Below are positions 1 to 64,000 of a stretch of DNA of 64,000 nt, one piece after another. Made by a program: the position numbers and the translations under genes. Location: the NCBI GenBank assembly GCA_963800055.1, contig CAWCZP010000003.1, positions 218,824-282,823 of the forward strand, given 5' to 3'. Source of the stretch: an uncultured Acidobacteriota bacterium (GTDB taxonomy: Bacteria > Acidobacteriota > Blastocatellia > Pyrinomonadales > Pyrinomonadaceae). How positions within the stretch are numbered: the stretch's first letter is position 1; the number at the start of each line of letters is the position of its first letter. The notes beneath the pieces were generated by a model that did no database searches, was not told the DNA's origin, and saw only the letters and a program-made list of their open reading frames with translations.

Positions 1-105
1 TCGTACGCCTAAACTATTAATCTGACGCATCTTAAGTGATACCTTACTTTAAAGTCAAGATTGCTCGCACGGGTTCCAGTTTGTGATAATTCTGTGTAAC
101 TGACG

Positions 106-1200
106 TTAGAGCTTGAAGTCGAAGTCGATATACCCGGCGAACCGGACAGGCTTGTTGTTGACTAATGACGGCGGGAACGTCCAGCCCTTCGCAGCCTCTT
201 CTGCTGCGTGACGCAGGAGCGAAGGGCCTTCAGAGTTCGTGACCCAGATCTTTCCGTTTTCATCAACTATCGCGAAAACTCTGACTGTCCCCGAAACGTT
301 GTGCGACTTCGCAGATGGAGGATAGACAGGCGTCACGCGCTTGGTTTCTCTGCCGCTCAGCGATCCTGTGCTGACGAGCTGCGGCTCGGGACCAGTCGCT
401 GGCGCGGCGATCGGAGTTGCCGATGAAGGATCCGCGGGTGCGGCAGGCTTAGTTGAAAACGGATTCGGAGTCCTGTTGGTCATCGCATCGAGCGCCGGCG
501 ACCGCCCAAGCGAAGCGACCTGAATCTGCGACTTGGCCATCTTCTCGCGCGCCAGGATGTATTCCGTCTGCCACTTGGCGTGGTCCTCATTGTTGCGCGC
601 GAGCGCCGAGCGAATTCCGAGCACGTCTTCCAATAGAGCCAGCGCTTCGTAAGATCGCGCTGCTACCTGGGCGATCTCGTTTGCCTGCGCGATTACGCGT
701 TCGAGCAAAGTGCGGACGCGTTCAAGGTCGGTATTCGCTTCCGCGGGAAGTCCGGGTTCACTGGGATTGAGTCCAAAACTGCGATAACGAGCGAGATGCG
801 CGCGAATACCGTTGAGCGTTTGGCCGGCCGCGGCGAAGTAAGTGCGAAGGGATTCATCTTTCTGTGCCGCGCGTTGCTGGAAGGCTTCTTCAAGTAACGC
901 CTGGGAGCGCCCGTAGTTTCCCTCTTCGAGGTAAATACCAAGCAACATCAGAGTCGTGACGTTGCGCAACGTGACGTCGTTGACCGACGCACGTATGTTT
1001 TCCAATTCGGTCGCGGCAGCTTGAAGCTGATGCACGGCAGCGAGTGCGCGGGCGCGCTCAATCCTTCGCATAGCAGGATTCTCGGCTGCTTCCTCGCTCG
1101 ACCCAGTCGACTGCCCTGCCGCGAAAACGGCTGTGATTAGAATTAGAAATGCAGAGAGGATTATGTTGACGTGGGGGCGGACGTAAGAAAAAGAACTCAA
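106..1200 (-). CDS. TonB C-terminal domain protein with N-terminal membrane anchor and helical (TPR-like) region
   Basis: 364-aa ORF. Hydrophobic N-terminus (ILSAFLILITAVFAAG) and Pro/Ala-rich linker (PAAPADPSSATPIAAPATGPEP). The last ~80 aa resemble a TonB energy-transducer C-domain (VTPVYPPSAK..GTVRVFAIVDENGK..). Confidence 0.6.
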   Translation of the reverse strand: MSSFSYVRPHVNIILSAFLILITAVFAAGQSTGSSEEAAENPAMRRIERARALAAVHQLQAAATELENIRASVNDVTLRNVTTLMLLGIYLEEGNYGRSQALLEEAFQQRAAQKDESLRTYFAAAGQTLNGIRAHLARYRSFGLNPSEPGLPAEANTDLERVRTLLERVIAQANEIAQVAARSYEALALLEDVLGIRSALARNNEDHAKWQTEYILAREKMAKSQIQVASLGRSPALDAMTNRTPNPFSTKPAAPADPSSATPIAAPATGPEPQLVSTGSLSGRETKRVTPVYPPSAKSHNVSGTVRVFAIVDENGKIWVTNSEGPSLLRHAAEEAAKGWTFPPSLVNNKPVRFAGYIDFDFKL

Positions 1201-1355
1201 ATCGGTGACTCCTGAAATACAAAAGCGAGCCTAATGCTCGCTTACACTGTTGATCATTTTGTCGAGGCTATTATGGCCGCAACGGGGCCAATGAGGCAAG
1301 AGGGGGCTTTAGCAACGACCTCTTTTTGACGCCGCGGTGTTAGAATGCCGCTGAA

Positions 1356-1643
1356 ATGAGTTCTATACCAGCCAATGAGCTAATCGTTGCCGGCATCGAG
1401 GATCTGCGGTCTCGGCGCGAAACAATGGCGGCTTTTCTCGTGGCAATCGGAGCACCAAAGCTCCGCAGTCTTGGCTTGGACATCCCTGAAAACTTACCTT
1501 CCAATCCGGAACATAGGCTTTATGACTTGTTGGCCACCACTGAGCCAGATTCCGCCCACTCCCGATACAACGCTCTGATTAGACGACTTGTTAGTTTTGA
1601 ACGAGCACTTCCATCAGTCAAAAGTAAATCCCAGACTGTGTGA
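1356..1643 (+). CDS. hypothetical small protein
   Basis: 95-aa ORF in an otherwise empty interval; no recognisable motif. Confidence 0.3.
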   Translation: MSSIPANELIVAGIEDLRSRRETMAAFLVAIGAPKLRSLGLDIPENLPSNPEHRLYDLLATTEPDSAHSRYNALIRRLVSFERALPSVKSKSQTV

Positions 1644-1732
1644 ACTTCACCACAATGTGATTCGCAAAACCGAGGCATGACTCCCAGGTACATAAAATTT
1701 TTCGTTTGACAAAGAACTGGCTTCTCCGCTTC

Positions 1733-1912
1733 GGCTTCGCCGCCTGATGTGAGGCGGGGCTTGCCCCGCCGGAGACTTGTTTTCAGATTGCGCTACGCCC
1801 TTAGTTCGGGCTCTCCGTAGTGCGGGTCAAAGCCCAAACCGAGGGCATAGCCCCAACCTTAAAAGAGAATTACGGCGGGGCAGAACCCCGCCTCACATTA
1901 GGCGGCGAAGCC
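1733..1912. repeat. ~180-bp element bounded by 27-bp terminal inverted repeats (MITE-like or structured RNA)
   Basis: GGCTTCGCCGCCTGATGTGAGGCGGGG (1733-1759) versus CCCCGCCTCACATTAGGCGGCGAAGCC (1886-1912), 26/27 complementary. Each end also carries a local GGCGGGGC..GCCCCGCC-type hairpin. There is an internal CGCTACG..CGTAGTGCG stem. Confidence 0.6.
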
Positions 1913-1958
1913 GTTTCCGCAAACTCAAACGGTTGAAGATCGTGGAAATGGCTTGTTA

Positions 1959-3389
1959 TTACTGCGGTGACGCTGCAGTTCCCAGGCTCTTGATAATCCG
2001 GTCGCGGAAGGTGCGGGCTTCGTTTTTGATGGTGGTCTCGTTGAGGGTCAACAAACGGCGGTTGCGCATGACGATGCGGCCGTTGATGATGACGGTTTCG
2101 ACGTCGGAGGCCTTGGTGGCGTAGACGAGGTCTGAATAGACATTGTACAGCGGGATCTGGTTGAGGGTGTCGCGATTGAGGAGCAGTATGTCAGCGCGTT
2201 TTCCCTTCTCGAGCGAACCGATCTCCTTTTCCAGATGAAGCGCCTGGGCACCGCGAATGGTGGCCAACTCGAACGCCTGCTGCGCGGAGATCACCTTCGG
2301 ATCGCCGCTGAAAACCTTGTGCAGCTTGGCGACAGTGTCCATCTCTTCCCACATGTTCAAGTCGTTGTTTGAAGCGGCGCCGTCAGTTCCCAACCCTACG
2401 AAAAGGTCTTCAGTCATCATCTTCGGAACGGGTGCGACGCCTGCCGCGAGTTTCATGTTTGACTGCGGATTGTGAACCACTCCAACACCGCGGCGCTTCA
2501 AAATCGCGATGTCAGTTCCCTGCGGCCACACCACATGCGCTGCGATCACGCGTTCATTCAAAAAACCAATGCGATCGAGATATGCCACGGGGCTGGCGCC
2601 TTTGTCTTTTACACTATCGTCGACTTCCCTCTTCGTCTCCGAAACGTGAGTCACGATGGGCGCGCCCGTGCGATCGGAAAATGCACGCGCAGCTTTGAGA
2701 TGTTGCTCCGAGACCGTGTACGGCGCGTGAGGCGCGATCGCTGGAATGATCAGCTCGTGCCCTTTCCAGCGTGCGACAAACTTCTCAACATAAGCCATCG
2801 CTTCGGCGTTGTTCTTGTTGTCGGCTACTGGAAAGTCGATGACTGTTTCTCCCAGCACGCCACGAACGCCCGCTTTCGCCGTCTCATCGGCGATCGCGTC
2901 TTCGAAGTAATACATGTCGCAGTAGGTCGTGGTGCCTCCGCGGATCATTTCAGCCAATCCAAGCCGCGTTCCAACGCGCACGAATTCTTCAGTTACATTT
3001 TTCGCTTCGGCAGGAAAGATGTACTTCGTCAACCACTCCTGCAAATCGAGGTCGTCAGCCAAACCACGAAACAGCACCATCGGAATGTGCGTGTGGCCGT
3101 TAATCAACCCGGGCGTGATGACTTTGCCCGTCGCATTGATTCTCTGTCGCGACGTGTATTCACGCTCAACATCTGCACGTGGTCCAATCGCGACGATACG
3201 TCCCCGAGACACAGCAATTCCGCCGTCAGGGATAACCCGGCGCTCCTGGTCCATCGTGACGATCGTGCCACCGAGAACGAGCAGATCGACCGGCTCAGCG
3301 CGCTGCCGTCGTGTTTGAGCGGCGGCGTCTGAAAGTGGCGTGGAGAGCATGGTGGTTACGATCAGGGAAACACGAAAATGCTTTGGCAT
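1959..3389 (-). CDS. amidohydrolase family protein (MTA/SAH- or nucleoside/nucleobase-deaminase-like)
   Basis: 476-aa ORF with the metal-binding N-terminal motif ..LINGHTHIPMVLFRGLADDLDLQEWL.., typical of the MtaD/SsnA/guanine-deaminase branch. Signal-like N-terminus. Last gene of the nucleoside cluster. Confidence 0.75.
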   Translation of the reverse strand: MPKHFRVSLIVTTMLSTPLSDAAAQTRRQRAEPVDLLVLGGTIVTMDQERRVIPDGGIAVSRGRIVAIGPRADVEREYTSRQRINATGKVITPGLINGHTHIPMVLFRGLADDLDLQEWLTKYIFPAEAKNVTEEFVRVGTRLGLAEMIRGGTTTYCDMYYFEDAIADETAKAGVRGVLGETVIDFPVADNKNNAEAMAYVEKFVARWKGHELIIPAIAPHAPYTVSEQHLKAARAFSDRTGAPIVTHVSETKREVDDSVKDKGASPVAYLDRIGFLNERVIAAHVVWPQGTDIAILKRRGVGVVHNPQSNMKLAAGVAPVPKMMTEDLFVGLGTDGAASNNDLNMWEEMDTVAKLHKVFSGDPKVISAQQAFELATIRGAQALHLEKEIGSLEKGKRADILLLNRDTLNQIPLYNVYSDLVYATKASDVETVIINGRIVMRNRRLLTLNETTIKNEARTFRDRIIKSLGTAASPQ

Positions 3390-3795
3390 TCATTTCTTCT
3401 TCAAGAATCGCGCATCGAACGCGCGCGGCAACAGGTCGGCGATATGAAATTCTTCGCTCTGCCCATCGAGGTTCGCGAAACACGATATTCGCGCCTCTCG
3501 CAAATTCCCAGATGATCTGGCGGCAGGTTCCACAAGGCGGCGTCAGCGTTTCAGTATCAGCAACAACGGCGAGATCAGTGAACTGCCTTTCGCCTTCCGA
3601 CAACGCCTTCCAGATCGCAACGCGTTCCGCGCACACAGTTAATCCATAACTCGCGCTCTCGACGTTGCAGCCCGTGTAAACCTTGCCGCTTGCAGTTCTC
3701 ACTGCCGCGCCCACTTGAAAATTTGAAAATGGTGCGACCGATTGCAAGCGCGCACTCTTCGCCGCTTCAATCAACGGTCCAAAATCTCCGCTCAA
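3390..3795 (-). CDS. cdd: cytidine deaminase (one +1 frameshift near 3478-3480 in this sequence)
   Basis: ..APFSNFQVGAAVRTASGKVYTGCNVESASYGLTVCAERVAIWKA..PPCGTCRQIIWEF.. shows the CAE and PCGxCRQ zinc motifs. TTG start at 3795 sits 6 nt after GGAGG (3802-3806). Removing one base of the run at 3478-3480 gives the C-terminus ANLDGQSEEFHIADLLPRAFDARFLKKK with a stop at 3390-3392, directly abutting the next start at 3389. Confidence 0.8.
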
Positions 3796-4434
3796 AGTTG
3801 ACCTCCAGCAATTGATAAAGCATTGGTCAGCCTCTCGCGAATTTTTCCGACTCAACAAGTCGATGCTTACGAGATTATGACCACCCTCAGGAATGATAAC
3901 GTCGGCATGGCGCTTCGAAGGCTCAACAAACTGCATGTGCATGGGCCTCACGGTCGCGAGATATTGTTCGATGACTGATTCGACTGTGCGACCACGCTCG
4001 GCAATGTCGCGCCGCAGCCGTCGAATGAAGCGAATATCGTCAGGTGTGTCGACAAACACCTTGATGTCCATCTGCTCGAGCAGGCGCGGATCGGCGAAGA
4101 TCAAGATTCCCTCAACGATCACGATCGGCTTTGGCTCAACGAAGCGCGTTTCGTTCAATCGCGAGTGGGTCTTGAAGTCGTAGAGCGGCAATTCAATCGC
4201 TTCACCTGCCTTCAACCGGCGCACGTGGTTCACGAGCAGCTCGTTATCAAGCGCGTCAGGATGATCGAAATTGGCAACACCGCGATAATCGAGTGGAAGA
4301 TCGGTGAGGTTTCGATAGTAGGAATCTTGTTGAATGAAAACTACTTCGCGGGCACTAACTGATTCGAGAATGCGGTTCGCAACAGTGGTCTTCCCTGAGC
4401 CCGTTCCACCCGAAATGCCAATAATCATGCTCAT
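3792..4434 (-). CDS. udk: uridine kinase (one +1 frameshift in the A5 run at 3842-3846 fuses it in frame to cdd in this sequence)
   Basis: MSMIIGISGGTGSGKTT (P-loop), ..FIQQDSYYRNL.., ..NFDHPDALD.., ..IIPEGGHNLVSIDLL... With one A removed the C-terminus reads ..LLSRKIRERLTNALSIAGGQL and the stop TGA overlaps the cdd TTG start (TTGA). Confidence 0.8.
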
Positions 4435-4481
4435 GTACAGGATTGTTCTTAGGCTTAGTTTAATCGCTTTGGCCAAAAACC

Positions 4482-5333
4482 TTAGACTCTTCGACTAATC
4501 GCACTCACAACTTTCCGCAGCAACTCCGTAAACGTTCCCCGCACACGATCGCCCGTCGCCATCACCTCTTCATGATTGATCGGCGCATCACTGAGACCCG
4601 CTGCCATGTTGGTGATGCACGAGATGCCAAGCACCTCCAAACCCATGTGCCGCGCGACGATCGCCTCAGGAACAGTGCTCATTCCAACTGCATCCGCGCC
4701 AAGGTTTCGCAGCATGAGGATCTCAGCCGGCGTTTCGTAACTCGGACCAGACAACGCGCCGTAGATTCCCCGCCGCACCTCCACGCCGATAGCCCTCGCT
4801 TCTTCGACAACCAACTCCTGAAGCTCGGGCGAGTAGACCGTCGACATATCCGGGAAGCGTGGTCCAAATCGTTCATCGTTTGGTCCACGCAACGGATTCG
4901 CGCCCATCAAGTTGAGATGATCGCTGAGCACCATCAACGCGCCCTGTTGCAGCTGGACGTTTATCCCTCCGGCGGCGTTCGTGAGAATCACGGTTTTGAT
5001 TCCCAGCAGGTTGAAAGTACGCATCGGAAACGTGACTTCCTCAAGCGAGTAGCCTTCGTAGTAATGCATGCGACCCTTCATCGCCAGGATCGGAACAGTA
5101 TCAACCTTGCCTACTACTAACTGTCCTGCGTGTCCTTGCGCAGTCGAACGCATAAACCCAGGTATGTCTTCATACGGGATGCTGACAGCCTCTTCAAAGT
5201 CGTCAGCAAAACCACCGAGACCACTCCCGAGCACAACCGCGATCCGCGGTTCGACACTTATTCTCGCTCTGATGATTCTGGTGGCGTGCTCGGCGCGTTC
5301 GTAAAGACTCGTGCTTGCCGTTCGCTCAACCAT
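4482..5333 (-). CDS. punA: purine nucleoside phosphorylase (trimeric PunA/XapA type)
   Basis: 283 aa; ..VVLGSGLGGFADDFE..IPGF..STAQGHAGQLVVGKV..MKGRMHYYEGY..ILTNAAGGIN..MSTVPEAI.. Confidence 0.85.
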   Translation of the reverse strand: MVERTASTSLYERAEHATRIIRARISVEPRIAVVLGSGLGGFADDFEEAVSIPYEDIPGFMRSTAQGHAGQLVVGKVDTVPILAMKGRMHYYEGYSLEEVTFPMRTFNLLGIKTVILTNAAGGINVQLQQGALMVLSDHLNLMGANPLRGPNDERFGPRFPDMSTVYSPELQELVVEEARAIGVEVRRGIYGALSGPSYETPAEILMLRNLGADAVGMSTVPEAIVARHMGLEVLGISCITNMAAGLSDAPINHEEVMATGDRVRGTFTELLRKVVSAISRRV

Positions 5334-5343
5334 TCAAAACCTC

Positions 5344-6269
5344 CTACTTCTCTTTCTGATACGGTATGCCAAGAGCGCGCGGTGGCCGGGACGATCCAAT
5401 AAAGCCCGCAAGCACTACAATGGTCAAGACGTAAGGAACCATTTGGATGAATTGCACCGGAATATCTTCGCCCGATGGTAACTTAAACACACCCTGCATC
5501 TGAATCGAAACCGCTTCAGTAAACCCAAACAGAAGACACGCGAGCAGCGTCGGCACTGGTTTCCACTTTCCGAAGATCAAAGCCGCGAGCGCGATGAACC
5601 CACGACCCGCAGTCATGTTGCGTGTAAACAACGACGACTGCCCGATCGAAAGATATGCGCCACCAAGTCCCGCCAAAACACCGGCGAGCAACACGCCCGA
5701 GTATCTGTATGCGACTCACGCTGACACCCGCAGCATCGGCAGCTTCAGGATTCTCTCCGACCGATCGCAGTCGCAATCCAAAAGGTGTCTTGTAAAGCAC
5801 GTACCAGATTCCAGCCACGAGCGCGAGTATCACGATAGCAATAAGCCATGGCGACTGCGGCAACAGATGGTCCTTTGGAATTTGCGGAGTCGATCCTGAG
5901 GAGAGAAACAAAGCGCCACCCAAGAAAACCAGGTATGCCCAGCATCAGGATGTTAATTGCCGCCCCACTCACCACCTGATCGGCTTTGAACCTGATGCAG
6001 CTCACTGCGTAAATCGCCGCAATGAAAAGTCCCGCAATCATCCCGGCAAGTAAACCCGCCCACGGACTCGCGGCTCCCATTCCCAATCTCGTGTCTGCTG
6101 CGTACGTAACTGCGGCCGCCGTGAAAGCTCCCGCAAGCATTTTTCCTTCGAGTGCGATGTTGATGACGCCGGATCGCTCCGAGAACAGACCGCCAAGCGC
6201 CGCGAGCACGAGCGGTGTTGCGACGCGAATCGTTGAAGCTATGAGTGAAAGACTGAAGAGATCTCTCAT
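5344..6269 (-). CDS. BMP-type (nucleoside/simple-sugar) ABC transporter permease, NupQ/YufQ-like; two frameshifts
   Basis: Three overlapping ORF pieces (5344-5694, 5516-5923, 5745-6317) together read as one polytopic permease. The ATG at 6269 overlaps the upstream stop (ATGA). Confidence 0.7.
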
Positions 6270-7342
6270 TGGTTTACTCTCAAACGTTGCATCGAGAACC
6301 TTCCTCCCAAAAGCCACTTGAAGAACGCCTCAGCGGCGACGAACAGAATGATGATGCCTTGAAGCACCTGCACGATATCTTTCGTGACGTGCTCTGAAAA
6401 ACCATCGACGTAGATTCCGCCGTGTTGTAGTGCAGCAAACAACAACGCCGCGAGGATCACGCCCACCGGATGATTACGACCGAGCAGCGCGACGGCAATT
6501 CCGGTATAACCATAGTTGTCAGAGAAGCCGTCGTAGTAACGATGCCGATCGCCGAGCACTTCGTTGATGCCGACCATTCCCGCGAGTGCGCCTGAAACTG
6601 CCATCGCCAAAACGATCTGAGTGCGAGTCGAAATACCGCCGTACTCTGCCGCAAACGGATTGCTGCCGGTAGCGCGTATCTCGTAACCCCACTTCGTGCG
6701 CCACAGAAATAGATAGACCAGAAGACAGCAGAGCAGCGCGAGCAGGAATGCAACGTTCAAAGGAATGCGTTCAGGAAAACCGGGAATGAATTTACCGAGA
6801 CGTGCGATGTGTGCGCCTGCGCCGATTTCTGCGGTTTGCAGTATCGGATCGCCTCCAACCCTGTAGTGATACTGCGTGAAGTAACTGACGAGCGCGATCC
6901 CGATGAAGTTCAACATGATCGTGTTGATGACTTCGTGCGATCCAAATCGCGCTTTCAAGACGCCCGGAATCGCTCCCCAGAACGCGCCACTAAATATCGC
7001 CGCGAGGCAGCAGAACGGAATGAGAAGCCAGGGCGATAGATTTGCGAAAGTAATTCCGACCCATGCTGTTGCGAATGCCGCGACGTAGAGTTGACCTTCA
7101 GCACCGATGTTGAATAAGCCGCAACGAAATCCCACGAGGACCGCGAGCCCCGTGAAGATCAGTGGTGTTGCATGAAACAGCGTGTAGCCGATTCCGTCGG
7201 GCCATGAGAGCGCGCTGCCGAGGAGTAAGCGATAAGCGACTAACGGATTGTCGCCGATGAGAATTATCAAAATGCCGCCAACAATAAATGCGGCCAACAC
7301 GGCGATCAGAGGGAACAGAAGCTCACGCGCGAGTTTGTTCAT
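6266..7342 (-). CDS. BMP-type ABC transporter permease, NupP/YufP-like
   Basis: Polytopic membrane ORF. Start placed at the internal ATG (7342) because the 7366 start would lie inside the intercistronic hairpin. Confidence 0.75.
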   Translation of the reverse strand: MNKLARELLFPLIAVLAAFIVGGILIILIGDNPLVAYRLLLGSALSWPDGIGYTLFHATPLIFTGLAVLVGFRCGLFNIGAEGQLYVAAFATAWVGITFANLSPWLLIPFCCLAAIFSGAFWGAIPGVLKARFGSHEVINTIMLNFIGIALVSYFTQYHYRVGGDPILQTAEIGAGAHIARLGKFIPGFPERIPLNVAFLLALLCCLLVYLFLWRTKWGYEIRATGSNPFAAEYGGISTRTQIVLAMAVSGALAGMVGINEVLGDRHRYYDGFSDNYGYTGIAVALLGRNHPVGVILAALLFAALQHGGIYVDGFSEHVTKDIVQVLQGIIILFVAAEAFFKWLLGGRFSMQRLRVNQ

Positions 7343-7353
7343 GTAGTGGTATG

Positions 7354-7418
7354 GTTTGGAGTTCAACCTTTAGGTTGTGCCTTCGTTTGGACGGCAAGCT
7401 AAAGCTTGAACTCCAAAC
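7354..7418. other. intercistronic stem-loop between the ABC ATPase and permease genes
   Basis: Perfect 13-bp inverted repeat GTTTGGAGTTCAA (7354-7366) / TTGAACTCCAAAC (7406-7418), with further partial pairing inside. Confidence 0.6.
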
Positions 7419-7420
7419 GA

Positions 7421-8934
7421 TTAATGTCCGCGAGTCATCAACAACCCAATCTCCTCAAGGGTCGCAACTTTCGGATCGACCTCACCTGCTATTCGCCCTT
7501 CGTGAATGATCAGCAGCCGATCGGAAAGACTGGTCACTTCCTCAAGCTCCGCCGACACCAGCAGGATCGCGCAACCAGCATCACGCAACGCAACCAACTG
7601 GCGGTGAATAAACTCGATCGCCCCGATATCAACTCCGCGTGTCGGTTGCGAAACGAGTAACAACTTCGGATTGACGTGATACTCGCGGCCGATGATCAGT
7701 TTCTGCTGGTTACCACCCGAAAACGCACGCGCAGGGAGTGCCGCGTTTGGCGGACGAACGTCGAAGCGTTGAATAATTTCATCTGCACGACGCTGGATCG
7801 CATTGCTATCGAGAAAAACTCCACCGGCCAGAGCAGCAATGGGCGGACGGTAATGCACGCCGAGTATCGAGTTCTCTGCGAGTATGAAGTCGAGCAACAA
7901 CCCGCGGCGGTGTCGATCTTCAGGAATGTGAGCGATGCCAAGCTCACGCCTCGCGCGCGCACCCACGATGTTGAGGCTTTTGCCTTCGAAGTTCATCTCG
8001 CCTGTGATGCGCGCCGGCTCAACCAGTCCAGCCAGTGCTTCGATCAGCTCCGTCTGCCCGTTGCCTTCAACTCCGGCAATGCCGACGATCTCGCCACTGC
8101 GAACTTCGAACGTTACCTCGTTAACACGTTTGGCGCCCTTTAATATCGACAACTGAAAGTTTGTTTACTTCGAGCTTGGGCGGGCCAACATCCGGATCAC
8201 TCTTCTCGACGCGCAGCAAGACTTCACGCCCAACCATCATTCGCGCCAGTTCCGCTGCGTTTGTGTCTTTCGTTTGGACACGGCCGACGACTTTTCCGTC
8301 GCGCATCACCGTAACTTCATCCGAGATCGCGAGCACTTCTGACAGTTTGTGAGTGATGATGATGACTGTTTTACCCTGCTCGCGCATGCGACGAAGAATC
8401 GCGAAGAATTCCTCGACTTCGAGTGGTGTCAGTACCGCGGTCGGTTCGTCGAGGATGAGTAAACGCGCATGTCGATAAAGCGCCTTCAACAACTCAACGC
8501 GTTGCTGCTGGCCCACTGACAAATGCTCGACTGGTTCGTTTGGATTGACTGCGAGTTTGAACTCTTCAGAGAGTTGCCTGATCTGAGAGGCGGCGCTCTT
8601 AAGATCCAGCGCCAGATTTGTCCCGGGCTCCGCGCCGAGCACGATGTTCTCAGCGACGGACATGGTCTCAACCAGCATGAAGTGCTGATGGACCATGCCA
8701 ATGCCGAGCGCGATCGCATCATGCGGCGACTTGATCTCACGCACCTGGCCGTCGACAAGAATCTCACCGCTGTCGGCGGTGTAAAAGCCATAGGCGATAC
8801 GCATCGCCGTCGACTTCCCCGCCCCATTCTCACCAACGATGGCGTGGATAGTCCCCGGCTTTACGACGATGTCGACATGATCGTTCGCGAGAACATCGCC
8901 AAAGCGTTTTAGTTATTTGTCGGAGTTCGAGCAT
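7421..8934 (-). CDS. ABC transporter ATP-binding protein with duplicated NBDs (nucleoside/sugar type); two frameshifts
   Basis: N-terminus MLELRQITK then (after removing one T/A of the run at 8907-8910) [35 protein letters not shown] (Walker A). Signatures [10 protein letters not shown] and [10 protein letters not shown]. The second shift is in the CCC run at 8136-8138. Confidence 0.8.
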
Positions 8935-8948
8935 CTAGACTGATTGAA

Positions 8949-9016
8949 GCCACAAAGAAGCACAAAAAGCACAACTGATTAACTAGATCTTTTGAGCCTT
9001 TTGTGCGTTTTGTGGC
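8949..9016. repeat. CACAAA-word hairpin between the SBP and ATPase genes
   Basis: GCCACAAAGAAGCACAAAAAGCACAA ... CTTTTGAGCCTTTTGTGCGTTTTGTGGC; imperfect inverted arrays of about 9-10-nt words. Confidence 0.6.
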
Positions 9017-9025
9017 AGTACATGT

Positions 9026-10066
9026 TTATCCACCCATCGCGTCTGTGACTTTAATTTCGCCCGCAATGATCTTCTTTTTAGCTTCCTCGGCTTGTTGAAT
9101 TGCGTCCTGTGGAACGAGGTCTTTGTTGAATTCGTCCATCGAGTAACCAACACCGTCTTTATCAAGACCAAAGACGTGCAGGCCCGGAACGAAGCGATGA
9201 TTTACGACATCCTTAACGATGTCGTACACCGACATTATCGACTCGCTTGACCATGCTCGTGAGAACAAAGCCTGGCTTCACCATGTTTTGATTTGAATCC
9301 ACGCCGATCACGAAATGCGTGGCGCGCCCGTTTTGCACGCCCTGCTGCTCGACGGCATCGAAAGCCCCCAAACCGGAATTCCCGGCGGCCGTGAAGATCA
9401 CGTCAGCGCCTTTGCCGATCTGTGCCAGCGACGAGTTCTTTACCTTTGCCCGGATTGTTCCACGCACGCATCAGTCACGCCAACATAGTTTCTGATCACG
9501 CGTATATTTGGGTTGACGGATTTAGCGCCTTCCTCGTAACCCTGCGCGAAACGATGAATCAGCCCGATGTCCATTCCGCCAAGAAATCCGATCGTGCCCG
9601 TTCGAGATGCTTTCGCAGCGAGTATGCCGACCAGGTACGAACCTTCATGCTCTTTGAAGACTAACGATGCAACGTTCGGCAACTTACTCACGCCATCGAT
9701 GATCGCGAACTGAATATTGGGATAGTCTTTCGCGACCTTCTCCATGATCGGCGCCTGCGCGAAACCCACTCCGATGATCAGATCGAAGTTCTGTTCGGCG
9801 AACGCACGCATCGCGGGCTCGATAGCGTTCGGCGTGCCTGGTTCAATGTCGCGCAACACGATTGGAAAATCTTTCGCAGCACGCTGCACGCCCTGCCACG
9901 CAGCCGCATTGAACGAACGATCATCTTTCCCGCCGATGTCAAAAACAATCCCGACGTGAATCTTCGATCCGTCGCGAGCCGCGGAGCTTCCACAGCCGGA
10001 CATCAGACAGTGTCGCACGCAAACCAAGGCAGCTGCAAAAACTGATTCGAGAACTTTGTATTTCAT
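9026..10066 (-). CDS. BMP family (Med/PnrA/TmpC-like) ABC transporter substrate-binding lipoprotein; two frameshifts
   Basis: Lipobox-like ..LMSGCGSS.., then ..HVGIVFDIGGKDDRSFNAAAWQG..LIIGVGFAQ..FAIIDG..FKEHEGSYLVGILAA... Three overlapping ORF pieces (9026-9268, 9213-9467, 9440-10066). Confidence 0.75.
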
Positions 10067-11385
10067 TCGTTGACGATTTCCTTGACCAACTTCAACTCTT
10101 CCGCCGCAGGTTCATCTCCAATGTGATACGCAGCCTGGATACGACGCGCCGCTTCAGCCGCAGCCGAACTGTCAGCGCAGTACACCGTCCCGATCGCATC
10201 ACCCGCGCGAACCTGATCGCCTAACTTCAACTCGGAAGTAAAACCAACTGTGGGATCCACTGTGTCTTCGATGCGCACGCGCCCGCCGCCGATTGCCGCG
10301 ATTGCGTGACCGATCTCCGTGGTGTCGACTCTTGAAATGAAGCCGGAGCGCGGGGATTCTACCTTAACGGTTTCTCTTACCAAAGGCAGAAACCTGCCGG
10401 GGTCGTCGCAAACGCGAGGCTCGCCACCCTGCGCCTCGATGTTGCTTCGCAGGCACTCGAGCGCCTTGCCTGATTTCAAAACTTTCTCCAGTCGCTCACG
10501 AGCAGCATCAATAGCCTGGTCCACATTCGCCAGCACCAGCATGTGCGCGCAGAGTTCCATCGATAAGTCGAGCACGGGCTGCGCCGCTTCGTTTGCTTCA
10601 CCGCGAAGGATCTCGATGCACTCCTGTATCTCGAGAGAGTTTCCGACTGCGCGACCGAGCGGTTGATTCATGTCAGTCAACAACGCGCGCGTTTTGATGC
10701 CGCACGAATTTCCCGTGCTAACTAGCGCATGGGCCAGGTCGCGGGCTCGCGCCTCTTCTCGCATGAACGCGCCGTTGCCGACTTTCACGTCGATGATCAT
10801 CGCATCCAGACCGGCCGCGCCTTTCTTCGAAATGATCGAAGCGACAATCAACGGAATGGCTTCGACTGTCGCAGTCGCATCACGCAAGGCGTACATCTTT
10901 TTGTCTGCTGGCGCGATTTCGGCAGTCTGTCCCGCCATCGCATAGCCCACCTGGTCCAACACCTGCTTGAACTCAGTCAAACTCAGGTTCACTCGATAAC
11001 CCGGAATCGACTCGAGCTTGTCGAGCGTGCCACCCGTATGGCCCAGCCCACGACCGGAAATCATCGGCACTGACACGTCACACGCAGCCACAAGCGGAGC
11101 GATGATGATCGACGTCTTATCGCCGACGCCGCCGGTTGAATGTTTATCTGCTTTTGGTTTGGGAATGTCGGTGAAGTCGAGGATGTTGCCGGAGTTGAGC
11201 ATTGCCTCCGTCAACGCCTGCTGCTCGTCCTGGTTCATGCCATTGAGGTAAATGGCCATGAGCAGCGCGCTGACCTGGTAGTCGGCGATGCGACCGCTGG
11301 TGACGCCCGCGATGAAGAATTCGATCTCTTCGCGCGATAGGCTCAGCCCGTCTCGCTTTTTTCTGATGACGTCTTGTGGTCTCAA
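10063..11385 (-). CDS. deoA: thymidine / pyrimidine-nucleoside phosphorylase
   Basis: 440 aa; MRPQDVIRKKRDG..LSREEIEFFI..DYQVSALLMAI..GM..EQ..LT.AM..SG.., ..KHSTGGVGDKTS... The stop overlaps the next start (ATGA at 10063-10066). Confidence 0.9.
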   Translation of the reverse strand: MRPQDVIRKKRDGLSLSREEIEFFIAGVTSGRIADYQVSALLMAIYLNGMNQDEQQALTEAMLNSGNILDFTDIPKPKADKHSTGGVGDKTSIIIAPLVAACDVSVPMISGRGLGHTGGTLDKLESIPGYRVNLSLTEFKQVLDQVGYAMAGQTAEIAPADKKMYALRDATATVEAIPLIVASIISKKGAAGLDAMIIDVKVGNGAFMREEARARDLAHALVSTGNSCGIKTRALLTDMNQPLGRAVGNSLEIQECIEILRGEANEAAQPVLDLSMELCAHMLVLANVDQAIDAARERLEKVLKSGKALECLRSNIEAQGGEPRVCDDPGRFLPLVRETVKVESPRSGFISRVDTTEIGHAIAAIGGGRVRIEDTVDPTVGFTSELKLGDQVRAGDAIGTVYCADSSAAAEAARRIQAAYHIGDEPAAEELKLVKEIVNE

Positions 11386-11395
11386 GCAGCTTTCC

Positions 11396-12596
11396 TTAGT
11401 TGCTCTCCATAAGAACAGCGGCCTGAGCGGTCACAGCGAGCCCCTGCCCCACCGCATCGACGCCTTCGCCCGTCTTTGCTTTGACACTCACGCAGCCGGC
11501 GTCGATTCCCAATACTTCGGCGATGTTTTCGCGCATTGAATCGACGTAGGATCTGAGTTTTGGTCTTTCGAGCAAAATTGTCGAGTCAACATTGACTACG
11601 TGGAGACTGCGTTCGCGCGCCAACCACATCACGCGCGAAAGCAATTCAAGACTATTCGCACCACTCCACTGTGGATCTTTATCCGGGAAATGCACTCCCA
11701 TGTCGCCTTCACACAACGCACCGAGAATCGCATCGGCAATCGCATGACTCAAAGCGTCAGCATCCGAATGCCCCTCAGCCCCTCGATCCGAAGCGATATG
11801 CACACCACCGAGCACAAGCTCCCGCCCTTCAACGAGGCGATGAGTGTCAGTGCCGATGCCGATTCGAATCATGATGCGACTTTTGCGTGTCTTTCTTGTG
11901 AAACACTCTTTGTGGCTATCTTCTTTGAATAACGCTTCCGCCACCACGAGATCCTCAGCAGTCGTAATCTTAATATTCCTCGCACTCCCTTCAACAACGC
12001 TCACGCGATGGCCCAGTTGTTCGACGAGCGCGCTTTCGTCAGTCAGCGATGGATCGTTTACATCAGCTCGCTGGTACGCCTCTCTCAACAACTCGTATCG
12101 AAAGCATTGCGGCGTCAAAGCACGACGCAATCCACCGCGATCCAGAGTCTTCACCACCGAGCCATCACTAACCTGCTTGATCGTATCCGTCACGGGCGCC
12201 ACAAGAATCGCCGCGCCATCCGTCCTGCGCAGCCGCAACCGTGTTGCTGATCTCTTCAACAGTGACGAACGGCCGAACACCATCATGCACCGCAACGATC
12301 TCCGCCGTCGCAGATCTAATCGACATCAAACCGCGCTTTACCGACTCAGCTCGCGTCGCTCCTCCCGGAACAACACGCGCGACTTTCCGCAGTCCCATTT
12401 TCCCCGCCATTGAAAGGAAACCCGCAGACTCTTCTGCGGGCAGGACTACTATCACTTCTTGAATACTGTCACACTGCTCGAACACCTTCAGCGTGTGAAA
12501 AATTACGGGCGTTCCTGCGAGTAACAGAAACTGCTTCGGCCGATCGCTCGCCATCCGGGTGCCAGCGCCGGCGGCAGCAATAATCGCGATGTTCAT
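11396..12596 (-). CDS. ispDF: bifunctional MEP cytidylyltransferase / MEcPP synthase (IspDF); one frameshift near 12220
   Basis: IspD part MNIAIIAAAGAGTRM..PKQFL.. and ..AVHDGVRPF..; IspF part MIRIGIGTDTHRL..GHSDADALSHA..DKDP.., in the same frame with no intervening stop. Confidence 0.85.
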
Positions 12597-12630
12597 GAAA
12601 GGGTAGGAATTCGTCTACCGGGTGGCGGCG

Positions 12631-13608
12631 TTAGCTCTCAGTGATCGGTTCGCTTTCAGAAATACGCACCGGAGCTGGACCACTACGCGAGTCGCGCAAC
12701 TGGCGCCGCGATGCGCCGTTGGTGCGATGAATGTCGCTGTGTCCGCCATTTTCCGCTTCTTCCCAGAGACGGCCGAAGATCATCTTGCCGGCAGTTGTCT
12801 GCAACACGCTCGTCACTGCGATGTCGGCATTCTTGCCAATCAACCTGCGCGCATTGTCGACCACCACCATCGTGCCGTCATCGAGATAGGCCACGCCCTG
12901 ATTGTATTCCTTGCCTTCCTTCAGGATGAAAACCCTCATCGCCTCGCCTGGGAGCACGACCGGCTTGAGCGCATTTGCCAACTCGTTAATGTTGAGCACA
13001 CTGACACCGCGCAACTGAGAGACCTTGTTCAAGTTGAAATCGTTCGTGACGATAACGGCATCAAGCTGTTTGCCGAGCTCGATCAACTTCAGGTCAACTT
13101 CACGCACGGACGGAAAGTCAGTCTCAACGATTTGAATGTCGAGTGAACTGTTGTTCTGGAGCCGGTTGAGCATGTCCAGACCACGGCGTCCACGTTGTCG
13201 CTTCGAGGAATCAGGTGAATCAGCCACCTGCTGCAACTCGCGCAGGATGAACTGCGGAATGATCAGCGATCCGGTAAGAAATCCTGTTTCGGCGACGTCT
13301 GCAATGCGCCCGTCGATGATCACCGAGGTGTCGAGGATTTTGAGATCGCGGCGCGTGACTTTGTCACTGAAGATTCCGCCCAGTGCGGAGAGATCGAGAT
13401 AGTCGCCCTTGGCGGCTCCGACCATCAATCCGACATAGGCCATGAAGAACGTCAGCGCCAGCGTCAGAAACGTCTTCATCTGCGGCTGGAGTGCGTCTGA
13501 TTCCTGTCGACTAATTAACGAGCCGATCAGATAAGCCCCAATGATTCCGAGAATTGAACCAACCGCCGCGCCGATCAGCGTCTTGAGCGAGGCGCGTCGA
13601 ATCCGCAT
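12631..13608 (-). CDS. PIN/TRAM domain membrane protein (YacL-like); the N-terminus may extend to about 13666
   Basis: N-terminal TM segments, a PIN-like ..LKILDTSVIIDGRIADV..IPQFILRELQ.. and a C-terminal TRAM-like ..VVDNARRLIGKNADIAVTSVLQTTAGKMIFGRL. The frame stays open upstream of the first ATG; an out-of-frame ATG at about 13666 suggests one more indel. Confidence 0.7.
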   Translation of the reverse strand: MRIRRASLKTLIGAAVGSILGIIGAYLIGSLISRQESDALQPQMKTFLTLALTFFMAYVGLMVGAAKGDYLDLSALGGIFSDKVTRRDLKILDTSVIIDGRIADVAETGFLTGSLIIPQFILRELQQVADSPDSSKRQRGRRGLDMLNRLQNNSSLDIQIVETDFPSVREVDLKLIELGKQLDAVIVTNDFNLNKVSQLRGVSVLNINELANALKPVVLPGEAMRVFILKEGKEYNQGVAYLDDGTMVVVDNARRLIGKNADIAVTSVLQTTAGKMIFGRLWEEAENGGHSDIHRTNGASRRQLRDSRSGPAPVRISESEPITES

Positions 13609-13827
13609 CTCAAAAAGGATGATACAGATGGCGATCAGCGCACCAGCCCCGCTGAAACCCAGGGGTCATCGCCTACTGGTACCAGCTTGTATCCCGCCGC
13701 TACTAAAATTGCCGTGAATATAAGCCGTATAATTACGACATCGGCATGCATAATGAGGGCATACTACCACAACCGCCCTCGGCTCCGTAACTTGCGATTC
13801 AGACCATGTGTGAGTTTAAATGAGGCC

Positions 13828-14364
13828 ATGCGTAAGACAATCCTGCCCATTCTGATCGCGCTCGTGTGCGTTGCAAGCAGTACAGCGTCACAACAGAGCT
13901 CGCTGAAGTTTAGAGTTCCAGCCGGTTGGGTCGAAGAGGAAAGGACCTCCAGCATGCGTGTCGCGCAGTACCGGCTGCCCAAGACGGCCGGCGATACTGA
14001 GGATGCGTCGCTGGTTCTTTATTACTTTGGACAGGGCCAGGGTGGCTCGACCGCAGCGAATATCGAACGCTGGGTGGGTCAGATGAAACAAGAGGACGGC
14101 AGTGCTTCGAAGGACAAGGCTAAAGAGGAGAACTTCGAGGCGAACGGATTGAAGGTCGCGACAGTGGACGTATCCGGAACCTACGTTGCGGAGACAAGTC
14201 CCGGAAGCGGGACGTTACACAACAAGCCCGGTTATCGCTTGCGGGCCGCGGTTGTCGAAACCCCAAAAGGCTCTTATTACGTGAAACTCGTCGGACCAGA
14301 AAAGACGGTGGCTCAGTGGAACGACTCGTTCCTGAGCTACCTGCGGTCGTTCGAATTCAAATAG
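13828..14364 (+). CDS. secreted hypothetical protein
   Basis: Start placed at the internal ATG giving the signal peptide MRKTILPILIALVCVASSTA; no recognisable domain. Confidence 0.5.
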   Translation: MRKTILPILIALVCVASSTASQQSSLKFRVPAGWVEEERTSSMRVAQYRLPKTAGDTEDASLVLYYFGQGQGGSTAANIERWVGQMKQEDGSASKDKAKEENFEANGLKVATVDVSGTYVAETSPGSGTLHNKPGYRLRAAVVETPKGSYYVKLVGPEKTVAQWNDSFLSYLRSFEFK

Positions 14365-14378
14365 GCCTGATTACTGAG

Positions 14379-14600
14379 TTACTTGTACCGGTAAGTTATT
14401 CGCCCGCGCGATAAATCGTAAGGCGACATCTCAACACTCACACGATCACCAACCAATATCCGGATTCGATTCTTTCGCATCTTTCCGGAGATAGCGGCCA
14501 ATACCACGTGTTCGCTGTTGTCGAGGCGGACTTTGAAAAAGGCGTTGGGTTGTTTATCGATGATGGTTCCTTCTGCGGGGATCAGGTCTTCTGCTGCCAA
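14379..14600 (-). CDS. infA: translation initiation factor IF-1
   Basis: 73 aa; ..[59 protein letters not shown]. Confidence 0.95.
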
Positions 14601-14653
14601 TCAGTTTCTCCTTGGGCCGTTAGGTTCGGACCGAAGACAATAACACACGGCAC

Positions 14654-14748
14654 GATTGCCAATTGCCAATTGCCGATTGCCGATTTGAGAAGTCCGCACG
14701 CGTGAAGGATCCCACAAATCGACAATCGGCAATTGGCAATTGGCAATT
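14654..14748. repeat. inverted arrays of the heptamer RATTGCC
   Basis: (G/A)ATTGCC x4.7 at 14654-14686 and the complement GGCAATY x3.5 at 14724-14748, separated by about 37 nt. Confidence 0.85.
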
Positions 14749-14823
14749 TTTTGAACCCGTTCAAAAAAGCTCTTGACACCCTTTCCGATCAGGCGTAACC
14801 TGCCGATAGTTGAACGTGTTCAA
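14747..14823 (+). promoter_or_regulatory. candidate promoter flanked by two TTGAAC-NN-GTTCAA palindromes (putative TetR operator)
   Basis: TTTTTTGAAC-CC-GTTCAAAAAA (14747-14768); -35 TTGACA (14773-14778), 17-nt spacer, -10 TAACCT (14796-14801); TTGAAC-GT-GTTCAA (14810-14823); AAGGAGG RBS ahead of the ATG at 14846. Confidence 0.5.
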
Positions 14824-14845
14824 ATTCAGCTAAAGGAGGCTGACC

Positions 14846-15256
14846 ATGACAATCGGAATAACCACATACCTGATTTACCTGACCCTCAGCATCGGGCTGA
14901 CCATCTGGGTCGCTCGCACCCTCCACAAAAACGGCCGCGTCTTTCTCGTCGACGTCTTCCACGGCAACGAAGCCCTCGCCGATTCGGTCAATCACCTGCT
15001 CGTCGTCGGTTTTTACCTGATTAACTTCGGCTACGTTACCCTGGCCCTGAAACTGGGATACGCAGTCAACTCGGCAGAGCAAAGCATTGAAGCCCTGTCC
15101 GTAAAAGTCGGCATGGTGTTACTCGTCCTCGGCGGGATGCACTTCTTCAATCTCTACATCTTCAGCCGCATGCGCCGGCGCGCAACCACGCAACAGAACA
15201 CTCCACCGGTGGACCCTGACGCTTTCACGGCGACCGCTGTCCAGCAGGAGGCCTGA
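14846..15256 (+). CDS. hypothetical integral membrane protein
   Basis: 136 aa with about 4 hydrophobic segments and a good RBS. Confidence 0.55.
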   Translation: MTIGITTYLIYLTLSIGLTIWVARTLHKNGRVFLVDVFHGNEALADSVNHLLVVGFYLINFGYVTLALKLGYAVNSAEQSIEALSVKVGMVLLVLGGMHFFNLYIFSRMRRRATTQQNTPPVDPDAFTATAVQQEA

Positions 15257-15259
15257 GCC

Positions 15260-15625
15260 ATGCAAGCCCTGACCGTGCTTTACGACCCTGAGTGTGGCCT
15301 GTGCAGGCGCGCACACGAGTGGCTGGCGGAACAATCCAAAATTGTCGAGCTGAAATTCGTGCCCTGCGCCTCTGATGAAGCGCGAAAGCGCTATCCACAA
15401 CTCAACCACGATCTGACGAAGAAGGATCTGACGGTGGTGAGCGAGGGCGGCTGGGTCTATTTCGGTCCAAAGGCCTGGTTGATGGTCCTGTGGTCACTCA
15501 CGCGGTATCGCGAATGGGCCTACAGGCTCGCGACGCCCGAATTGCTGCCCACCACGAAAAAGGTAGTTTCGGCGATCTCGCAAAACCGTTACCAGATCGG
15601 ACGAGTAGCTGGACTCACCAGGTGA
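15260..15625 (+). CDS. thiol-disulfide oxidoreductase DCC family (DUF393)
   Basis: N-terminal YDPECGLCRR matches the D-x-x-C-x-x-C signature of the DCC family; size 121 aa. Confidence 0.65.
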   Translation: MQALTVLYDPECGLCRRAHEWLAEQSKIVELKFVPCASDEARKRYPQLNHDLTKKDLTVVSEGGWVYFGPKAWLMVLWSLTRYREWAYRLATPELLPTTKKVVSAISQNRYQIGRVAGLTR

Positions 15626-15629
15626 AACG

Positions 15630-16301
15630 ATGACTGCGAAGCGCAAAAAGAAGACGGACAAGGTCTCTAAAGGTGATCAGACGAAGGCACTGATCCTCGA
15701 CACTGCTCTGGAGATGTTCCGCGAGCGAGGCTACGAGGAAACCACGATGCGCGCGATTGCGCAAAAGGCAGGCGTGTCGCTCGGCAACGCGTACTACTAC
15801 TTCAGCTCCAAGGAATATCTGATCCAGGCTTTCTATCAACGCCTTCACGACGATCATCTCGCGGTTGCCGTCCCTGCGCTCGAGAAGGAAGAGACATTGA
15901 AGGCACGCCTGCTTACTGTGGTGCGATTGAAGATCGATTCGATGAGACCGTATCACCAGTTTGCGGGCGTGCTATTTAAGACTGCTGCTCATCCACGAAG
16001 TCCGCTCAACCCGTTTTCTGACGAATCTGATCCCGTGCGGGAGGCGAGCATTGACTTGTTCGCCAAGGTGGTTGAAGGCACAAAGGCGCGCATTCCAAAA
16101 GACCTGCGCGCCGAGTTGCCTTACCTGCTCTGGGTTTATCACATGGGCATCGTCCTCTTTTGGATTCACGATCAATCACCGAAGCATCGACGCACCTATC
16201 GTTTGGTCAATAACACAGTCGAGCTGGTCGATCAGGTTGATTCACCTCGCCAGCAATCCGTTCATGCGGCCGCTGCGCAAGCAGGCGTTGCGATTAGTTG
16301 A
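15630..16301 (+). CDS. TetR/AcrR family transcriptional regulator
   Basis: N-terminal HTH ..ILDTALEMFRERGYEETTMRAIAQKAGVSLGNAYYYF.. Confidence 0.85.
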   Translation: MTAKRKKKTDKVSKGDQTKALILDTALEMFRERGYEETTMRAIAQKAGVSLGNAYYYFSSKEYLIQAFYQRLHDDHLAVAVPALEKEETLKARLLTVVRLKIDSMRPYHQFAGVLFKTAAHPRSPLNPFSDESDPVREASIDLFAKVVEGTKARIPKDLRAELPYLLWVYHMGIVLFWIHDQSPKHRRTYRLVNNTVELVDQVDSPRQQSVHAAAAQAGVAIS

Positions 16302-17334
16302 CGAACTGCGTGATGCGGCGGAGTCGCTCGACGACGATCCAGGCGAAGTCGCCTGAGATTGAGAGGTTCAAATGCGAACCACGAATTGCGCATTTCAACT
16401 CGAAGCTAACATATCCGGGCATTTTCCTTTTGCAAGGATGGCTCGGAGGCATTCTGGGTGGCTACATCCTCATGGTTTCGATCTGCCTTTTGAACGAATC
16501 CGCGGACTTGTTATTCGCGGTCAACTGGATGCCACTCTTTGTGATTCCATTAAGCATACTTGCCGTTGTGAAGGCGACAATACTCTGGGCCGGGTACCGG
16601 TTGACTGGAATTCAACTGGGTCCTTTAGAGCGAGTTGTGGCCACTATTTTTTGTGTAAGTCTGATTGCCATCTTAATTGCATTTCAATTAAAGCTTGAGG
16701 AGGCGTACCAACTTGCCGCGTTGCTGGGAACTCTCGTGCTGACAAGCTTGCCAACGGCATTACTGGTCGGATCACGCTTCAAGCCCTGGGAACTCTGCAC
16801 GTTTGGGAGCATGGCCGTCAGTGGGACTGGCCGAAAGAGTCGGATCGAATCGTGTTTTGCCAACGGTTGGAACGCTGCCGTTGCGACTTCTAAGTCTCGG
16901 CACACTGGCTGTTTGGATCCTCACTGTTGCGTGTCAACGCGAAATTCAAACTATTCCTCTCAAGATTATGCCAGCTTTATCTATGCCGTTCGATCTATTT
17001 ACTGTTTAGTGCGTATGTGACTTTTCGATCACCTCGAAAGACGATTCTGCTCGTGGCGGGGCTGGTGGTGAACTTGCCCGTAGCTGCTCTCGCGGTTTTG
17101 GCATACCTCAATTATCCCTCCGCTTTTTTTCCGGAGATGCTGGTTGCTATGGGTGTGATATGCACCACGTTTTTCGTAGCCTGGGCGCTTTTTCTTGCTG
17201 CTCGAATGAGCGTTCCGACCAACGGCATCTTCCGGGCTGACTTGAACGCGGCGCTGTTGAGAGCTCACGACGAGCGCGACCATGAATGTCTTGGTTCAAG
17301 ATTTTTGCAGTGGCATGAAAGCGAGGCAACATGA
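16298..17334 (+). pseudogene. hypothetical polytopic membrane protein, apparently split over three frames
   Basis: ORF pieces 16298-17020, 16803-17009 and 16927-17334 each contain hydrophobic helices; no family recognised. Confidence 0.3.
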
Positions 17335-18254
17335 TGAAAATCGCAATTACTGGTGCGACTGGTTTCGTCGGCAGTCATTTAGCAATTCGCCTGACCAGCG
17401 AAGGTCACGAAGTCGTCCAAATCGCGCGACGTGCACGCGGAACTGACGATGCGATCGTGCAGAGCCGTCTCGACAATGTGGATCAACTGGCTACAGCATT
17501 CGCGGGTTGCAAAGCGGTAGCGCATTGCGCCGGCATCAATCGTGAGATTGGCGATCAGACGTATGCGCGCGTTCATGTCGAAGGCACGCGCAAAGTCGTC
17601 GAGGCGGCGAAGAAAGCGGGCGTCGAGAAGATCGTGCTCATGAGTTTCCTGCGTGCGCGGCCACAATGTGGTTCGCCATATCACGAGTCGAAATGGGAAG
17701 CAGAAGAGATCGTGCGCAACTCCGGACTCGACTACACGATCATCAAAGCCGGCGTGGTTTATGGCCGCGGCGATCACATGCTGGATCATCTCAGCCACGC
17801 GCTGCACACGTTTCCAGTATTCGGTCTCGTCGGCCTCGAAGAGAAAAGCGTCCGCCCCCTGGCGGTGGAAGACCTGGTTCACGTGATGCGAGCGGCTTTG
17901 GTCGATCGGCGCATGAAGAAACAGACGATCGCGCTGGTTGGGCCTGAAGAGATCTATCTGAGTGAAGCGGTACGCCGCGTCGCGGAAGTGATCGGGAAGC
18001 AGCCGTTAATGATTCGAATGCCGATCTGCTTTCATAAACTGCTGGCGAGCTTCTGTGAGTGGACCATGAGAGTCCCGCTTGTTTCCCTCGCGCAGGTGCG
18101 GATCTTATCGGAAGGAGTTGTGGAACCGGCGTCGCCAGTCGTGCCGTTGCCATACGATCTTGTGCCAACGCGAAGATTCACCGCCGAACAGATCCGGAGT
18201 GGGCTTCCGCAAGCTGGGCCATTCTGTGCCGGTGATTTGCGTTGGTGTTCGTAG
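17331..18254 (+). CDS. NAD(P)-binding epimerase/dehydratase-family protein (NDUFA9/NmrA-like)
   Basis: MKIAITGATGFVGSHL Rossmann motif; 307 aa. Confidence 0.7.
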   Translation: MMKIAITGATGFVGSHLAIRLTSEGHEVVQIARRARGTDDAIVQSRLDNVDQLATAFAGCKAVAHCAGINREIGDQTYARVHVEGTRKVVEAAKKAGVEKIVLMSFLRARPQCGSPYHESKWEAEEIVRNSGLDYTIIKAGVVYGRGDHMLDHLSHALHTFPVFGLVGLEEKSVRPLAVEDLVHVMRAALVDRRMKKQTIALVGPEEIYLSEAVRRVAEVIGKQPLMIRMPICFHKLLASFCEWTMRVPLVSLAQVRILSEGVVEPASPVVPLPYDLVPTRRFTAEQIRSGLPQAGPFCAGDLRWCS

Positions 18255-18284
18255 TTTGTGCATTTTTGTGGCACTCTCTGCCGA

Positions 18285-19428
18285 ATGGTCCAGATTGCGA
18301 TCATTGGCGGTGGCATCGGTGGTCTGACGACCGCACTCGCGCTTCAGCACTTCGGGTTTGAATCTCAGGTCTTTGAGCAAGCACCTGCGCTGCACGATGT
18401 TGGTGCGGCGATCGCTATCTGGCCCAACGCGATGCGGGTGCTCGCGGCGGCTTAGCATAGCCGAGAAGATCCTCGACAGAGCCGGCCTGATGGAAGAGAT
18501 ACGCTGGGTGGACCAGAACGGCTGGCTGATAAACCGCGTTTCGATTTCAGATGCGCAATTTCCAGCCGTTGCTCTTCATCGCGCCGGCTTACAAAGCACG
18601 CTTCTCCACGAACTTGCGCCCGCGTCAATCCATCTCGGCCATCAACTAATCGATCAAAAGCAGCAAGGCGACAAGATGATCGCGACTTTTGCAAACGGTC
18701 GCTCGATTGAAGCCGACTTTTTAATCGGCGCTGACGGTATTCACTCGCGCGTGCGTGCTCAATTGATTAACGACGGCGAGCCAGTCGATCGCGGTTACAC
18801 AATTTGGCGTGGGATTGCTGCGAAGATCCCGAGCGAGATTCCGCCGAGTGCTGCCGTTGAGTTTCACGGACGTGGAAAACGATTCGGCATTGGTCCGGTT
18901 GGTTTAGGCCGAGTGGGCTGGTGGGCCTCAGCCAATGGCTCGATTACTGATGATGTGTCGCACTTGTTCGAAGACTGGTATCCACCCGTGCTTGAACTGA
19001 TCGAGTCAACACCAGCCGCATCGATAATCAAGAACCGTGCCCTCGATCGTCCGTCAAACAAAACCTGGGGACGCGGTCGAATGACTCTGTTGGGCGACGC
19101 CATTCATCCGACAACACCCAACCTCGGACAAGGTGGTTGTCTAGCGATTGAAGATGCTTTCGTGCTGGCGAGGTGTTTCGAAAAATACGGCGCGTCCGAA
19201 GAAGCGTTGAGAAACTACGAGCGCAGTCGCTACAAACGCACAACAGCGCTCGCCAAATACTCGCGTTACTACGGAACCATCGGTCAATGGGAAAACATCT
19301 GGGCCAGAGGCCTGCGCAGAACCGCACTCGCCCTCGCCCCCGAAGCCCTCGCCATCCGCCTGATGCAGATCGTCTTCGACTACGACGGTATCTGCAGGGG
19401 CGGCACTCCGTGGCCGCCCACAATCTAG
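18285..19428 (+). CDS. FAD-dependent monooxygenase (salicylate-hydroxylase-like); one frameshift near 18446-18450
   Basis: MVQIAIIGGGIGGLTTAL (GxGxxG), ..LIGADGIHSRVR.., ..LLGDAIHPTTPNLGQGGCLAIEDA... The N-terminal 56 aa are in a different frame and rejoin after removal of one G. Confidence 0.8.
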
Positions 19429-19467
19429 ATATCAATCGATGGGCGGCCATCGGAGGGCCGCCCTTCA

Positions 19468-20943
19468 TTAGTTAGTTGAACTGGTCGACATCGGCACTGG
19501 ATTGCCCTCGATGTCGATGTAAGTGATCGGTGCGATGCCGGTCGCTTTCAACGGACCTTCGATCTTCGTTCGATCGCCGACGATCACGATTGCGAAGTGC
19601 TTCAGATCGATGTACTGCTTCGCCACTCGCAACAGATCTTCCTTCGTCACTGCGGAGACGTTTTTCGCGTACGTCTGATAGTAATCTTCCGGCAATCCCT
19701 GAACCGTCAAAGATGTGATTGCGCCGCTGATCGCAGACACAGACGAGAAACGCTGTGGCAGTCCCTGAATCAGCGACTCCTTCGCAGTCTTGATCTCTTC
19801 GTCCGTGATCGGCTTCTCACCCACGATGCCCTTGAACTCTTTCATGAACTCCATCAATGCGGCATCAGTCTTGTCGATAAAAATCGAACCACCGGCACGG
19901 AACGCACCCGGTCCTTTGCCAAACCCGAATCCCGAGCTCACGCCGTAGCTGTAGCCTTTCTGCTCGCGAATGTTTGCATTAAGTCGCGATTGAAACTGGC
20001 CACCGAGAATCGTGTTCAGCACCTGGAGCGCGAAATAGTCAGGCGTATTTCGTGGTGGACCAGGCAATCCAATATTAAATACAGACTGCTGCGCACCCGG
20101 CTTGTCGACGAGATAGATCTTCGCCGTCTGAAGTTCAGGCAGCTTGGGATACTCGAATTTCGCTTTCTCGCCGGCCTTGGACCAGGCAGCCAAACCTTTT
20201 TCAACTGCACTCTTGATCTTCGCTGAGTTAACGTCGCCGACTACGGTGATGATCGCGCGGCCCGGCTGAAAATAAGCCTTTTGAAACGCCACGATGTCAT
20301 CGCGCGTGATCGCTTTCACGGAAGCCTCCGTCGTGCGTTGTCCATACGGATGCGCTTCACTGTAGAGGATTTTCGAAAACACCTGCGATCCGATTGTGAC
20401 CGGCTGATCCTTCGCCTGAGTCAAATTAACCAACGTTCGCGCGCGCAATCGTTCGAGCGCGTCTGCCGGGAAAGTTGAATTGAGCATCATGTCCGAAAGC
20501 AACGCCAGCGTCGGTTCGAAATTCTTCGCGGTCGATACAAAGCTGACAGACCCTTCTTCGCCGCTGATGAACGCGTTGATGTTCGTGCCCAGCAGTTGCA
20601 GTGCATCCGACAGTTGATCACCGGTCTTTGTCGTGGTGCCTTCGGTCATCATGGACGTGGTCAGCGAAGCCAAACCACGCTTTCCGACCGTCTCAAACTG
20701 ATTGGACCCACCAACAAAAGTGATCGTGAAGGAAACCAGCGGGAGGTTATGACTTTCAGAGACGATCAACGTCGAACCATTTGCCAACTGAGATTTGGTC
20801 CATGTCGGCACACGCAACACAGGTGTTGGCCCGGGCGTTGGAACCTTGGTACGGTCGAGCGTCTGCTGAGCGACTGCCGCAATATTCGCGAGGCTAATGA
20901 TCAGCGCTGCCGCGAAGGCAAGAGCTCTTCTCTGTTGTTTCAT
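19468..20943 (-). CDS. M16 family peptidase-like protein (no HxxEH; probably the non-catalytic partner)
   Basis: 491 aa with a signal peptide and M16 architecture; co-oriented with and overlapping the catalytic paralogue. Confidence 0.7.
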   Translation of the reverse strand: MKQQRRALAFAAALIISLANIAAVAQQTLDRTKVPTPGPTPVLRVPTWTKSQLANGSTLIVSESHNLPLVSFTITFVGGSNQFETVGKRGLASLTTSMMTEGTTTKTGDQLSDALQLLGTNINAFISGEEGSVSFVSTAKNFEPTLALLSDMMLNSTFPADALERLRARTLVNLTQAKDQPVTIGSQVFSKILYSEAHPYGQRTTEASVKAITRDDIVAFQKAYFQPGRAIITVVGDVNSAKIKSAVEKGLAAWSKAGEKAKFEYPKLPELQTAKIYLVDKPGAQQSVFNIGLPGPPRNTPDYFALQVLNTILGGQFQSRLNANIREQKGYSYGVSSGFGFGKGPGAFRAGGSIFIDKTDAALMEFMKEFKGIVGEKPITDEEIKTAKESLIQGLPQRFSSVSAISGAITSLTVQGLPEDYYQTYAKNVSAVTKEDLLRVAKQYIDLKHFAIVIVGDRTKIEGPLKATGIAPITYIDIEGNPVPMSTSSTN

Positions 20944-22448
20944 GATTTACCTCCTCGTGGCGTTCCAACTACCACCGTGACTGCTTCACTTTCCGTTGCT
21001 TTTGAAGCCTGGTCCTTTTTGCCTTTCGGAACGACGCTCAGCACGATGCGAGAACCCGTCAGATATTTACTTGCGACTCGCTTCACATCAGCCGCAGTGA
21101 CTGACAGCGTCTTTTGATAGTTAGTCTTGAATCGAGCCGGATCGTTAAAGAACACTGAGCCATTGATCAATTCATCCGCTTTGCCCAGATTCGATTCGAG
21201 TCCGCGCAGGAAATTCAGTTCGAGCCCGCTTTTGGCCTTTTGCAACTCTTCAGCCGTCGGTCCTTCGGCGATAAATTTCTGAATCACTTGATCCACTGCC
21301 GCTTCCAGTTCCGTCAACGACGACTCAGGTCGTGGAACCACAGTGACTTGAAATACGCCAACGTCTTCGGCGGAACTTTGAAAAGCGCTAACCTGTGATG
21401 CTTTTTGAGAGTCGAAAACAAGCGCTTTCGTCAAGCGCGCTGTTCGCGGTCCTGACAAGATCGCGCTCATCATCCCGAGCGCATAGCGTTCGTCGTTCTT
21501 GAAGCCTACCGTGGGCCACTGGATGTAAAGTCGCGGCACCTGAACGCGATCTTCGTAGACCAGGCGTTTGCCCGCGTCTAACTTACCGAGCGGGACGTTT
21601 GGCCTTTGCACCGGTTGACCTTTCGGCAAGTCGCTGAAGTATTTTTGAATCCAGGCTTTCGCTTGTACCGGATCAAAGGAACCGACAACAGCGAGTGTCG
21701 CGTTGTTTGGTGCGTAGTAGAGCCGGAAGAACGACTTAACATCCTCCTCAGACGCGGCGCTTAGATCGACCATCGAACCAATCACCGACCACGAATAGGG
21801 ATGGCCCTTCGGATACATCGCTGCGGAAAAAATCTCGGGCACGCGGCCGTACGGTTGATTGTCGTAACTCTGCCGGCGCTCGTTCTTCACCACTTCGCGT
21901 TGCGCATTGAGCTTTTCGATGTCGAGCTTATCGAGCAGGAAGCCCATGCGATCGGATTCCAGCCACAACGCTGATTCGAGGTAATTGGATGGAATCGTTT
22001 CGAAGTAGTTGGTCCGATCGTTATTCGTCGTACCGTTGTTACCACCGCCTACACCTTCCGTGAGCTTGTCGTGCAGTCCATACGGCACGTGGCCTGAGCC
22101 GGTGAACATCACATGCTCAAACAGGTGCGCGAAACCGGTGCGACCCGGCATCTCGTTTTTGGACCCGACGTAATACCAAACGTTAACGGCAACAGTTGGT
22201 GTGGTATGGTCCTGGGATAAAATCACCGTGAGACCGTTTGGCAGTTTGTAAGTTTCAAATGGGATCTTGATGGAGTCGGAGCCGTTCTGCCCCAGCATTG
22301 ATTGGGTAAGCGCGAACGTCAGGACAAGGGCAAGCGCCGACAGTAATCTTCTCTTCTTAATCACGACAACTCCTTTCAAATTGCATCGGTTTTCCGGGCG
22401 TGGCAGGTGTGCGGAGCGTATCGTATGAAGGACCCAGTTGACTGTCAA
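20940..22448 (-). CDS. M16 family zinc peptidase (insulinase/pitrilysin type)
   Basis: ..GFAHLFEHVMFTGS.. is the inverted zinc motif HxxEH. The true start is probably downstream of 22448 (..KKRRLLSALALVLTFAL signal). Confidence 0.8.
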   Translation of the reverse strand: MTVNWVLHTIRSAHLPRPENRCNLKGVVVIKKRRLLSALALVLTFALTQSMLGQNGSDSIKIPFETYKLPNGLTVILSQDHTTPTVAVNVWYYVGSKNEMPGRTGFAHLFEHVMFTGSGHVPYGLHDKLTEGVGGGNNGTTNNDRTNYFETIPSNYLESALWLESDRMGFLLDKLDIEKLNAQREVVKNERRQSYDNQPYGRVPEIFSAAMYPKGHPYSWSVIGSMVDLSAASEEDVKSFFRLYYAPNNATLAVVGSFDPVQAKAWIQKYFSDLPKGQPVQRPNVPLGKLDAGKRLVYEDRVQVPRLYIQWPTVGFKNDERYALGMMSAILSGPRTARLTKALVFDSQKASQVSAFQSSAEDVGVFQVTVVPRPESSLTELEAAVDQVIQKFIAEGPTAEELQKAKSGLELNFLRGLESNLGKADELINGSVFFNDPARFKTNYQKTLSVTAADVKRVASKYLTGSRIVLSVVPKGKKDQASKATESEAVTVVVGTPRGGKS

Positions 22449-22521
22449 CTGCGTTTAGGAGTCCCTCCGAATTTATGAACATTTATCTGAAAGGGTGTGC
22501 TTGTCTTAGAATCCATTCACT

Positions 22522-23490
22522 ATGAAAGCTATCCAAGTTTCTCAAGTGGGTGGACCCGAGGCGCTCACTCTGGTCGACCTGCCGGTTCCGTCGCCAAAAC
22601 CGAACGAAGCTGTCGTTCAGATCAAAGCCGCTGGCGTCAACTTTATTGATGTTTACTTTCGCGAGGGCCGATATCCCGCGTCGCTGCCGTTTGTGAACGG
22701 GCAGGAGGCGGCGGGTGTTGTTACCGATGTCGGCAGTGATGTGAAACTGGTAAAGCGCGGCGATCGCGTCGCATACACCAGCGCGTTGGGAAGCTACGCT
22801 GACTTTGCAGCGGTGCCGGATGGTCGCTTAGTGAAGATTCCTGACGAATTGGATTTTGAGCAGGCAGCGGCAGCGATGCTCCAGGGCATGACAGCGCATT
22901 ATCTTTCGCACAGCACTTACAAACTGCAAAGCGGTGAGACGGCGTTGATACATGCGGCAGCGGGTGGTGTTGGGTTGCTGCTGGTGCAAATGGCGAAAAG
23001 GATCGGAGCGCGCGTGATTGGAACTGCCGGTACGCAGGAAAAGGCGCAGCTCGCGCGTGAAGCAGGCGCGGATGAATGCATCATCTACACAGAGCAAGAC
23101 TTTGAATCTGAAACTCGACGGCTCACCGGCGAGAAAGGCGCGCACGTCGTTTATGACGGCGTTGGCAAAGACACTTTCGATAAAGATCTCAACGTACTTC
23201 GTCCGCGCGGTTATCTGGTCCTCTTCGGGGCCTCGAGCGGCGCGGTCCCACCGTTTGACCTAATCAAGCTCTCCCAAAAAGGCTCGCTCTACATCACGCG
23301 TCCGACGTTGGGCCATTACACTGCGACGCGCGAAGAACTCGAGTGGCGCGCGAACGACGTATTCCAGATGATCGTCCGTGGCGATCTCAAACTCCGAATC
23401 CACAAAACGTATCCGCTTGAGGAAGCACAACAAGCGCACCGCGATCTCGAAGGCCGAAAAACCACCGGGAAGCTACTGCTCGTACCGTAA
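22522..23490 (+). CDS. qor: NADPH:quinone oxidoreductase (MDR/zeta-crystallin family)
   Basis: MKAIQVSQVGGPEALTLVD.P.P...EAVVQIKAAGVNFIDVYFREGRYP.., ..HAAAGGVGLLLVQMAK.. Confidence 0.85.
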   Translation: MKAIQVSQVGGPEALTLVDLPVPSPKPNEAVVQIKAAGVNFIDVYFREGRYPASLPFVNGQEAAGVVTDVGSDVKLVKRGDRVAYTSALGSYADFAAVPDGRLVKIPDELDFEQAAAAMLQGMTAHYLSHSTYKLQSGETALIHAAAGGVGLLLVQMAKRIGARVIGTAGTQEKAQLAREAGADECIIYTEQDFESETRRLTGEKGAHVVYDGVGKDTFDKDLNVLRPRGYLVLFGASSGAVPPFDLIKLSQKGSLYITRPTLGHYTATREELEWRANDVFQMIVRGDLKLRIHKTYPLEEAQQAHRDLEGRKTTGKLLLVP

Positions 23491-23533
23491 TCGTCTTGTG
23501 CTTTTTGTGGTTTTTTTTGTGCCTCTTGTGATC

Positions 23534-24652
23534 CTAATGGAGTAGACCTACGAGCTCTCGCTTGATTGCGCCGTCAGGGCAAGTCTCAAGAAACTCTTTC
23601 AACCAAGTCTTCTTTTCTTCGTCATCGGCAGCGGCAATCGCGCGCAATTCGTCGCGGTTGTACGTCAGAAAATCGTCTTCAAGCATCGAATCGAAGTGGT
23701 AAATCGTTTCAAACTCATGAGGCGCTATCTCCGACTCTCCGGCAAGGACAAATGACGAACCATCCCTGCGAGAACCGCCCAAAACAACCGTCCTCTGCTT
23801 TGTGAACAAATGAGTGTCGTATCCGAAATACTCAACTGTGTAAGACACTTTTAATTTCGCCCGTCCGTTTTCGACCTCACATGACACAGGTCGTCCGATA
23901 AAGCCTTTTGCAGGAAACGCGGCGAACCCGGCCTGACGCACTTCACCTAAGTACGATCCAACACGTCTCACTCCGCGGTCTGAAACCTCGTACACCGTGT
24001 CCAGCCACCCGCCAAGTCCAGTGCCCGTTGCGCCGGTACTCTGCAGAATTAACCACGCTCGATCATTGCTCACGAGCACCACTGGATCCGACGGTCGATA
24101 TTTAGTCCAAACGTTGACCGTTCCCAACAGCCTTGGATTCCGATCGCGAGAATCGTTGAAAATGAGGTAGCGGTACATTTGTACGAATTGCTGCTTGATC
24201 TGCAACACAACCTCACGGTCCACATCATCGTCGAGATTGAATTCAAAGATATTCGCCTCGCAGCCACCGCAGGCAGCGCTATAGTTGATCGGAACTGATA
24301 TCTCGGGATCATCCGTAACTCCAAGTCGTTGCCATAATCTATACAGGTTCGCGTTCGGATGCGCGTCAATAAAGGACTCAATTTCGCGTGGTGTGATTCC
24401 CAAAGTTTCCGGATATACGTGATACGTCGGCTCAGGCACAGGCGTGAGCGTCGGTGAGGGCGCTGGGACTTCTGCTTGAGCCACTGCCGCGCGCTGTCGC
24501 AGCAGGTAACGATGAACAGTTCCGACCGACACCCCAGCAACAAAAGCAACGCAGGCAACCGTCACTCGCAGTAATTTGGATCGCACGCCCGCATTATTGA
24601 GCGACCCTAAAACAGCAGCAATGTGGCTCACCACATTCAGTGTTCGGGTCAA
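23534..24652 (-). CDS. hypothetical membrane-anchored protein
   Basis: 372-aa ORF with one N-terminal TM; no family recognised. Confidence 0.45.
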   Translation of the reverse strand: MTRTLNVVSHIAAVLGSLNNAGVRSKLLRVTVACVAFVAGVSVGTVHRYLLRQRAAVAQAEVPAPSPTLTPVPEPTYHVYPETLGITPREIESFIDAHPNANLYRLWQRLGVTDDPEISVPINYSAACGGCEANIFEFNLDDDVDREVVLQIKQQFVQMYRYLIFNDSRDRNPRLLGTVNVWTKYRPSDPVVLVSNDRAWLILQSTGATGTGLGGWLDTVYEVSDRGVRRVGSYLGEVRQAGFAAFPAKGFIGRPVSCEVENGRAKLKVSYTVEYFGYDTHLFTKQRTVVLGGSRRDGSSFVLAGESEIAPHEFETIYHFDSMLEDDFLTYNRDELRAIAAADDEEKKTWLKEFLETCPDGAIKRELVGLLH

Positions 24653-24703
24653 CCCGGTTCGGACAGGGTTTTCTCTGCGGAGAAAACTCGAATCAAGAAA
24701 GTC

Positions 24704-24732
24704 TTGACAGGCATTTTGGCGCCGCCTATATT
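24704..24732 (+). promoter_or_regulatory. sigma70-type promoter of the Phe-biosynthesis operon
   Basis: TTGACA (24704-24709), 17-nt spacer, TATATT (24727-24732), 10 nt upstream of the leader ORF. Confidence 0.55.
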
Positions 24733-24742
24733 AATCGAGGTC

Positions 24743-24847
24743 ATGAGTAGCACTCGTACTTTTTTCTCTTTCGCCTTTACTTACCGCTTCTTCTTTTTTG
24801 AGGAGAGCGGACCGGCGAAGTTTGAAAACGACGTGCTGAAGACCTAA
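24743..24847 (+). CDS. Phe-rich leader peptide (pheL-like attenuator peptide)
   Basis: MSSTRTFFSFAFTYRFFFFEESGPAKFENDVLKT: 8 Phe plus 1 Tyr within 13 residues, including FFFF. It lies between the promoter and a terminator, ahead of chorismate mutase. Confidence 0.7.
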   Translation: MSSTRTFFSFAFTYRFFFFEESGPAKFENDVLKT

Positions 24848-24872
24848 GAAAAAGCACAACACCTTCAACGAG

Positions 24873-24909
24873 CCAGCCGCGATCCTAAAAGTCGTGGCTG
24901 GTTTTTTTT
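24873..24909 (+). terminator. intrinsic terminator (attenuator) after the leader peptide
   Basis: CCAGCCGCGA (24873-24882), 9-nt loop, TCGTGGCTGG (24892-24901; 10 bp with one G-U), then T8 (24902-24909). Confidence 0.75.
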
Positions 24910-24928
24910 ACGCCTGGAGCTGGGAATC

Positions 24929-25198
24929 ATGGATATAGATCATTGGCGCAAAGAGATTGACGACATTGATTCGGAACTGCTTCGCCTCCTCAACATGAGA
25001 GCGCGCCTCGCAATGAAAGTCGGCGCACTGAAGCAGGCCGCGCACCTCCCATTCTGCGACCCTGACCGCGAACGCAGCGTCCTTCAACGCCTGCAGGAGA
25101 TCAACGACGGCCCGCTTGATGAGCGCGCGGTCGGCAAGCTTTTTCGCAGAATTATCTGTGAATCGCGACGCGTTGAGTCGGGAATTGCCTCGAGATGA
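24929..25198 (+). CDS. chorismate mutase (AroQ class)
   Basis: 89 aa; ..WRKEIDDIDSELLRLLNMRARLAMKVGALK.., ..DPDRERSVLQRL.. Confidence 0.85.
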   Translation: MDIDHWRKEIDDIDSELLRLLNMRARLAMKVGALKQAAHLPFCDPDRERSVLQRLQEINDGPLDERAVGKLFRRIICESRRVESGIASR

Positions 25199-25818
25199 CC
25201 ATGTTAATTCGCAAACCAAGAGTCGCATTTCAAGGCGAGCGCGGCGCCTTCAGCGAAGAGGCCGCGATGAAGTTGCTCGGCGACGAAATCGAACTCGTGC
25301 CGCGAAAGACCTTCAGCGATCTTTTCAACAGTCTCGATAACCACCTCGCCGACTACGTGCTCGCGCCGGTTGAAAACAGTATCGCCGGCGTCGTTCAGCC
25401 TTCCGTCGACCTGATGCGCTCGAGCACGCTCGCAGTAGTCGATGAAGTTGAAATAAAGATCGAGCAACACCTGATCGGCTGCCCGGGTGCAAGCTTCGAA
25501 ACGATCGAAACAGTGCAGTCGCACCCGGTTGCGCTTGCGCAGTGCACTCGCTTTTTTGCGACGAACCCCCGGCTCAAATCGCTGATCGCCGACGACACCG
25601 CAGGCAGCGTCGCGGAAATAGTTCGGCTCAACGACACGAAACGCGCAGCCATCGCCGGACAACGCGCAGCGGATATCTACGGCGCATCAATTATCCGCAG
25701 AAGCATCCAGGACCAGACAGAAAACTACACCCGATTCGTTTTGCTGTCAGCTAACAGAACCGCGCGCGGTACCGCCGCGTCAACCTACCCTGCTTTAGTA
25801 AAGGAACACACATCATGA
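25195..25818 (+). CDS. pheA: prephenate dehydratase, catalytic PDT domain only (no ACT domain)
   Basis: ..[45 protein letters not shown].. The ORF ends 24 aa after TRFVLL. ATGA overlaps on both sides. Confidence 0.8.
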
Positions 25819-26831
25819 TCGTCAACATGTTAAGCACAGCAACCCCCGACGAAATCAACCACGTCATCGACCGCATTAAGGAATGTGGTTTTCAAGCACA
25901 CGTTGTCAGGGGGGAAGAACGCACCATCATCGGCGCGATCGGGAGCAGCGGGCGCCGTTCGGAAATCGAAGCGCTTCGCGCCGCACCGGGAGTTGCGGAA
26001 GTCATCCAGATTTCTCATCCGTTTAAGCTCGTCAGCCGGCAACTGAGGCAAGCGCGCACCGTCGTCGACGTGTGCGGAACAAAGATCGGCGACGGCCAGC
26101 TCGTCGTGATCGCTGGTCCATGCTCGGTCGAGTCGGAACAGCAATTGATGGAAACGGCCCATGCGGTGAAGGCTTCGGGCGCCCGTATGCTTCGCGGTGG
26201 CGCTTACAAACCCCGGACGTCGCCGTACGACTTTCAGGGACTCGGCGTCGAAGCACTACGTTTTCTTCAACGAGCCAGTAGAGAGACTGGATTGCCAATC
26301 GTGACCGAAGTCATGAGTGAAGCAGACGTGGAGATCGTTGAGGAGTATGCAGACATGATGCAGGTCGGCGCGCGCAATATGCAAAACTTTTCGTTGTTGC
26401 GAAAACTCGCGCACGTTTCAAAGCCGGTGCTTTTGAAACGTGGCCCATCGGCGACGGTCAAGGAATGGTTGCTGGCTGCGGAGTATTTGCTTTCGGGCGG
26501 GAATGCCAATGTGGTTTTGTGTGAGCGCGGAATCAAGACGTTTGAGACCGCGACGCGCAATACGCTCGATCTCTCAGCAGTCGCCCTCGTGAAAGAGTTA
26601 TCACACTTGCCCGTGCTTGCCGATCCTTCCCACGGGACGGGCTTGCGAAGCTTGATTACTCCGATGTCGAAAGCGGCGGCGGCGGTTGGTGCTGACGGTT
26701 TGTTGATCGAGGTCCATCCGTGTCCGGAGCGGGCGCTTTCAGACGGACCGCAGTCGCTGGATCTGAAAGCGTTTCAGGAGTTGATGGAGAATCTTGGGCA
26801 GGCGCCCGCGCGCGAAGCAAAAGCGGCATAA
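25815..26831 (+). CDS. 3-deoxy-7-phosphoheptulonate (DAHP) synthase, type I-beta with N-terminal ferredoxin-like regulatory domain
   Basis: Closely parallels the Thermotoga-type enzyme as I remember it: MIVNM..(FL domain)..[55 protein letters not shown].. Confidence 0.9.
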
Positions 26832-26870
26832 TCCACAGATTACACAGATTAATCTGTGTAATCTGTGGAT
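26831..26870. repeat. perfect 40-bp palindrome built from the word CACAGATTA
   Basis: ATCCACAGATTACACAGATT|AATCTGTGTAATCTGTGGAT, between convergent genes. A related copy is at 41211-41273. Confidence 0.9.
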
Positions 26871-26877
26871 AAAGTGA

Positions 26878-28358
26878 TTAATTCCCTTCGGGGCTGCGCA
26901 TCTTCCGCGGCAGTTCCTTCTCGGTCTTTATCACCGAGCCGTCGATCGCGTTGACCCAAACGTGCGTCGAGACGCTGGCATTTGTTTCATCCGCGATTAT
27001 CACGTGATAGAACACTGATCCATCCTTCCCAAGCTTTCCAGGCTCTTCCCAGCCTTTTGCACCCAGGCTGCATACCAAAACTTTTCCGGGCTGCTGGCTC
27101 AGTGCCACCACAATCGCCTGGTCCATGTTTATCCTCGCCAGCCGAACTAACGCAGCGTGCATTACCGCGCGCATCTCGACTTCCATTTCCCTCTTGCGCT
27201 CCATCTCGGCCTGAACAGCAGGATCGAATGGCTTTCTTTTCCTTCGAGCTCACCTGCCGCACGAAGCTTCATTTCTACAAGCTTCTCTCGATCCTTCCGC
27301 TCCTGCTCTTGCGGAGACGGATCCTGTGTATCAAAGCGGACGGCAAACGCGGCCGCTGCGACACACGGCACAAGCAGCAACAGCGCGACAGCAAGCAGCA
27401 GATGTTTATTCCCACGTGTATTGAAGTTCGATTTTCTTAACAACGACATGATACGGGCCTCCAGAATGTCAGCATCGGCGATGCCTACGGTTGTAGTTAC
27501 GGAGAGACGACGCAGAGGTGGCGCTGAGCTGGCGAGTTGTACGAGCGAGCGCGCATAAACTTCCGCGTTCAGAATTCGCTCCGCAACAAGCTCATCACAG
27601 CAGAGTTCGCGAGTTTGCCTGACGCGACGTCTTAATAACGCCGCCGCGGGATGAAATGAGATGGGGACGAACAACAATTCGTAGATCAGATTGAGCACGT
27701 AATCCCGCCGCGCAACGTGAATGAACTCATGGCCGATTGCAGAGGTAAGTAGCTCGATGTTGCCTTCGCGCAGCAGTTGTTCGGGCAAAATAATGACCGG
27801 CTCGGAAAGGCCGATCGTCACGGGCACTGGCACTGTTTCTGAACGTAGTACCTTCACCCAACCAGACGGCGCGCCTGCCTGGTGTTCGCACTTACGGATG
27901 ATTTCCGTGACTCGCTGATCAGGCTCGAGCTCAACGGCCCCACGCCTGATCGTTCCGGTGGTTTTCCAGGCTTGGACCAGTTTGAAAAGGCGATAAAGAA
28001 GAAACGCGCAGAACAGCGCTACTAGCAGAGACGCGAGTCGCTGATTCAATCGAAACGTTGATGGCACTGGAAATCTTGTACGCGCCAGTGCAATTGGAAA
28101 TGGTTGCAACTCTTCGCTGGCCAGGATCGCGTATGTTGTCGAAGCGGAGGAAGAAACTGTTTCGCCGAGCGTGCGTAGTGACGTGATTGTGGGAACCAGA
28201 AACGCGAGACAGAGAGCGGTGGTCCAGAGCCAGTGTCGATAGCGCGCGGGGGAGTTTCGCAGCAGCCATGCGCCGAATGCGGCGAGTGCAGCAATGAGGG
28301 TAATCTGCCAAAGAGAGTTTAGAAGAAACGTCAGTACGAGTTGGCTAATTGTTCTCAT
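26878..28358 (-). CDS. BlaR1/MecR1-type M56 peptidase signal transducer with C-terminal PepSY-like domain; one frameshift near 27235
   Basis: ..AIGHEFIHVARRDY.. (HExxH) after 4 TM segments. The ORF 26878-27204 (..INMDQAIVVALSQQPGKVL..VFYHVIIADE..VWVNAIDGSVI..) joins in frame through ..ELEGKE/KKPFDPAVQAEMERK.. if one base of an A-rich run is removed. Confidence 0.7.
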
Positions 28359-28737
28359 CGGCGTCCTCCTTGACCTGTTCGACGAGCTTTTGCAGGCGCG
28401 CGAGTTTTTCAGGGGTGAGGTGCTTGGTTTCGACCAGGCTCATGACCAGACTTTCCGCCGAACCGCCAAAAAGTCGATCGACCACATCTTTGACGTGCTT
28501 GCCCACGACTTGTTTACGACTGACCGCGGGCTTATAGAAGTAGGCGCGGTTCTTTAGAGTGCGTTTTGCTTTGCCCTTGCGCTCGAGGATGTTCAGCATG
28601 GTCTGAACGGTTGTGTACGCCAGATCGCGTTTGAGTTTTTGCTGCACGGTCTGGACGTTTGCGGGTCCGGTTTCCCATAGGACGTGCATGATCTCGAGTT
28701 CGAGCGGGGTCAGGTTTTCGGTCTTGGGCCGCGCCAT
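28345..28737 (-). CDS. BlaI/MecI/CopY family transcriptional repressor
   Basis: ..LTPLELEIMHVLWETGPANVQTVQQKL..LAYTTVQTMLNILERKG.. winged helix; overlaps the blaR1-like start. Confidence 0.9.
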   Translation of the reverse strand: MARPKTENLTPLELEIMHVLWETGPANVQTVQQKLKRDLAYTTVQTMLNILERKGKAKRTLKNRAYFYKPAVSRKQVVGKHVKDVVDRLFGGSAESLVMSLVETKHLTPEKLARLQKLVEQVKEDADENN

Positions 28738-28908
28738 CGCTGGTTGCCTCCTAAGTTTTTAGGAGTATAGGAGCGTGGCCGGGACGTGTCAACTAATTTT
28801 TTAGGACTCTCAGGGCATCTGCGATTTGCGTCTGACGGTGGAAATCGAGTCAGCGTAGAGACGTAGAAGGCAGAGGGACGCGGAGAATCGTTGTAGAATC
28901 CACTACAC

Positions 28909-29364
28909 GTGAATAAGCAAACGCTCATGCACGTTTTGATCTACGGACTCGTCGGAGGCGTCCTGATCGTCGTGCTCAAAGTGATCGAGTTTCGATTTCT
29001 CGTGGTCGAGCACGCGATTGAGATCTATGTCGGGCTTATTGCCGTGATCTTCGCGGGCGTCGGCATCTGGCTCGGGCTTAAGCTGACAAAAAAGAAAGAG
29101 GTGCTGGTCGTTAAGGAAGTGCCGGTGCCCTCGCAGCCGTTCGCATTGAATGAGGAGCGCCTGAGAAACCTCGGGATCACCAAACGCGAGCTCGAGATTC
29201 TCGAGTTGATAGCAGAGGGCATGAGCAACCGAGAGATTGCGGATAAACTGTTTGTCAGCGAGAACACTGTCAAGACCCACTCCAGCCGTCTCTTTGACAA
29301 ACTCAGCGCCAAGCGCCGTACTCAAGCCGTGCAGATTGCAAAAGAAAAGGGATTGATACCGTAG
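28909..29364 (+). CDS. membrane-anchored LuxR-family HTH regulator
   Basis: Two N-terminal TM helices, then ..ITKRELEILELIAEGMSNREIADKLFVSENTVKTHSSRLFDKL... Start is GTG at 28909 or ATG at 28927. Confidence 0.75.
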   Translation: MNKQTLMHVLIYGLVGGVLIVVLKVIEFRFLVVEHAIEIYVGLIAVIFAGVGIWLGLKLTKKKEVLVVKEVPVPSQPFALNEERLRNLGITKRELEILELIAEGMSNREIADKLFVSENTVKTHSSRLFDKLSAKRRTQAVQIAKEKGLIP

Positions 29365-29545
29365 AGGCCTTTGGACTTGGGTCTTAGGTCTTGGTAACAA
29401 AGGCCAAAGATCCAAGCTCTAAAACCTAATCCAAAAGTAGTATTTTGCCGTAAACCAACGAAATCACCCTAAAGTATGACGACAACTTCGCCACGCAACG
29501 ATAGCTTACGCGCAGATTTCCACAGACTGCTCAGGAGGGTTTGTC

Positions 29546-30100
29546 ATGAAGAAGATCGTTTTGACGTTCGGGTTGATTTCAGGTGGGATTTTAGCGGCGA
29601 TGATGTACGCCACGCTGCCGTTTATGGATCAGATTGGTTTCGACAACGGCCAGCTCATTGGTTACACCACGATGGTGCTGGCGTTTCTCCTCATATTCTT
29701 CGGCATACGGTCTTATCGCGAAACCATTGGCAATGGCTACATCACCTTTGGACGTGGGTTCAAGGTAGGCATTCTGATTACACTCATTGCCTGTCTCTGT
29801 TATACCGTGGCGTGGGAGATCCTGTATTTCAATTTCATACCTGACTTTGGAGATAAATACACCCAGTATTTAATCGAGAAGTCGCGCGCTTCTGGCGCCA
29901 GCCCTGAACAGATTGCGAACGAAGTCGCGAAAATGGAGCGCTTCAAGGAGATCTTCAAAAATCCGCTCTACAATTTTCTAATTGTTTTCTTTATCGAGCC
30001 TCTTCCCGTTGGACTGATAATGACAGTGCTTTCAGCTTTGATCCTGAAGAAACGCCCGGAAGCAGTTTCACAAAACCAGGAACTGGTCAGCAATCCTTGA
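29546..30100 (+). CDS. DUF4199-like membrane protein
   Basis: 184 aa with 4 TM segments; ..GYTTMVLAFLLIFFGIRSYR..G.ITFGRGFKVG.. pattern. Confidence 0.55.
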   Translation: MKKIVLTFGLISGGILAAMMYATLPFMDQIGFDNGQLIGYTTMVLAFLLIFFGIRSYRETIGNGYITFGRGFKVGILITLIACLCYTVAWEILYFNFIPDFGDKYTQYLIEKSRASGASPEQIANEVAKMERFKEIFKNPLYNFLIVFFIEPLPVGLIMTVLSALILKKRPEAVSQNQELVSNP

Positions 30101-30257
30101 TCTGAGCCGGCGTTGAATAAGTTTTGTAGACGGAAAGAAGAGCGTCGACAAAGGACAACGCACAGCCTCAATCGCCGGCCGTGCGTTGCGTGGTCCAGGT
30201 TACCGTCGCTAAAACTAACTCTGCGTAATCTCTGCGGGCGCGCGCCCATTTTCATTG

Positions 30258-30551
30258 TCACTCAACTGACGCGCAGATCTTGCGATACTGATCTTCGGTG
30301 AACGCTTTCAAAGTCTCAGTTTGAAGATTTCCCTGAGCTCCCAAAGTGAGCATCGCGGTCGCGTATGTCTCATCGTCGGGAGCTTCCATCACACACACGA
30401 GATCGTAGCGGCCCATGGTGAGGAAAGTATCTTTAATCTTCACCCCAACCTTCTTGAACGCCTTACGACCGACATCCAGACGTAAAGGACTGGCGTTCAC
30501 GTTCGTGATTCCCTGCCCGGTCCATCTCATCAACGCGATATACGTTGGCAT
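30258..30551 (-). CDS. GYD domain protein
   Basis: 97 aa; MPTYIALMRWT.QG..N.......R....K..F.K.GVK....F.TMGRYD.V.V.EAPDDE..A...L.LG..G...TETL.AF. Confidence 0.7.
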   Translation of the reverse strand: MPTYIALMRWTGQGITNVNASPLRLDVGRKAFKKVGVKIKDTFLTMGRYDLVCVMEAPDDETYATAMLTLGAQGNLQTETLKAFTEDQYRKICASVE

Positions 30552-30566
30552 ATTCGTTCCTCCTCG

Positions 30567-31703
30567 TTACACCTTTATATAGATCTGTTTCCGGTAAAGC
30601 AGCCACATCAATAAAAGCCAAAGCAAAATAAATGCGATCGCATAGAACAGCGACGCGTTGATCGGCGACGCCCACGACAAAAAGAGATTCCGAAAGATCC
30701 AACCCTGCGAAGAGATCTGCGTGCCGTCGCCGCGTGGGAGCCTGATCAAGCCCATCAACTTCACCATCAATCCTGAACCGACAAACAGCGCAAGGGCATT
30801 CACGCCGAACACTTCAAACGGCCACGCCCAGCGACGATATCCTTTTATATCGATCACCCAGTAACAAAGCGCGAGCAATTGCAAACCGAGTCCGCCAGTG
30901 AAAAGGACGTACGAACTGGTCCACAGCGGCTTATTGATCGGGAAGAACATATTCCAGATCCACCCGAGAACGACACAGACGCCGCCGGCGACGAACATTC
31001 CCACAACCTTGTCCATCCGCGTCCGTTCACTGCGTAACCAGTGGCCCGTCAACACGCCGAGCAGTGTCGTCGCGACAGCCGGGATCGTGCTCAGTAATCC
31101 TTCCGGATCGTAAACCCTTCCCTGTCGCCAGATGTGCGGGCCCAGAAGCTTGCGATCTATAAAGGACGCGATGCTGCCCTCCTTGCTGAGATCGCCCGCG
31201 GTCCATCCCGGCGCCGCAAGGTTAGTCATCAGGATCCAATAGACGACGAGCAACGCAAGTGCAATCAGAAGTTGCGTCCTTATTTTTGTCGTCAGGAAAA
31301 TAAGTGACGCGATCAGGTAACAGATCGCGATTCGTTGTAGCACGCCAGGGATTCGTATCGTCGATAGTTGGAAATAAGGAAAGCCGTTTAGAAACAGCCC
31401 GAGACCAAAGATAATCGCGGCGCGCTTAATCACCTTCAGATACAAGTCACGCCTCACCGTGCTTTCCTCGACTCGACGTCCAAAAGCGAGCGTGATTGAT
31501 ACGCCGACTATGAAAAGGAAGAACGGAAAGACGAGATCTGTCGGCGTCCAGCCATGCCATTCCGCATGTAGAAGCGGCCAGTAGACGCTGGACCACGTGC
31601 CGGGATTGTTTACGAGCACCATGCCCGCGATCGTTAGACCGCGAAAGACGTCGAGCGAAACGAGGCGCCCGCTGGGATTGGCTGCAAACACTTTGGGGGA
31701 CAT
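30567..31703 (-). CDS. acyltransferase-family membrane protein (heparan-alpha-glucosaminide N-acetyltransferase / DUF1624-DUF5009-like)
   Basis: ..[25 protein letters not shown]..; about 10 TM segments. Confidence 0.6.
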
Positions 31704-31798
31704 TATGTTTTTGTGTTTTCTTGTGCCTTTTTGTGGCTGAGTCTATTCGAATGACCGGTCGATCTCAAACTGTTATGTGTTAGAGTGTTGACTGTCGA

Positions 31799-32833
31799 AT
31801 GTCCCTGATGCTCCAAGAGATCGCCGAGCAGCCGGCCGCACTCGAGCGCACGATCGCGGAAGAGCGCGCCAAGATCGCAAAGCTCGGAAGCCTGCTGAAG
31901 ACGCGCGACATTCACCTCATCGTTCTGGTCGCTCGCGGCAGTTCCGATAACGCAGCGCTCTTCGGCCGTTACCTGCTTGAAATCACTACCGGCATTCCGG
32001 TTTCACTTTCAGCTCCATCCGTTCACACGATCTACAACGCGCGGCTCAGGTTGGACCACGCCCTCGTCGTCGGCGTATCGCAGTCAGGCGAAGGCGAAGA
32101 CATCAATCGTGTCCTCGAAAGCGCTCGACAGTCTGGCGCTCACACGATCGGAATCACCAACGAGCCGGGATCTTCGATGACGCACTTCGTCGACGAGACG
32201 TTGCTGACACATGGAGGCCGCGAACGCTCGGTAGCAGCAACCAAAACATTTACAGGCCAGATGCTCCTCTTTTATATGCTTGCGGCAGAGCTGGCCCAGA
32301 ACTCTGCGCCGTTTTCGTACGAAGCGATTCCACAGTTCGTCGCCGGTGCGCTCGAGCAGAAGCCTGCGATCGTCGAGCTGGTCCAACGTTACGTGTTCAT
32401 GGAAAATTGCGTTGTCGTCGGACGCGGGCTCGCCTATGCGAATGCATACGAGATGGCGTTGAAACTTATGGAGACTTGCTACGTCGTCGCGGAGCGTTTC
32501 TCTTCAGCAGATTTTCTGCATGGTCCACTGGCGATGGTCGAGCGCCATTTTCCAGTGATACTCTTTGCGCCGCCGGGTGTCATGCTACCGGGAGTTAAGA
32601 GTTTGATTGAACGTCTACGTGAGCTGCACGCCGATACGCTGGCGATCACGAGCGACCTCGATGCCGCAGCGATGTGTACGCGCGCGATCGTGATGTCGCG
32701 TGAGTTGGACGAGTTTCTCGCGCCGATTCCCTACATAGTTCCCGGTCAACTTTTTGCGGCCTTGCTCGCTGAAGCGAAGGGTCTCAATCCGGATGCGCCA
32801 CGATCGTTGTCAAAAGTGACGCGGACACTTTGA
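31799..32833 (+). CDS. SIS-domain sugar isomerase/deaminase (GlmS isomerase-half / AgaS / FrlB-like)
   Basis: ..LVARGSSDNAA.., ..VGVSQSGEGEDI.., tandem SIS pattern; no glutaminase domain. Confidence 0.7.
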   Translation: MSLMLQEIAEQPAALERTIAEERAKIAKLGSLLKTRDIHLIVLVARGSSDNAALFGRYLLEITTGIPVSLSAPSVHTIYNARLRLDHALVVGVSQSGEGEDINRVLESARQSGAHTIGITNEPGSSMTHFVDETLLTHGGRERSVAATKTFTGQMLLFYMLAAELAQNSAPFSYEAIPQFVAGALEQKPAIVELVQRYVFMENCVVVGRGLAYANAYEMALKLMETCYVVAERFSSADFLHGPLAMVERHFPVILFAPPGVMLPGVKSLIERLRELHADTLAITSDLDAAAMCTRAIVMSRELDEFLAPIPYIVPGQLFAALLAEAKGLNPDAPRSLSKVTRTL

Positions 32834-32837
32834 AACC

Positions 32838-33089
32838 ATGAACGTTGAATTGAAGGGCACGCACCCCGTCTACATGCAGGTCCGAGAACAGGTCGAGGCC
32901 CAGATCCGCAACAAGACCCTCGGCCCGGGCGAATCCCTTCCGTCTCCGGCGGCCCTCTCCAAAAAACTCTCCGTCGACAAAGGCGAGATCCAGCGCGCCT
33001 ACTTCGAGCTCGAACAACTCGGCCTGATTACAAGGCACACCGGCAAAGACTTTCTCGGCAAGCCTAAGATCGACTACCGCGTAGCTTAA
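32838..33089 (+). CDS. GntR-family winged-helix DNA-binding protein (HTH domain only)
   Basis: ..PVYMQVREQVEAQIRNKTLGPGESLPS.AALSKKL.V..GEIQRAYFELEQLGLI... Confidence 0.65.
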   Translation: MNVELKGTHPVYMQVREQVEAQIRNKTLGPGESLPSPAALSKKLSVDKGEIQRAYFELEQLGLITRHTGKDFLGKPKIDYRVA

Positions 33090-33120
33090 TCGAAGAGTCC
33101 GCTATGCGGAGAACTCTTCT

Positions 33121-33192
33121 CGCGCAAAGGCGCAGAGGCGCAAAGCGCTGCCGCGTTTCTAGAGGCTTTCTTTGCGCCTTTGCGCCTTTGCG
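33121..33192. repeat. GCGCAAAG-word hairpin
   Basis: CGCGCAAAGGCGCAGAGGCGCAAAGCG ... CTTTGCGCCTTTGCGCCTTTGCG; preceded by a second small hairpin GAAGAGT..ACTCTTC (33092-33119). Confidence 0.7.
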
Positions 33193-33218
33193 TCGGAATG
33201 TTTTTCCCTCTCGCAGCC

Positions 33219-33248
33219 TTGACAGAAACCTATGTAGATAATTATACG
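33219..33248 (+). promoter_or_regulatory. candidate padR promoter with overlapping dyads
   Basis: TTGACA (33219-33224), an AT-rich -10 region TAATTATAC about 17 nt downstream, and interleaved inverted repeats ACCTAT..ATAGGT and TAGATA..TATCTA. Confidence 0.35.
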
Positions 33249-33278
33249 TATAGGTATCTAGCCTGATGGGAGTGATCG

Positions 33279-33605
33279 ATGAAGAAGAATTATCTGTCCT
33301 ACACGATGGCCTTGACTCTACAGGCGATCGAGAACGGTTACAGCTACGGATTCGACATCATGACGATTACCGGACTGCCCAGTGGAACCGTCTACCCTGC
33401 GCTGCGGCGGTTAGAAAATGCCGACTTTGTCGTATCAAAGTGGGAGCGACAGTCGATCGCGCAAAACGAGCAACGGCCGCCACGCAAGTATTACGAAGTA
33501 ACCAAACCGGGCCGCACAGCTTTAACCGAGGCGCGGGAGCGCTTTCATCTGCTGTCACAATTTGAACCCATGGCCACGAAAAAACCTGCGCGACAGAAAG
33601 GTTGA
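33279..33605 (+). CDS. PadR family transcriptional regulator
   Basis: ..[27 protein letters not shown]......PRKYYEVT..G.. Confidence 0.85.
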
Positions 33606-33616
33606 AGGACCCCAGC

Positions 33617-33800
33617 TTGTCAAAACAGACGCGAACACGTCCGTGGTTATGGCCGATCACTTTCATCGGAGTGCTCATACCAGGCCGATTACGCGCCGAT
33701 TGGCGCCAGGAATGGGTCGCGGAACTGCGTTACGCGAAGAGTTGCTGGCCGAGTGGGAGCGTCTGAATTGGCGAACGAAACTCAATTTGATTTGGAGTTT
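33617..33800 (+). pseudogene. N-terminal remnant of an ADOP/FtsX-type permease (frameshifted and truncated)
   Basis: ..[19 protein letters not shown].. then, in another frame, ..[21 protein letters not shown].. This is the conserved N-terminal signature of the permeases that normally follow PadR in Acidobacteria. The rest of the roughly 800-aa protein is missing. Confidence 0.6.
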
Positions 33801-33829
33801 CCTCAGACTAATCAATGGCTCGTCCAAGT

Positions 33830-33945
33830 CCGCAAAGACATATCGGAATTGTGATAACGAAAGACACGCTGGGCTCGCTTACGACATCTGGGCCAAAGAA
33901 CTATTCGGTGAGTGTGCACGAACAAATTTCATTTCTATCAATTAA
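33830..33945 (+). pseudogene. C-terminal fragment of an AP2-type DNA-binding domain
   Basis: ..KTYRNCDNERHAGLAYDIWAKELFGECARTNF resembles the ..lG.F...eeAa.AYd.aA.elfGe.A..NF end of AP2 domains from phage/HNH-associated genes. It is fused in frame to the permease remnant. Confidence 0.4.
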
Positions 33946-34230
33946 CTAGCTACATATAGCAAATGAATCAAACAGAAGACCGGAAGCCGGTCGTCAATAG
34001 AGACATCCAAGTAGAGACGGTCTCAAGCAAACAAGCCTCTACTGGAAACTTGAAATGGATAATCACCGATTCGAATAACGTCAAATACTTCTTCTGGCAA
34101 AAGAACAACGGTGGAGACTGTGATACTTACAAAGCCTTTACAGGAATGGGCGTTAAGAAGCGTGATGTTAAACAGAATAGTTCCTCTGCCACACAAAGGG
34201 TCTAATACTCCTGACAAGGCACTCCACCAA

Positions 34231-34386
34231 TCAATGATTAAGCTGCTTCGGCGGCTTTTCATTTGTCTCAAAGCGAAATCTCACACTGAATTCCTTAAGC
34301 CCACTTTGACGTATCGCTCCAGCTACAGCTTTAATCGCTGCGCTGATAACTACCAAAGCTCCTACCCCTAATAGAAATGTCTCCAT
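34231..34386 (-). CDS. small hydrophobic peptide (51 aa) with a strong RBS
   Basis: GGAGG lies 6 nt upstream of the ATG; METFLLGVGALVVISAAIKAVAGAIRQSGLKEFSVRFRFETNEKPPKQLNH. Not in the ORF track (under 60 aa). Sits in an AT-rich patch. Confidence 0.3.
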   Translation of the reverse strand: METFLLGVGALVVISAAIKAVAGAIRQSGLKEFSVRFRFETNEKPPKQLNH

Positions 34387-34716
34387 AGGCCACCTCCGCA
34401 ATCAACCACTACAGTTCTAACACACTGTTTACGCCACCGGGTAGGTAAATGTAATCGATTATACATAACTAATTTTGGCCCATTAAGTGTGGAAAGAACC
34501 GAAACAGCTAGATGAAGTTCAACTTAGCAGAAAAATTCATTTGTGGAAAAAAAGAAGTATCAATGCGTATCCAACGACCTGCCGTCATCTGACCTTTTCA
34601 AACAGTAGACGAGGCGAAACTTTCACTAGGCGCTACTCATCCCGCCTTCGCGAGCGCAACCCTAGGCTATATGCCGGCGCCTGCTTCGCAGGCTGAAACA
34701 CAGAGAACCGCATCAA

Positions 34717-35172
34717 TTAGTTTCCGAGTTCACCGCGGAAGAAAAGTAGCAGCACCTCAATCACGATTCGAACCGTAAAGATCACAGGTACGCCGATGAG
34801 CAGTGCCAGCGAGATCCACCATGAACGCCGCGCCTTTTTATAATCAGCGTCGTCAGTAACCAGCGTGGCATACCTTATCTGCCAGCGAATCAACAGCACG
34901 AGCACGACAACGAAAGCGATGAGGAACCCGGAAAAGAAAAGAAAAGGCACAAACGGAAGCATACTCAGACCTAGAAAAACATACATTCCGATCGCCGCTG
35001 TTCGCAGAAAACTTGCGTCGCTGTAAGCATGATTCGCTTTCTCCTGCCTGTCTGCAATTAGCTGCGCCACACCAGGGTCAACCGGCACAGAGCAATAACG
35101 ACATTGCGTCATGCTGTCGTTAATCATTTCACTACAGTTTGGACAGCGAAAGGTACGAGGGTTCGCGAGCAT
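34717..35172 (-). CDS. zinc-ribbon membrane protein (hypothetical)
   Basis: N-terminal CPNC..(13)..CRYC, then 3 TM helices. Confidence 0.5.
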   Translation of the reverse strand: MLANPRTFRCPNCSEMINDSMTQCRYCSVPVDPGVAQLIADRQEKANHAYSDASFLRTAAIGMYVFLGLSMLPFVPFLFFSGFLIAFVVVLVLLIRWQIRYATLVTDDADYKKARRSWWISLALLIGVPVIFTVRIVIEVLLLFFRGELGN

Positions 35173-35265
35173 GTAATTTTCTCCTGGGCTGAGATAGAGG
35201 AAATTTGGGACCGCATTATATAGTTGCCAAAAGCCTGTGGTACAGTCTTTCGGCCAATTGATCTT

Positions 35266-35350
<85 letters not shown>

Positions 35351-35355
35351 AAAGA

Positions 35356-35430
35356 GCTTGGTCTTTGGCCTTAGGTCTTTGCTAGTTGTTGCTAAGAACA
35401 AAACCTAAGACCTGAGACCTAAGACCAAGC
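35356..35430. repeat. TAAGACC-word hairpin immediately after tRNA-Leu
   Basis: GCTTGGTCTTTGGCCTTAGGTCTT ... AACCTAAGACCTGAGACCTAAGACCAAGC. A related word set is at 29366-29430. Confidence 0.75.
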
Positions 35431-35441
35431 ACAAAAAGAAA

Positions 35442-36771
35442 ATGAAAACCGAACTAATCGACGTCTCCTCAACGCGCAAAGAGATCAACATCGAGATCGA
35501 GCCGGCGGAGGTGCGCAGCGCTTTCGATCGCATCAGTGAAAAGTACAGCAAAGGCGTTAGCGTGCCGGGCTTTCGTCCGGGACACGCGCCAACCTCGGTC
35601 GTCCGCGCTCGTTATAAAAGCGAGATCAGGGCCGAGGTGTTGCGTGAGTTACTTCCCGAAGCCGTTAACAGCGCAATCGTCGAACACTCACTCGCCACAG
35701 TGGCCGATCCTGAAGTGGAGTTTGACAATACTCAGGGGGTAAATCCTGCGAGTGAAGAAGCGCTGAAGCTGAAAGTCAAAGTGGAAGTGCTTCCTGAGAT
35801 CCAGCTCGATACATATAAAGGACTCGAAGCAACTCGCCGCAAGCGTCCAATCACTGACGCCGACGTCGAAAAGATCATCGACGGCTTGCGCGACGGTTCT
35901 GCATCGCTACAGCCCGTCGAAGATCGCGCTTCGGAAATCGGCGACACAGTAACAATCAACGCACAGTGGCAACTACGTCGACGAACCCGAAGGGGAAGAA
36001 GTCAAAGTCGATGATGTTGAGGTAGTTCTCGGTGGCCCGGGAGTGATGGAAGAGTTCACTCAGAACCTTACCGGCGTCAAACCAGAAGAGACACGGAGCT
36101 TCACTGTCGAGTATCCCGCTGACTACAACGCGCAAGCTTTAGCCGGTAAGAAAATCTCGTATGTCGCAGAAGTAACGGCCGTTCGCCGCAAAGAGCTGCC
36201 AGAGCTTGACGACGAGTGGGCGAAGAGCCTCGGTGGCGAATTTGATTCGGTTGATGCTCTCAAAGCGAAAGTGCGAGAAGATCTCGAAGCGCGTGCCGCT
36301 GCGGAGTCAGATAGCATGCTTCGCGACGACTTACTCCGTGCGCTCATCGAGGAGAACAAATTCGAGGTTCCTCAAAGCCTCGTTGATCATCAAACGAACC
36401 ACCGTCTTGAAGGTGTCGCGCGCCAGATGATGAGTCGCGGTATCGATCTGCGAAGGCAAGAGCTCGATTGGGAAGGCGCTCGCGAAGAAATCAGGGTGCA
36501 GGCAGAGGGCGATGTGCGAGTTACGATGTTGCTCGAAAAGATTGCCAAAGCCGAGAACATCTCTGTTTCGGATGAAGAGGTTGAAGCGGAGCTCGAGTCG
36601 TTTGCAAATGCTTCACAACAACCAATAGAGCAAGTGCGTGCTGCCTTGACAAAGGAGGGGGGCGACCGTAGCATCGCGCACAGAGTGCGCAATCGTAAGG
36701 CGCTTGATCTTTTGATCGAAAACGCTCGCATTACGGACGCAGAGTGGACGGAAACAAAGGAAGCAGAATAG
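35442..36771 (+). CDS. tig: trigger factor; one frameshift near 35965-35968
   Basis: [19 protein letters not shown].. ..[12 protein letters not shown].. The second frame continues [30 protein letters not shown].. Confidence 0.9.
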
Positions 36772-36776
36772 ATCTT

Positions 36777-37361
36777 ATGGCTTTAGTCCCAATGGTCGTT
36801 GAGCAAACGTCGCGAGGCGAACGCGCCTTCGACATTTACTCACGGTTACTGAAAGATAATATTATTTTTCTGGGTACCCCGATCGACGATCAGATTGCCA
36901 ACCTTATCGTAGCCCAACTTCTATTTCTCGAAGCTGAAGACCCCGAAAAGGACATTAACGTGTACATCAATTCACCCGGTGGTTCGATCACTGCGGGAAT
37001 GGCGATCTACGACACGATGCAGTTCATTCGTCCGGACGTGACTACGATCTGCGTCGGTCAATGCGCATCGATGGGGGCACTACTGTTAGCTGCCGGCGCA
37101 AAAGGAAAACGTTTCGCCCTTCCCAATTCGCGAATCCTCATTCACCAACCATCAGGCGGATCACAAGGTCAGGCAACAGACATTCGTATTCAAGCAGAAG
37201 AGATCCTGCGAATGCGCGAACTCACCTCCCAAATCATCGCGAAGCACACCGGACAATCGTACGAGAGAGTGGAACGCGATGTTGAGCGAGATAAAATAAT
37301 GTCTGCCATGCAGGCCAAAGAATATGGTTTAATAGACGAGGTCATCGCGCACCGGGAGTAG
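36777..37361 (+). CDS. clpP: ATP-dependent Clp protease proteolytic subunit
   Basis: [66 protein letters not shown].. Confidence 0.95.
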
Positions 37362-37397
37362 AGCGCGGGTCACCCAAAGGAGCTTCATCTCTAAACT

Positions 37398-38642
<1,245 letters not shown>

Positions 38643-38650
38643 TAAAAGTT

Positions 38651-38709
38651 GCCACAAACGGCACATAAATCAGCTACTATTCGTTTTACCTTTTTGTGCC
38701 TCTTGTGGC
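38651..38709. repeat. CACAAA-word hairpin after clpX
   Basis: GCCACAAACGGCACATAAA ... CCTTTTTGTGCCTCTTGTGGC. Confidence 0.7.
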
Positions 38710-38784
38710 TAAACCTCTAACGATAGCGCACCCGCTGGAAATGTTTTACAATTAGCCCTCTTTCCCGGAAAAGTTGTTTTCACC

Positions 38785-41205
38785 ATGGAAGAATACTCAG
38801 ACAGAACCCCCGCAGACGTAGCCTGGTACCCGATGGTGCCGATTCGCGACGTCGTAATTTTCCCGTTTACAAAGGTAGCTTTCAAAATCGGGCGTGCAGG
38901 ATCGGTACGAGCACTCGAACAAGCGCTCTCCACTGACCGCACGATTTTCCTGGCCACTCAGCACGACGCCACCGTAGACGAACCAACTCCGGATCAGATC
39001 TACGGCATTGGAACGCTCGGCCGCATTCTCCAGTCGCAAAAACAGGATAATGGCCAGATTAAAGTCGTTGTTGAAGGCCGCGAACGCGCCACCACTGTGC
39101 GTGTTGAGAATACCGATGGAGCGTTTATGGCGCTCGTGCGCCGCGCGCCGGTGGTCAACGAAGAAGGCACTCGTCTCGATGCGCTGATTCAAAAGGTCGG
39201 CCAACTCGTCGAGCAACATCTTCGACTTGCTCCGGACACGCAAACCGACGCGCTTCAAACCGCGCTTCGCAATCAGGAACCGTCGCATCTCGCCGATGCT
39301 CTGGCGTCCCAACTTCGAATCTCCGTCGAAGACAAGCAAGGGCTGCTCGAAATCTTCTCGACGCAGGCACGCCTGCTCCGTTTGATCGAGTTGCTGGAAA
39401 CTGAGATCGAGAAACGACAACTCGATCGCACGATTCAAACTCGCGTCAAGCGACAAATGGAAAAGGCTCAGAAGGAGTACTACCTCAACGAGCAGATCAA
39501 AGCCATTCACAAAGAGCTTGGTCGCAAAGATGAGAAGGCCGAGCTCGAAGAGCTGAAGAAGAAGATCGAAGAAGCCGGCATGACTGACGAGGCCAAAGAG
39601 AAGGCGATGCAGGAACTGCACCGTCTCGAGGCCATGCCGCCGATGTCAGCCGAAGGCACAGTCTCGCGAACTTACATCGACTGGCTGATCAGTGTGCCAT
39701 GGAAACAGAAGTCGAAAGAGATCAAGGACCTCGCGAAGGCTGAAGAGGTGCTGAACGACGATCACTTTGGTCTCGAGAAGATCAAAGAACGAATCCTCGA
39801 GTATCTCGCGGTCCGTCAACTGGTGAAAAATCCGAAGGGATCGATTCTCTGTTTCGTCGGCCCTCCAGGTGTCGGCAAAACAAGTCTTGGTAAATCGATC
39901 GCGAGAGCTACGGGGCGGAAGTTCGTCAGGCTTTCACTCGGCGGCGTTCGCGATGAGGCTGAGATTCGCGGTCATCGTCGTACCTATATCGGCGCCCTGC
40001 CCGGACAGATCATTCAGATGATGAAGAAGGCCGGCGCAGTTAATCCGGTGTTGCTCCTGGATGAAGTTGATAAGTTGGGAGCAGACTTCCGCGGCGATCC
40101 GAGCGCAGCGCTGCTCGAGGTTCTCGATCCGGAACAGAACCACACGTTCCAGGATCACTACCTCGACGTTGAGTACGATCTCTCGAAGGTCTTTTTCATC
40201 GCCACGGCAAACGTACTTCATACGATTCCTCCGGCGTTGCAGGATCGCTTAGAAATATTGCGGCTGTCAGGCTACACGGAACGAGAGAAGCTGGAGATTG
40301 CGAAGCGCCATCTGGTGCCAAAACAGGCTGAGGGCAACGGCCTGAAGCTCGAACAGTTTGACTTTACCGACGAAGGCATTCTCGAAATAATTCGTCATTA
40401 CACTCGCGAAGCCGGCGTACGCAATCTCGAACGCGAGATCGGTTCGTGCTGCCGCAAGCTGGCGCGAAAGTTTGTTGCCGAGACGCCGGATGAAAACGCG
40501 AAGGCTGTAGTCGACGCGGAACGCGTTCGCGAAATGCTGGGACCGATTAAGTTTCGTCAGCAGGGTGTCGCAGCGAATAGTGAAGTTGGTCTCGCAACCG
40601 GGCTGGCGTGGACTGAGATCGGCGGCGAAGTGCTTCAGATCGAAGCCACACTTGTTAAAGGACGTGGTGGCGTAACGCTGACAGGAAAACTCGGCGACGT
40701 CATGCAGGAGTCAGCGCAAGCTGCATTAACTTGCATCCGCGCTCGCGCGGAACGTCTGGGAATGAGTCTCGATTTTATTCGTAAGCGCGATCTCCACATA
40801 CATATTCCTGAAGGTGCGATCCCGAAAGATGGTCCGTCCGCTGGTATCACCATGGCGACTGCGATGGCGTCTGCGCTGGCACGCGTAGCTGTCAGGAAGA
40901 ATGTCGCAATGACGGGCGAGATAACGCTTCGAGGCAAGGTGCTTCCGATCGGCGGGGTGAAAGAGAAATTGCTCGCCGCACATCGTTTCGGCATCGACAC
41001 GATCATTCTGCCCAAGGACAATGAGAAGGATTTGATCGAGGTGCCCGAGGAAGTTCGCGATGCGCTCTGCGTCAATCTGGTTGAGACGATTGATGAAGTG
41101 TTGTCGCTCGCGCTCGAGGACACTTGCCCGACACAGGCCGCCACCGACGAAGGTCCACCGCTGTGGACGACCGAGCAGCCTTCACAGGGAATTCAGACAA
41201 GCTAA
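38785..41205 (+). CDS. lon: ATP-dependent protease Lon (LonA)
   Basis: 806 aa; N-domain ..[14 protein letters not shown]..; Walker [10 protein letters not shown]; protease serine ..[14 protein letters not shown].. Confidence 0.95.
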
Positions 41206-41210
41206 GAAAG

Positions 41211-41273
41211 CCATCCACAGATTACACAGATTACACAGATTTTTTAAGACCTATCTGTGTAATCTGTGGATGG
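41211..41273. repeat. CACAGATTA-word hairpin after lon
   Basis: CCATCCACAGATTACACAGATTACACAGAT ... ATCTGTGTAATCTGTGGATGG; the same word as the palindrome at 26831-26870. Confidence 0.85.
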
Positions 41274-41295
41274 GTCTAACTAACAGGAGAGGATC

Positions 41296-41757
41296 ATGAG
41301 TAAAAAGCATAGAGATGCAGATTTGATTCTTAAGCTATACGATCTTCGGCGCGAGAAGACGATGCGTGATGCGCGCAACTGGTTTTTCACCTTCAATCCC
41401 CAGAGCCCGGCCGATTTTCTTGATGTATTGACGAGCGATAAGAGCGGTTACTATCGCATGGTCACTTCTTACTGGGAGATGGCCGCTTCGCTCGTGAATC
41501 ACGATGCGATCGATGCCGATATGTTCAACGACGCGAACGGCGAGCACATCTTCGTTTACGCGAAGCTGGAACCGTTTTTGCCGGCGTTGAGAGCAGAGAG
41601 TGGAAATCCGCAAATGTTCGAACACCTGGAGAAGGTCATCAAGAACATGCCGGATTGGGAGAAGAGGGTCGCCGGTGTAAGAGAACGCATCGGAAAGATC
41701 ATCGCGCTCTACCAGGAACGGGCCGCCGCGGCTCAGGCCGCCGCCTCTGGGGATTAG
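41296..41757 (+). CDS. conserved hypothetical protein
   Basis: 153-aa ORF preceded by AGGAG; no motif recognised. Confidence 0.5.
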   Translation: MSKKHRDADLILKLYDLRREKTMRDARNWFFTFNPQSPADFLDVLTSDKSGYYRMVTSYWEMAASLVNHDAIDADMFNDANGEHIFVYAKLEPFLPALRAESGNPQMFEHLEKVIKNMPDWEKRVAGVRERIGKIIALYQERAAAAQAAASGD

Positions 41758-41770
41758 CAAAATCTCTGAT

Positions 41771-41822
41771 GCCTTTGTGTCTCTGTGGTGAAAATTAACC
41801 ACCGAGGCACAGAGACACAGAG
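41771..41822. repeat. GTGTCTCTGTG-word hairpin
   Basis: GCCTTTGTGTCTCTGTGGTG ... CACCGAGGCACAGAGACACAGAG. Confidence 0.7.
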
Positions 41823-41832
41823 AAGAACTTGA

Positions 41833-42414
41833 ATGAAGGTTGTTAAAGCCGAGTTTCTCAAGAGCGCCTTCAAAGAGGACGACTGGCCACGCGATTCGCT
41901 CCCTGAGATCGCGTTCCTGGGACGCTCCAATGTTGGCAAATCGAGCCTGATCAATTCCGTGCTCTCGGTTCATGGCCTGGCGCGAACGTCTTCAACTCCC
42001 GGCAGAACTCAATCCTTGAACTTCTTTCAGATCAACGACAAGCTGCGTTTTGTTGATTTTCCGGGGTTTGGGTACGCTCGGGTACCGAAGCAAATAAAAT
42101 CGAGTTGGGCGGAGATGGCCACCAGTTATCTTGCAAAGCGGCGGCAGCTTGTGCTATCAATTCACATCGTAGATTCGCGCCACGAACCCACAAAACAGGA
42201 TTTGCAGCTTCACGAGTGGCTTGAAGAAAGTAGCAGGCCCCTTTTAACCGTTGCCACAAAATCCGATAAGCTTTCGAACAACGAGTTGAGGAAGAATTTG
42301 GAGCACATTGCACGCGTGCTCAACGACGACAGCGTAATGGCCTACTCGGCCAAAAGCGGCCGCGGTCGCGAAGAGCTTTGGCGTGCGATTAGGAACGCAA
42401 TTGAATCTGAGTGA
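41833..42414 (+). CDS. engB: ribosome-biogenesis GTPase YihA/YsxC (EngB)
   Basis: ..PEIAFLGRSNVGKSSLINS.. (G1), ..VDFPGFGYA.. (G3), ..TKSDK.. (G4). Confidence 0.9.
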   Translation: MKVVKAEFLKSAFKEDDWPRDSLPEIAFLGRSNVGKSSLINSVLSVHGLARTSSTPGRTQSLNFFQINDKLRFVDFPGFGYARVPKQIKSSWAEMATSYLAKRRQLVLSIHIVDSRHEPTKQDLQLHEWLEESSRPLLTVATKSDKLSNNELRKNLEHIARVLNDDSVMAYSAKSGRGREELWRAIRNAIESE

Positions 42415-42762
42415 TCGAGAGATTACATAGATTTGTAATACTGAGCGAGTATCCTAAAAACTAAGTCGGCAGTCCGAAAGTCTCATCAGCCCCCTTTTGG
42501 TCAATCTGAAATTTTGGGCCACGCGCGTGGAGTGGGTGGCATCAAAAGCGTTATAGATTTGCCGCGCGCGAAAAGTTGAGTTACATTGCACAACACCGTT
42601 TGAGGAGAATCTATTTTTTGCCCGCGAATGAAGTGGGAGACATTACGCGTGTACGCGTCCGTCGCTTCTACCACACAACCATTCACATCCATTGCCCTTA
42701 ATTAGTTGATAACCGCTGAAACTGCGTTAAGAAGTTAGAAAGTAGTCTTAGAGAAAACTGAT

Positions 42763-44148
42763 ATGTCACAACGAACACGTTCACGCGCTTCAAGCGCGAA
42801 CAACGACGCCAACGGAGACGACGGCGGCGCAACTGTCGCAACCGCCGAAGCTCCGGAACGAGATGCCAGGGAATCCCGCGACGGTAAGAACGAGGGCTTT
42901 CACAATCTGGCTGATCTCAAGGAGATGTCGATCTCCAAGCTCACGCAAATTGCCAAGAGCATGGACGTACCCGGCGCGACCGGTATGCGTAAGCAGGAGC
43001 TCATCTTCAAAGTATTGGCTGCCCAGACCGAGAAGAGCGGTCTCATCTTCTCCGAAGGTGTGCTGGAAACATTGCCGGATGGATTCGGCTTTCTCCGCGC
43101 GCCTGAGTACAACTATCTGCCGGGGCCTGACGACATCTACGTCTCGCCGTCGCAGATTCGGAAGTTTGACCTGCGCACCGGCGACACTGTTAGCGGCCAG
43201 ATTCGTCCGCCGAAGGAAGGCGAACGCTACTTCGCGCTGATCAAGGTTGAAGCGATCAACTTCGAATCGCCCGATCAGGCGCGAGAGAAGGTCTTCTTCG
43301 ACAATCTCACGCCGCTCTATCCGGAAGAGCAGTTGAAGATGGAAACCTTGTCGGAGAATCTCTCCGCGCGTGTCATCGATCTGGTAACACCGCTGGGCAA
43401 AGGGCAACGCGGCTTGATCGTCGCGCCGCCACGCACCGGTAAGACGATGTTGCTTCAGACGATCGCCAACTCCGTCACTCAGAACCATCCGGAAACGACT
43501 TTGATCGTGCTGCTGATCGACGAGCGACCTGAAGAAGTTACCGACATGCAGCGGTCGGTCAATGGCGAAGTGATTTCGTCAACGTTTGACGAACCGCCGA
43601 CACGTCACGTGCAAGTGGCCGACATGGTGATCGAGAAAGCGAAGCGACTCGTCGAGCACAAGCGCGACGTGGTGATCCTGCTCGACTCGATTACGCGTCT
43701 CGCACGTGCGCACAACGCTGTGGTGCCGCCGAGCGGCAAGATCCTGTCAGGTGGTATCGATTCAAACGCGTTGCAGCGTCCGAAGCGATTCTTCGGCGCG
43801 GCGCGCAACATTGAAGAAGGCGGATCGCTCACGATCATCGCCACCGCACTCATCGATACGGGATCGCGCATGGACGACGTGATCTTCGAAGAGTTCAAAG
43901 GTACCGGTAACTCGGAAATTCACCTCGATCGTCGCTTGAGCGACAAACGTCTGTTCCCTGCAATCGACTTGCAGCGCTCCGGCACACGCAAAGAAGAGCT
44001 GCTGATCAGCAAGGAAGATCTGAATCGCATCTGGGTGATGAGGCGCGTGTTGAATCCGCTCTCGCCTGTCGAGCAGATGGAAGTCGTGCTCGAACGACTC
44101 GAGAAGACGAAGTCGAACGCCGAATTTCTCGCATCAATGCAAAGCTAG
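42763..44148 (+). CDS. rho: transcription termination factor Rho (with about 45 aa of low-complexity N-terminal extension)
   Basis: ..[17 protein letters not shown].., ..GFGFLR.., ..RYFALIKVE.., Walker A ..[11 protein letters not shown].., ..SGGID.. Confidence 0.95.
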
Positions 44149-44157
44149 TCTGACGGT

Positions 44158-44207
44158 ACACAAAGAGCACAAAATGGTTTCATAATCATTTTGTGCTTTT
44201 TTGTGGC
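44158..44207. repeat. CACAAA-word hairpin after rho
   Basis: ACACAAAGAGCACAAAATG ... CATTTTGTGCTTTTTTGTGGC. Confidence 0.7.
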
Positions 44208-44222
44208 TAATCATTTTCATAA

Positions 44223-45642
44223 ATGCGCGTCGCTATCCTGACTTCTGAAGCTGTGCCTTTTGCCAAGACCGGCGGGCTTGCAGACGTTTCAGGCGCATTG
44301 CCAAAAGCTCTAGTGCAGCGAAGGCGTTGATGCGAAACTCGTCCTGCCGCTCTACGATCAGATCGATCGTTCGCTCTTGAATGGCGGCTCGGTTGAGAAC
44401 GTTCGCGTCGAGTGGCGCGGCCAGGTGCATCACGTTCGCTTCTGGTTTAGCGACGCCGCAGGCGCACCCGCTTACCTCCTCGAAGCGCCCGAGTTCTTCG
44501 CGCGCTCTTCCATCTACGGTCACAACGACGATCACATTCGTTTCGCATTTTTCTCGCGCGCCGCACTCGGATTACTCAAAGCCCTCGACTGGCAACCCGA
44601 CGTTGTTCACGGAAACGATTGGCCCTGCGGCTTCGCAATGGCTGAACTTCGCGCGCGTCGTCGTCATGAAGAGTTTTTTCAAAAGACGAAGAGTCTGTTT
44701 TCACTTCACAACGTCGGCTACCAGGGTCTTTTCAGTGCCGGTGATCTCTGGTGGCTTGGCTTTGGCGATCCTCCCGAGCGCGACGATTTCACGTTGGACC
44801 GTCACGCCTCTGCATTGAAGGCGGGAATTATCGCCGCCGACGCGCTCTCGACCGTGAGCCCGCGTTATGCGCGTGAGATCCAGACTCCTGATCAGGGCCA
44901 CGGGCTCGACTGGTTGCTCCGCGCGCGAAGCAATCGACTGGCCGGAATCACCAACGGCGTCGATTACGAAATCTGGAACCCTGAAACCGATCCGCACATC
45001 GCGGCAAATTTTTCAGCGGAAGATTTGTCTGGCAAACGTGAGTGCAAGATCGATCTGCTGCGGCGTTTCGGACTGCCGGAAGAAGCCGACCGACCGATCC
45101 TCGCGATCATTTCGCGGCTCGTCGGACAGAAGGGTTACGATCTGATTCGCCAGATCTCCGGATCGATCCTTGAAACAGGATCGTTTTTCATCGCACTCGG
45201 TGCGGGCGCGAAAGAGTATGAAGACTTTCTCCAGCGCTGGCACGATGCTGCGCCACATCGAGTCGGGATTTACAAGGGTTACGCCGGCGAGCCACTCGCG
45301 CACCAGATCGAGGCGGGCGCAGATATGTTTCTCATGCCGTCGCTTTATGAACCTTGCGGGTTGAATCAGATGTACAGTATGCGCTATGGCACCGTTCCGA
45401 TTGTGCGTGCCACGGGTGGTTTGGACGACACGGTCCAACCCTTCAATCCTTCGAACGGCACGGGAACAGGGTTCAAGTTTGGGCCGTACGACGGAGGCGC
45501 GTTGCTTGAAAAAATACGCGAAGCCCTTTACTTTTATCGACAGCCCGAACAGTGGCAAAAGATTCAGCACAACGGAATGTTAGTGGATAATTCCTGGGCG
45601 GCTGCTGCGAAGAAGTACATCGAGTTGTACCGGGAAATTTGA
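44223..45642 (+). CDS. glgA: glycogen synthase; one frameshift near 44321
   Basis: [30 protein letters not shown] (KTGGL motif), then after the shift ..[14 protein letters not shown].., ..HGNDW.., ..[23 protein letters not shown].. Confidence 0.9.
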
Positions 45643-45643
45643 T

Positions 45644-45782
45644 CATTGCCAATTGCCGATTGCCAATTCGGTCATTGCCGATTGCCAATTGCCAATTGCC
45701 AATTCGAGACTCCAAAGGTGACACGGATAATGACATCAAGATATTTTTCTTTAAATTGGCAATTGGCAATTGGCAATCGGCA

Positions 45783-45784
<2 letters not shown>
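45644..45784. repeat. inverted arrays of the heptamer RATTGCC (second locus)
   Basis: About 8.5 copies of (C/A/G)ATTGCC at 45644-45705 and about 4 copies of the complement GGCAATT at 45754-45784. The right array runs into the purA start codon. Confidence 0.85.
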
Positions 45785-47532
<1,748 letters not shown>

Positions 47533-47555
<23 letters not shown>

Positions 47556-47597
47556 CTTCCTTCTAACTCATTTGCGCTTTTTGTGCTTCTCTGTGGC
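47533..47597. repeat. CACAAA-word hairpin
   Basis: GCCACAAAAGGCACAAAC ... TTTGCGCTTTTTGTGCTTCTCTGTGGC. Confidence 0.7.
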
Positions 47598-47679
47598 TGG
47601 TTTTGGACAATCCCGCGCGCGTTCTGTAGAATGCCACTCGTTCCTCAAAGAGCACGCCTCGCGTGCTCTCTGCATGTAT

Positions 47680-47752
<73 letters not shown>

Positions 47753-47834
47753 AAACCTTATGAAGTGCCCGCTTCGGGCGCACATGTTTGATATTTCGAC
47801 TGAAAGGTAACGAGCAGAAGACTGTAAACTTTCG

Positions 47835-48311
47835 ATGTTGGGTATCGTGCTGCTAACTCTTACTCTGACTCAGGGCGTGACGCCTCCCATCGCGCACCGT
47901 GAAACTGTAAAGAAGTTCCTCAGTGAGAACCCGAGTTATGTTCAGATGACAGAATTCGATCCGGCGACACTGAAGGCAATGCGAGACGAGTGGGGGTTTG
48001 GTAAGAACTTCACGCCATATTACGCAACCGGGGACTTCAACGCGGATGGTCGAAAAGACTTTGCGACCATTCTCGCCTTCGATAAAGGTAAAGGCGCACT
48101 TGAACCTCATGTGCTGATCTTTAACGGCAACAACCAAGGTAGATTTCAACTTGCATACAACGGGCGAGAGGAACCTTCAGTTGGGTTGTTCATCGCGACT
48201 ATGCGTACTGGACCAAAACGGTTGTACGTCGGCATAGCAGAGAGCGACTCCGCAGGATGCTTTGAGCCCAACCGAAGGGGATACGTGGTGAAGCCGTGCG
48301 GAAGCAACTGA
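47835..48311 (+). CDS. hypothetical secreted protein (one FG-GAP/VCBS-like DFNADGRKDF motif)
   Basis: 158-aa ORF with a hydrophobic N-terminus. Confidence 0.4.
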   Translation: MLGIVLLTLTLTQGVTPPIAHRETVKKFLSENPSYVQMTEFDPATLKAMRDEWGFGKNFTPYYATGDFNADGRKDFATILAFDKGKGALEPHVLIFNGNNQGRFQLAYNGREEPSVGLFIATMRTGPKRLYVGIAESDSAGCFEPNRRGYVVKPCGSN

Positions 48312-48370
48312 ACTTGAATCCGCTGTTGTGGTATTTGTCTGCTACACGGCGGTCAGCTTACGACTTAGAT

Positions 48371-49219
48371 TTAAGAACTAGGGCAGTGAGGTTTGGTTTC
48401 CCTTTTAGTCTCTGTTCGGGAATCTTTTCGCGTCTGCGATAGCAGCCACGGTAACAGTTCGGTTTCTGAAAGCGCCCGTTCCTCAATCGAATGACCTGCG
48501 CCGGTATACTCGGTATAGCGAACTGTGGCACCCGCTGATTTCAATGCGCTGACGAGTTGTCGGGATTGCTCGACCGGAACTGACTGATCAGCATCTCCAT
48601 GGAATACCCAAATCGGAGTAGCTGCGATGAGCAGAGCTAGAGATCTGTATACATCGGGTGCCGTCAGGAACGGATGGGTTTGAACATCAAGTGCCACTTG
48701 CTGGTTTGTCGCTGACGGACTCTTCGCAATAACAGTACCGCTAATATCGACAAGCGCCGCGAATCTGTCAGGCCATCTGGACGCAAGACGAAGCACACCT
48801 TGACCTCCCATGGAATATCCGATCAGATAGACGCGATCTGCATCCCCATTGAACTCTCTCGCCGCGGCATCCAAACACGCGAGCACTTGCTCCTGCATCG
48901 TGGGGCTGGACCAGCGTGAGCTGGGATTCGCCTGCGGGAACACGACGATTGCAGGAACTCTGGCTCGGTCGCGCCGGATAACACTCGCTAAGCCCGTTTC
49001 GGTCTGCCGAAGCCCATCGACGCCACGCGCCGCATTATCGTGGAGAAACACGATCACCGGCCACTTTTGGCTGGGGTTAAAGTCCGCCGGTACGTACACC
49101 TGATAACGGTAAGCGGTGTTCCTGATTGTTACTTTCCGATCGATAAAACCCGTATCGGCGAGTGCCGCAGTCGGGAAGAGGAGAAGTAAGACTCCGACAA
49201 TGCGAATTGTCGTAGACAT
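48371..49219 (-). CDS. secreted alpha/beta hydrolase (esterase/carboxylesterase-like)
   Basis: Start at the internal ATG giving signal MSTTIRIVGVLLLLFPTAALA; nucleophile elbow GYSMGG; ..VFHGDADQSVP.. Confidence 0.7.
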   Translation of the reverse strand: MSTTIRIVGVLLLLFPTAALADTGFIDRKVTIRNTAYRYQVYVPADFNPSQKWPVIVFLHDNAARGVDGLRQTETGLASVIRRDRARVPAIVVFPQANPSSRWSSPTMQEQVLACLDAAAREFNGDADRVYLIGYSMGGQGVLRLASRWPDRFAALVDISGTVIAKSPSATNQQVALDVQTHPFLTAPDVYRSLALLIAATPIWVFHGDADQSVPVEQSRQLVSALKSAGATVRYTEYTGAGHSIEERALSETELLPWLLSQTRKDSRTETKRETKPHCPSS

Positions 49220-49229
49220 CGAGTCTATT

Positions 49230-50738
49230 TTACTTCGGGTACTTTGACATGTCCCACCACTTGAACCGCTTGGGTTTGCTCGTTGGCTTGTCTGTTTGCG
49301 TGGCAGGCTCGATTCGAGCGAGGGGTGGGTGACCGTGTTTTTGGTAGTACGGTGAGAAGTCTGCATCGACGCGCGCGATCATTTTACGCTCGAGCTCTTT
49401 AGTTCGAATTTTGTGTGGGTTTCCTGTTGAAACGATCTCGAGTGTCACTATGCCGCAGTCGGCGGATATTGCGTTGGCCGGGTAGGCGTAGATTCCCTCG
49501 AACGTCGCGCCTTGCGCGACTTTGGCAGGAAGGATGGGCTCGACTCCTCGGTCGCCGCAGAACAAGCGCATTTTGTCGAACCCGGACTTGGATTCACCAG
49601 AACGCGGAGTGGCGTGGATGAAGATAACGGGTTTGTCTGCACGTATGTATCCACCCCAATTTCTTAACTCGGCAAATGCTTTGCTGTCTTGCCCTGTGGT
49701 CGCGAGACGATGACGCACAGTGGGCGTCATTACCATCACGCTGAACTCGCCGACGTCGAAAGAGTAACGACGCATGTCAAAGTCCTTTGCGGTCGCAACT
49801 GTCTTGATTGCATCGAGCGGAAACGGATCAGTCGGATCGACTGGTAAAAACCTCGCCACCGGAACCGTCGTCCGTTTCATCATCTTTCTCGCGTCTTCGA
49901 TTAAAGGAAAGGCCTGCTCGATGCGCAGTATTCCGTAAACTTCGGCCCCCGAAACATCCGAATGCAGGTAAGTAGTAATCCCAACGGCTTCGCCGAGAGA
50001 ATTGAAGAGTGGACCACCAGAGTCACTTCGAGTGAAGTTAATGTCCGAAGTAATCGAACGCTTGTTGACCTTGACTGCGATTCCGGCTGTAAAGGTTTTC
50101 CTCTCAGGCAAAGGACTGCCTATCATCACGACTCTTTCGCCTTCGACAACTGAAGGCTCATTAAGCTCGGCCAGCGGCGCCACACTCGCATCTGGAAGCG
50201 CGTCGAGGTTGACCCAGAGCACTGCCACGTCGGCGTCCGGGTCCGACGCAAGTAGCTTCGCCGGTATCTTGCGCTTCCTGTCAAACTGCACCGCAATGTA
50301 TTCAGAAGGCCCAACTACATGCTGGCTGGTAAGTACGAGACCTGCGTCGTCGATAATGAAACCCGTGCCGTTACCAAACTCACTCCACACCGTCACGACC
50401 GATGCTTGAAGCTCTCGAAACGCCGCTGCGGTGAGTCGCCTTCCCTTGCGCGAAAGATGCGTGTTTGATCCGAGTGGATCACTCTCGATCATTGCGAGGA
50501 GAATCTCGTTCGGAACGCCTCGTTTGGGTAACCCAGCGAGAGCGGAGGGAGACGTATCAAACTCTGTCTCCGATTTTTTGATCCTCGTGAGAATTTGATC
50601 CGCAGACAGCCCCGCTTGCACCATCTTCACCACATCTTCATTGGTCAACGTCGGAATTGCTTGTTGAGCGATGGCGTGTTGAGCAGGAACAAACAGCAGA
50701 AGGCAAATGGTAAACAAACCGCACGTTTTCATGTTCAC
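49230..50738 (-). CDS. trypsin-like (S1/S1C) serine protease with N- and C-terminal extra domains
   Basis: ..GTGFIIDDAGLVLTSQHVV.. (His), ..DADVAVLWV.. (Asp), ..SDSGGPLFN.. (Ser); signal peptide. Confidence 0.75.
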   Translation of the reverse strand: MNMKTCGLFTICLLLFVPAQHAIAQQAIPTLTNEDVVKMVQAGLSADQILTRIKKSETEFDTSPSALAGLPKRGVPNEILLAMIESDPLGSNTHLSRKGRRLTAAAFRELQASVVTVWSEFGNGTGFIIDDAGLVLTSQHVVGPSEYIAVQFDRKRKIPAKLLASDPDADVAVLWVNLDALPDASVAPLAELNEPSVVEGERVVMIGSPLPERKTFTAGIAVKVNKRSITSDINFTRSDSGGPLFNSLGEAVGITTYLHSDVSGAEVYGILRIEQAFPLIEDARKMMKRTTVPVARFLPVDPTDPFPLDAIKTVATAKDFDMRRYSFDVGEFSVMVMTPTVRHRLATTGQDSKAFAELRNWGGYIRADKPVIFIHATPRSGESKSGFDKMRLFCGDRGVEPILPAKVAQGATFEGIYAYPANAISADCGIVTLEIVSTGNPHKIRTKELERKMIARVDADFSPYYQKHGHPPLARIEPATQTDKPTSKPKRFKWWDMSKYPK

Positions 50739-50890
50739 CCCCTTTTAGAAGAACTCCCAGGTACGGAGAGGGACAACTTCTACAACAAGAGGCGTGCCTC
50801 GTTGAAAGCGTCGCAAAATGTAGCTTTCAGGATTCGAGAGGTGCGCGCTGGCGAGCAGTTGTGACAAAAACGCACGCTTGATGAATCGCA

Positions 50891-51665
50891 CTAGGAAACT
50901 GCGGTTTGGCGGAAGGAGGCAGTTCTGTTGAAGCTGCGGACGTCGGTCCAGTAGCGTGGAGGGATTAATAGGGTATGGACCAGGGATTGGAGGGGCGCGC
51001 TGCCGATGAAGCCGTACGTTTGCGCCAGACCAGAGATGAACGGGTTTGAGTTTAGGCGGAGCAGCCGGCGCACCTCGTGCGGGACGAGTAGAGCTTGAAC
51101 TTCAGAAGCAAAAAATAGCGCCACGCTCCAGATGTCGGTATGCCTGGTAGAGCATGGATGTGTGTTTGCTGTAACTCAGATCGCGAACCAAATGCAGACG
51201 ACGATCACTTATGCCACTCAGCATAGTCTTCGGCAACTCTGGTATATACAACTTCGCCGATACGCAGGAAGACTTCAAACAAATCGTTCTTTTGACGTTG
51301 TGACAACGGTCTGTACAGCAGCGCGTAAGCACGCTCTGAATAGTCGATCAGCATGTAGAGAACGTCGCGATAGGCCCAGTCAGGAATGTTTGTCGTCGCT
51401 GGTGCTCGACTGATGCGTGTCGCGTTCGCTGTGCCGTCTGCTCGTCGACGAACACGATCTCCTGCGCGTAACGAACGGTGGAGAAGAGGCGGCCAATAGG
51501 ATCGCGTGGAATCTCGCCGGTAAAGAAAAGCCAATCGACGGCGCGGTTGAGTGCGAACTCAGCCGCCGAACCTGCGAAGATGAGAAGGACGAGATCCGGA
51601 TTTCCCCAGATTGTGCGAACGATTGAGCGACGGTCGACAAAATCGCGGATAGTATGGCTTTGCAC
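50891..51665 (-). pseudogene. MpaB/DUF2236-type oxygenase family gene split over at least 4 frames
   Basis: ..SIVRTIWGNPDLVLLIFAGSAAEFALNRAVDWLFFTGEIP.DPIGRLFSTVRYAQEIVF.. continues in the pieces 51205-51534, 51102-51332 and 50891-51124. Confidence 0.5.
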
Positions 51666-51677
51666 AAAACTGATTTA

Positions 51678-51735
51678 GCCACAAAAGGCACAAAAAGCTC
51701 AAAACTATCTGAAGCTTTTTGTGCCTCTTTGTGGC
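51678..51735. repeat. CACAAA-word hairpin (best-formed copy)
   Basis: GCCACAAAAGGCACAAAAAGCTC aaaactatct GAAGCTTTTTGTGCCTCTTTGTGGC. Confidence 0.85.
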
Positions 51736-51757
51736 AAAACGACTTTTTTGACGCCAA

Positions 51758-54700
51758 TCAGAACGTGAACCGCAGACCCAACTGCGCGGTCAGCGGGCGA
51801 CCGACTGGTGGACCAAAGCCTGGTCCATACAGCGACACCGGTTGCAAGAACGCTCCCGGCGCGGTCGCTGTACTTTGAGCCAAACGAGATGCAAGCGAGA
51901 GGTTCTCGACGTTGAACACGTTGTAGAGATCGATATAGGCTTGCAACCCGAGGCTCTCTCTAAACTTGAACTGCTTCGCGGCTCGCAAATCAACGTTGAA
52001 GAAGCGCCCGCCGCGTCTCCTGATCACTCCTTGCGGATCGACAAAGAATCCCGTGCGGAGTTCGTTCACGTCCGACTGAGTGCATCCTCGCGGATTCAGT
52101 GCCCTGATGGCCGTTGAATCTCCGCGAACCGCAAACACAGCCCCCGGATCGACGCCGGCACAGAGCCGATCATTGGTGGCAAGACCGTCGCCATCAATGT
52201 CGAGTCCTGTGTTCGCCGAAAACGGTCTGGAACTAGCGAGCTGCATGATCGGCGCCAGTTGGAACCCATACGGCAATTCGAACACACCGCTCATAACCAC
52301 TCGGTGCCGTTCATCCAAACGCGTTGAACCAAACTCTTCCGGCTTGAACTGGTTCTCCGGAGTCGTTGCGATACCGTTGCCACTGTACGAAGCGACAGGC
52401 TGACCACCCCACGATCTCGAACTGGCCAGTACGTAACTACCCGAGAACAGGTGTTTCCTCGTACGCCACTTGAGTGTAGTGGTCCAACTATCGAACAGCG
52501 AACGGTTGGTGGTTCCAATCATATTGATCTGCTCGATTCGATTTGCGGGGAGTCCCGCGTCCACAAATGCTCTGTCAAACACGCGGCTGTTAAGCCCGCG
52601 AACGCACAGCGGAGATGCAGGCGTCGAGCCCGGGTACAACGGGTTGCAGATATTTTCGATGCGCGGGTTGATTACCTGAACCCGCGGTTCATGCAGTCCG
52701 AGCGTGTGTACAAAGTCACTCGACAACGTCAGTTGATCTGTGAGTTGCTTTTCAACTCCGAGCGAAAACTTCTGCACGTAAGGCTCTGATGCATCCGGAT
52801 CGTTAATGCGACCGAATCCACCGACAGCCAGATTCGCGATCGAAAAACCTGGCGGCGGTGTCGGCAGCGGATCGACTCCGAAGCGGAAGGTCGGCAACTG
52901 GCCCAAGCCGACTTCGGTGTTCGTCAAACTAAGAATCGTCTGATAGAGCACCGGATTGGTTTGGGTCAACGAGAACAAGGTCAGGTTCTGGAACAGTTGA
53001 TCGTAGAAGATACCGTAGCCGCCACGAATCACTGTCCTTCCCCGTCCTGTCGGATCCCACGCGAACCCGAAGCGCGGCTGAAACTCTGTCCAGCTTGGCG
53101 TGGTTCGGCTGAGCCGCTCCGGATCGTCGGTGATTGCGTTTGCGAGCGGGTGGTTCAGCAACTGTAGCACTTGGATCGTTCGGTTATTCGTCTGGTCGGG
53201 CAGGTTGCCGATATTTGAATCCCAGCGAAAACCGAGATTGAGAGTTAGATTCCGAGTAACCTTGTAATCGTCCTGAACATAGAACGCCAGCTGGTGAATT
53301 TTTTGATCGTGAGTCCCTTCACCGTCCGAGAAACTGATGTTCTGAACTGCGCCAGGTGTGGCGAATCCCTGTGGATATCGACCGTTAGTGTTATTGGCGA
53401 TCGTTGTCGGCGAATCGAACCAGGCGATTGTGTAACCCTTCGAACCGAAGAAGAAGAACCCGCCTAATTCGGTGTTGATGTAGTTCGTGCCGAATTTGAT
53501 CCCGTGCTTTCCAGCCTGCCAGGAGAAGTCATCACGAAATTGAAACTTTCGCTCGGTCGTTGCTTGCGGCACGTTGGTGTTGGCGCCGATTGTTATACCA
53601 CCGGGGAATTGCAACTGCGGATTGGTCGTAACGGCGAGTATCGCGTTACTGAAATCCTGGAAGTGAAACGAGAATTGATTGAGTTTCGTTGCACTCAAGG
53701 TCCAGGTGTGATTAGCAACGAGGCTGTAGAGCTCGTTGTCATCTGTGTTGCCGCCGGTCAAATCCGTGGTTGCCGGATTGGCTACCTGATCGTTCGGAGA
53801 GTTGTTCTTCTGGTAAGCAAACCGATAGAACATGCTCTGTCGATCAGTCAGATTGTGATCGACCCTGCCGGTGAGCAACGTATCGTTGTAAGGAGTCGGA
53901 ATCTCAGAGACGAATTCCGAACCTGGAATCAGCGGAATCTGCACGGCCGCAGCCTGGCTCACGGAAACGTTTTGCCTCTCACGAAAACGTTCGAGAGCAA
54001 AGAAGAAGAAGAGATCATCTCGCGCGATTGGTCCACCGATCAATCCACCAATCTCCTGACGGCTAAAACTCGGTTTCTCGAACGCTGGATTAGCTGCTTG
54101 TCTTTGTTTCTCAAAGAAATCAAACGTTCTCAACTTCTCATCACGGAAGTTAGCGAAGAACGATCCATGAAAGTCGTTTGAGCCTGACTTGGTGATGACG
54201 TTGACAACGCCGCCGACTGCTCTTCCCTGCTCGGCGGTCCAACGATGTTGCAGCACTTGAAACTCCTGAATCGACTCGTACGAAAAATTCTGAAGCAGAC
54301 TGCCGACTACGTTGTCTTTGTTGTCGCCGCCGTCCACATTCACATCGACCTGGCGACCATCGCCGCCATTGAATGCAACGTTGCCGACGCGCGTCTTCGT
54401 CGGATCGAAATTACCGACTGGTCGCGCCTCGGGCATGATCACGGAGAGTGCAGCGAAGGTTCGATTGAGAAGCGGTAGATTCTGGACCTGAACCGGTGTG
54501 ACCACGCCGCCAAGATCGGAACGCGTCGTCTCGATCTGGAGCTGGTCAGAGGTGATGTTGACCACTTCAGTAATTTGTCCCGGTTTCAGATCGAAGTTAA
54601 GCGTGACGGTTGCGCCTACGTTAACCTCGCGACCTTTCACAACAGCCTTACTGAAGTTCGCTGCTTCGACTGTGATTTCGTAAGTGCCCGGCAGCAGTTC

Positions 54701-54916
54701 GGCGATCGTGTAGTTTCCCTGCTGGTCCGATTGCGCGCTACGTTCTTGTCCGGTGCCGGCATTGCGGGCAGTGACTGTCGCGCCGGCGACAGCAGCGCCG
54801 TTCTGGTCAAGCACGCGGCCGGTAATATCAGCGGTCGTTACCTGCGCCATAACTGGAACTGCAGAGAGCAACACAGCAGATGCAAATGCGAAAAGAAATC
54901 GCTTTAAGTAACTCAT
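51758..54916 (-). CDS. TonB-dependent receptor with N-terminal carboxypeptidase-regulatory-like domain
   Basis: 1052 aa; signal peptide; ..TGRVLDQNGAAVAGATVTARN..TGQERSAQSDQQGNYTIAELLPGTYEITVEA..; plug region; C-terminal ..LRFTF aromatic terminus. Confidence 0.85.
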   Translation of the reverse strand: MSYLKRFLFAFASAVLLSAVPVMAQVTTADITGRVLDQNGAAVAGATVTARNAGTGQERSAQSDQQGNYTIAELLPGTYEITVEAANFSKAVVKGREVNVGATVTLNFDLKPGQITEVVNITSDQLQIETTRSDLGGVVTPVQVQNLPLLNRTFAALSVIMPEARPVGNFDPTKTRVGNVAFNGGDGRQVDVNVDGGDNKDNVVGSLLQNFSYESIQEFQVLQHRWTAEQGRAVGGVVNVITKSGSNDFHGSFFANFRDEKLRTFDFFEKQRQAANPAFEKPSFSRQEIGGLIGGPIARDDLFFFFALERFRERQNVSVSQAAAVQIPLIPGSEFVSEIPTPYNDTLLTGRVDHNLTDRQSMFYRFAYQKNNSPNDQVANPATTDLTGGNTDDNELYSLVANHTWTLSATKLNQFSFHFQDFSNAILAVTTNPQLQFPGGITIGANTNVPQATTERKFQFRDDFSWQAGKHGIKFGTNYINTELGGFFFFGSKGYTIAWFDSPTTIANNTNGRYPQGFATPGAVQNISFSDGEGTHDQKIHQLAFYVQDDYKVTRNLTLNLGFRWDSNIGNLPDQTNNRTIQVLQLLNHPLANAITDDPERLSRTTPSWTEFQPRFGFAWDPTGRGRTVIRGGYGIFYDQLFQNLTLFSLTQTNPVLYQTILSLTNTEVGLGQLPTFRFGVDPLPTPPPGFSIANLAVGGFGRINDPDASEPYVQKFSLGVEKQLTDQLTLSSDFVHTLGLHEPRVQVINPRIENICNPLYPGSTPASPLCVRGLNSRVFDRAFVDAGLPANRIEQINMIGTTNRSLFDSWTTTLKWRTRKHLFSGSYVLASSRSWGGQPVASYSGNGIATTPENQFKPEEFGSTRLDERHRVVMSGVFELPYGFQLAPIMQLASSRPFSANTGLDIDGDGLATNDRLCAGVDPGAVFAVRGDSTAIRALNPRGCTQSDVNELRTGFFVDPQGVIRRRGGRFFNVDLRAAKQFKFRESLGLQAYIDLYNVFNVENLSLASRLAQSTATAPGAFLQPVSLYGPGFGPPVGRPLTAQLGLRFTF

Positions 54917-55078
54917 GCTTTTTCCCTCCTAAAGCTGAAGTAAATATCTAAGGGTCGTTCCTGAACCGGACCGACTGAGTTAACGGACTAAGCGTTTTCT
55001 GGAGCTGGGGAGGAGGTGGGCGGGATTCTACCACATAGCTTAATTCTCATGGCAAGAATCATCTCTGCGTCATCCATA

Positions 55079-56047
55079 TTATTGGCGTTTAATCCACCAG
55101 GACGTATAACGGCCGCCGGAAAGATAGTCGACAATGTAGGACATCGGATCAGTGCTCTCGCGGATCTGCTTGCCCTGTAACTCGATGCGTCCGTCTTTGA
55201 CCACAAAGGGGTACTCACCATACTGTTTGTTGTTTAGCGTGAGTCGAACACTGTAGCGGCCGTCTTCGCGCAACAAATCGCCGGCCTTGAGATAAGCATT
55301 CTGGTCTTCTCCAGTGGGCCGAAAGTACAAATCAGCTTTCAACCACCGAGGTTCAAGACGCAGAGTGCCCGTGTCTGAAGCGAGCACGCGTCCATCACGT
55401 AAGCTGACGAGCTTTAGATCGTAAGGCACTGACGTTTTGTTCTGTTGGCCCACCTTGTCCTGGATCCATGTGGTGAATCGTAAAGACGACTGTGGATCGT
55501 TTCGCTGGTAGAAGATGTTGCCGTACTCGTTCCATGGCCCTTCGACGAAGTAGCGATTACCGGCAGGCTGATATGGATCTTCATTCTTGATTTGGACCAC
55601 CGAAATTGGAAACCGGTAGAATGGTTTGTCTTCAAGAGCAAACTCCAACACGTAATTTCCGGCAGCTAGAGGTTTCACTGCTTCATACCCGCCCACGACT
55701 TTGTAACGGCTCATTTCCCAGAGTCCACTAATGTTCTCGGCGTACCAGACGTAAGTGTTCAGTGCATTGCCGTCCGCGGACTTGACGATCGTCGAGAGCT
55801 TGCCGCCGCCATCCGGATCGTAGGGATAGTTTGACGTGCTTTGTCGCGCCGGAGTTGGAAGGCAGACAGCATACAACCGGCCAACCCCGAGCCGTCCGTC
55901 TGTGTGGCCGATGCGAACCTGGTCCAGCAGGTTCCAGAAACTAATACCGGGTGCGCAGGTTGTCTTCGCAGCCGGCGAGTGTGAATCAGGGGTTTGAAAT
56001 AGCATAAACGCCAAAACCGGAATCAGGGCGATTGAGCGAAGTCGCAT
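55079..56047 (-). CDS. hypothetical secreted protein
   Basis: 322 aa; signal peptide MRLRSIALIPVLAFMLF; no family recognised. Confidence 0.45.
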   Translation of the reverse strand: MRLRSIALIPVLAFMLFQTPDSHSPAAKTTCAPGISFWNLLDQVRIGHTDGRLGVGRLYAVCLPTPARQSTSNYPYDPDGGGKLSTIVKSADGNALNTYVWYAENISGLWEMSRYKVVGGYEAVKPLAAGNYVLEFALEDKPFYRFPISVVQIKNEDPYQPAGNRYFVEGPWNEYGNIFYQRNDPQSSLRFTTWIQDKVGQQNKTSVPYDLKLVSLRDGRVLASDTGTLRLEPRWLKADLYFRPTGEDQNAYLKAGDLLREDGRYSVRLTLNNKQYGEYPFVVKDGRIELQGKQIRESTDPMSYIVDYLSGGRYTSWWIKRQ

Positions 56048-56209
56048 CTTTTACCTCAGGGCTGGAATTTTTCGCGCGCATTATTCACTAACACCGAGTG
56101 GCGAGCAAGCTTTCTCGTGACACCTCTCTGCGTAACCTCTGCGCCCTCTGCTTATGCAGAGAGGCTTGTCAAAATAGGACCAACGCACGATACTTACAGA
56201 GTGAATCTC

Positions 56210-56550
56210 ATGACTACAGCGACACTCTATTCTTTGTTATTTGCCGGCGTGGGATTGTTGTTTGTTGGCTTGAGCATTCCGCTCATCCGGGAACGTGTGC
56301 CACCAAACTCAACTTATGGCTTTCGCACTGCGAAGAGTCTCTCCGACCCAAAGATTTGGTATGAGATCAATCGGATCTCAGGACTCGATCTGTTAATAGC
56401 GGGTGTGCTGATAACTCTCGGATCCGTGGCGATGCTGTTCCTCGGACAACATCTCCCACTCTCTCAAGTAGTTTGCCTCTCTTTCTGCTGATGGTCTTCA
56501 CACTCTCCGGCGCCACGTTGCACGGGTACATCGTGCTGAGGAAACTGTAG
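56210..56550 (+). CDS. SdpI/YhfL-family membrane protein; one frameshift near 56480
   Basis: ..LSIPLIRERVPPNSTYGFRTAKSLSDPKIWYEINR.. The last TM helix (..LPLFLLMVFTLSGATLHGYIVLRKL) is in another frame. Confidence 0.55.
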
Positions 56551-56779
56551 ACTCCTTATCAAATGGTTCGGGTCGTTTGTCCTACAAGTAAAGACAGAAT
56601 CAATTATCACTGAGAGGAAGTAGGTTTCAATACAATGCGGAGACTGCACAGTCAGACAGCGAAAAGTATCAACTCGGAGGGCGATTCGAATGGTGACTTG
56701 TGCGACAGGAAACAGTTCGGATAGGTGTCACTTCAGGCCTTATCTAGATCAACCGGTTAGGAGGCAGTACACTCTCTAG

Positions 56780-57178
56780 ATGCCTAATCTGGAATTGGCG
56801 GCCTGCACGCCGCACCCTATCCATGCTGACGGTTTCAATCCAAGCGCTGTCCTGCCCTGCGGACTAACAACAGATCAAGGACACAACCCCGAAGACACTT
56901 GGTTGATGGTATTTGTTTTCGATAGCAATAGACCAGTTGATGCTGCTAAACAGGTTTCGCCTAAACCTTTTCATTTTGTTATGGTACTGGGGGCACAACT
57001 AACCAAGGCAGACTGGTTGTATGCCGGGAGATCGTCGACAAGTCGGCGAACGATCACGGCAAGCGTCACTACTTCAGGTTACGATAAGATGAGGGCGAAT
57101 TGGATTTATAAAGCGCCAGACATGACTATAGCGGAAACGGAAGCTGTTCTTGAAGACCCTCTTTCGGAAGACGAATAG
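56780..57178 (+). CDS. hypothetical protein
   Basis: 132-aa ORF in a lower-GC patch; its 3' end overlaps the methyltransferase 3' end by 53 nt. Coding status uncertain. Confidence 0.25.
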   Translation: MPNLELAACTPHPIHADGFNPSAVLPCGLTTDQGHNPEDTWLMVFVFDSNRPVDAAKQVSPKPFHFVMVLGAQLTKADWLYAGRSSTSRRTITASVTTSGYDKMRANWIYKAPDMTIAETEAVLEDPLSEDE

Positions 57179-58091
57179 CGGAAAGTTTGGGGATCGCTTT
57201 GCAACTTACTTCGTAATAGTCAGAATACCTTTCAACGCCTACGGACGAAACGCCGACCGCTTCGGCAGCCGCGATCGTTGATCCCGCACCCATGAAAGGA
57301 TCGGCCACAATACCCACACCTAGCGGCAAGGCAGCGTGAACAATTTTGCGCATGAATGACTGCGGCTTCAACGTCGGATGGTTTGCTATTGCTTTTTCCC
57401 GTTGCGGCGTACGCTCACTAATGACCACGTCACTGAATGGCTTGTCATCAGGAGTGCGCCGCAAACCACCGGTCTGGTATTCTCGCAAACAATCGCTAAC
57501 CTTCATTCCCAGGGGCAAAGGTTTGCGCAACAAGCCCCAAGGTTCATAACAGGCTCGTGGCATACTGGACACGTCAGGGAATTCGGTTTCCGCATTCTTA
57601 GGACGATCCCCGCCGCGAAGTGTACGAACAAGGCGAATGAGTTCGCCGCGAAATTCCAAACCACCCCCGATCAATGCTTGAAACACTAACTGCGACAAGA
57701 ACGCATTAGTAGCAATGAAGACATGGGCGCCGGGGCGTAATGCGTGTGAAGCCACCTTAGCCCATTCAGTGAAAAAGATGCTGATTTGATCGCGTTCCTT
57801 GGTGTTTAGCGCCGTGAAGCGCGGTAAGGGGGCGCGGGTGTGGCCATCAAACGATGGCGGAATGCGCCAGATTCCGCCATTGCCATTGTTGCGCTTTTCG
57901 ATCTGGTCAAAGTGGTATTCCTTAACACCATAGGGCGGATCAGTGACAATCGCGTGAAGGCTGTTTTCAGGAATGCGACTTAACCACTCCAGACAATCGC
58001 CATGCAGGATCAAAGAACGTCCAATCACTTGATGCGTGTAATCAAGGGCTAGGTTGGTGGCTGTTTTTGCTAGGATCGCTTTACTCACCAT
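57126..58091 (-). CDS. site-specific DNA methyltransferase, beta class (N6-adenine or N4-cytosine)
   Basis: ..LILHGDCLEWL..SLHAIVTDPPYGV.. (motif IV near the N-terminus) and ..ADPFMGAGSTIAAAE.. (motif I near the C-terminus). Confidence 0.8.
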   Translation of the reverse strand: MVSKAILAKTATNLALDYTHQVIGRSLILHGDCLEWLSRIPENSLHAIVTDPPYGVKEYHFDQIEKRNNGNGGIWRIPPSFDGHTRAPLPRFTALNTKERDQISIFFTEWAKVASHALRPGAHVFIATNAFLSQLVFQALIGGGLEFRGELIRLVRTLRGGDRPKNAETEFPDVSSMPRACYEPWGLLRKPLPLGMKVSDCLREYQTGGLRRTPDDKPFSDVVISERTPQREKAIANHPTLKPQSFMRKIVHAALPLGVGIVADPFMGAGSTIAAAEAVGVSSVGVERYSDYYEVSCKAIPKLSAIRLPKEGLQEQLPFPL

Positions 58092-58548
58092 TTGCTTTCA
58101 CTTTATAACAAAGAAATCTACATAGACGCCATTTTAAACAAGACTTTCGCCGAAGATATGTCGCTCGTCAATGAGGAATTTATCAATTTGAAATCAAAGT
58201 TTTATCAACATCGCGATCTGTTCATTTTCTTCTTCCTTGCGAAGAGAGAGATTCGGCCTCACCCTCCGTCAACGACACATTTGCTCGCCGCAAGTGCTTT
58301 AGTTAATTCTTGCGGACCACCGTTCACAATTCTTAGTTGTTCAAGGGTACCAGGTTTACGTGTTGCGCAAGAATCTGCGCTATGCCCAGCTTTAGACTTT
58401 GAAAACGTCTCCAATCTTTCGGAACCTTCCGTTCGCGGCTGATTGAGATCGAATCGCATTGGTGTCTTTTTAATAGAATGGGTGATTGCGAGTGTGGTAT
58501 AGTGCGCGCAATCCACCAAACAAAGAAGCGGGCCGACTTGTGCGCAAA

Positions 58549-60472
58549 GTCGCGGTAGAGATGTCGATTGCTCGACACCCCCCGCACAGACCCGTGCGAG
58601 CGCTGCTCACGCACACGGTTCCTACCTTGGATATTTGGCGTCGAAGCGCGCAGTGGGATAGGGGTGGAGAACACAAATCTCAGGAAGCAAATGACCCAGA
58701 CGCTCCATGAAGCGTTCCCAGTTCCAGCGACTACGCTGACTGCGCCGTCGAAGCTGGTCCAGCCACATACGTAGCACCTCCTGCCGAAACGCTTCCAGCC
58801 GCGCCTGATTATCCGGAATCGCATGGTATTGGAAATACCCTCGCACCACGGACTGTAGCCATTTCACCGTCTTCACGTGCGACTCATGCCGACGCACTTT
58901 CAGTTGCGCTCTAATTTCCTTTAGCTTGGCTGTCATGCGCTGGCGCTTAGTCTGACGCCGGATGGTGAAGCGGCCCGCGTTACGTGTTGTCCCACAGATG
59001 TGGGTGAAACCTAAAAAGTCAAAGGTCTCTGGCTTTCCTAGCCCAAGTCTTTTCCGTCGTTCAGTAGCATAGCGTCCGAATTCAATCAGACGTGTCTTCT
59101 CCGGGTGCAGCTCCAGACCGAATTTGGCCAGCCGTTCCCGTAACTGCTCCAGAAACTGCTCAGCTTCTTCCCGATGCTGGAACCCTAGCACGGCGTCGTC
59201 GGCATAGCGACAGACGATTACATCGCCCTTCGCCTTCCGCCTGCGCCACTGGTGCACCCAGAGATCGAGAACGTGATGTAGATAGAGGTTAGCGAGGACT
59301 GGTGAGATCACCGATCCTTGCGGAGTCCCTTCCACCGTCTCGAACCACCGGCCTTTGTTCCATCACGCCTGCTTTCAACCATTTCTGGATGAGGCGGATG
59401 ATTCGTTTGTCTCCTACCCGATGCTCGACGAACTTATTCATCCATTCATGTCGAACTTTATCGAAAAATGAGCGGATGTCGAGATCTAAAATCCAGTTCA
59501 CTTTCTTGCGTGTGATTCCCACCCATAAAGCGTCCAGCGCATCGTGTTGACTGCGCCTTGGCCGGAACCCGTATGAGAAACCCAGAAAGTCCTCTTCCCA
59601 TATCTGATTGAGAACTCTACCCACCGCGTGCTGAACGACTTTGTCTTCCAGCGCCGCGATCCCCAATGGTCGTTGTCGGCCATCAGGTTTGGGTATCCAG
59701 GTTCTTAGTGACGGTAGCGCTCGATAAGCTCCACGATGAAGGCGACCATGAAGGTTTGCTATTCGCTCTTCCAACCCGCTTCCATATTTTTGCCACGTAA
59801 CGCCGTCTACTCCGGGAGCAGCTCCACGCTTGAGTGCGAAGAAACTGTCACGAAGCAGATCCACTGTCACGTGATGCAGCAGAGCCGTGAACCGTAACTT
59901 CTTATCCTTCCTTGCTGCTTCGCGCACATGGGTCAACTTGCTTGACCAGCTTCCCCGTTTCTGCGTCCGGTACTGGTTGAGTTGATCCATGTTCTCCTTG
60001 GTCAGCGGCCTTCCCTCCACTGCCTCCGCTGGCGGTTCCCCGCTTTTGTTCGGCTGCTTCGCAGGTACTATGCCGCTGTACGACTCCCCGTCACCGTGCA
60101 TGTGGGTCTTATCGCTTATCGCTTTCTCCCACCGGACCACTACCGTTCGTATCAGTGGTCGACAACGGGGTCTCTCGGTTCTCGCGCGTGGAGTTTCTAT
60201 GCATGCATGGGGTCTCTGACTCCGCAGGGCTGCGACGCACTCGCGCTAGCGCACGCCGCCTTGTTGCCTTCCAGCCTTTGTGACGCCGTCGGCTTCTCCC
60301 CTGATGATTGGGCCATTTCGGAGCTCTATACCCAGCCTACATATACCTCTGTCGAACGCTCGATTGCGGTCTTGCGGCCGCCCCCGCATGACTCGAGGCC
60401 AGGATGGTTCGCTACTCCTTATCCTGTATGACTCTTTCATTCACGACTCCACGCCGGTTTATCCCGACGCAC
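58549..60472 (-). mobile_element. bacterial group II intron (about 1.92 kb) with RT/maturase ORF and no endonuclease domain
   Basis: The 5' end on the minus strand is GTGCG (60472-60468). A domain V-like GAACCGTGTGCG..GCACGGGTC follows directly after the ORF stop, then a 3-nt linker. Next is a 34-nt GCAA-tetraloop hairpin with a bulged A 7 nt before a terminal ..GAC (domain VI-like), ending near 58549. Confidence 0.8.
58622..60140 (-). CDS. group II intron reverse transcriptase/maturase; one frameshift in the run at 59354-59356
   Basis: ..IPKPDGRQRPLGIAALEDKVVQ.., ..YGFRPRRSQHDAL.., ..LDLDIRSFFD.., ..EGTPQGSVISPVLANLYL.., ..VCRYADDAVLGF.. (YADD), and the X/maturase region. It ends without an HNH domain. 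Confidence 0.9.
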
Positions 60473-60769
60473 CACAAAGCCGGCCCTAGACCATCAACCT
60501 TCAGTAGAAAGGATGAAGATCATGGCCAGTCATAGTAGCGCAACCGCGCGCGAACCTCACGTAAACACGTCAACTCAAAACAACACACCTATCAACAATG
60601 CGCTCAAGCGACGCGCTTGGCTGCTGTCGGCGCGATAGGTCAAAGCGTTGGAGTGAACACGCGACAAAGATCGTGCCTTGAGAGAACGACTGAAACCGCA
60701 TTGCCTCATACAGGGCGACGTATGAGGCGGGGGCATCACTGCGCAAACGGCAAGAGGGGTGGTGCCCCG

Positions 60770-61108
60770 TTAAAAAGTTGAGGTAGATAAATGGTCGCCA
60801 ATCTCAGCAATAATAAAGGGCTTCACACCTTCGCGTCCGGTGAGACTTAGCCAGACTGCGCCGCCTTCGCGTTCTACCTCTAAACCAAAGTCAAAGAATG
60901 GACAGCATAGACGCTCAAGCGAAATGAATTCCGCAACCTGTAGTAATACGTCGGACTGATTTGGAAGTTGAAATGAGTAACCATTCGCTACTTCGCGGAC
61001 GCTTTCAACCGAGCGAAACAGTTTTTCGATTGTCGCTAAGTGTGCCTCTCGCTGATCAGGCCGGATGGCGTTCATATCACAAGCAAAAGGTGATTCTTTT
61101 TCTGTCAT
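60770..61108 (-). CDS. hypothetical protein with a vicinal Cys pair (..ERLCCPFF..)
   Basis: 112 aa; the start overlaps the ynfA stop (ATGA); Cys at ..FACDMN.. and ..LCCPFF... Confidence 0.5.
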
Positions 61109-61431
61109 GAGTTTCTAGGCCAATACATGATGATAAATACTCCCGCAAGTGCGACCGCGCCGCCAATTAGATCAAACCTATCGGGAGAGATCTTATCCAC
61201 TCGCCAGCCCCACAGGACAGAAAGAACTATAAACACGCCGCCATATGCGGCGTACACACGCCCAAAGCTGGCTGGTTGCAGCGTAGGTATGATTCCATAA
61301 AGAATCAGTATCGCGCCACCAATGAAAGCGAACCAAATCGGTTTGCCCTCACGCAGCCACAACCACATAAGATAGCCACCGCCGATCTCACAGAGACCAG
61401 CAACAACAAAATAGATTATGGATTTGACCAT
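61105..61431 (-). CDS. ynfA: YnfA family (UPF0060) small membrane protein
   Basis: 108 aa; ..[23 protein letters not shown]....[32 protein letters not shown]...PD..D.IGA...L.G... Confidence 0.8.
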
Positions 61432-61494
61432 GAACTAATTGTAGGGCTATTCGCGCGCTCACAACATCTAAGGAACGGAATGACCTGCGCGCAG

Positions 61495-61597
61495 TTCTCT
61501 GCGGCCCTCTGCGTATCTCCGCGTTCTCCGCGTTTAATGGCCCTTTCAACGCAGAGGTCGCAGAGATACGCAGAGATACGCAGAGGGCCGCAGAGAA
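61495..61597. repeat. CTCTGCG-word hairpin in the ynfA / merR divergent intergenic region
   Basis: TTCTCTGCGGCCCTCTGCGTATCTCCGCGTTCTCCGCG ... ACGCAGAGGTCGCAGAGATACGCAGAGATACGCAGAGGGCCGCAGAGAA. Confidence 0.8.
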
Positions 61598-61747
61598 TAA
61601 CCGCGTGCCCAAATCGACTCTTTGCGCAAAGCCCTACCGAACAACTGGCTGTGGAAGTTCTTCTCAGCGATCTCCTGGAGAACCGATTTGGCTTGACTCT
61701 CGTCCCGGCTCTAGGGTTTATCCTTTTTCTACCCTTGGAACATTGCC

Positions 61748-62191
61748 ATGAACGAAGGTTTACAGATCGGCGAGGTTGCGAAGCGGGCGGGTGTAAGCAT
61801 CGACACCTTGCGTTACTACGAGAAGGTGAAGCTGCTGCCACGTGCGGGCCGTTCGACGGGTGGTTTTCGACTCTTTGCTGCCGAACACGTCGAGCGCGTC
61901 CGGTTCATTAAGCAGGCTCAGGAGTTGGGATTCTCGCTTGACGAGATTAGAGACTTGCTGGCGACGGGTGGCACAGAAGAATGTCGCAAGGTTCGCGATC
62001 TACTTAAACGCAAAATCGCTGAAATGGATGAAAGGCTGAAGTCGATGAAAGAATTTCGTCGAGTGTTAGCGAGTCATCTTTCAGCTTGCGAGAGCGAACT
62101 AAAGAAGCATCGCGATTCAACCTGCTGTCCTGTTTTGCCTTTGAACGACAAGGTGCAGGCTTCGAAGCGTAGAAGGAGCGAAGATGACTAG
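61748..62191 (+). CDS. MerR family heavy-metal-responsive transcriptional regulator
   Basis: ..LQIGEVAKRAGVSIDTLRYYEK..LLP...RS.GGFRLF....V.RV.FIK.AQ.LGFSL.EI..LL... By my count Cys is at positions 79, 114 and 126/127. Confidence 0.85.
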   Translation: MNEGLQIGEVAKRAGVSIDTLRYYEKVKLLPRAGRSTGGFRLFAAEHVERVRFIKQAQELGFSLDEIRDLLATGGTEECRKVRDLLKRKIAEMDERLKSMKEFRRVLASHLSACESELKKHRDSTCCPVLPLNDKVQASKRRRSEDD

Positions 62192-62787
62192 TCGAGGGCT
62201 TGTGGTTATTACGGTTGTAGGAGTGCTGCTGGGTTTCTTAGTCGAATCTGGTGCTCAGCCTTCCTACGATTCAAGCCCTTTGGCAAAAGAAGGATATAGC
62301 GCTGATCTAAACGAGCTTAAGAAGAGATTCAATGCCGACAAGAAGAAAGTTCGATTGCTGATGCTCTTGTCTCCGACTTGAGGCGGTTGTCTTCGGGGGG
62401 CTTCCGAAGTTCAGCGAGACGTAATGGACCAGATCAAAAACGACAAGCTGCGTTCTTATTCTGTTTGGGTGCCGATTTTAATGAGCGACGCAGAACGAGC
62501 CGTGCCGAACGCAGCAACGCGACTACCCGACAAGCGCGTCATCGCATTTCTGGGACGGCAAAGGAGAATTGGTTGAGGCATATAAAACGATCCTGCCAAC
62601 AAAGAATGCCGAGACCGGCCAATACGTAAAAGCCTGGGACGTTTACCTCGTATTCGCGCCTGGCGTCGAATGGAAAGATCAACCACCTAAGCCAACTGTT
62701 TGGATGCATCAACTTTACTCCGTCGATCCGAAGAACAGGTTTGACAGCAAGGGCCTGGCGACCGAAGTGCAAAGGCTACTCAAATAA
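62184..62787 (+). CDS. membrane-anchored thioredoxin-fold protein, candidate selenoprotein (TGA at 62379-62381 read as Sec); one frameshift at 62547-62549
   Basis: AGGAG RBS; TM anchor LVVITVVGVLLGFLV; ..KKKVRLLMLLSPT-TGA-GGCLRGASEVQRDVM.. The same frame stays open after the TGA. The C-terminal part is paralogous to 63446-64000. Confidence 0.65.
62386..62415 (+). promoter_or_regulatory. SECIS-like hairpin downstream of TGA 62379-62381
   Basis: Stem CUUCGG (62391-62396) / CCGAAG (62404-62409) with loop GGGGCUU beginning 16 nt after the UGA. Possible lower stem GUUG (62386-62389) / CAGC (62412-62415) across a small internal loop. Confidence 0.55.
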
Positions 62788-62789
62788 CT

Positions 62790-63080
62790 ATGGATTGCTG
62801 TGGCGTCGACAATATCGAGAACTCGCGAATTGATGATTTGCCGATCACGGTGGAACTTAAAGCGACTACCAATCCAATTCCGCTTTGTTACTGTTTCGGC
62901 TTTGACGAGAATTATATTCGGGAGGAGATTGCGCAGACTGGAACCACCACTGTGCCGCAACGGATTTCTCAGCTCATTCGTGAGGGCTTGTGCGCGTGTG
63001 ATGTGCTCAACCCTTCTGGAACGTGCTGCTTTGGTGCGGTAAACAGGACTGCAACAAGAATAAAGAAAGAAGTCGGTTGA
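62790..63080 (+). CDS. Cys-rich putative metal/Fe-S-binding protein (BFD- or CopZ-zinc-finger-like)
   Basis: 96 aa with 8 Cys in the pairs MDCC, CYC, CAC and TCC (..PLCYCFGF....I.EEI..TG...V...I...I..G.CACDV.NPSGTCC..). Confidence 0.5.
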   Translation: MDCCGVDNIENSRIDDLPITVELKATTNPIPLCYCFGFDENYIREEIAQTGTTTVPQRISQLIREGLCACDVLNPSGTCCFGAVNRTATRIKKEVG

Positions 63081-63087
63081 GCAAGAT

Positions 63088-63441
63088 ATGAAGATCTCAC
63101 GGAGCGCAGTGGCTAGTGGTGTGTCGGTCTTTTCGGCGTTCTTTTCAGTTCTGCCGGTTAGTTGCTGCGTGTTTCCGGTTGCTATTTCGTTTCTCGGTGC
63201 GTCAGGTCTCGCCTTCGCCTCAGCATTAATGCCCTATCGCCCCTACTTCATCGTGCTGACATTCATTTCGTTAGCAACCGCTTTCTATTTCACCTATCGT
63301 CCGCAACGAGATTGTGCGCCGAATGCGGCCTGCGCAATACCGAAAGTTCGAAAAGTGCAAGTGATCGCTTTCTGGGTGGCGACTGCTTTCGTTCTGATCC
63401 TACTGGTGTTCCCTTACCTGATCCCATTCTTGCCGCTTTAG
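63088..63441 (+). CDS. merT: mercuric-ion transport protein MerT homologue
   Basis: 117 aa. TM1 has a vicinal Cys pair (..SVLPVSCCVFPVAISFLGASG..), then ..LMPYRPYFIVLTF.., a loop Cys pair (..RDCAPNAACAIPKVR..) and ..IAFWVATAFVLILLVFPYLIPF.. These are collinear with Tn501/Tn21 MerT as I remember it. Confidence 0.8.
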   Translation: MKISRSAVASGVSVFSAFFSVLPVSCCVFPVAISFLGASGLAFASALMPYRPYFIVLTFISLATAFYFTYRPQRDCAPNAACAIPKVRKVQVIAFWVATAFVLILLVFPYLIPFLPL

Positions 63442-63445
63442 AACG

Positions 63446-64000
63446 ATGAAAAAGTTTCTAATAATCACTCTGGCAATTGCGGTGATGTTCGTGGGTCTTC
63501 TGGCATTATATCTGTACGCAGGAACCACCGTTCCGACTGGACAACAACCTCTCACCCGGCTGAATGACTCTAATTTTTCGTCACTCAAAGATGCCTTTAA
63601 CGAGTCAGCTAACTCGGTCCGCGTTATCGTAATGCTTTCTCCGACTTGACCAGTGTGTTTGCGGGGGGCCTCCGCATTTCAAAAATTATTGGAGGAACAA
63701 CACGGAAGCAGTGTGCGGGTTTTTGTAATTTGGGAACCGGTACTACCATCGGACTTGTTTGCTCCTTCGACTTCGACGCTGAGCCGAATATCTGACGCAA
63801 GAGTTTCTCAATACTGGGACAAGCCACGTGTTGTTTCTCGCTCCATGGGCGAGACGGACGATGACTCGATCGTTTGGGATATCGTCGCCGTTTATCAACC
63901 AGGAAAACTTTGGGAACAGACACCGCCTGAGCCTACTTATTCTGGCGGGCCCGTGGTCGAGGTTATTGACGAAACAAGAAACGCGATCAAACGTGAACTG
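63446..64000 (+). CDS. membrane-anchored thioredoxin-fold protein, second candidate selenoprotein (TGA at 63647-63649 read as Sec); 3' end outside the window
   Basis: TM anchor FLIITLAIAVMFVGLLALYLY; ..ANSVRVIVMLSPT-TGA-PVCLRGASAFQKLL.. The frame stays open from 63650 to the window end (117 codons) and aligns with the paralogue (..VFVIWEPVLPSD.. / ..YSVWVPILMSD..). Confidence 0.65.
63660..63676 (+). promoter_or_regulatory. SECIS-like hairpin downstream of TGA 63647-63649
   Basis: Stem UGCGG (63660-63664) / CCGCA (63672-63676) with loop GGGGCCU beginning 16 nt after the UGA, the same spacing as at the first locus. Confidence 0.5.

Follow-up and report, generated by a model that had tools for sequence, protein, structure and literature searches.

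A probable ribosome-mediated attenuator with a conserved aromatic-codon leader upstream of chorismate mutase operons in Acidobacteriota

Attenuation by leader peptides is textbook knowledge, most of its documented cases coming from Proteobacteria, Actinobacteria and some Firmicutes. In the trpL, hisL, leuL and thrL leaders, the regulatory codons lie in region 1, region 2 is shared between the alternative structures, and a ribosome terminating at the stop codon is positioned to block the antiterminator. The E. coli pheL-pheA system follows this plan with a Phe-rich leader ORF, 1:2, 2:3 and 3:4 helices and a terminator before the chorismate mutase / prephenate dehydratase gene, and its leader has Ala and Thr codons interspersed among the Phe codons. 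Most reported cases of pheL are gammaproteobacterial, and a few candidates are from Bacteroides and Desulfobacterium (PMC3082878). A second described system controls aromatic biosynthesis at its entry: in the account of Neshat et al. 2014 given in PMC11802643, the aroR-aroF operon of C. glutamicum, which encodes DAHP synthase, is preceded by a Phe-Tyr-Phe leader on which ribosomes stall under Phe limitation. Actinobacterial attenuator leader ORFs are transcribed leaderless (PMC8079986).

We analyzed a window of 64,000 nucleotides from an uncultured member of the Pyrinomonadaceae (Acidobacteriota), in which a preliminary description had proposed a stalling attenuator of the pheL/pheA type. The proposal is supported, in that all the computationally testable hallmarks of this class are present and conserved: a short ORF rich in codons of the pathway's products, a terminator before the first gene, and mutually exclusive helices. 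Computation finds the ORF, three alternative helices and their conservation, and we conclude that the element is very probably a ribosome-mediated (leader-peptide) transcription attenuator of an aromatic amino acid operon.

The likeness to E. coli pheL-pheA is one of working only, with no detectable relatedness in sequence or structure. Whereas pheL has 15 codons and is led by a Shine-Dalgarno sequence, the Acidobacteriota leader has 34 codons, mixes Tyr codons (and Trp codons in relatives) with those for Phe, and probably begins near-leaderless; in contrast to E. coli pheA, chorismate mutase and prephenate dehydratase are here separate genes, DAHP synthase is co-regulated, and the phylum is different. 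The C. glutamicum aroR-aroF operon, likened here by its description, is similar in that leader-peptide stalling controls a DAHP synthase operon, but the present operon adds chorismate mutase and prephenate dehydratase, its leader has a core, FAFTYRF, found across two classes, and the phylum again differs. The promoter spacing of the Acidobacteriota leaders resembles that of the leaderless actinobacterial leader ORFs (PMC8079986). Compared with trpL, hisL, leuL and thrL, the amino acid specificity is different, region 3 mimics region 1, and an extra outer helix is present.

An Rfam cmscan of 24600-25000 at E values up to 10 returned three chance-level hits and no leader-peptide family, and a scan of the whole window at the gathering thresholds gave no match at the leader. 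Phe_leader, the Rfam family of gammaproteobacterial pheL, and the other Rfam amino-acid leader families gave no covariance-model match; a T-box riboswitch and the known riboswitch families were rejected on the same ground. A literature search retrieved nothing containing FAFTYRF and nothing specific linking leader peptides with Acidobacteria. The leader is a new, apparently uncatalogued family of a well-known kind of regulator, present in at least two classes of Acidobacteriota. The mechanism itself will not surprise a specialist; its breadth, the heptapeptide core, the gene-matched codons and the likely leaderless start are what the family adds, and in a phylum that has been little studied it is useful for annotation and well suited as an experimental model.

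Layout of the leader and its operon

The locus at 24704-24928 is a real composite, confirmed here, of a promoter, a leader ORF, a terminator and an aromatic operon. Its parts are as follows, with regions 1 to 3 numbered as in classical attenuators.

24704-24732, + strand: sigma-70-like promoter, with a -35 box TTGACA (24704-24709), a 17-nt spacer and a -10 box TATATT (24727-24732), matching 11 of 12 consensus positions
24743-24847, + strand: leader ORF of 34 codons, MSSTRTFFSFAFTYRFFFFEESGPAKFENDVLKT, from ATG at 24743 to TAA at 24845-24847
24769-24795, + strand: region 1, the 5' arm of the anti-antiterminator, UUUCGCC-UUUACUUA-CCGCUUCUUCUU, taken from minimum free energy (MFE) folds
24800-24820, + strand: region 2, GAGGAGAGCGG-ACC-GGCGAAG, whose partner is region 1 or, through its 3' part (24807-24820) and the next few bases, region 3
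24833-24857, + strand: apical stem-loop of the antiterminator, GUGCU (24833-24837) with AGCAC (24853-24857), the leader UAA (24845-24847) lying in the loop
24864-24880, + strand: region 3, the 3' arm of the antiterminator, UUCAAC-GA-GCC-A-GCCGC, covering 8 of the 12 bases of the terminator 5' arm
24872-24909, + strand: intrinsic terminator, a 12-bp stem (24872-24883 with 24891-24902), a 7-nt loop and U8 (24902-24909)
24929-25198, + strand: chorismate mutase of the AroQ type, 89 aa (Pfam CM_2, E = 1e-24), the first regulated gene
25195-25818, + strand: prephenate dehydratase, 207 aa (Pfam PDT, E = 9e-54, residues 10-187)
25815-26831, + strand: DAHP synthase, 338 aa (Pfam DAHP_synth_1 and DAHP_snth_FXD, an N-terminal ferredoxin-like regulatory domain)

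The consensus-like promoter TTGACA-17-TATATT of the preliminary description was borne out. The same description had given a 34-codon ORF with eight Phe residues, FFFF among them; the ORF stands, and MSSTRTFFSFAFTYRFFFFEESGPAKFENDVLKT contains nine Phe and one Tyr, eight of the Phe (FFFF included) falling within residues 1-19, so that the count of eight held for the quoted part only. The strong terminator with its U8 was recovered as well, its stem amounting to 12 bp by ViennaRNA (dG = -21.2 kcal/mol) in place of the 10 bp stated earlier. A hairpin listing that counts the ends gives a stem of 14 pairs at 24870-24904. Pfam assignments agree with the aroQ-pheA-DAHPS operon described before, and its ATGA overlaps are present, coupling chorismate mutase to prephenate dehydratase at 25195-25198 and prephenate dehydratase to DAHP synthase at 25815-25818; the distance from the end of the U-tract to the chorismate mutase ATG at 24929 is 19 nt. 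The prephenate dehydratase of the window consists of the catalytic domain only and has no ACT domain; its homologues are ~200 aa long and identify the organism as a member of the Pyrinomonadaceae.

Alternative RNA structures and their conservation

The whole leader folds with z = -5.1 against dinucleotide shuffles, none of 200 being as good. Region 1 and region 2 form a 1:2 hairpin (dG = -21.1 kcal/mol, z = -3.1), and an outer helix (helix 3) forms by pairing between the two ends of the ORF. Pairing of the Phe-codon segment with the sequence just downstream, anticipated in the preliminary description, is found in the MFE fold, where CCGCU.CUUCUU pairs with GAGGAGAGCGG. That description had missed the antiterminator by eye and suggested folding the leader; alternative structures were indeed found, and the antiterminator is now located. 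With region 1 removed and the terminator 3' arm left out, the MFE structure of 24800-24884 is a single extended hairpin, the 2:3 antiterminator (dG = -22.9 kcal/mol, z = -2.57). Its basal pairing joins GCGG.C.GGC (24807-24816) to GCC.G.CCGC (24872-24880), its middle pairing GUU.GAA (24820-24826) to UUCAAC (24864-24869), and its apical pairing GUGCU (24833-24837) to AGCAC (24853-24857); the hairpin occupies 8 of the 12 bases of the terminator 5' arm and holds the leader UAA in its apical loop. Region 3 mimics region 1, CUUC..GCC..CCGC being common to both, and is therefore able to replace region 1 opposite the 3' part of region 2. With region 4 included, the terminator state exceeds the antiterminator in stability (-32.7 versus -22.9 kcal/mol), so that the antiterminator would have to win kinetically, as in classical attenuators.

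Eighty genome loci were retrieved through an alignment (A1) of prephenate dehydratase homologues, from Blastocatellia, Chloracidobacterium and the Terriglobia order Candidatus Acidiferrales, and in most of them chorismate mutase is followed by prephenate dehydratase and then by DAHP synthase. With R1, a covariance model of the antiterminator that covers the stretch between the core and the terminator, 62 of 81 sources gave exactly one match at each locus; every match lay on the strand of the operon and just upstream of it. By R1 and one further locus (L066), whose leader was counted from the motif only, the leader is present before 62 of the 65 chorismate-mutase-first operons with enough upstream sequence. 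The core FAFTYRF, encoded in relatives as UUC GCN UUU ACN UAC CGC UUC within a small ORF upstream of chorismate mutase, is identical in 54 of the 62 genome hits and in at least 120 metagenome contigs, and spans two classes of Acidobacteriota, Blastocatellia and Terriglobia. The metagenome figure comes from a scan with the 21-nt core, which matched at least 120 contigs; the matches listed all lie before aromatic-pathway genes, save those on 11 contigs that are too short and three others, L086, L095 and L161. L086 is an evident chance match of the core inside a long ORF, L095 is an ORF fragment with neither an in-frame ATG nor a downstream aromatic gene, and L161 is a complete leader whose downstream gene was unmatched by the chorismate mutase query. 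Among the carriers is a cultured organism, Pyrinomonas methylaliphatogenes K22 (L020). Contigs labelled Binatus and Baltobacteraceae (L046, L053) also carry the element, which mis-binning may explain.

An intrinsic terminator separates the leader ORF from the first gene in every related leader examined. The layout is beyond chance, as judged by the fold of the leader against shuffles and by its recurrence in dozens of related genomes. This provides a clear, widely conserved amino acid attenuator candidate in a dominant yet poorly studied soil phylum, and the alignment and covariance model could help to annotate soil genomes and metagenome contigs in their hundreds.

Conservation of the terminated state, comprising the outer helix, the 1:2 hairpin and the terminator, was scored on a structure-blind MAFFT alignment (A2). 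Its positions were paired in 76.6% of cells, against 71.7% in shuffles, of which none in 500 was as high, and no more than 49% for slid partners, and its covariation score was 0.216 versus 0.158 in shuffles (0 of 500). Helices 5-7 of this structure are 85-97% paired among 52 leaders, and the 1:2 pairing over the regulatory codons is conserved.

For the antiterminator, the extended 2:3 hairpin was the MFE structure of each of the 50 leaders folded when region 1 was masked and region 4 left out (mean z = -2.45; 35 of 50 below -2). The basal helix is 85% paired, both in the 61-62 genome leaders aligned to R1 and in 88 distinct metagenome leaders, and compensatory differences are seen in it: CUGGC/GCCAG in L005, UGGC/GCCG in L001 and GCGGUCGA/UCGGCCGC in L067, with GCGGCCAG/CUGGCCGC in the clade that has DAHP synthase only. 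The middle and apical helices differ by clade (CGAGAC/GUUUCG and GCGG/CCGC in Acidiferrales; GAAA/UUUC and GCGUC/GACGC in Chloracidobacterium-like leaders). In each of the three sequence clades it is the apical loop that contains the stop codon. When the genome leaders, 62 in number, were aligned to R1, antiterminator covariation was not above shuffles and conserved pairing was confined to the basal helix; a single consensus fits poorly because the middle and apical helices use clade-specific registers and sequences. The 88 metagenome leaders, none of which was used in building R1, were 70.2% paired versus 67.0% in shuffles (0 of 500) and at most 42% for slid partners, with both-side changes in 95 cells versus 49 (0 of 500) and a covariation score of 0.128 versus 0.094 (0 of 500), a result that gives moderate support since these leaders are related and were aligned by fitting them to the structure. 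Alignment A4, of the closest clade, has 89% of antiterminator cells paired versus at most 45% for slid partners, and shows no covariation because nothing in it varies.

Complementarity between regions 2 and 3 was unexceptional by duplex energy against the GC-rich background, a median of 9% of 26-nt windows of the locus binding as well. The number of terminator-arm bases paired upstream did not separate real from shuffled leaders (8.2 versus 7.7) in these GC-rich sequences; shuffled upstream halves also occupy the GC-rich terminator arm in the MFE. RNAalifold on the full-length MAFFT alignment A2 returned four pairs only, region 1 CCGC with region 4 GCGG, a poor consensus that is due to the competing structures and to misaligned variable parts. 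Taken together, these folds and alignments point to mutually exclusive 1:2 and 2:3 helices with conserved pairing, for which the covariation support is moderate and partly alignment-dependent.

Codons of the leader ORF, its core and its start

Comparison of related leaders, which the preliminary description had recommended, showed that the aromatic ORF is kept: the leader frame is open in all 52 distinct genome leaders, 51 of which have an in-frame ATG. In the window, region 1 corresponds to codons F10 A11 F12 T13 Y14 R15 F16 F17 F18 and includes the core FAFTYRF. Variation in the 21-nt core is limited to two wobble bases, in the codons for Ala (entropy 0.85 bits) and Thr (1.73 bits). Around the core, aromatic codons make up 60-70% at positions -3 to -1, 97% at +6 and 87% at +8, and UUU, UUC, UAU, UAC and UGG (Phe, Tyr, Trp) interchange there; because these flanking codons differ in their bases, it is aromatic identity and not sequence that is kept. 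The two-fold degenerate third positions in the core are nearly fixed, which fits an extra RNA-pairing constraint on the core bases.

The codons also vary with the gene that follows. Among the metagenome matches listed, Trp codons occur in all 20 distinct leaders directly before a lone DAHP synthase (mean 1.95) and in 15% of the 72 leaders before chorismate mutase / prephenate dehydratase (mean 0.18), and Phe codons number 5.2 before chorismate mutase / prephenate dehydratase versus 3.5 before the lone DAHP synthase, a comparison whose p-values are inflated by the leaders' shared ancestry and whose direction is the point. For Trp this direction is the one expected of tRNA-charging control, because DAHP synthase serves all three aromatic amino acids and chorismate mutase and prephenate dehydratase are not on the route to Trp. 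The codons predicted to be sensed are those for Phe and Tyr, plus Trp in some relatives; the earlier designation as a Phe-codon attenuator holds for Phe, but not for Phe alone. The family amounts to a natural experiment, in that one and the same scaffold has Phe/Tyr/Trp codons where a lone DAHP synthase follows and Phe/Tyr codons where chorismate mutase / prephenate dehydratase follow.

That two classes share the heptapeptide unchanged, with the genome and metagenome counts given above, also agrees with a different sensor, in which nascent FAFTYRF would be a ribosome arrest peptide responding to free Phe or Tyr, as TnaC does to Trp, or would have a role in trans, driving the same switch. The Thr codon points the same way, since it keeps 'AC' with a free wobble in an unpaired internal loop, where neither RNA pairing nor regulatory-codon logic explains it. 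However, six of the seven core codons are already accounted for, F, F, Y and F as regulatory codons and GCC and CGC by pairing with region 2, and the Thr position varies in relatives (N, I, A, M). Furthermore, the flanking F, Y and W swap freely and the Trp codons track the lone DAHP synthase, as tRNA-charging sensing expects, and no known arrest motif was recognized in the leader. As the explanation of the switch, this reading is quite unlikely. That the FAFTYRF nascent chain arrests the ribosome on free Phe or Tyr in a TnaC-like manner, or acts in trans like the rhizobial peTrpL, we regard as unlikely as a property of the leader; if true, it would add a second, metabolite-sensing input to the attenuator.

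Sensing of charged tRNA through the codons, our preferred reading, also has to be weighed against a structured RNA switched by a ligand or a protein (riboswitch-like or TRAP/PyrR-like), with the ORF incidental. Such an RNA would be in keeping with the high conservation of the core nucleotides, which extends to the two-fold third positions (UUC, UUU, UAC and CGC are nearly invariant), and with the other two frames, which are often open across the core (47 of 52 and 30 of 52). It is made very unlikely by the in-frame ATG, which 51 of 52 leaders have and whose spacing to the promoter is conserved, by the restriction of core variation to four-fold degenerate wobble positions, by the aromatic identity of the flanking codons, kept through U/A/G second-base swaps, and by the stop codon, which always lies in the antiterminator loop. 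Rfam riboswitch and T-box matches are absent, and the operon encodes no binding protein.

A promoter of the form TTGACA-17/18-TAnnnT was found in 54 distinct related leaders, and in 44 of them the -10 box ends 8-11 nt before the ATG; these 44 include the Pyrinomonadaceae clade and a separate DAHP-synthase-only clade. The -10 box of the window ends 10 nt before the leader ATG. Transcription usually starts 6-8 nt after the -10 box, and the spacing therefore predicts a 5' UTR of 0-4 nt and, probably, a leaderless or near-leaderless ORF. A Shine-Dalgarno role for the GAGG preceding the ATG is improbable and was rejected: the two are 2 nt apart and, with the -10 box ending 10 nt upstream of that ATG, the GAGG probably falls at or before the transcription start. 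Close relatives do not share it, having CGCGG, CTCGG, CCCGC and others in its place. No conserved Shine-Dalgarno sequence was found among the related leaders, and the bases between the -10 box and the ATG are not conserved. The switch proposed below depends on initiation of this leaderless or near-leaderless kind. The conserved promoter-to-AUG spacing predicts leaderless translation initiation in Acidobacteriota. An exact look-up in a collection of 15 billion proteins did not find the leader peptide as a called gene.

Proposed switch

In the mechanism that we infer, the ORF would be translated from its near-leaderless start, ribosomes would stall within it, and the outcome would respond to amino acid supply. 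RNA polymerase would initiate at the promoter (24704-24732), and a ribosome would start on the 34-codon leader very close to the 5' terminus of the RNA. If charged Phe-tRNA and Tyr-tRNA are ample, the ribosome would reach the UAA at 24845; as this codon lies in the apical loop of the antiterminator, a ribosome at the stop would hold that hairpin open. Region 2 would then re-pair with region 1, the terminator (24872-24902 and U8) would form, and transcription would stop before chorismate mutase. If charged Phe-tRNA or Tyr-tRNA is scarce, the ribosome would stall on the F-A-F-T-Y-R-F(-F-F-F) codons in region 1 and leave region 2 free. The 3' part of region 2 could then pair with region 3 (GCGG.C.GGC with GCC.G.CCGC), in a helix extended by GUU.GAA/UUCAAC and capped by GUGCU/AGCAC. 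Because this antiterminator takes 8 of the 12 bases of the terminator 5' arm, the polymerase would read into the chorismate mutase / prephenate dehydratase / DAHP synthase operon.

From footprint arithmetic, region 2 would be fully exposed by a ribosome stalled with any of the codons F12 to F18 in its A site. By the same arithmetic, a stall at F7 or F8 would probably leave CCGCUUCUUC/GAGGAGAGCGG intact and give no relief of termination, and a stall at F19 would be expected to start covering GCGG.

A reading with no amino-acid switching, in which the hairpin and U-tract serve only as an insulator that terminates constitutively or in part, or in which the ORF specifies a small hydrophobic protein with a function of its own, is hardly credible: although the terminator is the more stable state at equilibrium, the upstream neighbor gene (23534-24652) is divergent, on the opposite strand, so that the terminator at 24872-24909 ends no other transcript and, placed between a strong conserved promoter and its only operon, would be purposeless, the mutually exclusive helices are conserved together with pathway-matched codons, and gene callers left the leader peptide uncalled in the collection of 15 billion proteins.

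Prephenate dehydratase has lost its ACT domain in the Pyrinomonadaceae, where attenuation of transcription may for this reason replace feedback of Phe on the enzyme.

Leaders preceding lone DAHP synthase genes

The leader family has a second architecture, in which the leader lies directly 5' of a lone DAHP synthase gene. Among the metagenome matches listed, this arrangement is exemplified by locus L117 (positions 2560-2760) and is also found in L126, L142, L156, L163 and at least about 15 further metagenome loci. The promoter of these leaders is TTGACA-17-TATTCT, a typical leader sequence is MHSRYYSWFAFTYRFPWSGSGQGRIARESR, and the antiterminator basal helix is formed by GCGGCCAG/CUGGCCGC. Trp codons are present in every leader of this type among the matches listed. 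The 21-nt core also occurs once in metagenome locus L086, within a long ORF resembling a membrane or channel protein; an aromatic gene is absent downstream, and this occurrence is probably a chance match.

Distribution of the leader and operon

Three Blastocatellia loci (L021, L027 and L054) retain the chorismate mutase and prephenate dehydratase genes, and what matches DAHP synthase in them is a distant paralogue, at ~35-41% identity. The leader model found no match upstream in these loci, from which the leader appears to be absent. In a Verrucomicrobiia locus (L033), no match was obtained for either chorismate mutase or the leader, and the sequence of a Dormiibacterota locus (L060) ends 68 bases upstream of the chorismate mutase gene.

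Two contigs with records labelled Candidatus Binatus and Candidatus Baltobacteraceae (L046 and L053) carry an acidobacterial-type leader and operon, and their proteins are as close to those of the window as are the proteins of Acidiferrales loci. This pattern suggests mis-binning or horizontal transfer.

Prephenate dehydratase and the genes flanking the operon

The domain composition of the window prephenate dehydratase and the genes bordering the leader and operon are as follows:

23534-24652, - strand, divergent 372-aa ORF upstream of the leader
25195-25818, + strand, prephenate dehydratase, 207 aa, catalytic PDT domain only
27162-28737, - strand, 130-aa BlaI-like repressor (Penicillinase_R) and 398-aa BlaR1-like sensor (M56 peptidase)

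The C-terminal Phe-binding ACT domain is absent from the prephenate dehydratase, and its close relatives are likewise ~200 aa long. In Terriglobia relatives, the gap from the PDT match to DAHP synthase is ~300 bases longer, leaving room for an ACT domain. For the Pyrinomonadaceae enzyme, attenuation may operate in place of allosteric feedback by Phe.

The 372-aa ORF had no match in Pfam. Because its 5' end lies ~50 nt from the leader promoter, the two may have a regulatory region in common. The BlaI-like and BlaR1-like genes overlap each other and face the 3' end of the aromatic operon in convergent orientation.

Other RNA elements in the window

Rfam matches elsewhere in the window include a strong group II intron hit and two tRNA genes:

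35266-35347, + strand, tRNA gene (59.9 bits)
47680-47752, + strand, tRNA gene (75.3 bits)
60210-60435, - strand, group II intron domains D1-D4 (RF02005, 143.8 bits, E = 5e-41)

Follow-up and report, generated by a model that had tools for sequence, protein, structure and literature searches.

Background

Selenocysteine (Sec) has been predicted from genomes and metagenomes at the first position of the active site of thioredoxin-fold UxxC selenoproteins, among thiol-disulfide isomerase-like/TlpA-like (cd02966), Redoxin (PF08534) and DsbA-like proteins (PMC13188914). These selenoproteins have more abundant cysteine (Cys) homologues and harbour their SECIS element inside the open reading frame (ORF), directly after the UGA. 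In the SAO system of anaerobic Firmicutes, Sec likewise occurs in a small thioredoxin-like protein of cytoplasmic type and ~85 aa, the partner protein SaoT (bioRxiv 10.1101/2022.07.06.499078). The transport and handling of heavy metals provides a further precedent, as Sec variants exist of MerT and of CopZ-N-terminal-like 2Fe-2S proteins (NCBIfam NF045683 and NF045877). The phylum Acidobacteriota includes known Sec users (PMC12013277, PMC13582414).

Extracytoplasmic thiol-disulfide reductases of the TlpA/ResA/CcmG type, to which we compare the DsbE-DsbF proteins of Mycobacterium tuberculosis as well, possess an N-terminal membrane anchor or lipoprotein signal and a CxxC motif that opens helix 1. 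TlpA acts as a reductant of the metal-binding cysteines in ScoI and CoxB. In mercury-resistance type operons, the periplasmic Hg(II)-binding protein MerP is exported, has a pair of C-x-x-C type and the HMA ferredoxin-like fold, and is encoded beside merT under a MerR-type regulator.

In this paper we study two genes from a 64-kb stretch of DNA (hereafter the window; all features are given on its + strand). We consider it very probable that both are paralogous members of an unnamed extracytoplasmic, N-terminally anchored thioredoxin-fold (TlpA/ResA/DsbE-type) family, encoded in a MerR/MerT operon and reading UGA as Sec by means of a SECIS element, with a frameshift in gene 1 that is an error. 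The two genes would fall among the thioredoxin-fold UxxC selenoproteins, a kind already known, with which they share the fold, a predicted Sec at the first Cys of CxxC, a SECIS-like element within the ORF directly after the UGA, and an identification made solely in silico. They are distinguished from these by their own sequence signature, by an operon with MerR, MerT and CopZ-like genes, by two Sec paralogues in each such operon and by their hosts, soil Acidobacteriota. MerT and the CopZ-like protein are present here in their Cys versions and Sec is predicted in a third, different family, while the likeness to SaoT lies in the predicted placement of Sec in a small thioredoxin-like partner protein.

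Results

Two genes with an in-frame TGA

Gene 1 (62184..62787) encodes a predicted membrane-anchored or exported, TlpA/ResA-like thioredoxin-fold selenoprotein with the motif SPT-U-G-G-C. Its ORF 62184-62381 stops at a TGA (62379..62381, the predicted Sec codon) directly after ...VRLLMLLSPT, and, as the original prediction had read it, the same frame continues as GGCLRGASEVQRDVMDQIK...; it is open until a stop at 62574-62576. The paralogous gene 2 (63446..64000; predicted motif SPT-U-P-V-C) leaves the window with ~7 codons missing in comparison with its orthologue in locus L005. Its predicted Sec codon, a TGA at 63647..63649, stands in ...VRVIVMLSPT-TGA-PVCLRGAS..., with the frame open to the window end, so that LSPT-TGA-x-x-C is common to both genes. 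With the TGA counted as a residue, the two products are 30% identical (E = 1e-25) in an alignment that crosses the TGA unbroken, which bears out the homology previously claimed for the parts downstream of it.

When a single base before position 62550 is deleted, gene 1 again encodes a product of 200 aa that ends at 62787. One extra base and this product had been predicted before, and both hold, but its position in the T run 62547-62549 does not. In a MAFFT alignment the closest three orthologues (L005, L023 and L024) place the insertion at 62539..62545, around 62540, and probably at C62540 (the C in gcgtCatcgca), although the extra base could be any of those at 62539-62544. Removal of this base yields R-V-S/T-H-F-W-D-G with a His codon common to all three orthologues, whereas removal of a T from the run gives R-V-I-A-F-W and the shared His is lost. 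Gene 1 orthologues are intact and unshifted, while purA, ispDF, trigger factor and the reverse transcriptase of a group II intron are also split in the same window. Programmed frameshifting was rejected for these reasons, and the several other split genes make an assembly or sequencing error, and specifically an assembly error, the most likely cause of the frameshift.

The TGA position among homologues

Seventy-six distinct family genes from public metagenome-assembled genomes (MAGs) and metagenomes divide evenly at the active-site position, with TGA in 38 and TGT or TGC in 38. The 38 Cys-form homologues place the first cysteine of their CxxC opposite the TGA. Many metagenome contigs carried TGA forms, as did 12 of the 13 recovered species-level MAG loci, where the relatives are Acidobacteriota, mostly Pyrinomonadaceae. 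Of the 38 TGA forms, 36 remain open for at least 110 codons past the TGA. Evolutionary constraint is evident on both sides of it, dN/dS (at dS of at least 0.5) being 0.05-0.14 downstream and 0.12-0.36 upstream. The alignment with Cys-containing homologues and the codon-level conservation across the TGA thus both agree with the original prediction.

The homologues continue past the TGA. A conserved start downstream of it was not found, the first in-frame start differing between gene 1 and gene 2, and the 14 codons from the TGA to the first ATG, the second Cys included, are conserved in frame. The same TGA in 38 distinct genes of independent assemblies is far beyond chance. Within the window TGA is the ordinary stop of 9 out of 32 genes, and a reassignment of TGA in the genetic code was rejected on this ground. 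Neither a tRNA-Sec (ARAGORN, in the window and 37 loci) nor sel genes (in the 64-kb window or the fetched loci, including the 20-kb contexts of two further loci) were found.

A hairpin downstream of the TGA

Both genes contain a predicted SECIS hairpin within the coding sequence, which in gene 1 is CUUCGGG(GGGCU)UCCGAAG (62391..62409), 9 nt past the TGA and within the codons for L-R-G-A-S-E, and in gene 2 UGCGGGG(GGC)CUCCGCA (63660..63676), 10 nt past the TGA. The published consensus of bacterial SECIS (bSECIS) elements comprises an apical loop of 3-9 nt with a G in its first two positions, a stem of 4-16 bp, a distance of 16-37 nt from UGA to loop and a minimum free energy (MFE) no higher than -7.5 kcal/mol (PMC13188914). 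Gene 2 has a 7-bp stem, the loop GGC, 17-nt spacing and -9.7 kcal/mol; gene 1 has a 7-bp stem, the loop GGGCU and 16-nt spacing, its hairpin alone reaching -7.4 kcal/mol, 0.1 short of the threshold, and -13 with the lower stem. The hairpin therefore essentially fits the published bSECIS description.

The motif CUUCGG-GGGGCYU-CCGAAG, 9-10 nt after the TGA, is found in 35/38 TGA forms versus 0/38 Cys forms; one Cys form, L020, keeps most of the hairpin. Hairpin codons are fixed in the Sec forms (CGG 31/31, GGG 31/31, TCC 30/31), while codons vary among Cys forms that encode the same peptide, for example in L045 and L016, both of which read CAVRGASELR. In Sec forms the hairpin folds with an energy between -7.4 and -9.7 kcal/mol, in Cys forms with one between -2.7 and -6.1. 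Hairpin cells are paired in 95.8% of cases, and both partners have changed in two of the pairs (U-A became G-C in 6 sequences, C-G became G-C in 1), although relatedness inflates the shuffle control for this covariation and one or two events account for most of the double changes. The U-A to G-C exchange is the compensatory pair that distinguishes the gene 2 hairpin from that of gene 1.

Single-sequence folding against shuffles gave no significance for the hairpins (z = +0.55 and -0.76), and a generic 39-nt MFE did not separate Sec and Cys forms because the latter stem from more GC-rich genomes; the comparisons at codon and motif level were used in its place. An Rfam scan of 56000-64000 returned a group II intron only and no SECIS family, a result that is uninformative because bacterial SECIS elements are poorly modelled in Rfam. 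The SECIS-like hairpin had not been part of the original prediction and adds independent support for its interpretation.

Fold and family

An AlphaFold2 model of a Cys homologue (P0020) has thioredoxin topology with a pLDDT of 84, exceeding 90 across the domain. Its strand 75-81 precedes a CxxC (85-88) at the N-terminus of helix 1 (86-103), which reproduces the predicted succession of strand, U-x-x-C and helix. The best PDB matches to this model in Foldseek (1lu4, 3ios, 2f9s, 1st9 and 1kng; probability 1.0, target TM 0.6-0.66) are M. tuberculosis DsbE/DsbF, ResA, CcmG and TlpA-like proteins. As in these reductases, the CxxC opens helix 1. The N-terminus may serve for membrane attachment or export: genes 1 and 2 encode an N-terminal hydrophobic helix (13-37 in the P0020 model), the L016 orthologue carries a lipobox (LLLWSG-C), and some homologues combine a signal peptide with an HMA fusion. 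Unlike them, the present family has a predicted Sec in place of Cys and only 8-19% sequence identity, and its operon context contains no genes for cytochrome c or copper-site maturation and no visible gene for a CcdA/DsbD electron donor.

The family shares the thioredoxin fold but is a separate sequence family. In contrast to the known UxxC selenoproteins it is missed by the Pfam models Redoxin, AhpC-TSA and Thioredoxin (E ~0.2): the Pfam scan assigned neither protein to a family, with sub-threshold matches to Redoxin (E = 0.18), AhpC-TSA (0.22) and DUF6436 (0.29). No NCBIfam model matched either protein, all NF-numbered selenoprotein families included, and a sequence-profile search of the PDB gave only matches of E 0.26 or worse, at the CxxC motif. 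The family amounts to ~2,700 clusters at 50% identity, has neither a Pfam nor an NCBIfam model, and is recognizable by the signature LSPT-U/C-xx-C, WDVYL and WMHQL. Our literature search on the family, on TlpA-like proteins in mer operons and on Pyrinomonadaceae in connection with selenocysteine found nothing specific.

The operon

The operon is arranged in the order MerR-like regulator, gene 1, CopZ-N-terminal-like protein, MerT and gene 2, and these neighbours are conserved in relatives. A candidate MerR-type promoter/operator (61693..61724) consists of a -35 element TTGACT (61693-61698) and a -10 element TATCCT (61719-61724), separated by a spacer of 19-20 nt with a partial dyad that is near-perfect in orthologues (GACTCT..AGAGTC). 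The block CTTGACTCTnGnCnnGGCTCTAGGGTTTATnCT is conserved in five orthologous loci. A standard scan with a 16-18 nt spacer did not detect this promoter; long promoter spacers are typical for the MerR family.

The regulator (61748..62191, 147 aa) is a MerR-family metal-sensing protein by its Pfam matches (MerR_1, MerR-DNA-bind, MerR) and contains Cys79, Cys113, Cys125 and Cys126. Its best NCBIfam match is TIGR02051 MerR with 110 bits against a cut-off of 150.85, followed nearly equally by ZntR and CadR/PbrR, and it lies below the cut-offs of the MerR, ZntR and CadR models alike. The CopZ-N-terminal-like protein (62790..63080, 96 aa), a putative Fe-S/metal-binding protein, matches NF047645 CopZ_Nterm_CC (E = 9.5e-18) and is devoid of the N-terminal zinc-finger part of its orthologues; the one in L005 is 163 aa long and reaches 123 bits, where the cut-off is 100. 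The MerT-family transporter (63088..63441, 117 aa) scores 70.1 bits with Pfam MerT (gathering score 32.9) but 75.9 bits, under the cut-off of 150, with the NCBIfam MerT equivalog, and has two cysteine pairs, CC in TM1 and C..C in the loop.

No MerA-type active-site motif was found in the window or downstream in the close orthologue L005, and no MerP in the window operon or in L005, the closest orthologue, so that the metal handled by this operon type is uncertain. In the sister locus L045, MerA stands beside a family member (TIGR02053, 513.9 bits against a cut-off of 454.45); MerA adjoins a family member in L016 as well, and MerTP is present in sister loci. The family resembles MerP in its predicted export, its C-x-x-C type pair and its gene position beside merT under a MerR-type regulator, but its fold is thioredoxin-like. 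In the window operon, which has no MerP, it could take the place of that protein; in many related loci, however, it is accompanied by an HMA/MerP-like domain or forms a fusion with one and is thus not simply a MerP substitute.

Discussion

From the evidence above we infer that the in-frame TGA of both genes is decoded as selenocysteine. The bacterial-type SECIS hairpin in the coding sequence, 9-10 nt 3' of the UGA, would signal Sec insertion, SelB carrying Sec-tRNA(Sec) presumably binds it, and decoding through the UGA would yield full-length proteins of roughly 190-200 aa. The family active site would then be SPT-C/U-x-x-C, with its first position encoded by UGA in the source organism.

The annotation in public databases speaks for a different arrangement, in which the TGA is a true stop that ends a 65-aa ORF, followed by separate products or decayed remnants, or else a sequencing error for TGT/TGC: gene callers annotate the halves separately in all public records examined, e.g. 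as 65-69 aa plus 120-123 aa. Purifying selection on both halves, the in-frame conservation of the stretch between TGA and first ATG with the second Cys, and the lack of a conserved start argue against separate products, and according to the model of the Cys homologue neither half alone can form a thioredoxin fold. An error for TGT/TGC is ruled out by the recurrence of the TGA in 38 distinct sequences from independent assemblies. We regard this explanation as effectively refuted and its residual probability as negligible. Slightly better placed, although still very improbable, is a read-through of the UGA in which a near-cognate or suppressor tRNA, stimulated by the hairpin, inserts a standard amino acid. 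The conserved hairpin and the evidence for translation through the UGA are compatible with such a process if the chemistry of the residue is left aside, and the search of the window and the fetched loci for Sec machinery found none. The UGA, however, stands where a CxxC has its redox-active or metal-binding Cys, which is a classical Cys/Sec pair, and Trp or Arg in this place would destroy the active site. Moreover, the hairpin essentially agrees with the bSECIS model in its spacing and in the size and G content of its loop, and Sec users exist in the phylum.

A reading that accepts the selenoprotein family but regards gene 1 in this genome as a recently inactivated pseudogene, with a biological frameshift and the function retained by gene 2, deserves more attention, even if we think it unlikely. 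The frameshift is present in the sequence and the extra base lies outside any homopolymer run, while sequencing errors are commonest in such runs; further public relatives (L018, L089, P0022 and P0035) are damaged, and the island in which the locus is situated looks mobile, containing a group II intron and DNA methylases. Against this, at least four other genes in the 64 kb are likewise split, and purA, ispDF and trigger factor among them are conserved housekeeping genes, a state that is very unlikely in a living cell and thus points to indel errors of the assembly. Gene 1 itself is free of lesions other than the single extra base, with a dN/dS of 0.05-0.14.

With both genes taken as functional selenoproteins, the most likely role of the U-x-x-C proteins, judged by analogy, would be that of a selenol/thiol partner of MerT on the outward side of the membrane. 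They could maintain the metal-binding cysteines of MerT in the reduced state, in the way that TlpA acts on ScoI and CoxB, and where MerP-like HMA domains are present, the cysteines of these could be kept reduced as well; the action of TlpA is a plausible functional analogy for both targets. Alternatively, the U-x-x-C proteins could themselves be the binding site for Hg(II) or another thiophilic metal, which they would then hand on to MerT. In this tentative version, to which we give clearly less than even weight, they would be direct extracytoplasmic ligands of Hg(II) or soft metals, and a selenolate-thiolate chelate would catch the metal on the outside of the membrane and relay it to the CC pair of MerT and from there to the cytoplasmic CopZ-like Fe-S protein. 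If true, this would be a selenium-dependent module for metal uptake or sequestration in aerobic soil Acidobacteriota that functions without MerP and, in the present operon type, without MerA, and the first mer-type system with selenocysteine as primary metal-binding residue.

All public records examined list the Sec branch of the family as two separate "hypothetical proteins", and a family model together with a Sec rule would mend the annotation of Acidobacteriota MAGs. For the study of SECIS elements in coding regions, L045 and L016 provide an unusually clean control, as they are natural Cys forms with identical peptide but different codons. As predicted selenoproteins, the two genes add an exported thioredoxin-fold protein, with two paralogues per operon, to metal operons of the MerR/MerT type, and would broaden the emerging connection of selenocysteine with the handling of heavy metals to include abundant aerobic soil bacteria. 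They also offer a concrete system for asking whether periplasmic Sec acts as a ligand for metals or as a reductant that resists oxidation.

Two paralogous genes with an in-frame TGA

In gene 1, the open reading frame 62184-62381 carries KKKVRLLMLLSPT directly before a TGA at 62379-62381, beyond which the same frame continues as GGCLRGASEVQRDVMDQIKNDKLRSYSVWVPIL and stays open until a stop at 62574-62576. The in-frame TGA at the first cysteine position of a CxxC motif is thus where the original prediction had placed it, and removal of one base just upstream of 62550 reproduces the predicted 200-aa product, with a TAA at 62785-62787. Gene 2 reads from 63446 through VRVIVMLSPT-TGA-PVCLRGASAFQ (TGA at 63647-63649) and is open to the window end. 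With TGA treated as a residue, the two genes align over 165 positions with 30% identity (E = 1e-25), and the alignment, which bears out the homology proposed for their downstream parts, spans the TGA without a break. The standard genetic code applies in the window, since TGA is the normal stop in 9 of its 32 well-supported genes.

When 5.8 billion proteins were searched with gene 1 in its repaired form, in which Cys stood for U, 40 matches were returned. The majority are 120-aa ORFs comprising exactly what follows the TGA (from Met81 to the end); the frameshift of gene 1 is therefore absent from these relatives, which gene callers have cut at the TGA. Full-length matches have LSPT-C-x-x-C, and some bear an N-terminal heavy-metal-associated (HMA) domain. 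The DNA of two loci with post-TGA ORFs showed the same in-frame TGA within an unbroken frame of 200-206 codons. Pattern scans added 13 loci from species-representative genomes, nearly all of them Acidobacteriota or Pyrinomonadaceae MAGs, and 70 metagenome loci; with three further contigs, these gave 76 distinct family genes. When the Cys homologues are aligned at the TGA, the same active-site codon is TGA in 38 genes (Sec forms) and TGT or TGC in the other 38 (Cys forms). At least 110 open codons follow the TGA in 36 of the 38 Sec forms, the remaining two being gene 1 and the related locus L018 with its short run of G.

Coding constraint across the TGA

Genes 1 and 2 were compared with their three closest orthologues by the Nei-Gojobori method, which gave dN/dS values of 0.05-0.14 downstream of the TGA and 0.12-0.36 upstream. 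Where dS could be estimated, it was about 0.5-1.6 (a single upstream comparison was saturated), and the sequences are therefore well diverged at silent sites. If the TGA were a genuine stop, homologues would be expected to end there and the downstream part to have a start of its own, and this is not what was found: the stretch from the TGA to the first downstream ATG is kept in frame, the motif's second Cys included, and the first possible start past the TGA is not the same in gene 1 and gene 2. Translation must pass the UGA.

A conserved hairpin downstream of the TGA

Within the codons for L-R-G-A-S-E/A, both genes can form a hairpin: CUUCGGG(GGGCU)UCCGAAG at 62391-62409 in gene 1, 9 nt past the TGA, and UGCGGGG(GGC)CUCCGCA at 63660-63676 in gene 2, 10 nt past it. 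Taken singly, these hairpins were not statistically remarkable against shuffled sequence, and a generic comparison of minimum free energies (MFE) did not separate Sec from Cys forms. The hairpin motif itself, however, occurs in 35 of 38 Sec forms vs none of 38 Cys forms. Sec forms that contain the peptide C(L/V)RG(A/S)S use CGG (31/31), GGG (31/31) and TCC (30/31), whereas Cys forms encode the same peptide with CGT, CGC, CGA or CGG, with GGG, GGA, GGT or GGC, and with TCC or AGC. The cleanest contrast is that between the loci L016 (TGA) and L045 (TGT), which both encode CAVRGASELR: the former folds GUUCGG..CCGAAC at -7.5 kcal/mol, the latter reaches -3.6 without the fold. In an alignment of 31 sequences, 95.8% of hairpin cells pair, vs 29-71% in slid registers, and two pairs have changed on both sides, one from U-A to G-C (six sequences), the other from C-G to G-C (one sequence). 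Furthermore, the four gene 1 orthologues share the 32 nt that run from the TGA onward without a single difference, at a dS of about 0.5-1.2 elsewhere.

The published model of the bacterial SECIS, the hairpin directing Sec insertion, has a loop of 3-9 nt with G in loop positions 1-2, a stem of 4-16 bp, 16-37 nt from UGA to loop and an MFE of -7.5 or lower (PMC13188914). The hairpin found here essentially fits this model, with gene 1 borderline in energy at -7.4 for the hairpin alone and reaching -13 once a lower stem is included. Comparison among the sequences argues strongly for this candidate element, and the UGA at the first active-site position is followed by a conserved, codon-constrained hairpin.

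A distant paralogue at 4144 of locus L014, in a high-GC MAG labelled uncultured Clostridia, reads LVSPT-TGA-PECVAGARR and adjoins a Cys-form HMA fusion. Its hairpin differs (GCCCGC-CGUGU-GUGGGC, ~21 nt past the TGA), and it may represent a Sec form of independent origin with a SECIS of another kind.

The frameshift in gene 1

The one-base frameshift predicted for gene 1 is present, but its placement in the T run at 62547-62549 did not hold, as that deletion yields RVIAFWDG and loses a His common to all close orthologues. Alignment with the loci L005, L023 and L024 instead places one extra base at ~62540 (gcgtCatcgca), the removal of which restores RVSHFWDG, as in L005; removal of the T at 62542 gives RVTHFWDG, as in L023.

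Such a frameshift could mark a pseudogene, a programmed event or an assembly error. Three housekeeping genes are broken within the 64 kb, which points to indel errors in the assembly: purA (45646-47116, +) is split into two frames matching Pfam positions 1-106 and 110-416, ispDF (11396-12596, -) into IspD 2-122 and IspD 115-220 plus YgbB, and the trigger factor gene (35442-36771, +) has Trigger_N and Trigger_C in separate frames. The gene 1 frameshift is therefore very probably an artefact and not the mark of a pseudogene. Nor is a programmed frameshift supported, given the unshifted frame of the relatives and the other split genes of the window. These frequent splits also suggest caution towards any frameshift-based finding from the window.

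The reverse transcriptase ORF of a group II intron (58622-60435, -; D1-D4 match Rfam RF02005 at 60210-60435 with 143.8 bits) is likewise frameshift-split, into 59289-60140 and 58622-59335. A DNA methylase gene (57126-58091) adjoins the intron, which fits a mobile island beside the metal operon.

Protein family and fold

Pfam and NCBIfam do not recognise the family (best matches Redoxin, E = 0.18, and DUF6436, 0.29), and gene 1 matched no NCBIfam model, selenoprotein-specific ones included. Among 1.84 billion cluster representatives, a profile search recovered 2,672 members at E <=1e-3 and 334 at <=1e-30, many with N-terminal extensions, which in several of those tested contain HMA domains. The AlphaFold2 model of the Cys homologue P0020 (mean pLDDT 84, >90 across the domain) has an N-terminal helix, either anchor or signal, followed by a thioredoxin topology in which the CxxC opens the helix after strand 75-81. 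Foldseek matched this model in the PDB (probability 1.0, target TM 0.6-0.66) to extracytoplasmic thiol-disulfide oxidoreductases, namely M. tuberculosis DsbE/DsbF, ResA, CcmG, TlpA-like proteins and pneumococcal Etrx, in agreement with the thioredoxin fold originally proposed. The Sec-form orthologue in L016 carries a lipoprotein signal (LLLWSG-C). The predicted structure supports a divergent TlpA/ResA-like family, probably exported or membrane-anchored.

Operon and neighbourhood

Gene 1 follows a MerR-family regulator (61748-62191; Cys79, 113, 125 and 126), and is itself followed by a CopZ-N-terminal-like putative Fe-S metallochaperone (62790-63080), MerT (63088-63441) and gene 2. This order is common to L005, L006, L024, L026, L018, L093, L094 and L095, and MerR, CopZ-like and MerT neighbours accompany Sec and Cys forms alike. 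The CopZ-like gene of the window encodes 96 aa vs 163-181 aa in the orthologues of L005 (4046-4537), L001 and L094, and lacks their ~67-aa N-terminal Cys-rich (zf_CopZ) segment; it is either a deletion variant or a further assembly problem. Directly 3' of gene 2, L005 has a 493-aa ORF (5523-7004) without Pfam or NCBIfam match, whose counterpart would fall just past the window end.

A candidate MerR-type promoter (61693-61724: TTGACT, 19-20 nt spacer with a dyad, TATCCT) is conserved across orthologous loci, the dyad reading GACTCTGG..CCAGAGTC in L006 (alignment A6). It is closer to operators of the ZntR/PbrR/CadR type than to the Tn501 mer operator, so that metals other than mercury may also act as inducers; by score, the regulator was not assignable to MerR, ZntR or CadR. 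Neither MerA nor MerP was found in the window or downstream in L005. The sister loci L045 and L016 represent complete mer operons, L045 (Cys form) with a MerA above the TIGR02053 cut-off and a C-terminal CC pair, L016 (Sec form) with a MerTP fusion and a MerA-like gene whose C-terminus lies beyond the contig end.

The surrounding island holds YnfA, ars genes, a CDF transporter, CopC, DNA methylases and the group II intron. Just upstream of the operon, the minus strand encodes a YnfA/UPF0060 membrane protein (61105-61431) and, at 60770-61108, a 112-aa product without annotation that contains the motif CCPFF; both may belong to the same metal island; ynfA also adjoins the operon in L094 and L095, in L094 beside an unannotated 111-aa ORF. 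Between ynfA and merR, a ~100-nt imperfect palindrome (61495-61524 vs 61568-61597, 97% complementary) of 10-nt CGCAGAG-type units, nested in an inverted repeat (61441-61454 / 61624-61637), has the appearance of a REP/MITE-like insertion, or else of a large terminator.

Possible function

In bacteria, SelB carrying Sec-tRNA(Sec) binds the SECIS and inserts Sec; by this established pathway, SelB with Sec-tRNA(Sec) would bind the hairpin described here and Sec would be inserted at the UGA. Neither tRNA-Sec nor sel genes were found in the window or the other loci retrieved; Sec users are known in Acidobacteriota (PMC12013277, PMC13582414).

Judging by fold, topology, fusions and neighbours, the two proteins would work with MerT on the outer side of the cytoplasmic membrane. 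They could be reductants in the manner of TlpA, keeping in the reduced state those cysteines with which MerT and HMA domains bind metal, a role for which a selenol would be well suited, having a low pKa and resisting irreversible oxidation. Alternatively, a direct selenolate-thiolate ligand could take Hg(II) or another soft metal and pass it to MerT. Frequent co-occurrence with, or fusion to, HMA domains suggests a partner of MerP-like domains and not a simple replacement; in operons of the window's type, without HMA, the family may do both jobs. The associations with MerT, MerA and MerTP make Hg(II) the probable metal.

Thioredoxin-fold UxxC proteins are the commonest predicted bacterial selenoprotein type, and catalogues already contain selenoprotein counterparts of MerT and CopZ-like 2Fe-2S proteins (PMC13188914; bioRxiv 10.1101/2022.07.06.499078; NCBIfam NF045683, NF045877). 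Among the entries of these surveys and NCBIfam we found none for the present family, every public copy examined is annotated as a pair of unnamed fragments, and our literature search found no paper tying Pyrinomonadaceae to selenocysteine or a TlpA-like protein to mer operons. The finding will not surprise the selenoprotein specialist; it is solid, and of use both in annotation and in the study of Hg-Se biology.

Follow-up and report, generated by a model that had tools for sequence, protein, structure and literature searches.

Two genes of one small cluster in the window, the 64,000-nucleotide stretch of DNA analysed here, are interrupted by an in-frame UGA, and a hairpin is predicted shortly downstream of each. 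This raises the question whether the hairpins are bacterial selenocysteine insertion sequences (SECIS) located within the open reading frame, or whether they have another origin. Both are regarded here with high confidence as putative SECIS elements, which would serve a UGA at the first Cys of a thioredoxin-type CxxC motif. This reading is supported by the TGA at a Cys position, an independently recovered helix, covariation, frozen synonymous sites and agreement with the bSECIS rules. The features concerned are listed in Table 1.

Table 1 Features of the gene cluster (positions within the window)
Feature	Positions	Strand	Basis or remark
MerR-family metal-responsive regulator, first gene of the cluster	61748..62191	+	Pfam MerR_1 1.4e-18, MerR-DNA-bind 1.4e-17
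Paralogue 1, membrane-anchored thioredoxin-fold gene, SPT-U-GGC-LRGASE	62184..62787	+	Translation through TGA 62379
In-frame UGA, predicted Sec codon of paralogue 1	62379..62381	+	Aligned with first Cys of CxxC in P0020, P0031, P0035
SECIS-like hairpin 1, CUUCGGG-GGGCU-UCCGAAG	62391..62409	+	nt 13-31, RNAfold
CopZ-N-terminal-like Cys-rich (CC motif) protein, putative Fe-S/metal chaperone	62790..63080	+	NCBIfam NF047645 9.5e-18, below cut-off
MerT-family metal-ion transporter	63088..63441	+	Pfam MerT 2.1e-19, 70.1 bits, above gathering score 32.9
Paralogue 2, same family, SPT-U-PVC-LRGASA	63446..64000	+	Translation through TGA 63647
In-frame UGA, predicted Sec codon of paralogue 2	63647..63649	+	Aligned position as in paralogue 1
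SECIS-like hairpin 2, UGCGGGG-GGC-CUCCGCA	63660..63676	+	nt 14-30, RNAfold

The layout described in the initial annotation was found at both loci. Positions 62379-62409 read TGA GGCGGTTGT CTTCGG GGGGCTT CCGAAG, and positions 63647-63676 read TGA CCAGTGTGTT TGCGG GGGGCCT CCGCA. In both cases 15 nt separate the UGA from the loop as first drawn, which thus starts with the 16th nucleotide after the UGA. Positions in the hairpins are counted from the U of the UGA, taken as 1. The equal spacing stressed by that annotation is thus correct as a description, but the two loci are paralogous, so that it reflects common ancestry and not two independent observations. With RNAfold both stems were lengthened beyond the first drawing by G.U and G-C pairs. 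Hairpin 1 comprises 7 bp (13-19/25-31) with the loop GGGCU and a spacing of 16; hairpin 2 comprises 7 bp (14-20/24-30) with the loop GGC and a spacing of 17. The paired stem change reported between the loci is present as well: at pair 15-29, locus 1 has U-A (CTT/GAA) where locus 2 has G-C (TTG/GCA). The C-G pair at 13-31 of locus 1 is lost in locus 2 (U/U). Hairpin 2 is identical among four orthologues with differing flanking synonymous sites, and the TGA of paralogue 2 is kept in the orthologues of L001, L097 and L101.

The hairpins were compared with the published bSECIS rules (PMC13188914) in a simple implementation. These rules demand an upper stem of 4-16 bp, a loop of 3-9 nt, a distance of 16-37 nt from UGA to loop, a G in loop position 1 or 2 (G[G|U]) and an MFE <= -7.5 kcal/mol. 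Both loci of the window satisfy them for stem length, loop size and spacing, and also for the G of the apical loop (GGGCU and GGC). The energy rule is satisfied at both loci over nt 4-48 (-13.0 and -13.3 kcal/mol). When the hairpins are folded alone, locus 2 passes with -9.7 kcal/mol, and locus 1 is borderline with -7.4 (nt 13-31) or -8.1 kcal/mol (nt 10-34). Among the homologues, the rules are satisfied by 103 of 136 unique sequences with TGA (Sec forms), the spacing being 16-17 nt in 91 of these 103, and by 7 of 18 unique sequences with a Cys codon (Cys forms). The controls from the homologue loci gave 18% for ordinary TGA stops (141/799) and likewise for random coding positions (254/1400). 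With the covariance model R1 only loci 1 and 2 were recovered in the window (60.2 and 54.4 bits); the next match reached 13.3 bits. Cys forms obtained 10-44 bits with this model, largely by sequence similarity. Since R1 is dominated by primary sequence, it was left unused for the separation of Sec from Cys. No Rfam SECIS family matched when the whole window was searched at the gathering threshold, nor when the region 62100-64000 was searched at E <= 10. The Rfam SECIS models are gene- and clade-specific.

The comparison drew on about 170 related loci of eight or more phyla, including Acidobacteriota, Eisenbacteria, Krumholzibacteriota, Chloroflexota, Gemmatimonadota, Poribacteria and others. 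The first Cys of SPT-[U/C]-x-x-C is encoded by TGA in about 135 unique sequences and by TGY in about 17-18. Genome-derived sites only, obtained by a scan with a C-terminal peptide pattern that favours neither Sec nor Cys, comprise 66 unique TGA versus 7 Cys sequences. This Sec to Cys ratio of roughly 9:1 applies solely to the subfamily that the DNA scans reached. As a general claim a Sec-dominant family was dropped, because a protein profile search returned mostly CxxC proteins (118 of the 147 top matches). Sec forms rank lower in the protein search because they are split by gene callers. The profile search with Cys forms yielded 2,783 representatives at 50% clustering. Reassignment of UGA in the genetic code was rejected as well, since the UGA is aligned specifically with a redox Cys.

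Alternatively, the TGAs might be true stops, each locus consisting of two small genes or of a decayed pseudogene, with incidental or terminator-like hairpins; the N-terminal product would then be 65 aa long. Such an arrangement would agree with the fragmentation of every Sec form by gene callers and with the frameshift of locus 1, where the reading frame is broken by a 1-nt insertion near 62541-62543. However, frame and protein similarity run past the TGA in the approximately 135 unique sequences from many phyla, and full-length Cys counterparts with SPT-C-xx-C (among them P0020, P0031 and P0033-35) align across the UGA site. The modelled domain also requires both halves, as a single thioredoxin fold is built from the CxxC helix together with the strands after it. 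Paralogue 1 has one base more than L097, L101 and L107, and its frameshift is probably an assembly error; further frameshift-like splits in the window, in purA near 46130 and in an intron RT near 59300, are suggestive of assembly indels. Termination at these TGAs is therefore considered highly improbable.

Taken by itself, neither hairpin is more than expected by chance: the 60-nt folds gave z = 0.32 for locus 1 and z = -0.91 for locus 2 against dinucleotide shuffles (RNAfold). For hairpins this short, the folding significance of a lone sequence is uninformative. The real support comes from the comparison of homologues. The non-significant z-scores and the position of the stem, wholly inside the codons of the conserved active-site motif, could be explained by a hairpin that is a by-product of the C-L-R-G-A-S-E peptide and local codon bias and is free of selection on the RNA.

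Against this explanation, the pairing is kept where paired changes swap amino acids. In the CLGGASQ clade C16-G28 is replaced by G16-C28, with Arg to Gly and Glu to Gln changed together, so that the maintenance of pairing despite altered residues, first noted for the two paralogues, is seen across homologues too. L087 contains a C14-G30 pair, and the C[RW]QGAS clade has the stem GGCAGGG/CCUCUGCC. In L132 and L142 an insertion of one codon shifts the hairpin by 3 nt, and the hairpin is kept. RNAalifold detected the helix independently (nt 13-31, loop GGC) with double changes in 4 of 6 pairs. Paired cells amounted to 86.6%, compared with 30-66% with partners slid, 6 of 8 pairs covary, and 70 double-change cells were counted versus 17.6 +/- 3.5 in shuffles (0/500); these statistics ignore kinship, and since many Sec sequences are closely related, fewer independent events lie behind the cells than their counts suggest.

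The synonymous sites point in the same direction. The codons of the stem are frozen in 77 unique Sec sequences with CLRGASE[VI], with CTT for Leu and CGG for Arg in 77/77 and GGG for Gly+6 (the G of the apical loop), TCC for Ser and GAA for Glu in 76/77 each; the codons flanking the stem vary freely in the CLRGASE Sec forms. Yet elsewhere in the gene 4-6 codons are used for the same amino acids (about 2 bits entropy), and the stem codons are a minority (CTT 3-10/~70, GGG 1/48, TCC 2/67). The two exceptions in the stem, TCT and GAG, give G.U pairs on the sense RNA only, so that a DNA palindrome is ruled out. Shuffling of synonymous codons resulted in a mean z of -1.55 for Sec forms (39% at p <= 0.05) and -0.53 for Cys forms (none at p <= 0.05). 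Covariation, frozen synonymous sites and the RNAalifold helix all agree with the selection on RNA structure on top of the protein code that the initial annotation had proposed. The by-product explanation is largely refuted by the codon freeze, and its probability is considered very small. As the putative SECIS overlaps the C-L-R-G-A-S-E codons, pairing limits the codon choice and some amino acid changes.

Retention of the hairpin in Cys forms had been named as an observation that would reduce it to a consequence of the peptide. The result was divided: the hairpin is absent in 10 distant Cys forms and kept in L169, L162 and L164, which form a helix of 6 bp or more at an unchanged place (8 bp and -12.8 kcal/mol in L169). 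Hence the helix is not strictly tied to TGA. All three CLRGASE Cys lineages are altered at a site that is invariant or nearly so in Sec forms, twice by CGG to CGT and once by GGG to GGA. Between L161 and the Sec form L081, which share 89% identity, the hairpin differs solely by CGG to CGT; the L089 group acquired CGT independently, plus GCG. By this change the hairpins of L161, L089 and L109 are weakened. Judged from the sequences, these alterations look like relaxed constraint after loss of Sec and not like a by-product of the peptide. Frozen synonymous sites, exceptions by wobble only, paired substitutions and decay after the change from Sec to Cys make this an unusually clean natural overlap of protein and RNA codes, which is therefore useful for training or benchmarking SECIS predictors. 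At present such predictors fail for many families.

A selected RNA structure may also have a role other than recruitment of SelB, for instance as a membrane-targeting pause site, as an mRNA-stability element or as a SelB-independent stimulator of read-through. The helix kept in the three Cys lineages would be consistent with this, and so would the empty searches for Sec machinery. tRNA-Sec was found neither in the 64-kb window nor in 49 related loci, SelA, SelB and SelD were absent among the 20 large ORFs of the window, and tblastn for SelD with a weak, approximate E. coli query gave no matches. Acidobacteriota include Sec users (PMC12013277). The fixed loop distance in the Sec forms that pass the rules, together with agreement with every published SECIS constraint, argues against another role. 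Furthermore, the helix is lost or weakened in most Cys forms, in two of them through one and the same silent exchange, CGG to CGT, in a codon that never varies among the 77 Sec forms, and in two of the three stem-keeping Cys forms (L162 and L169) the loop base G21 is changed to A. Selenoproteins are classically recognised by a redox Cys that is aligned with a UGA. A function apart from SelB is thus unlikely, and the hairpins are treated as putative SECIS elements in the following.

E. coli fdhF is the model for the SECIS/SelB mechanism. By analogy, the hairpins, starting 9-10 nt downstream of the in-frame UGA (SPT-U-x-x-C), would act on a ribosome positioned at this codon: about 17 nt further downstream, the stem of 7-8 bp would present a small apical loop rich in G (G21, G22), and SelB-GTP-Sec-tRNA(Sec) would bind to this loop. 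Insertion of Sec would compete with RF2 and lead to a full-length protein of about 200 aa. A SelB and its SECIS often work together only within one species. The arrangement resembles the fdhF type and the bSECIS consensus of Zhang and Gladyshev (PMC13188914) in being a stem-loop in the ORF directly 3' of the Sec UGA, with a loop 16-17 nt past the UGA and thus in the range of 16-37 nt, and with an MFE <= -7.5 kcal/mol (nt 4-48). In contrast to these, it is shorter, a single helix of 7-8 bp at the low end of the spacing range and without bulged U; a conserved lower helix was not detected in it, and it has no Rfam SECIS match. A comparable minimal element with a 7-bp stem and a GGU loop was described for SaoC (Haft and Gwadz, bioRxiv 10.1101/2022.07.06.499078). 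Common to both are a perfect 7-bp stem and a G-containing loop of three nucleotides soon after the UGA, and the Poribacteria clade of the present family also has a GGU loop. Protein family and stem sequence differ, and the hosts are mostly soil Acidobacteriota and relatives, not Firmicutes.

The protein encoded across the UGA was characterized by the AlphaFold model of the Cys homologue P0020, with a domain pLDDT of about 97. CxxC (residues 85-88) is located at the N-terminus of helix 1 (86-100). In a Foldseek search against the PDB ResA, TlpA, CcmG and DsbE were found with E ~1e-5 and TM up to 0.68 (target-length normalised); DipZ-C and Sco were further best matches. Identity to the solved structures is only 9-19%. 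The product is a membrane-anchored, probably extracytoplasmic thioredoxin-fold protein related to TlpA/ResA. With the known UxxC selenoproteins of thioredoxin fold (PF13098, TlpA-like cd02966, Redoxin PF08534, SaoT) it shares the Sec at the N-terminal nucleophilic position of CxxC at the start of helix 1, the N-terminal membrane anchor and the structural matches to TlpA, ResA, CcmG and DsbE. It differs from them in its motif, which reads SPT-U-x-x-C-[LQR]-x-G-A. No Pfam or NCBIfam family, including Thioredoxin_2/_8, Redoxin, AhpC-TSA and the NCBIfam selenoprotein models, matched at E <= 0.1, with the sole exception of YtxJ (0.083, paralogue 2), and the family is outside the table of 119 selenoprotein families (2026 list, PMC13188914). 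Public gene calls halve the proteins at the TGA, and all named cluster members are fragments annotated as 'hypothetical protein'; the family is therefore invisible to annotation pipelines and selenoproteome surveys. It would add a broadly distributed selenoprotein whose Sec forms are spread over no fewer than eight phyla; many of these are soil lineages with poorly charted use of selenium.

The gene context resembles the mer operon, with an exported protein carrying a paired Cys/Sec motif beside MerT and a MerR-type regulator, as is known for MerP/MerT. Unlike MerP, which has a ferredoxin-like HMA fold, the present protein has a thioredoxin fold; an HMA (MerP-like) domain occurs as a fusion partner in some Cys homologues. 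The cluster also differs from a canonical mer operon, as regulator and transporter are MerR-like and MerT-like only, both below the NCBIfam equivalog cut-offs (110 bits versus 150.85 for MerR TIGR02051, 75.9 bits versus 150 for MerT). MerP was not found in the cluster, and MerA was missing both from the window and from the downstream part of the syntenic L001. Of 144 Sec loci, 41 have a MerR homologue adjoining the family gene, and 31 contain a CopZ-N-like homologue. The CopZ-N-like protein also matches weakly the (seleno)protein family NF045877. Judged by its fold and its gene neighbours, the most plausible task of the product would be to bind a soft metal, for example Hg(II), or to pass it on, or else to maintain the cysteines of the transporter in reduced form. 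The association with MerR and MerT offers a concrete case for selenocysteine in bacterial heavy-metal handling.

Taken together, we tentatively propose, at somewhat less than even chance for the reading as a whole, an uncatalogued, widespread family of membrane-anchored SPT-U-x-x-C selenoproteins, the sampled subfamily of which is overwhelmingly Sec. With the MerR-type regulator, MerT and the CopZ-N-like protein it may form a MerA-less soft-metal module of soil bacteria, in which a selenolate, instead of the thiolates of MerP, would capture Hg(II) or a similar ion at the outer face of the membrane. In addition, the SECIS would steer residues of the active-site helix, as in the paired exchange of Arg/Glu for Gly/Gln.

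The two paralogues have 27% protein identity, and the C-terminal part of paralogue 1 is 92% identical to P0001. The regulator gene overlaps with the start of paralogue 1. Paralogue 2 extends past the end of the window, with about 6-9 codons absent by comparison with L001, where its orthologue ends in ...RQQLDMIKK. The cluster of L001 terminates at an IS200-like transposase.

Two genes of a compact metal gene cluster in the window are paralogues with an in-frame TGA followed by a hairpin, and these hairpins very probably function as SECIS elements in a selenoprotein family that lacks annotation. When the TGA is read through, both products have a hydrophobic helix at the N-terminus; the motif is ...VRLLMLLSPT-U-GGC-LRGASE... 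in one paralogue and ...VRVIVMLSPT-U-PVC-LRGASA... in the other. The initial annotation had proposed both hairpins as SECIS elements, which is supported by the conserved TGA at a Cys position, a selected RNA structure and agreement with published SECIS criteria. Sec machinery was found neither in the 64-kb window nor in the flanking loci. The CopZ-N-like and MerT genes of the window encode Cys (MDCC... and CC). Furthermore, weak matches to NCBIfam NF045877 and NF045683, known selenoprotein forms of the CopZ-N-like and MerT families, were obtained.

Features of the window and their coordinates
Feature	Position	Strand	Remark
purA, split	45646-46143; 46127-47116		Pfam positions 1-106 and 110-416
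Group II intron	58622-60435	-	encodes reverse transcriptase
Intron reverse transcriptase, split	59289-60140; 58622-59335	-	RVT_1 positions 1-114 and 118-204
Rfam group-II-D1D4-6	60210-60435		143.8 bits
ORF with CC motif	60770-61108	-	112 aa
YnfA/UPF0060 gene	61105-61431	-	
Inverted repeat	61495-61597		~100 nt
Compact gene cluster	61748-64000	+	
MerR-family regulator	61748-62191	+	
Paralogue 1 (locus 1)	62184-62787	+	in-frame TGA at 62379
CopZ-N-terminal-like Cys-rich protein	62790-63080	+	96 aa
MerT-family transporter	63088-63441	+	Pfam MerT 2.1e-19
Paralogue 2 (locus 2)	63446 to window end	+	in-frame TGA at 63647

The hairpin sequences, spacing and paired base change described in the initial annotation are exactly those present in the window DNA. 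With the U of the UGA as position 1, pairs 13-31 to 19-25 enclose the loop GGGCU at locus 1 and pairs 14-30 to 20-24 the loop GGC at locus 2; pair 15-29 is U-A in the former and G-C in the latter. The identical spacing emphasized there exists, but it is not independent evidence, since the loci are paralogous and their common spacing is inherited. [quoted passage not shown] Both locus 1 (spacing 16, 7-bp stem, -13.0 kcal/mol for nt 4-48) and locus 2 (spacing 17, 7-bp stem, -13.3 kcal/mol for nt 4-48) agree with it. The bare hairpins have modest energies (-7.4 and -9.7 kcal/mol, respectively), and with single-sequence folding z-scores of 0.32 and -0.91 neither is statistically remarkable alone. 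The criteria were passed by 103 of 136 Sec homologues, 91 of them at spacing 16-17, and by 7 of 18 Cys forms. Among ordinary TGA stops (141/799) and random coding positions (254/1400) of related loci, about 18% passed.

Selection on RNA structure, also claimed in the initial annotation, was borne out by several analyses of the homologues. The 128 Sec sites that align gap-free yielded pairs 15-29 to 20-24 with loop 21-23 in RNAalifold without a supplied structure. Across the Sec sequences, many of them related, 86.6% of the cells of an 8-bp helix were paired vs 30-66% with partners slid by 1-3 nt, and 70 cells showed double changes vs 17.6 +/- 3.5 in shuffles (0/500). Covariation was detected in six of the eight pairs, with cell counts that ignore the kinship of many sequences. 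Separate clades carry separate stem versions.

Stem versions among Sec forms
Peptide or clade	Stem-loop-stem	Remark
CLRGASE	CUUCGGGG-GGC-CUCCGAAG	commonest form
CLGGASQ	CUUGGGGG-GGC-CUCCCAAG	Arg -> Gly paired with Glu -> Gln
CTWGASE (L087)	CUUGGGG-GGC-CUCCGAG	C14-G30
CRQGASA	GGCAGGG-GGC-CUCUGCC	
CRRGVSE (Poribacteria)	UCGGGG-GGU-CUCCGA	loop GGU
CQRGARV (Eisenbacteria)	ACGCGG-CGC-CCGUGU	loop CGC
Gemmatimonadales	GUUCGG-GGUCU-CCGAAC	helix one position shifted
Terriglobia	CACGG-CGUGA-CCGUG	helix one position shifted

Codon usage in the stem is frozen. In 77 unique CLRGASE[VI] Sec sequences, numbered by residue after Sec, Leu+4 is CTT and Arg+5 is CGG in all 77, while Gly+6 is GGG, Ser+8 TCC and Glu+9 GAA in 76 each. 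The same 87-nt stretch has 4-6 codons for Leu, Arg, Ser and Gly at its other sites (entropy 1.3-2.35 bits), where the frozen codons are a minority (CTT 3-10 of ~70, GGG 1/48, TCC 2/67). Two stem exceptions, TCT and GAG, give G.U pairs; these exist in the sense-strand RNA only, which argues against a palindrome acting at the DNA level. After synonymous-codon shuffling over nt 10-39, Sec forms had a mean z of -1.55 with 39% at p <= 0.05; for Cys forms the mean was -0.53, with none at p <= 0.05. Two loci, L132 (1591) and L142 (3109), have a one-codon insertion (CVVRGASE, in U-PA-C-VV-RGASE) and an intact hairpin, UUCGGGG-GGC-CUCCGAA, 3 nt further from the UGA. Thus, the spacing tolerates small shifts.

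If the hairpin were a by-product of the encoded peptide, Cys homologues should keep it; the initial annotation named this as grounds for refutation, and it applies in part. A hairpin is kept by L169, with the full 8-bp helix (-12.8 kcal/mol) and loop base G21 changed to A, and by L164 with 6 bp, but ten more distant Cys forms (L013, L053, L055, L061, L063, L068, L077, L166, L168 and L170) have no helix at the site, and others are weakened. L161 (886) and the Sec form L081 share 89% identity, and their hairpins differ solely by CGG -> CGT in L161, which breaks pair 18-26 (-4.6 vs -10.7 kcal/mol). The lineage of L089 (3208) and L109 (86), which shares 69% identity with the closest Sec form and 62% with L161, has the same CGT plus GCG (-2.7). 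In L162, GGG -> GGA changes loop base G21 to A. A relic SECIS decaying after loss of Sec fits this pattern better than a peptide by-product. Cys forms turn up at scattered points among the Sec forms, hence several independent Sec/Cys switches took place. L161 and L089/L109, each with a Sec form as nearest relative, share the synonymous change at an Arg codon for which all 77 Sec forms have CGG; the stem may have decayed convergently after Sec loss.

The protein search returned full-length CxxC homologues and mainly 120-aa fragments beginning just past the TGA, a typical mark of gene callers that take a Sec codon as a stop. DNA was taken from 80 loci of GTDB species genomes, selected by the C-terminal pattern [KPT]AWD[VI]YL[LVA][FY] with no bias to Sec or Cys, from 80 metagenome loci and from 11 loci chosen for specific Cys forms. 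The genome set gave 66 unique TGA and 7 TGY sites, all sources together 136 and 18 unique 60-mers. TGA forms occur in Acidobacteriota, Terriglobia, Eisenbacteria, Krumholzibacteriota, Chloroflexota/Dehalococcoidia, Gemmatimonadales, Poribacteria, Baltobacteraceae and others; those nearest to the window are from Pyrinomonadaceae (Acidobacteriota). At L013 (6139, 7171) and L170 (2046, 3078), an HMA-fused Cys form (CPMCVGGAS) without hairpin precedes a paralogue of the TGA form by ~1 kb, thus Cys and Sec versions share one operon.

The Cys homologue P0020 was modelled with AlphaFold (13-sequence alignment; mean pLDDT 84.6, ~97 over residues 60-216). The model shows a thioredoxin fold; its CxxC stands where helix 86-100 starts, and a long N-terminal helix comes before. 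Foldseek against the PDB matched extracytoplasmic thiol:disulfide oxidoreductases (E ~1e-5, 9-19% identity), namely a Bacteroides PDI-like protein, M. tuberculosis DsbE, ResA, CcmG, DipZ-C and Sco. The CxxC placement and these matches suggest that Sec would sit at the exposed, nucleophilic position of a UxxC motif for redox chemistry or metal binding, where several known selenoproteins also carry it.

As a bacterial SECIS within a UxxC thioredoxin-fold selenoprotein, the element belongs to a kind already known; among such proteins the SPT-U-x-x-C family appears to be new. Neither paralogue matched a Pfam-A or NCBIfam 20.0 model at E <= 0.1. None of the 119 prokaryotic selenoprotein families inventoried in 2026, each tied to a Pfam/NCBIfam-type model (PMC13188914), corresponds to it, and a full-text literature search returned nothing on it. 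Public fragments are named 'hypothetical protein' (e.g. HSS21227.1). A Cys-form profile found 2,783 representatives at 50% clustering (E <= 1e-3). Because its best matches are mostly CxxC (118/147), in a ranking that penalises split Sec forms, no Sec dominance is claimed for the whole family.

In the fetched flanks of 144 Sec loci, from several phyla and often on short contigs, MerR-like (41), MerT (32) and CopZ-N-like (31) homologues were found. The two-paralogue cluster recurs in L001, L097 and L101. In L001 (2456-5750) the order is MerR, paralogue 1, zf_CopZ/CopZ-N protein, MerT, paralogue 2 and an IS200-like Y1 transposase; MerA was not found downstream. An HMA (MerP-like) domain is fused to some Cys homologues. 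The conserved cluster shares MerR and MerT with the canonical mer operon but lacks MerA and MerP and includes a CopZ-N-like protein; therefore, the module is mer-like without being the canonical operon. The CopZ-N-like gene of the window is short and lacks zf_CopZ; the L001 version (3483-3956) has 157 aa and includes this domain. The short form looks like a natural variant rather than damage, because L107 apparently has it too.

In paralogue 1, comparison with three close relatives, L097, L101 and L107, shows a single surplus base near 62541-62543 (region 62530-62550), which gives a frameshift-like split of the ORF. Assembly indels are more likely than true decay or pseudogenes, because purA and the intron reverse transcriptase are split in the same way. 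The group II intron is found a short way upstream of the metal cluster. The ORF with the CC motif, without Pfam match, adjoins the YnfA-like gene on the upstream side of the cluster, is oriented divergently to it and may encode another metal-related protein. Between the YnfA-like and merR-like genes lies the inverted repeat, a single copy in the window with 30-nt arms (97% complementary, 43 nt apart), perhaps a terminator or MITE-like element.
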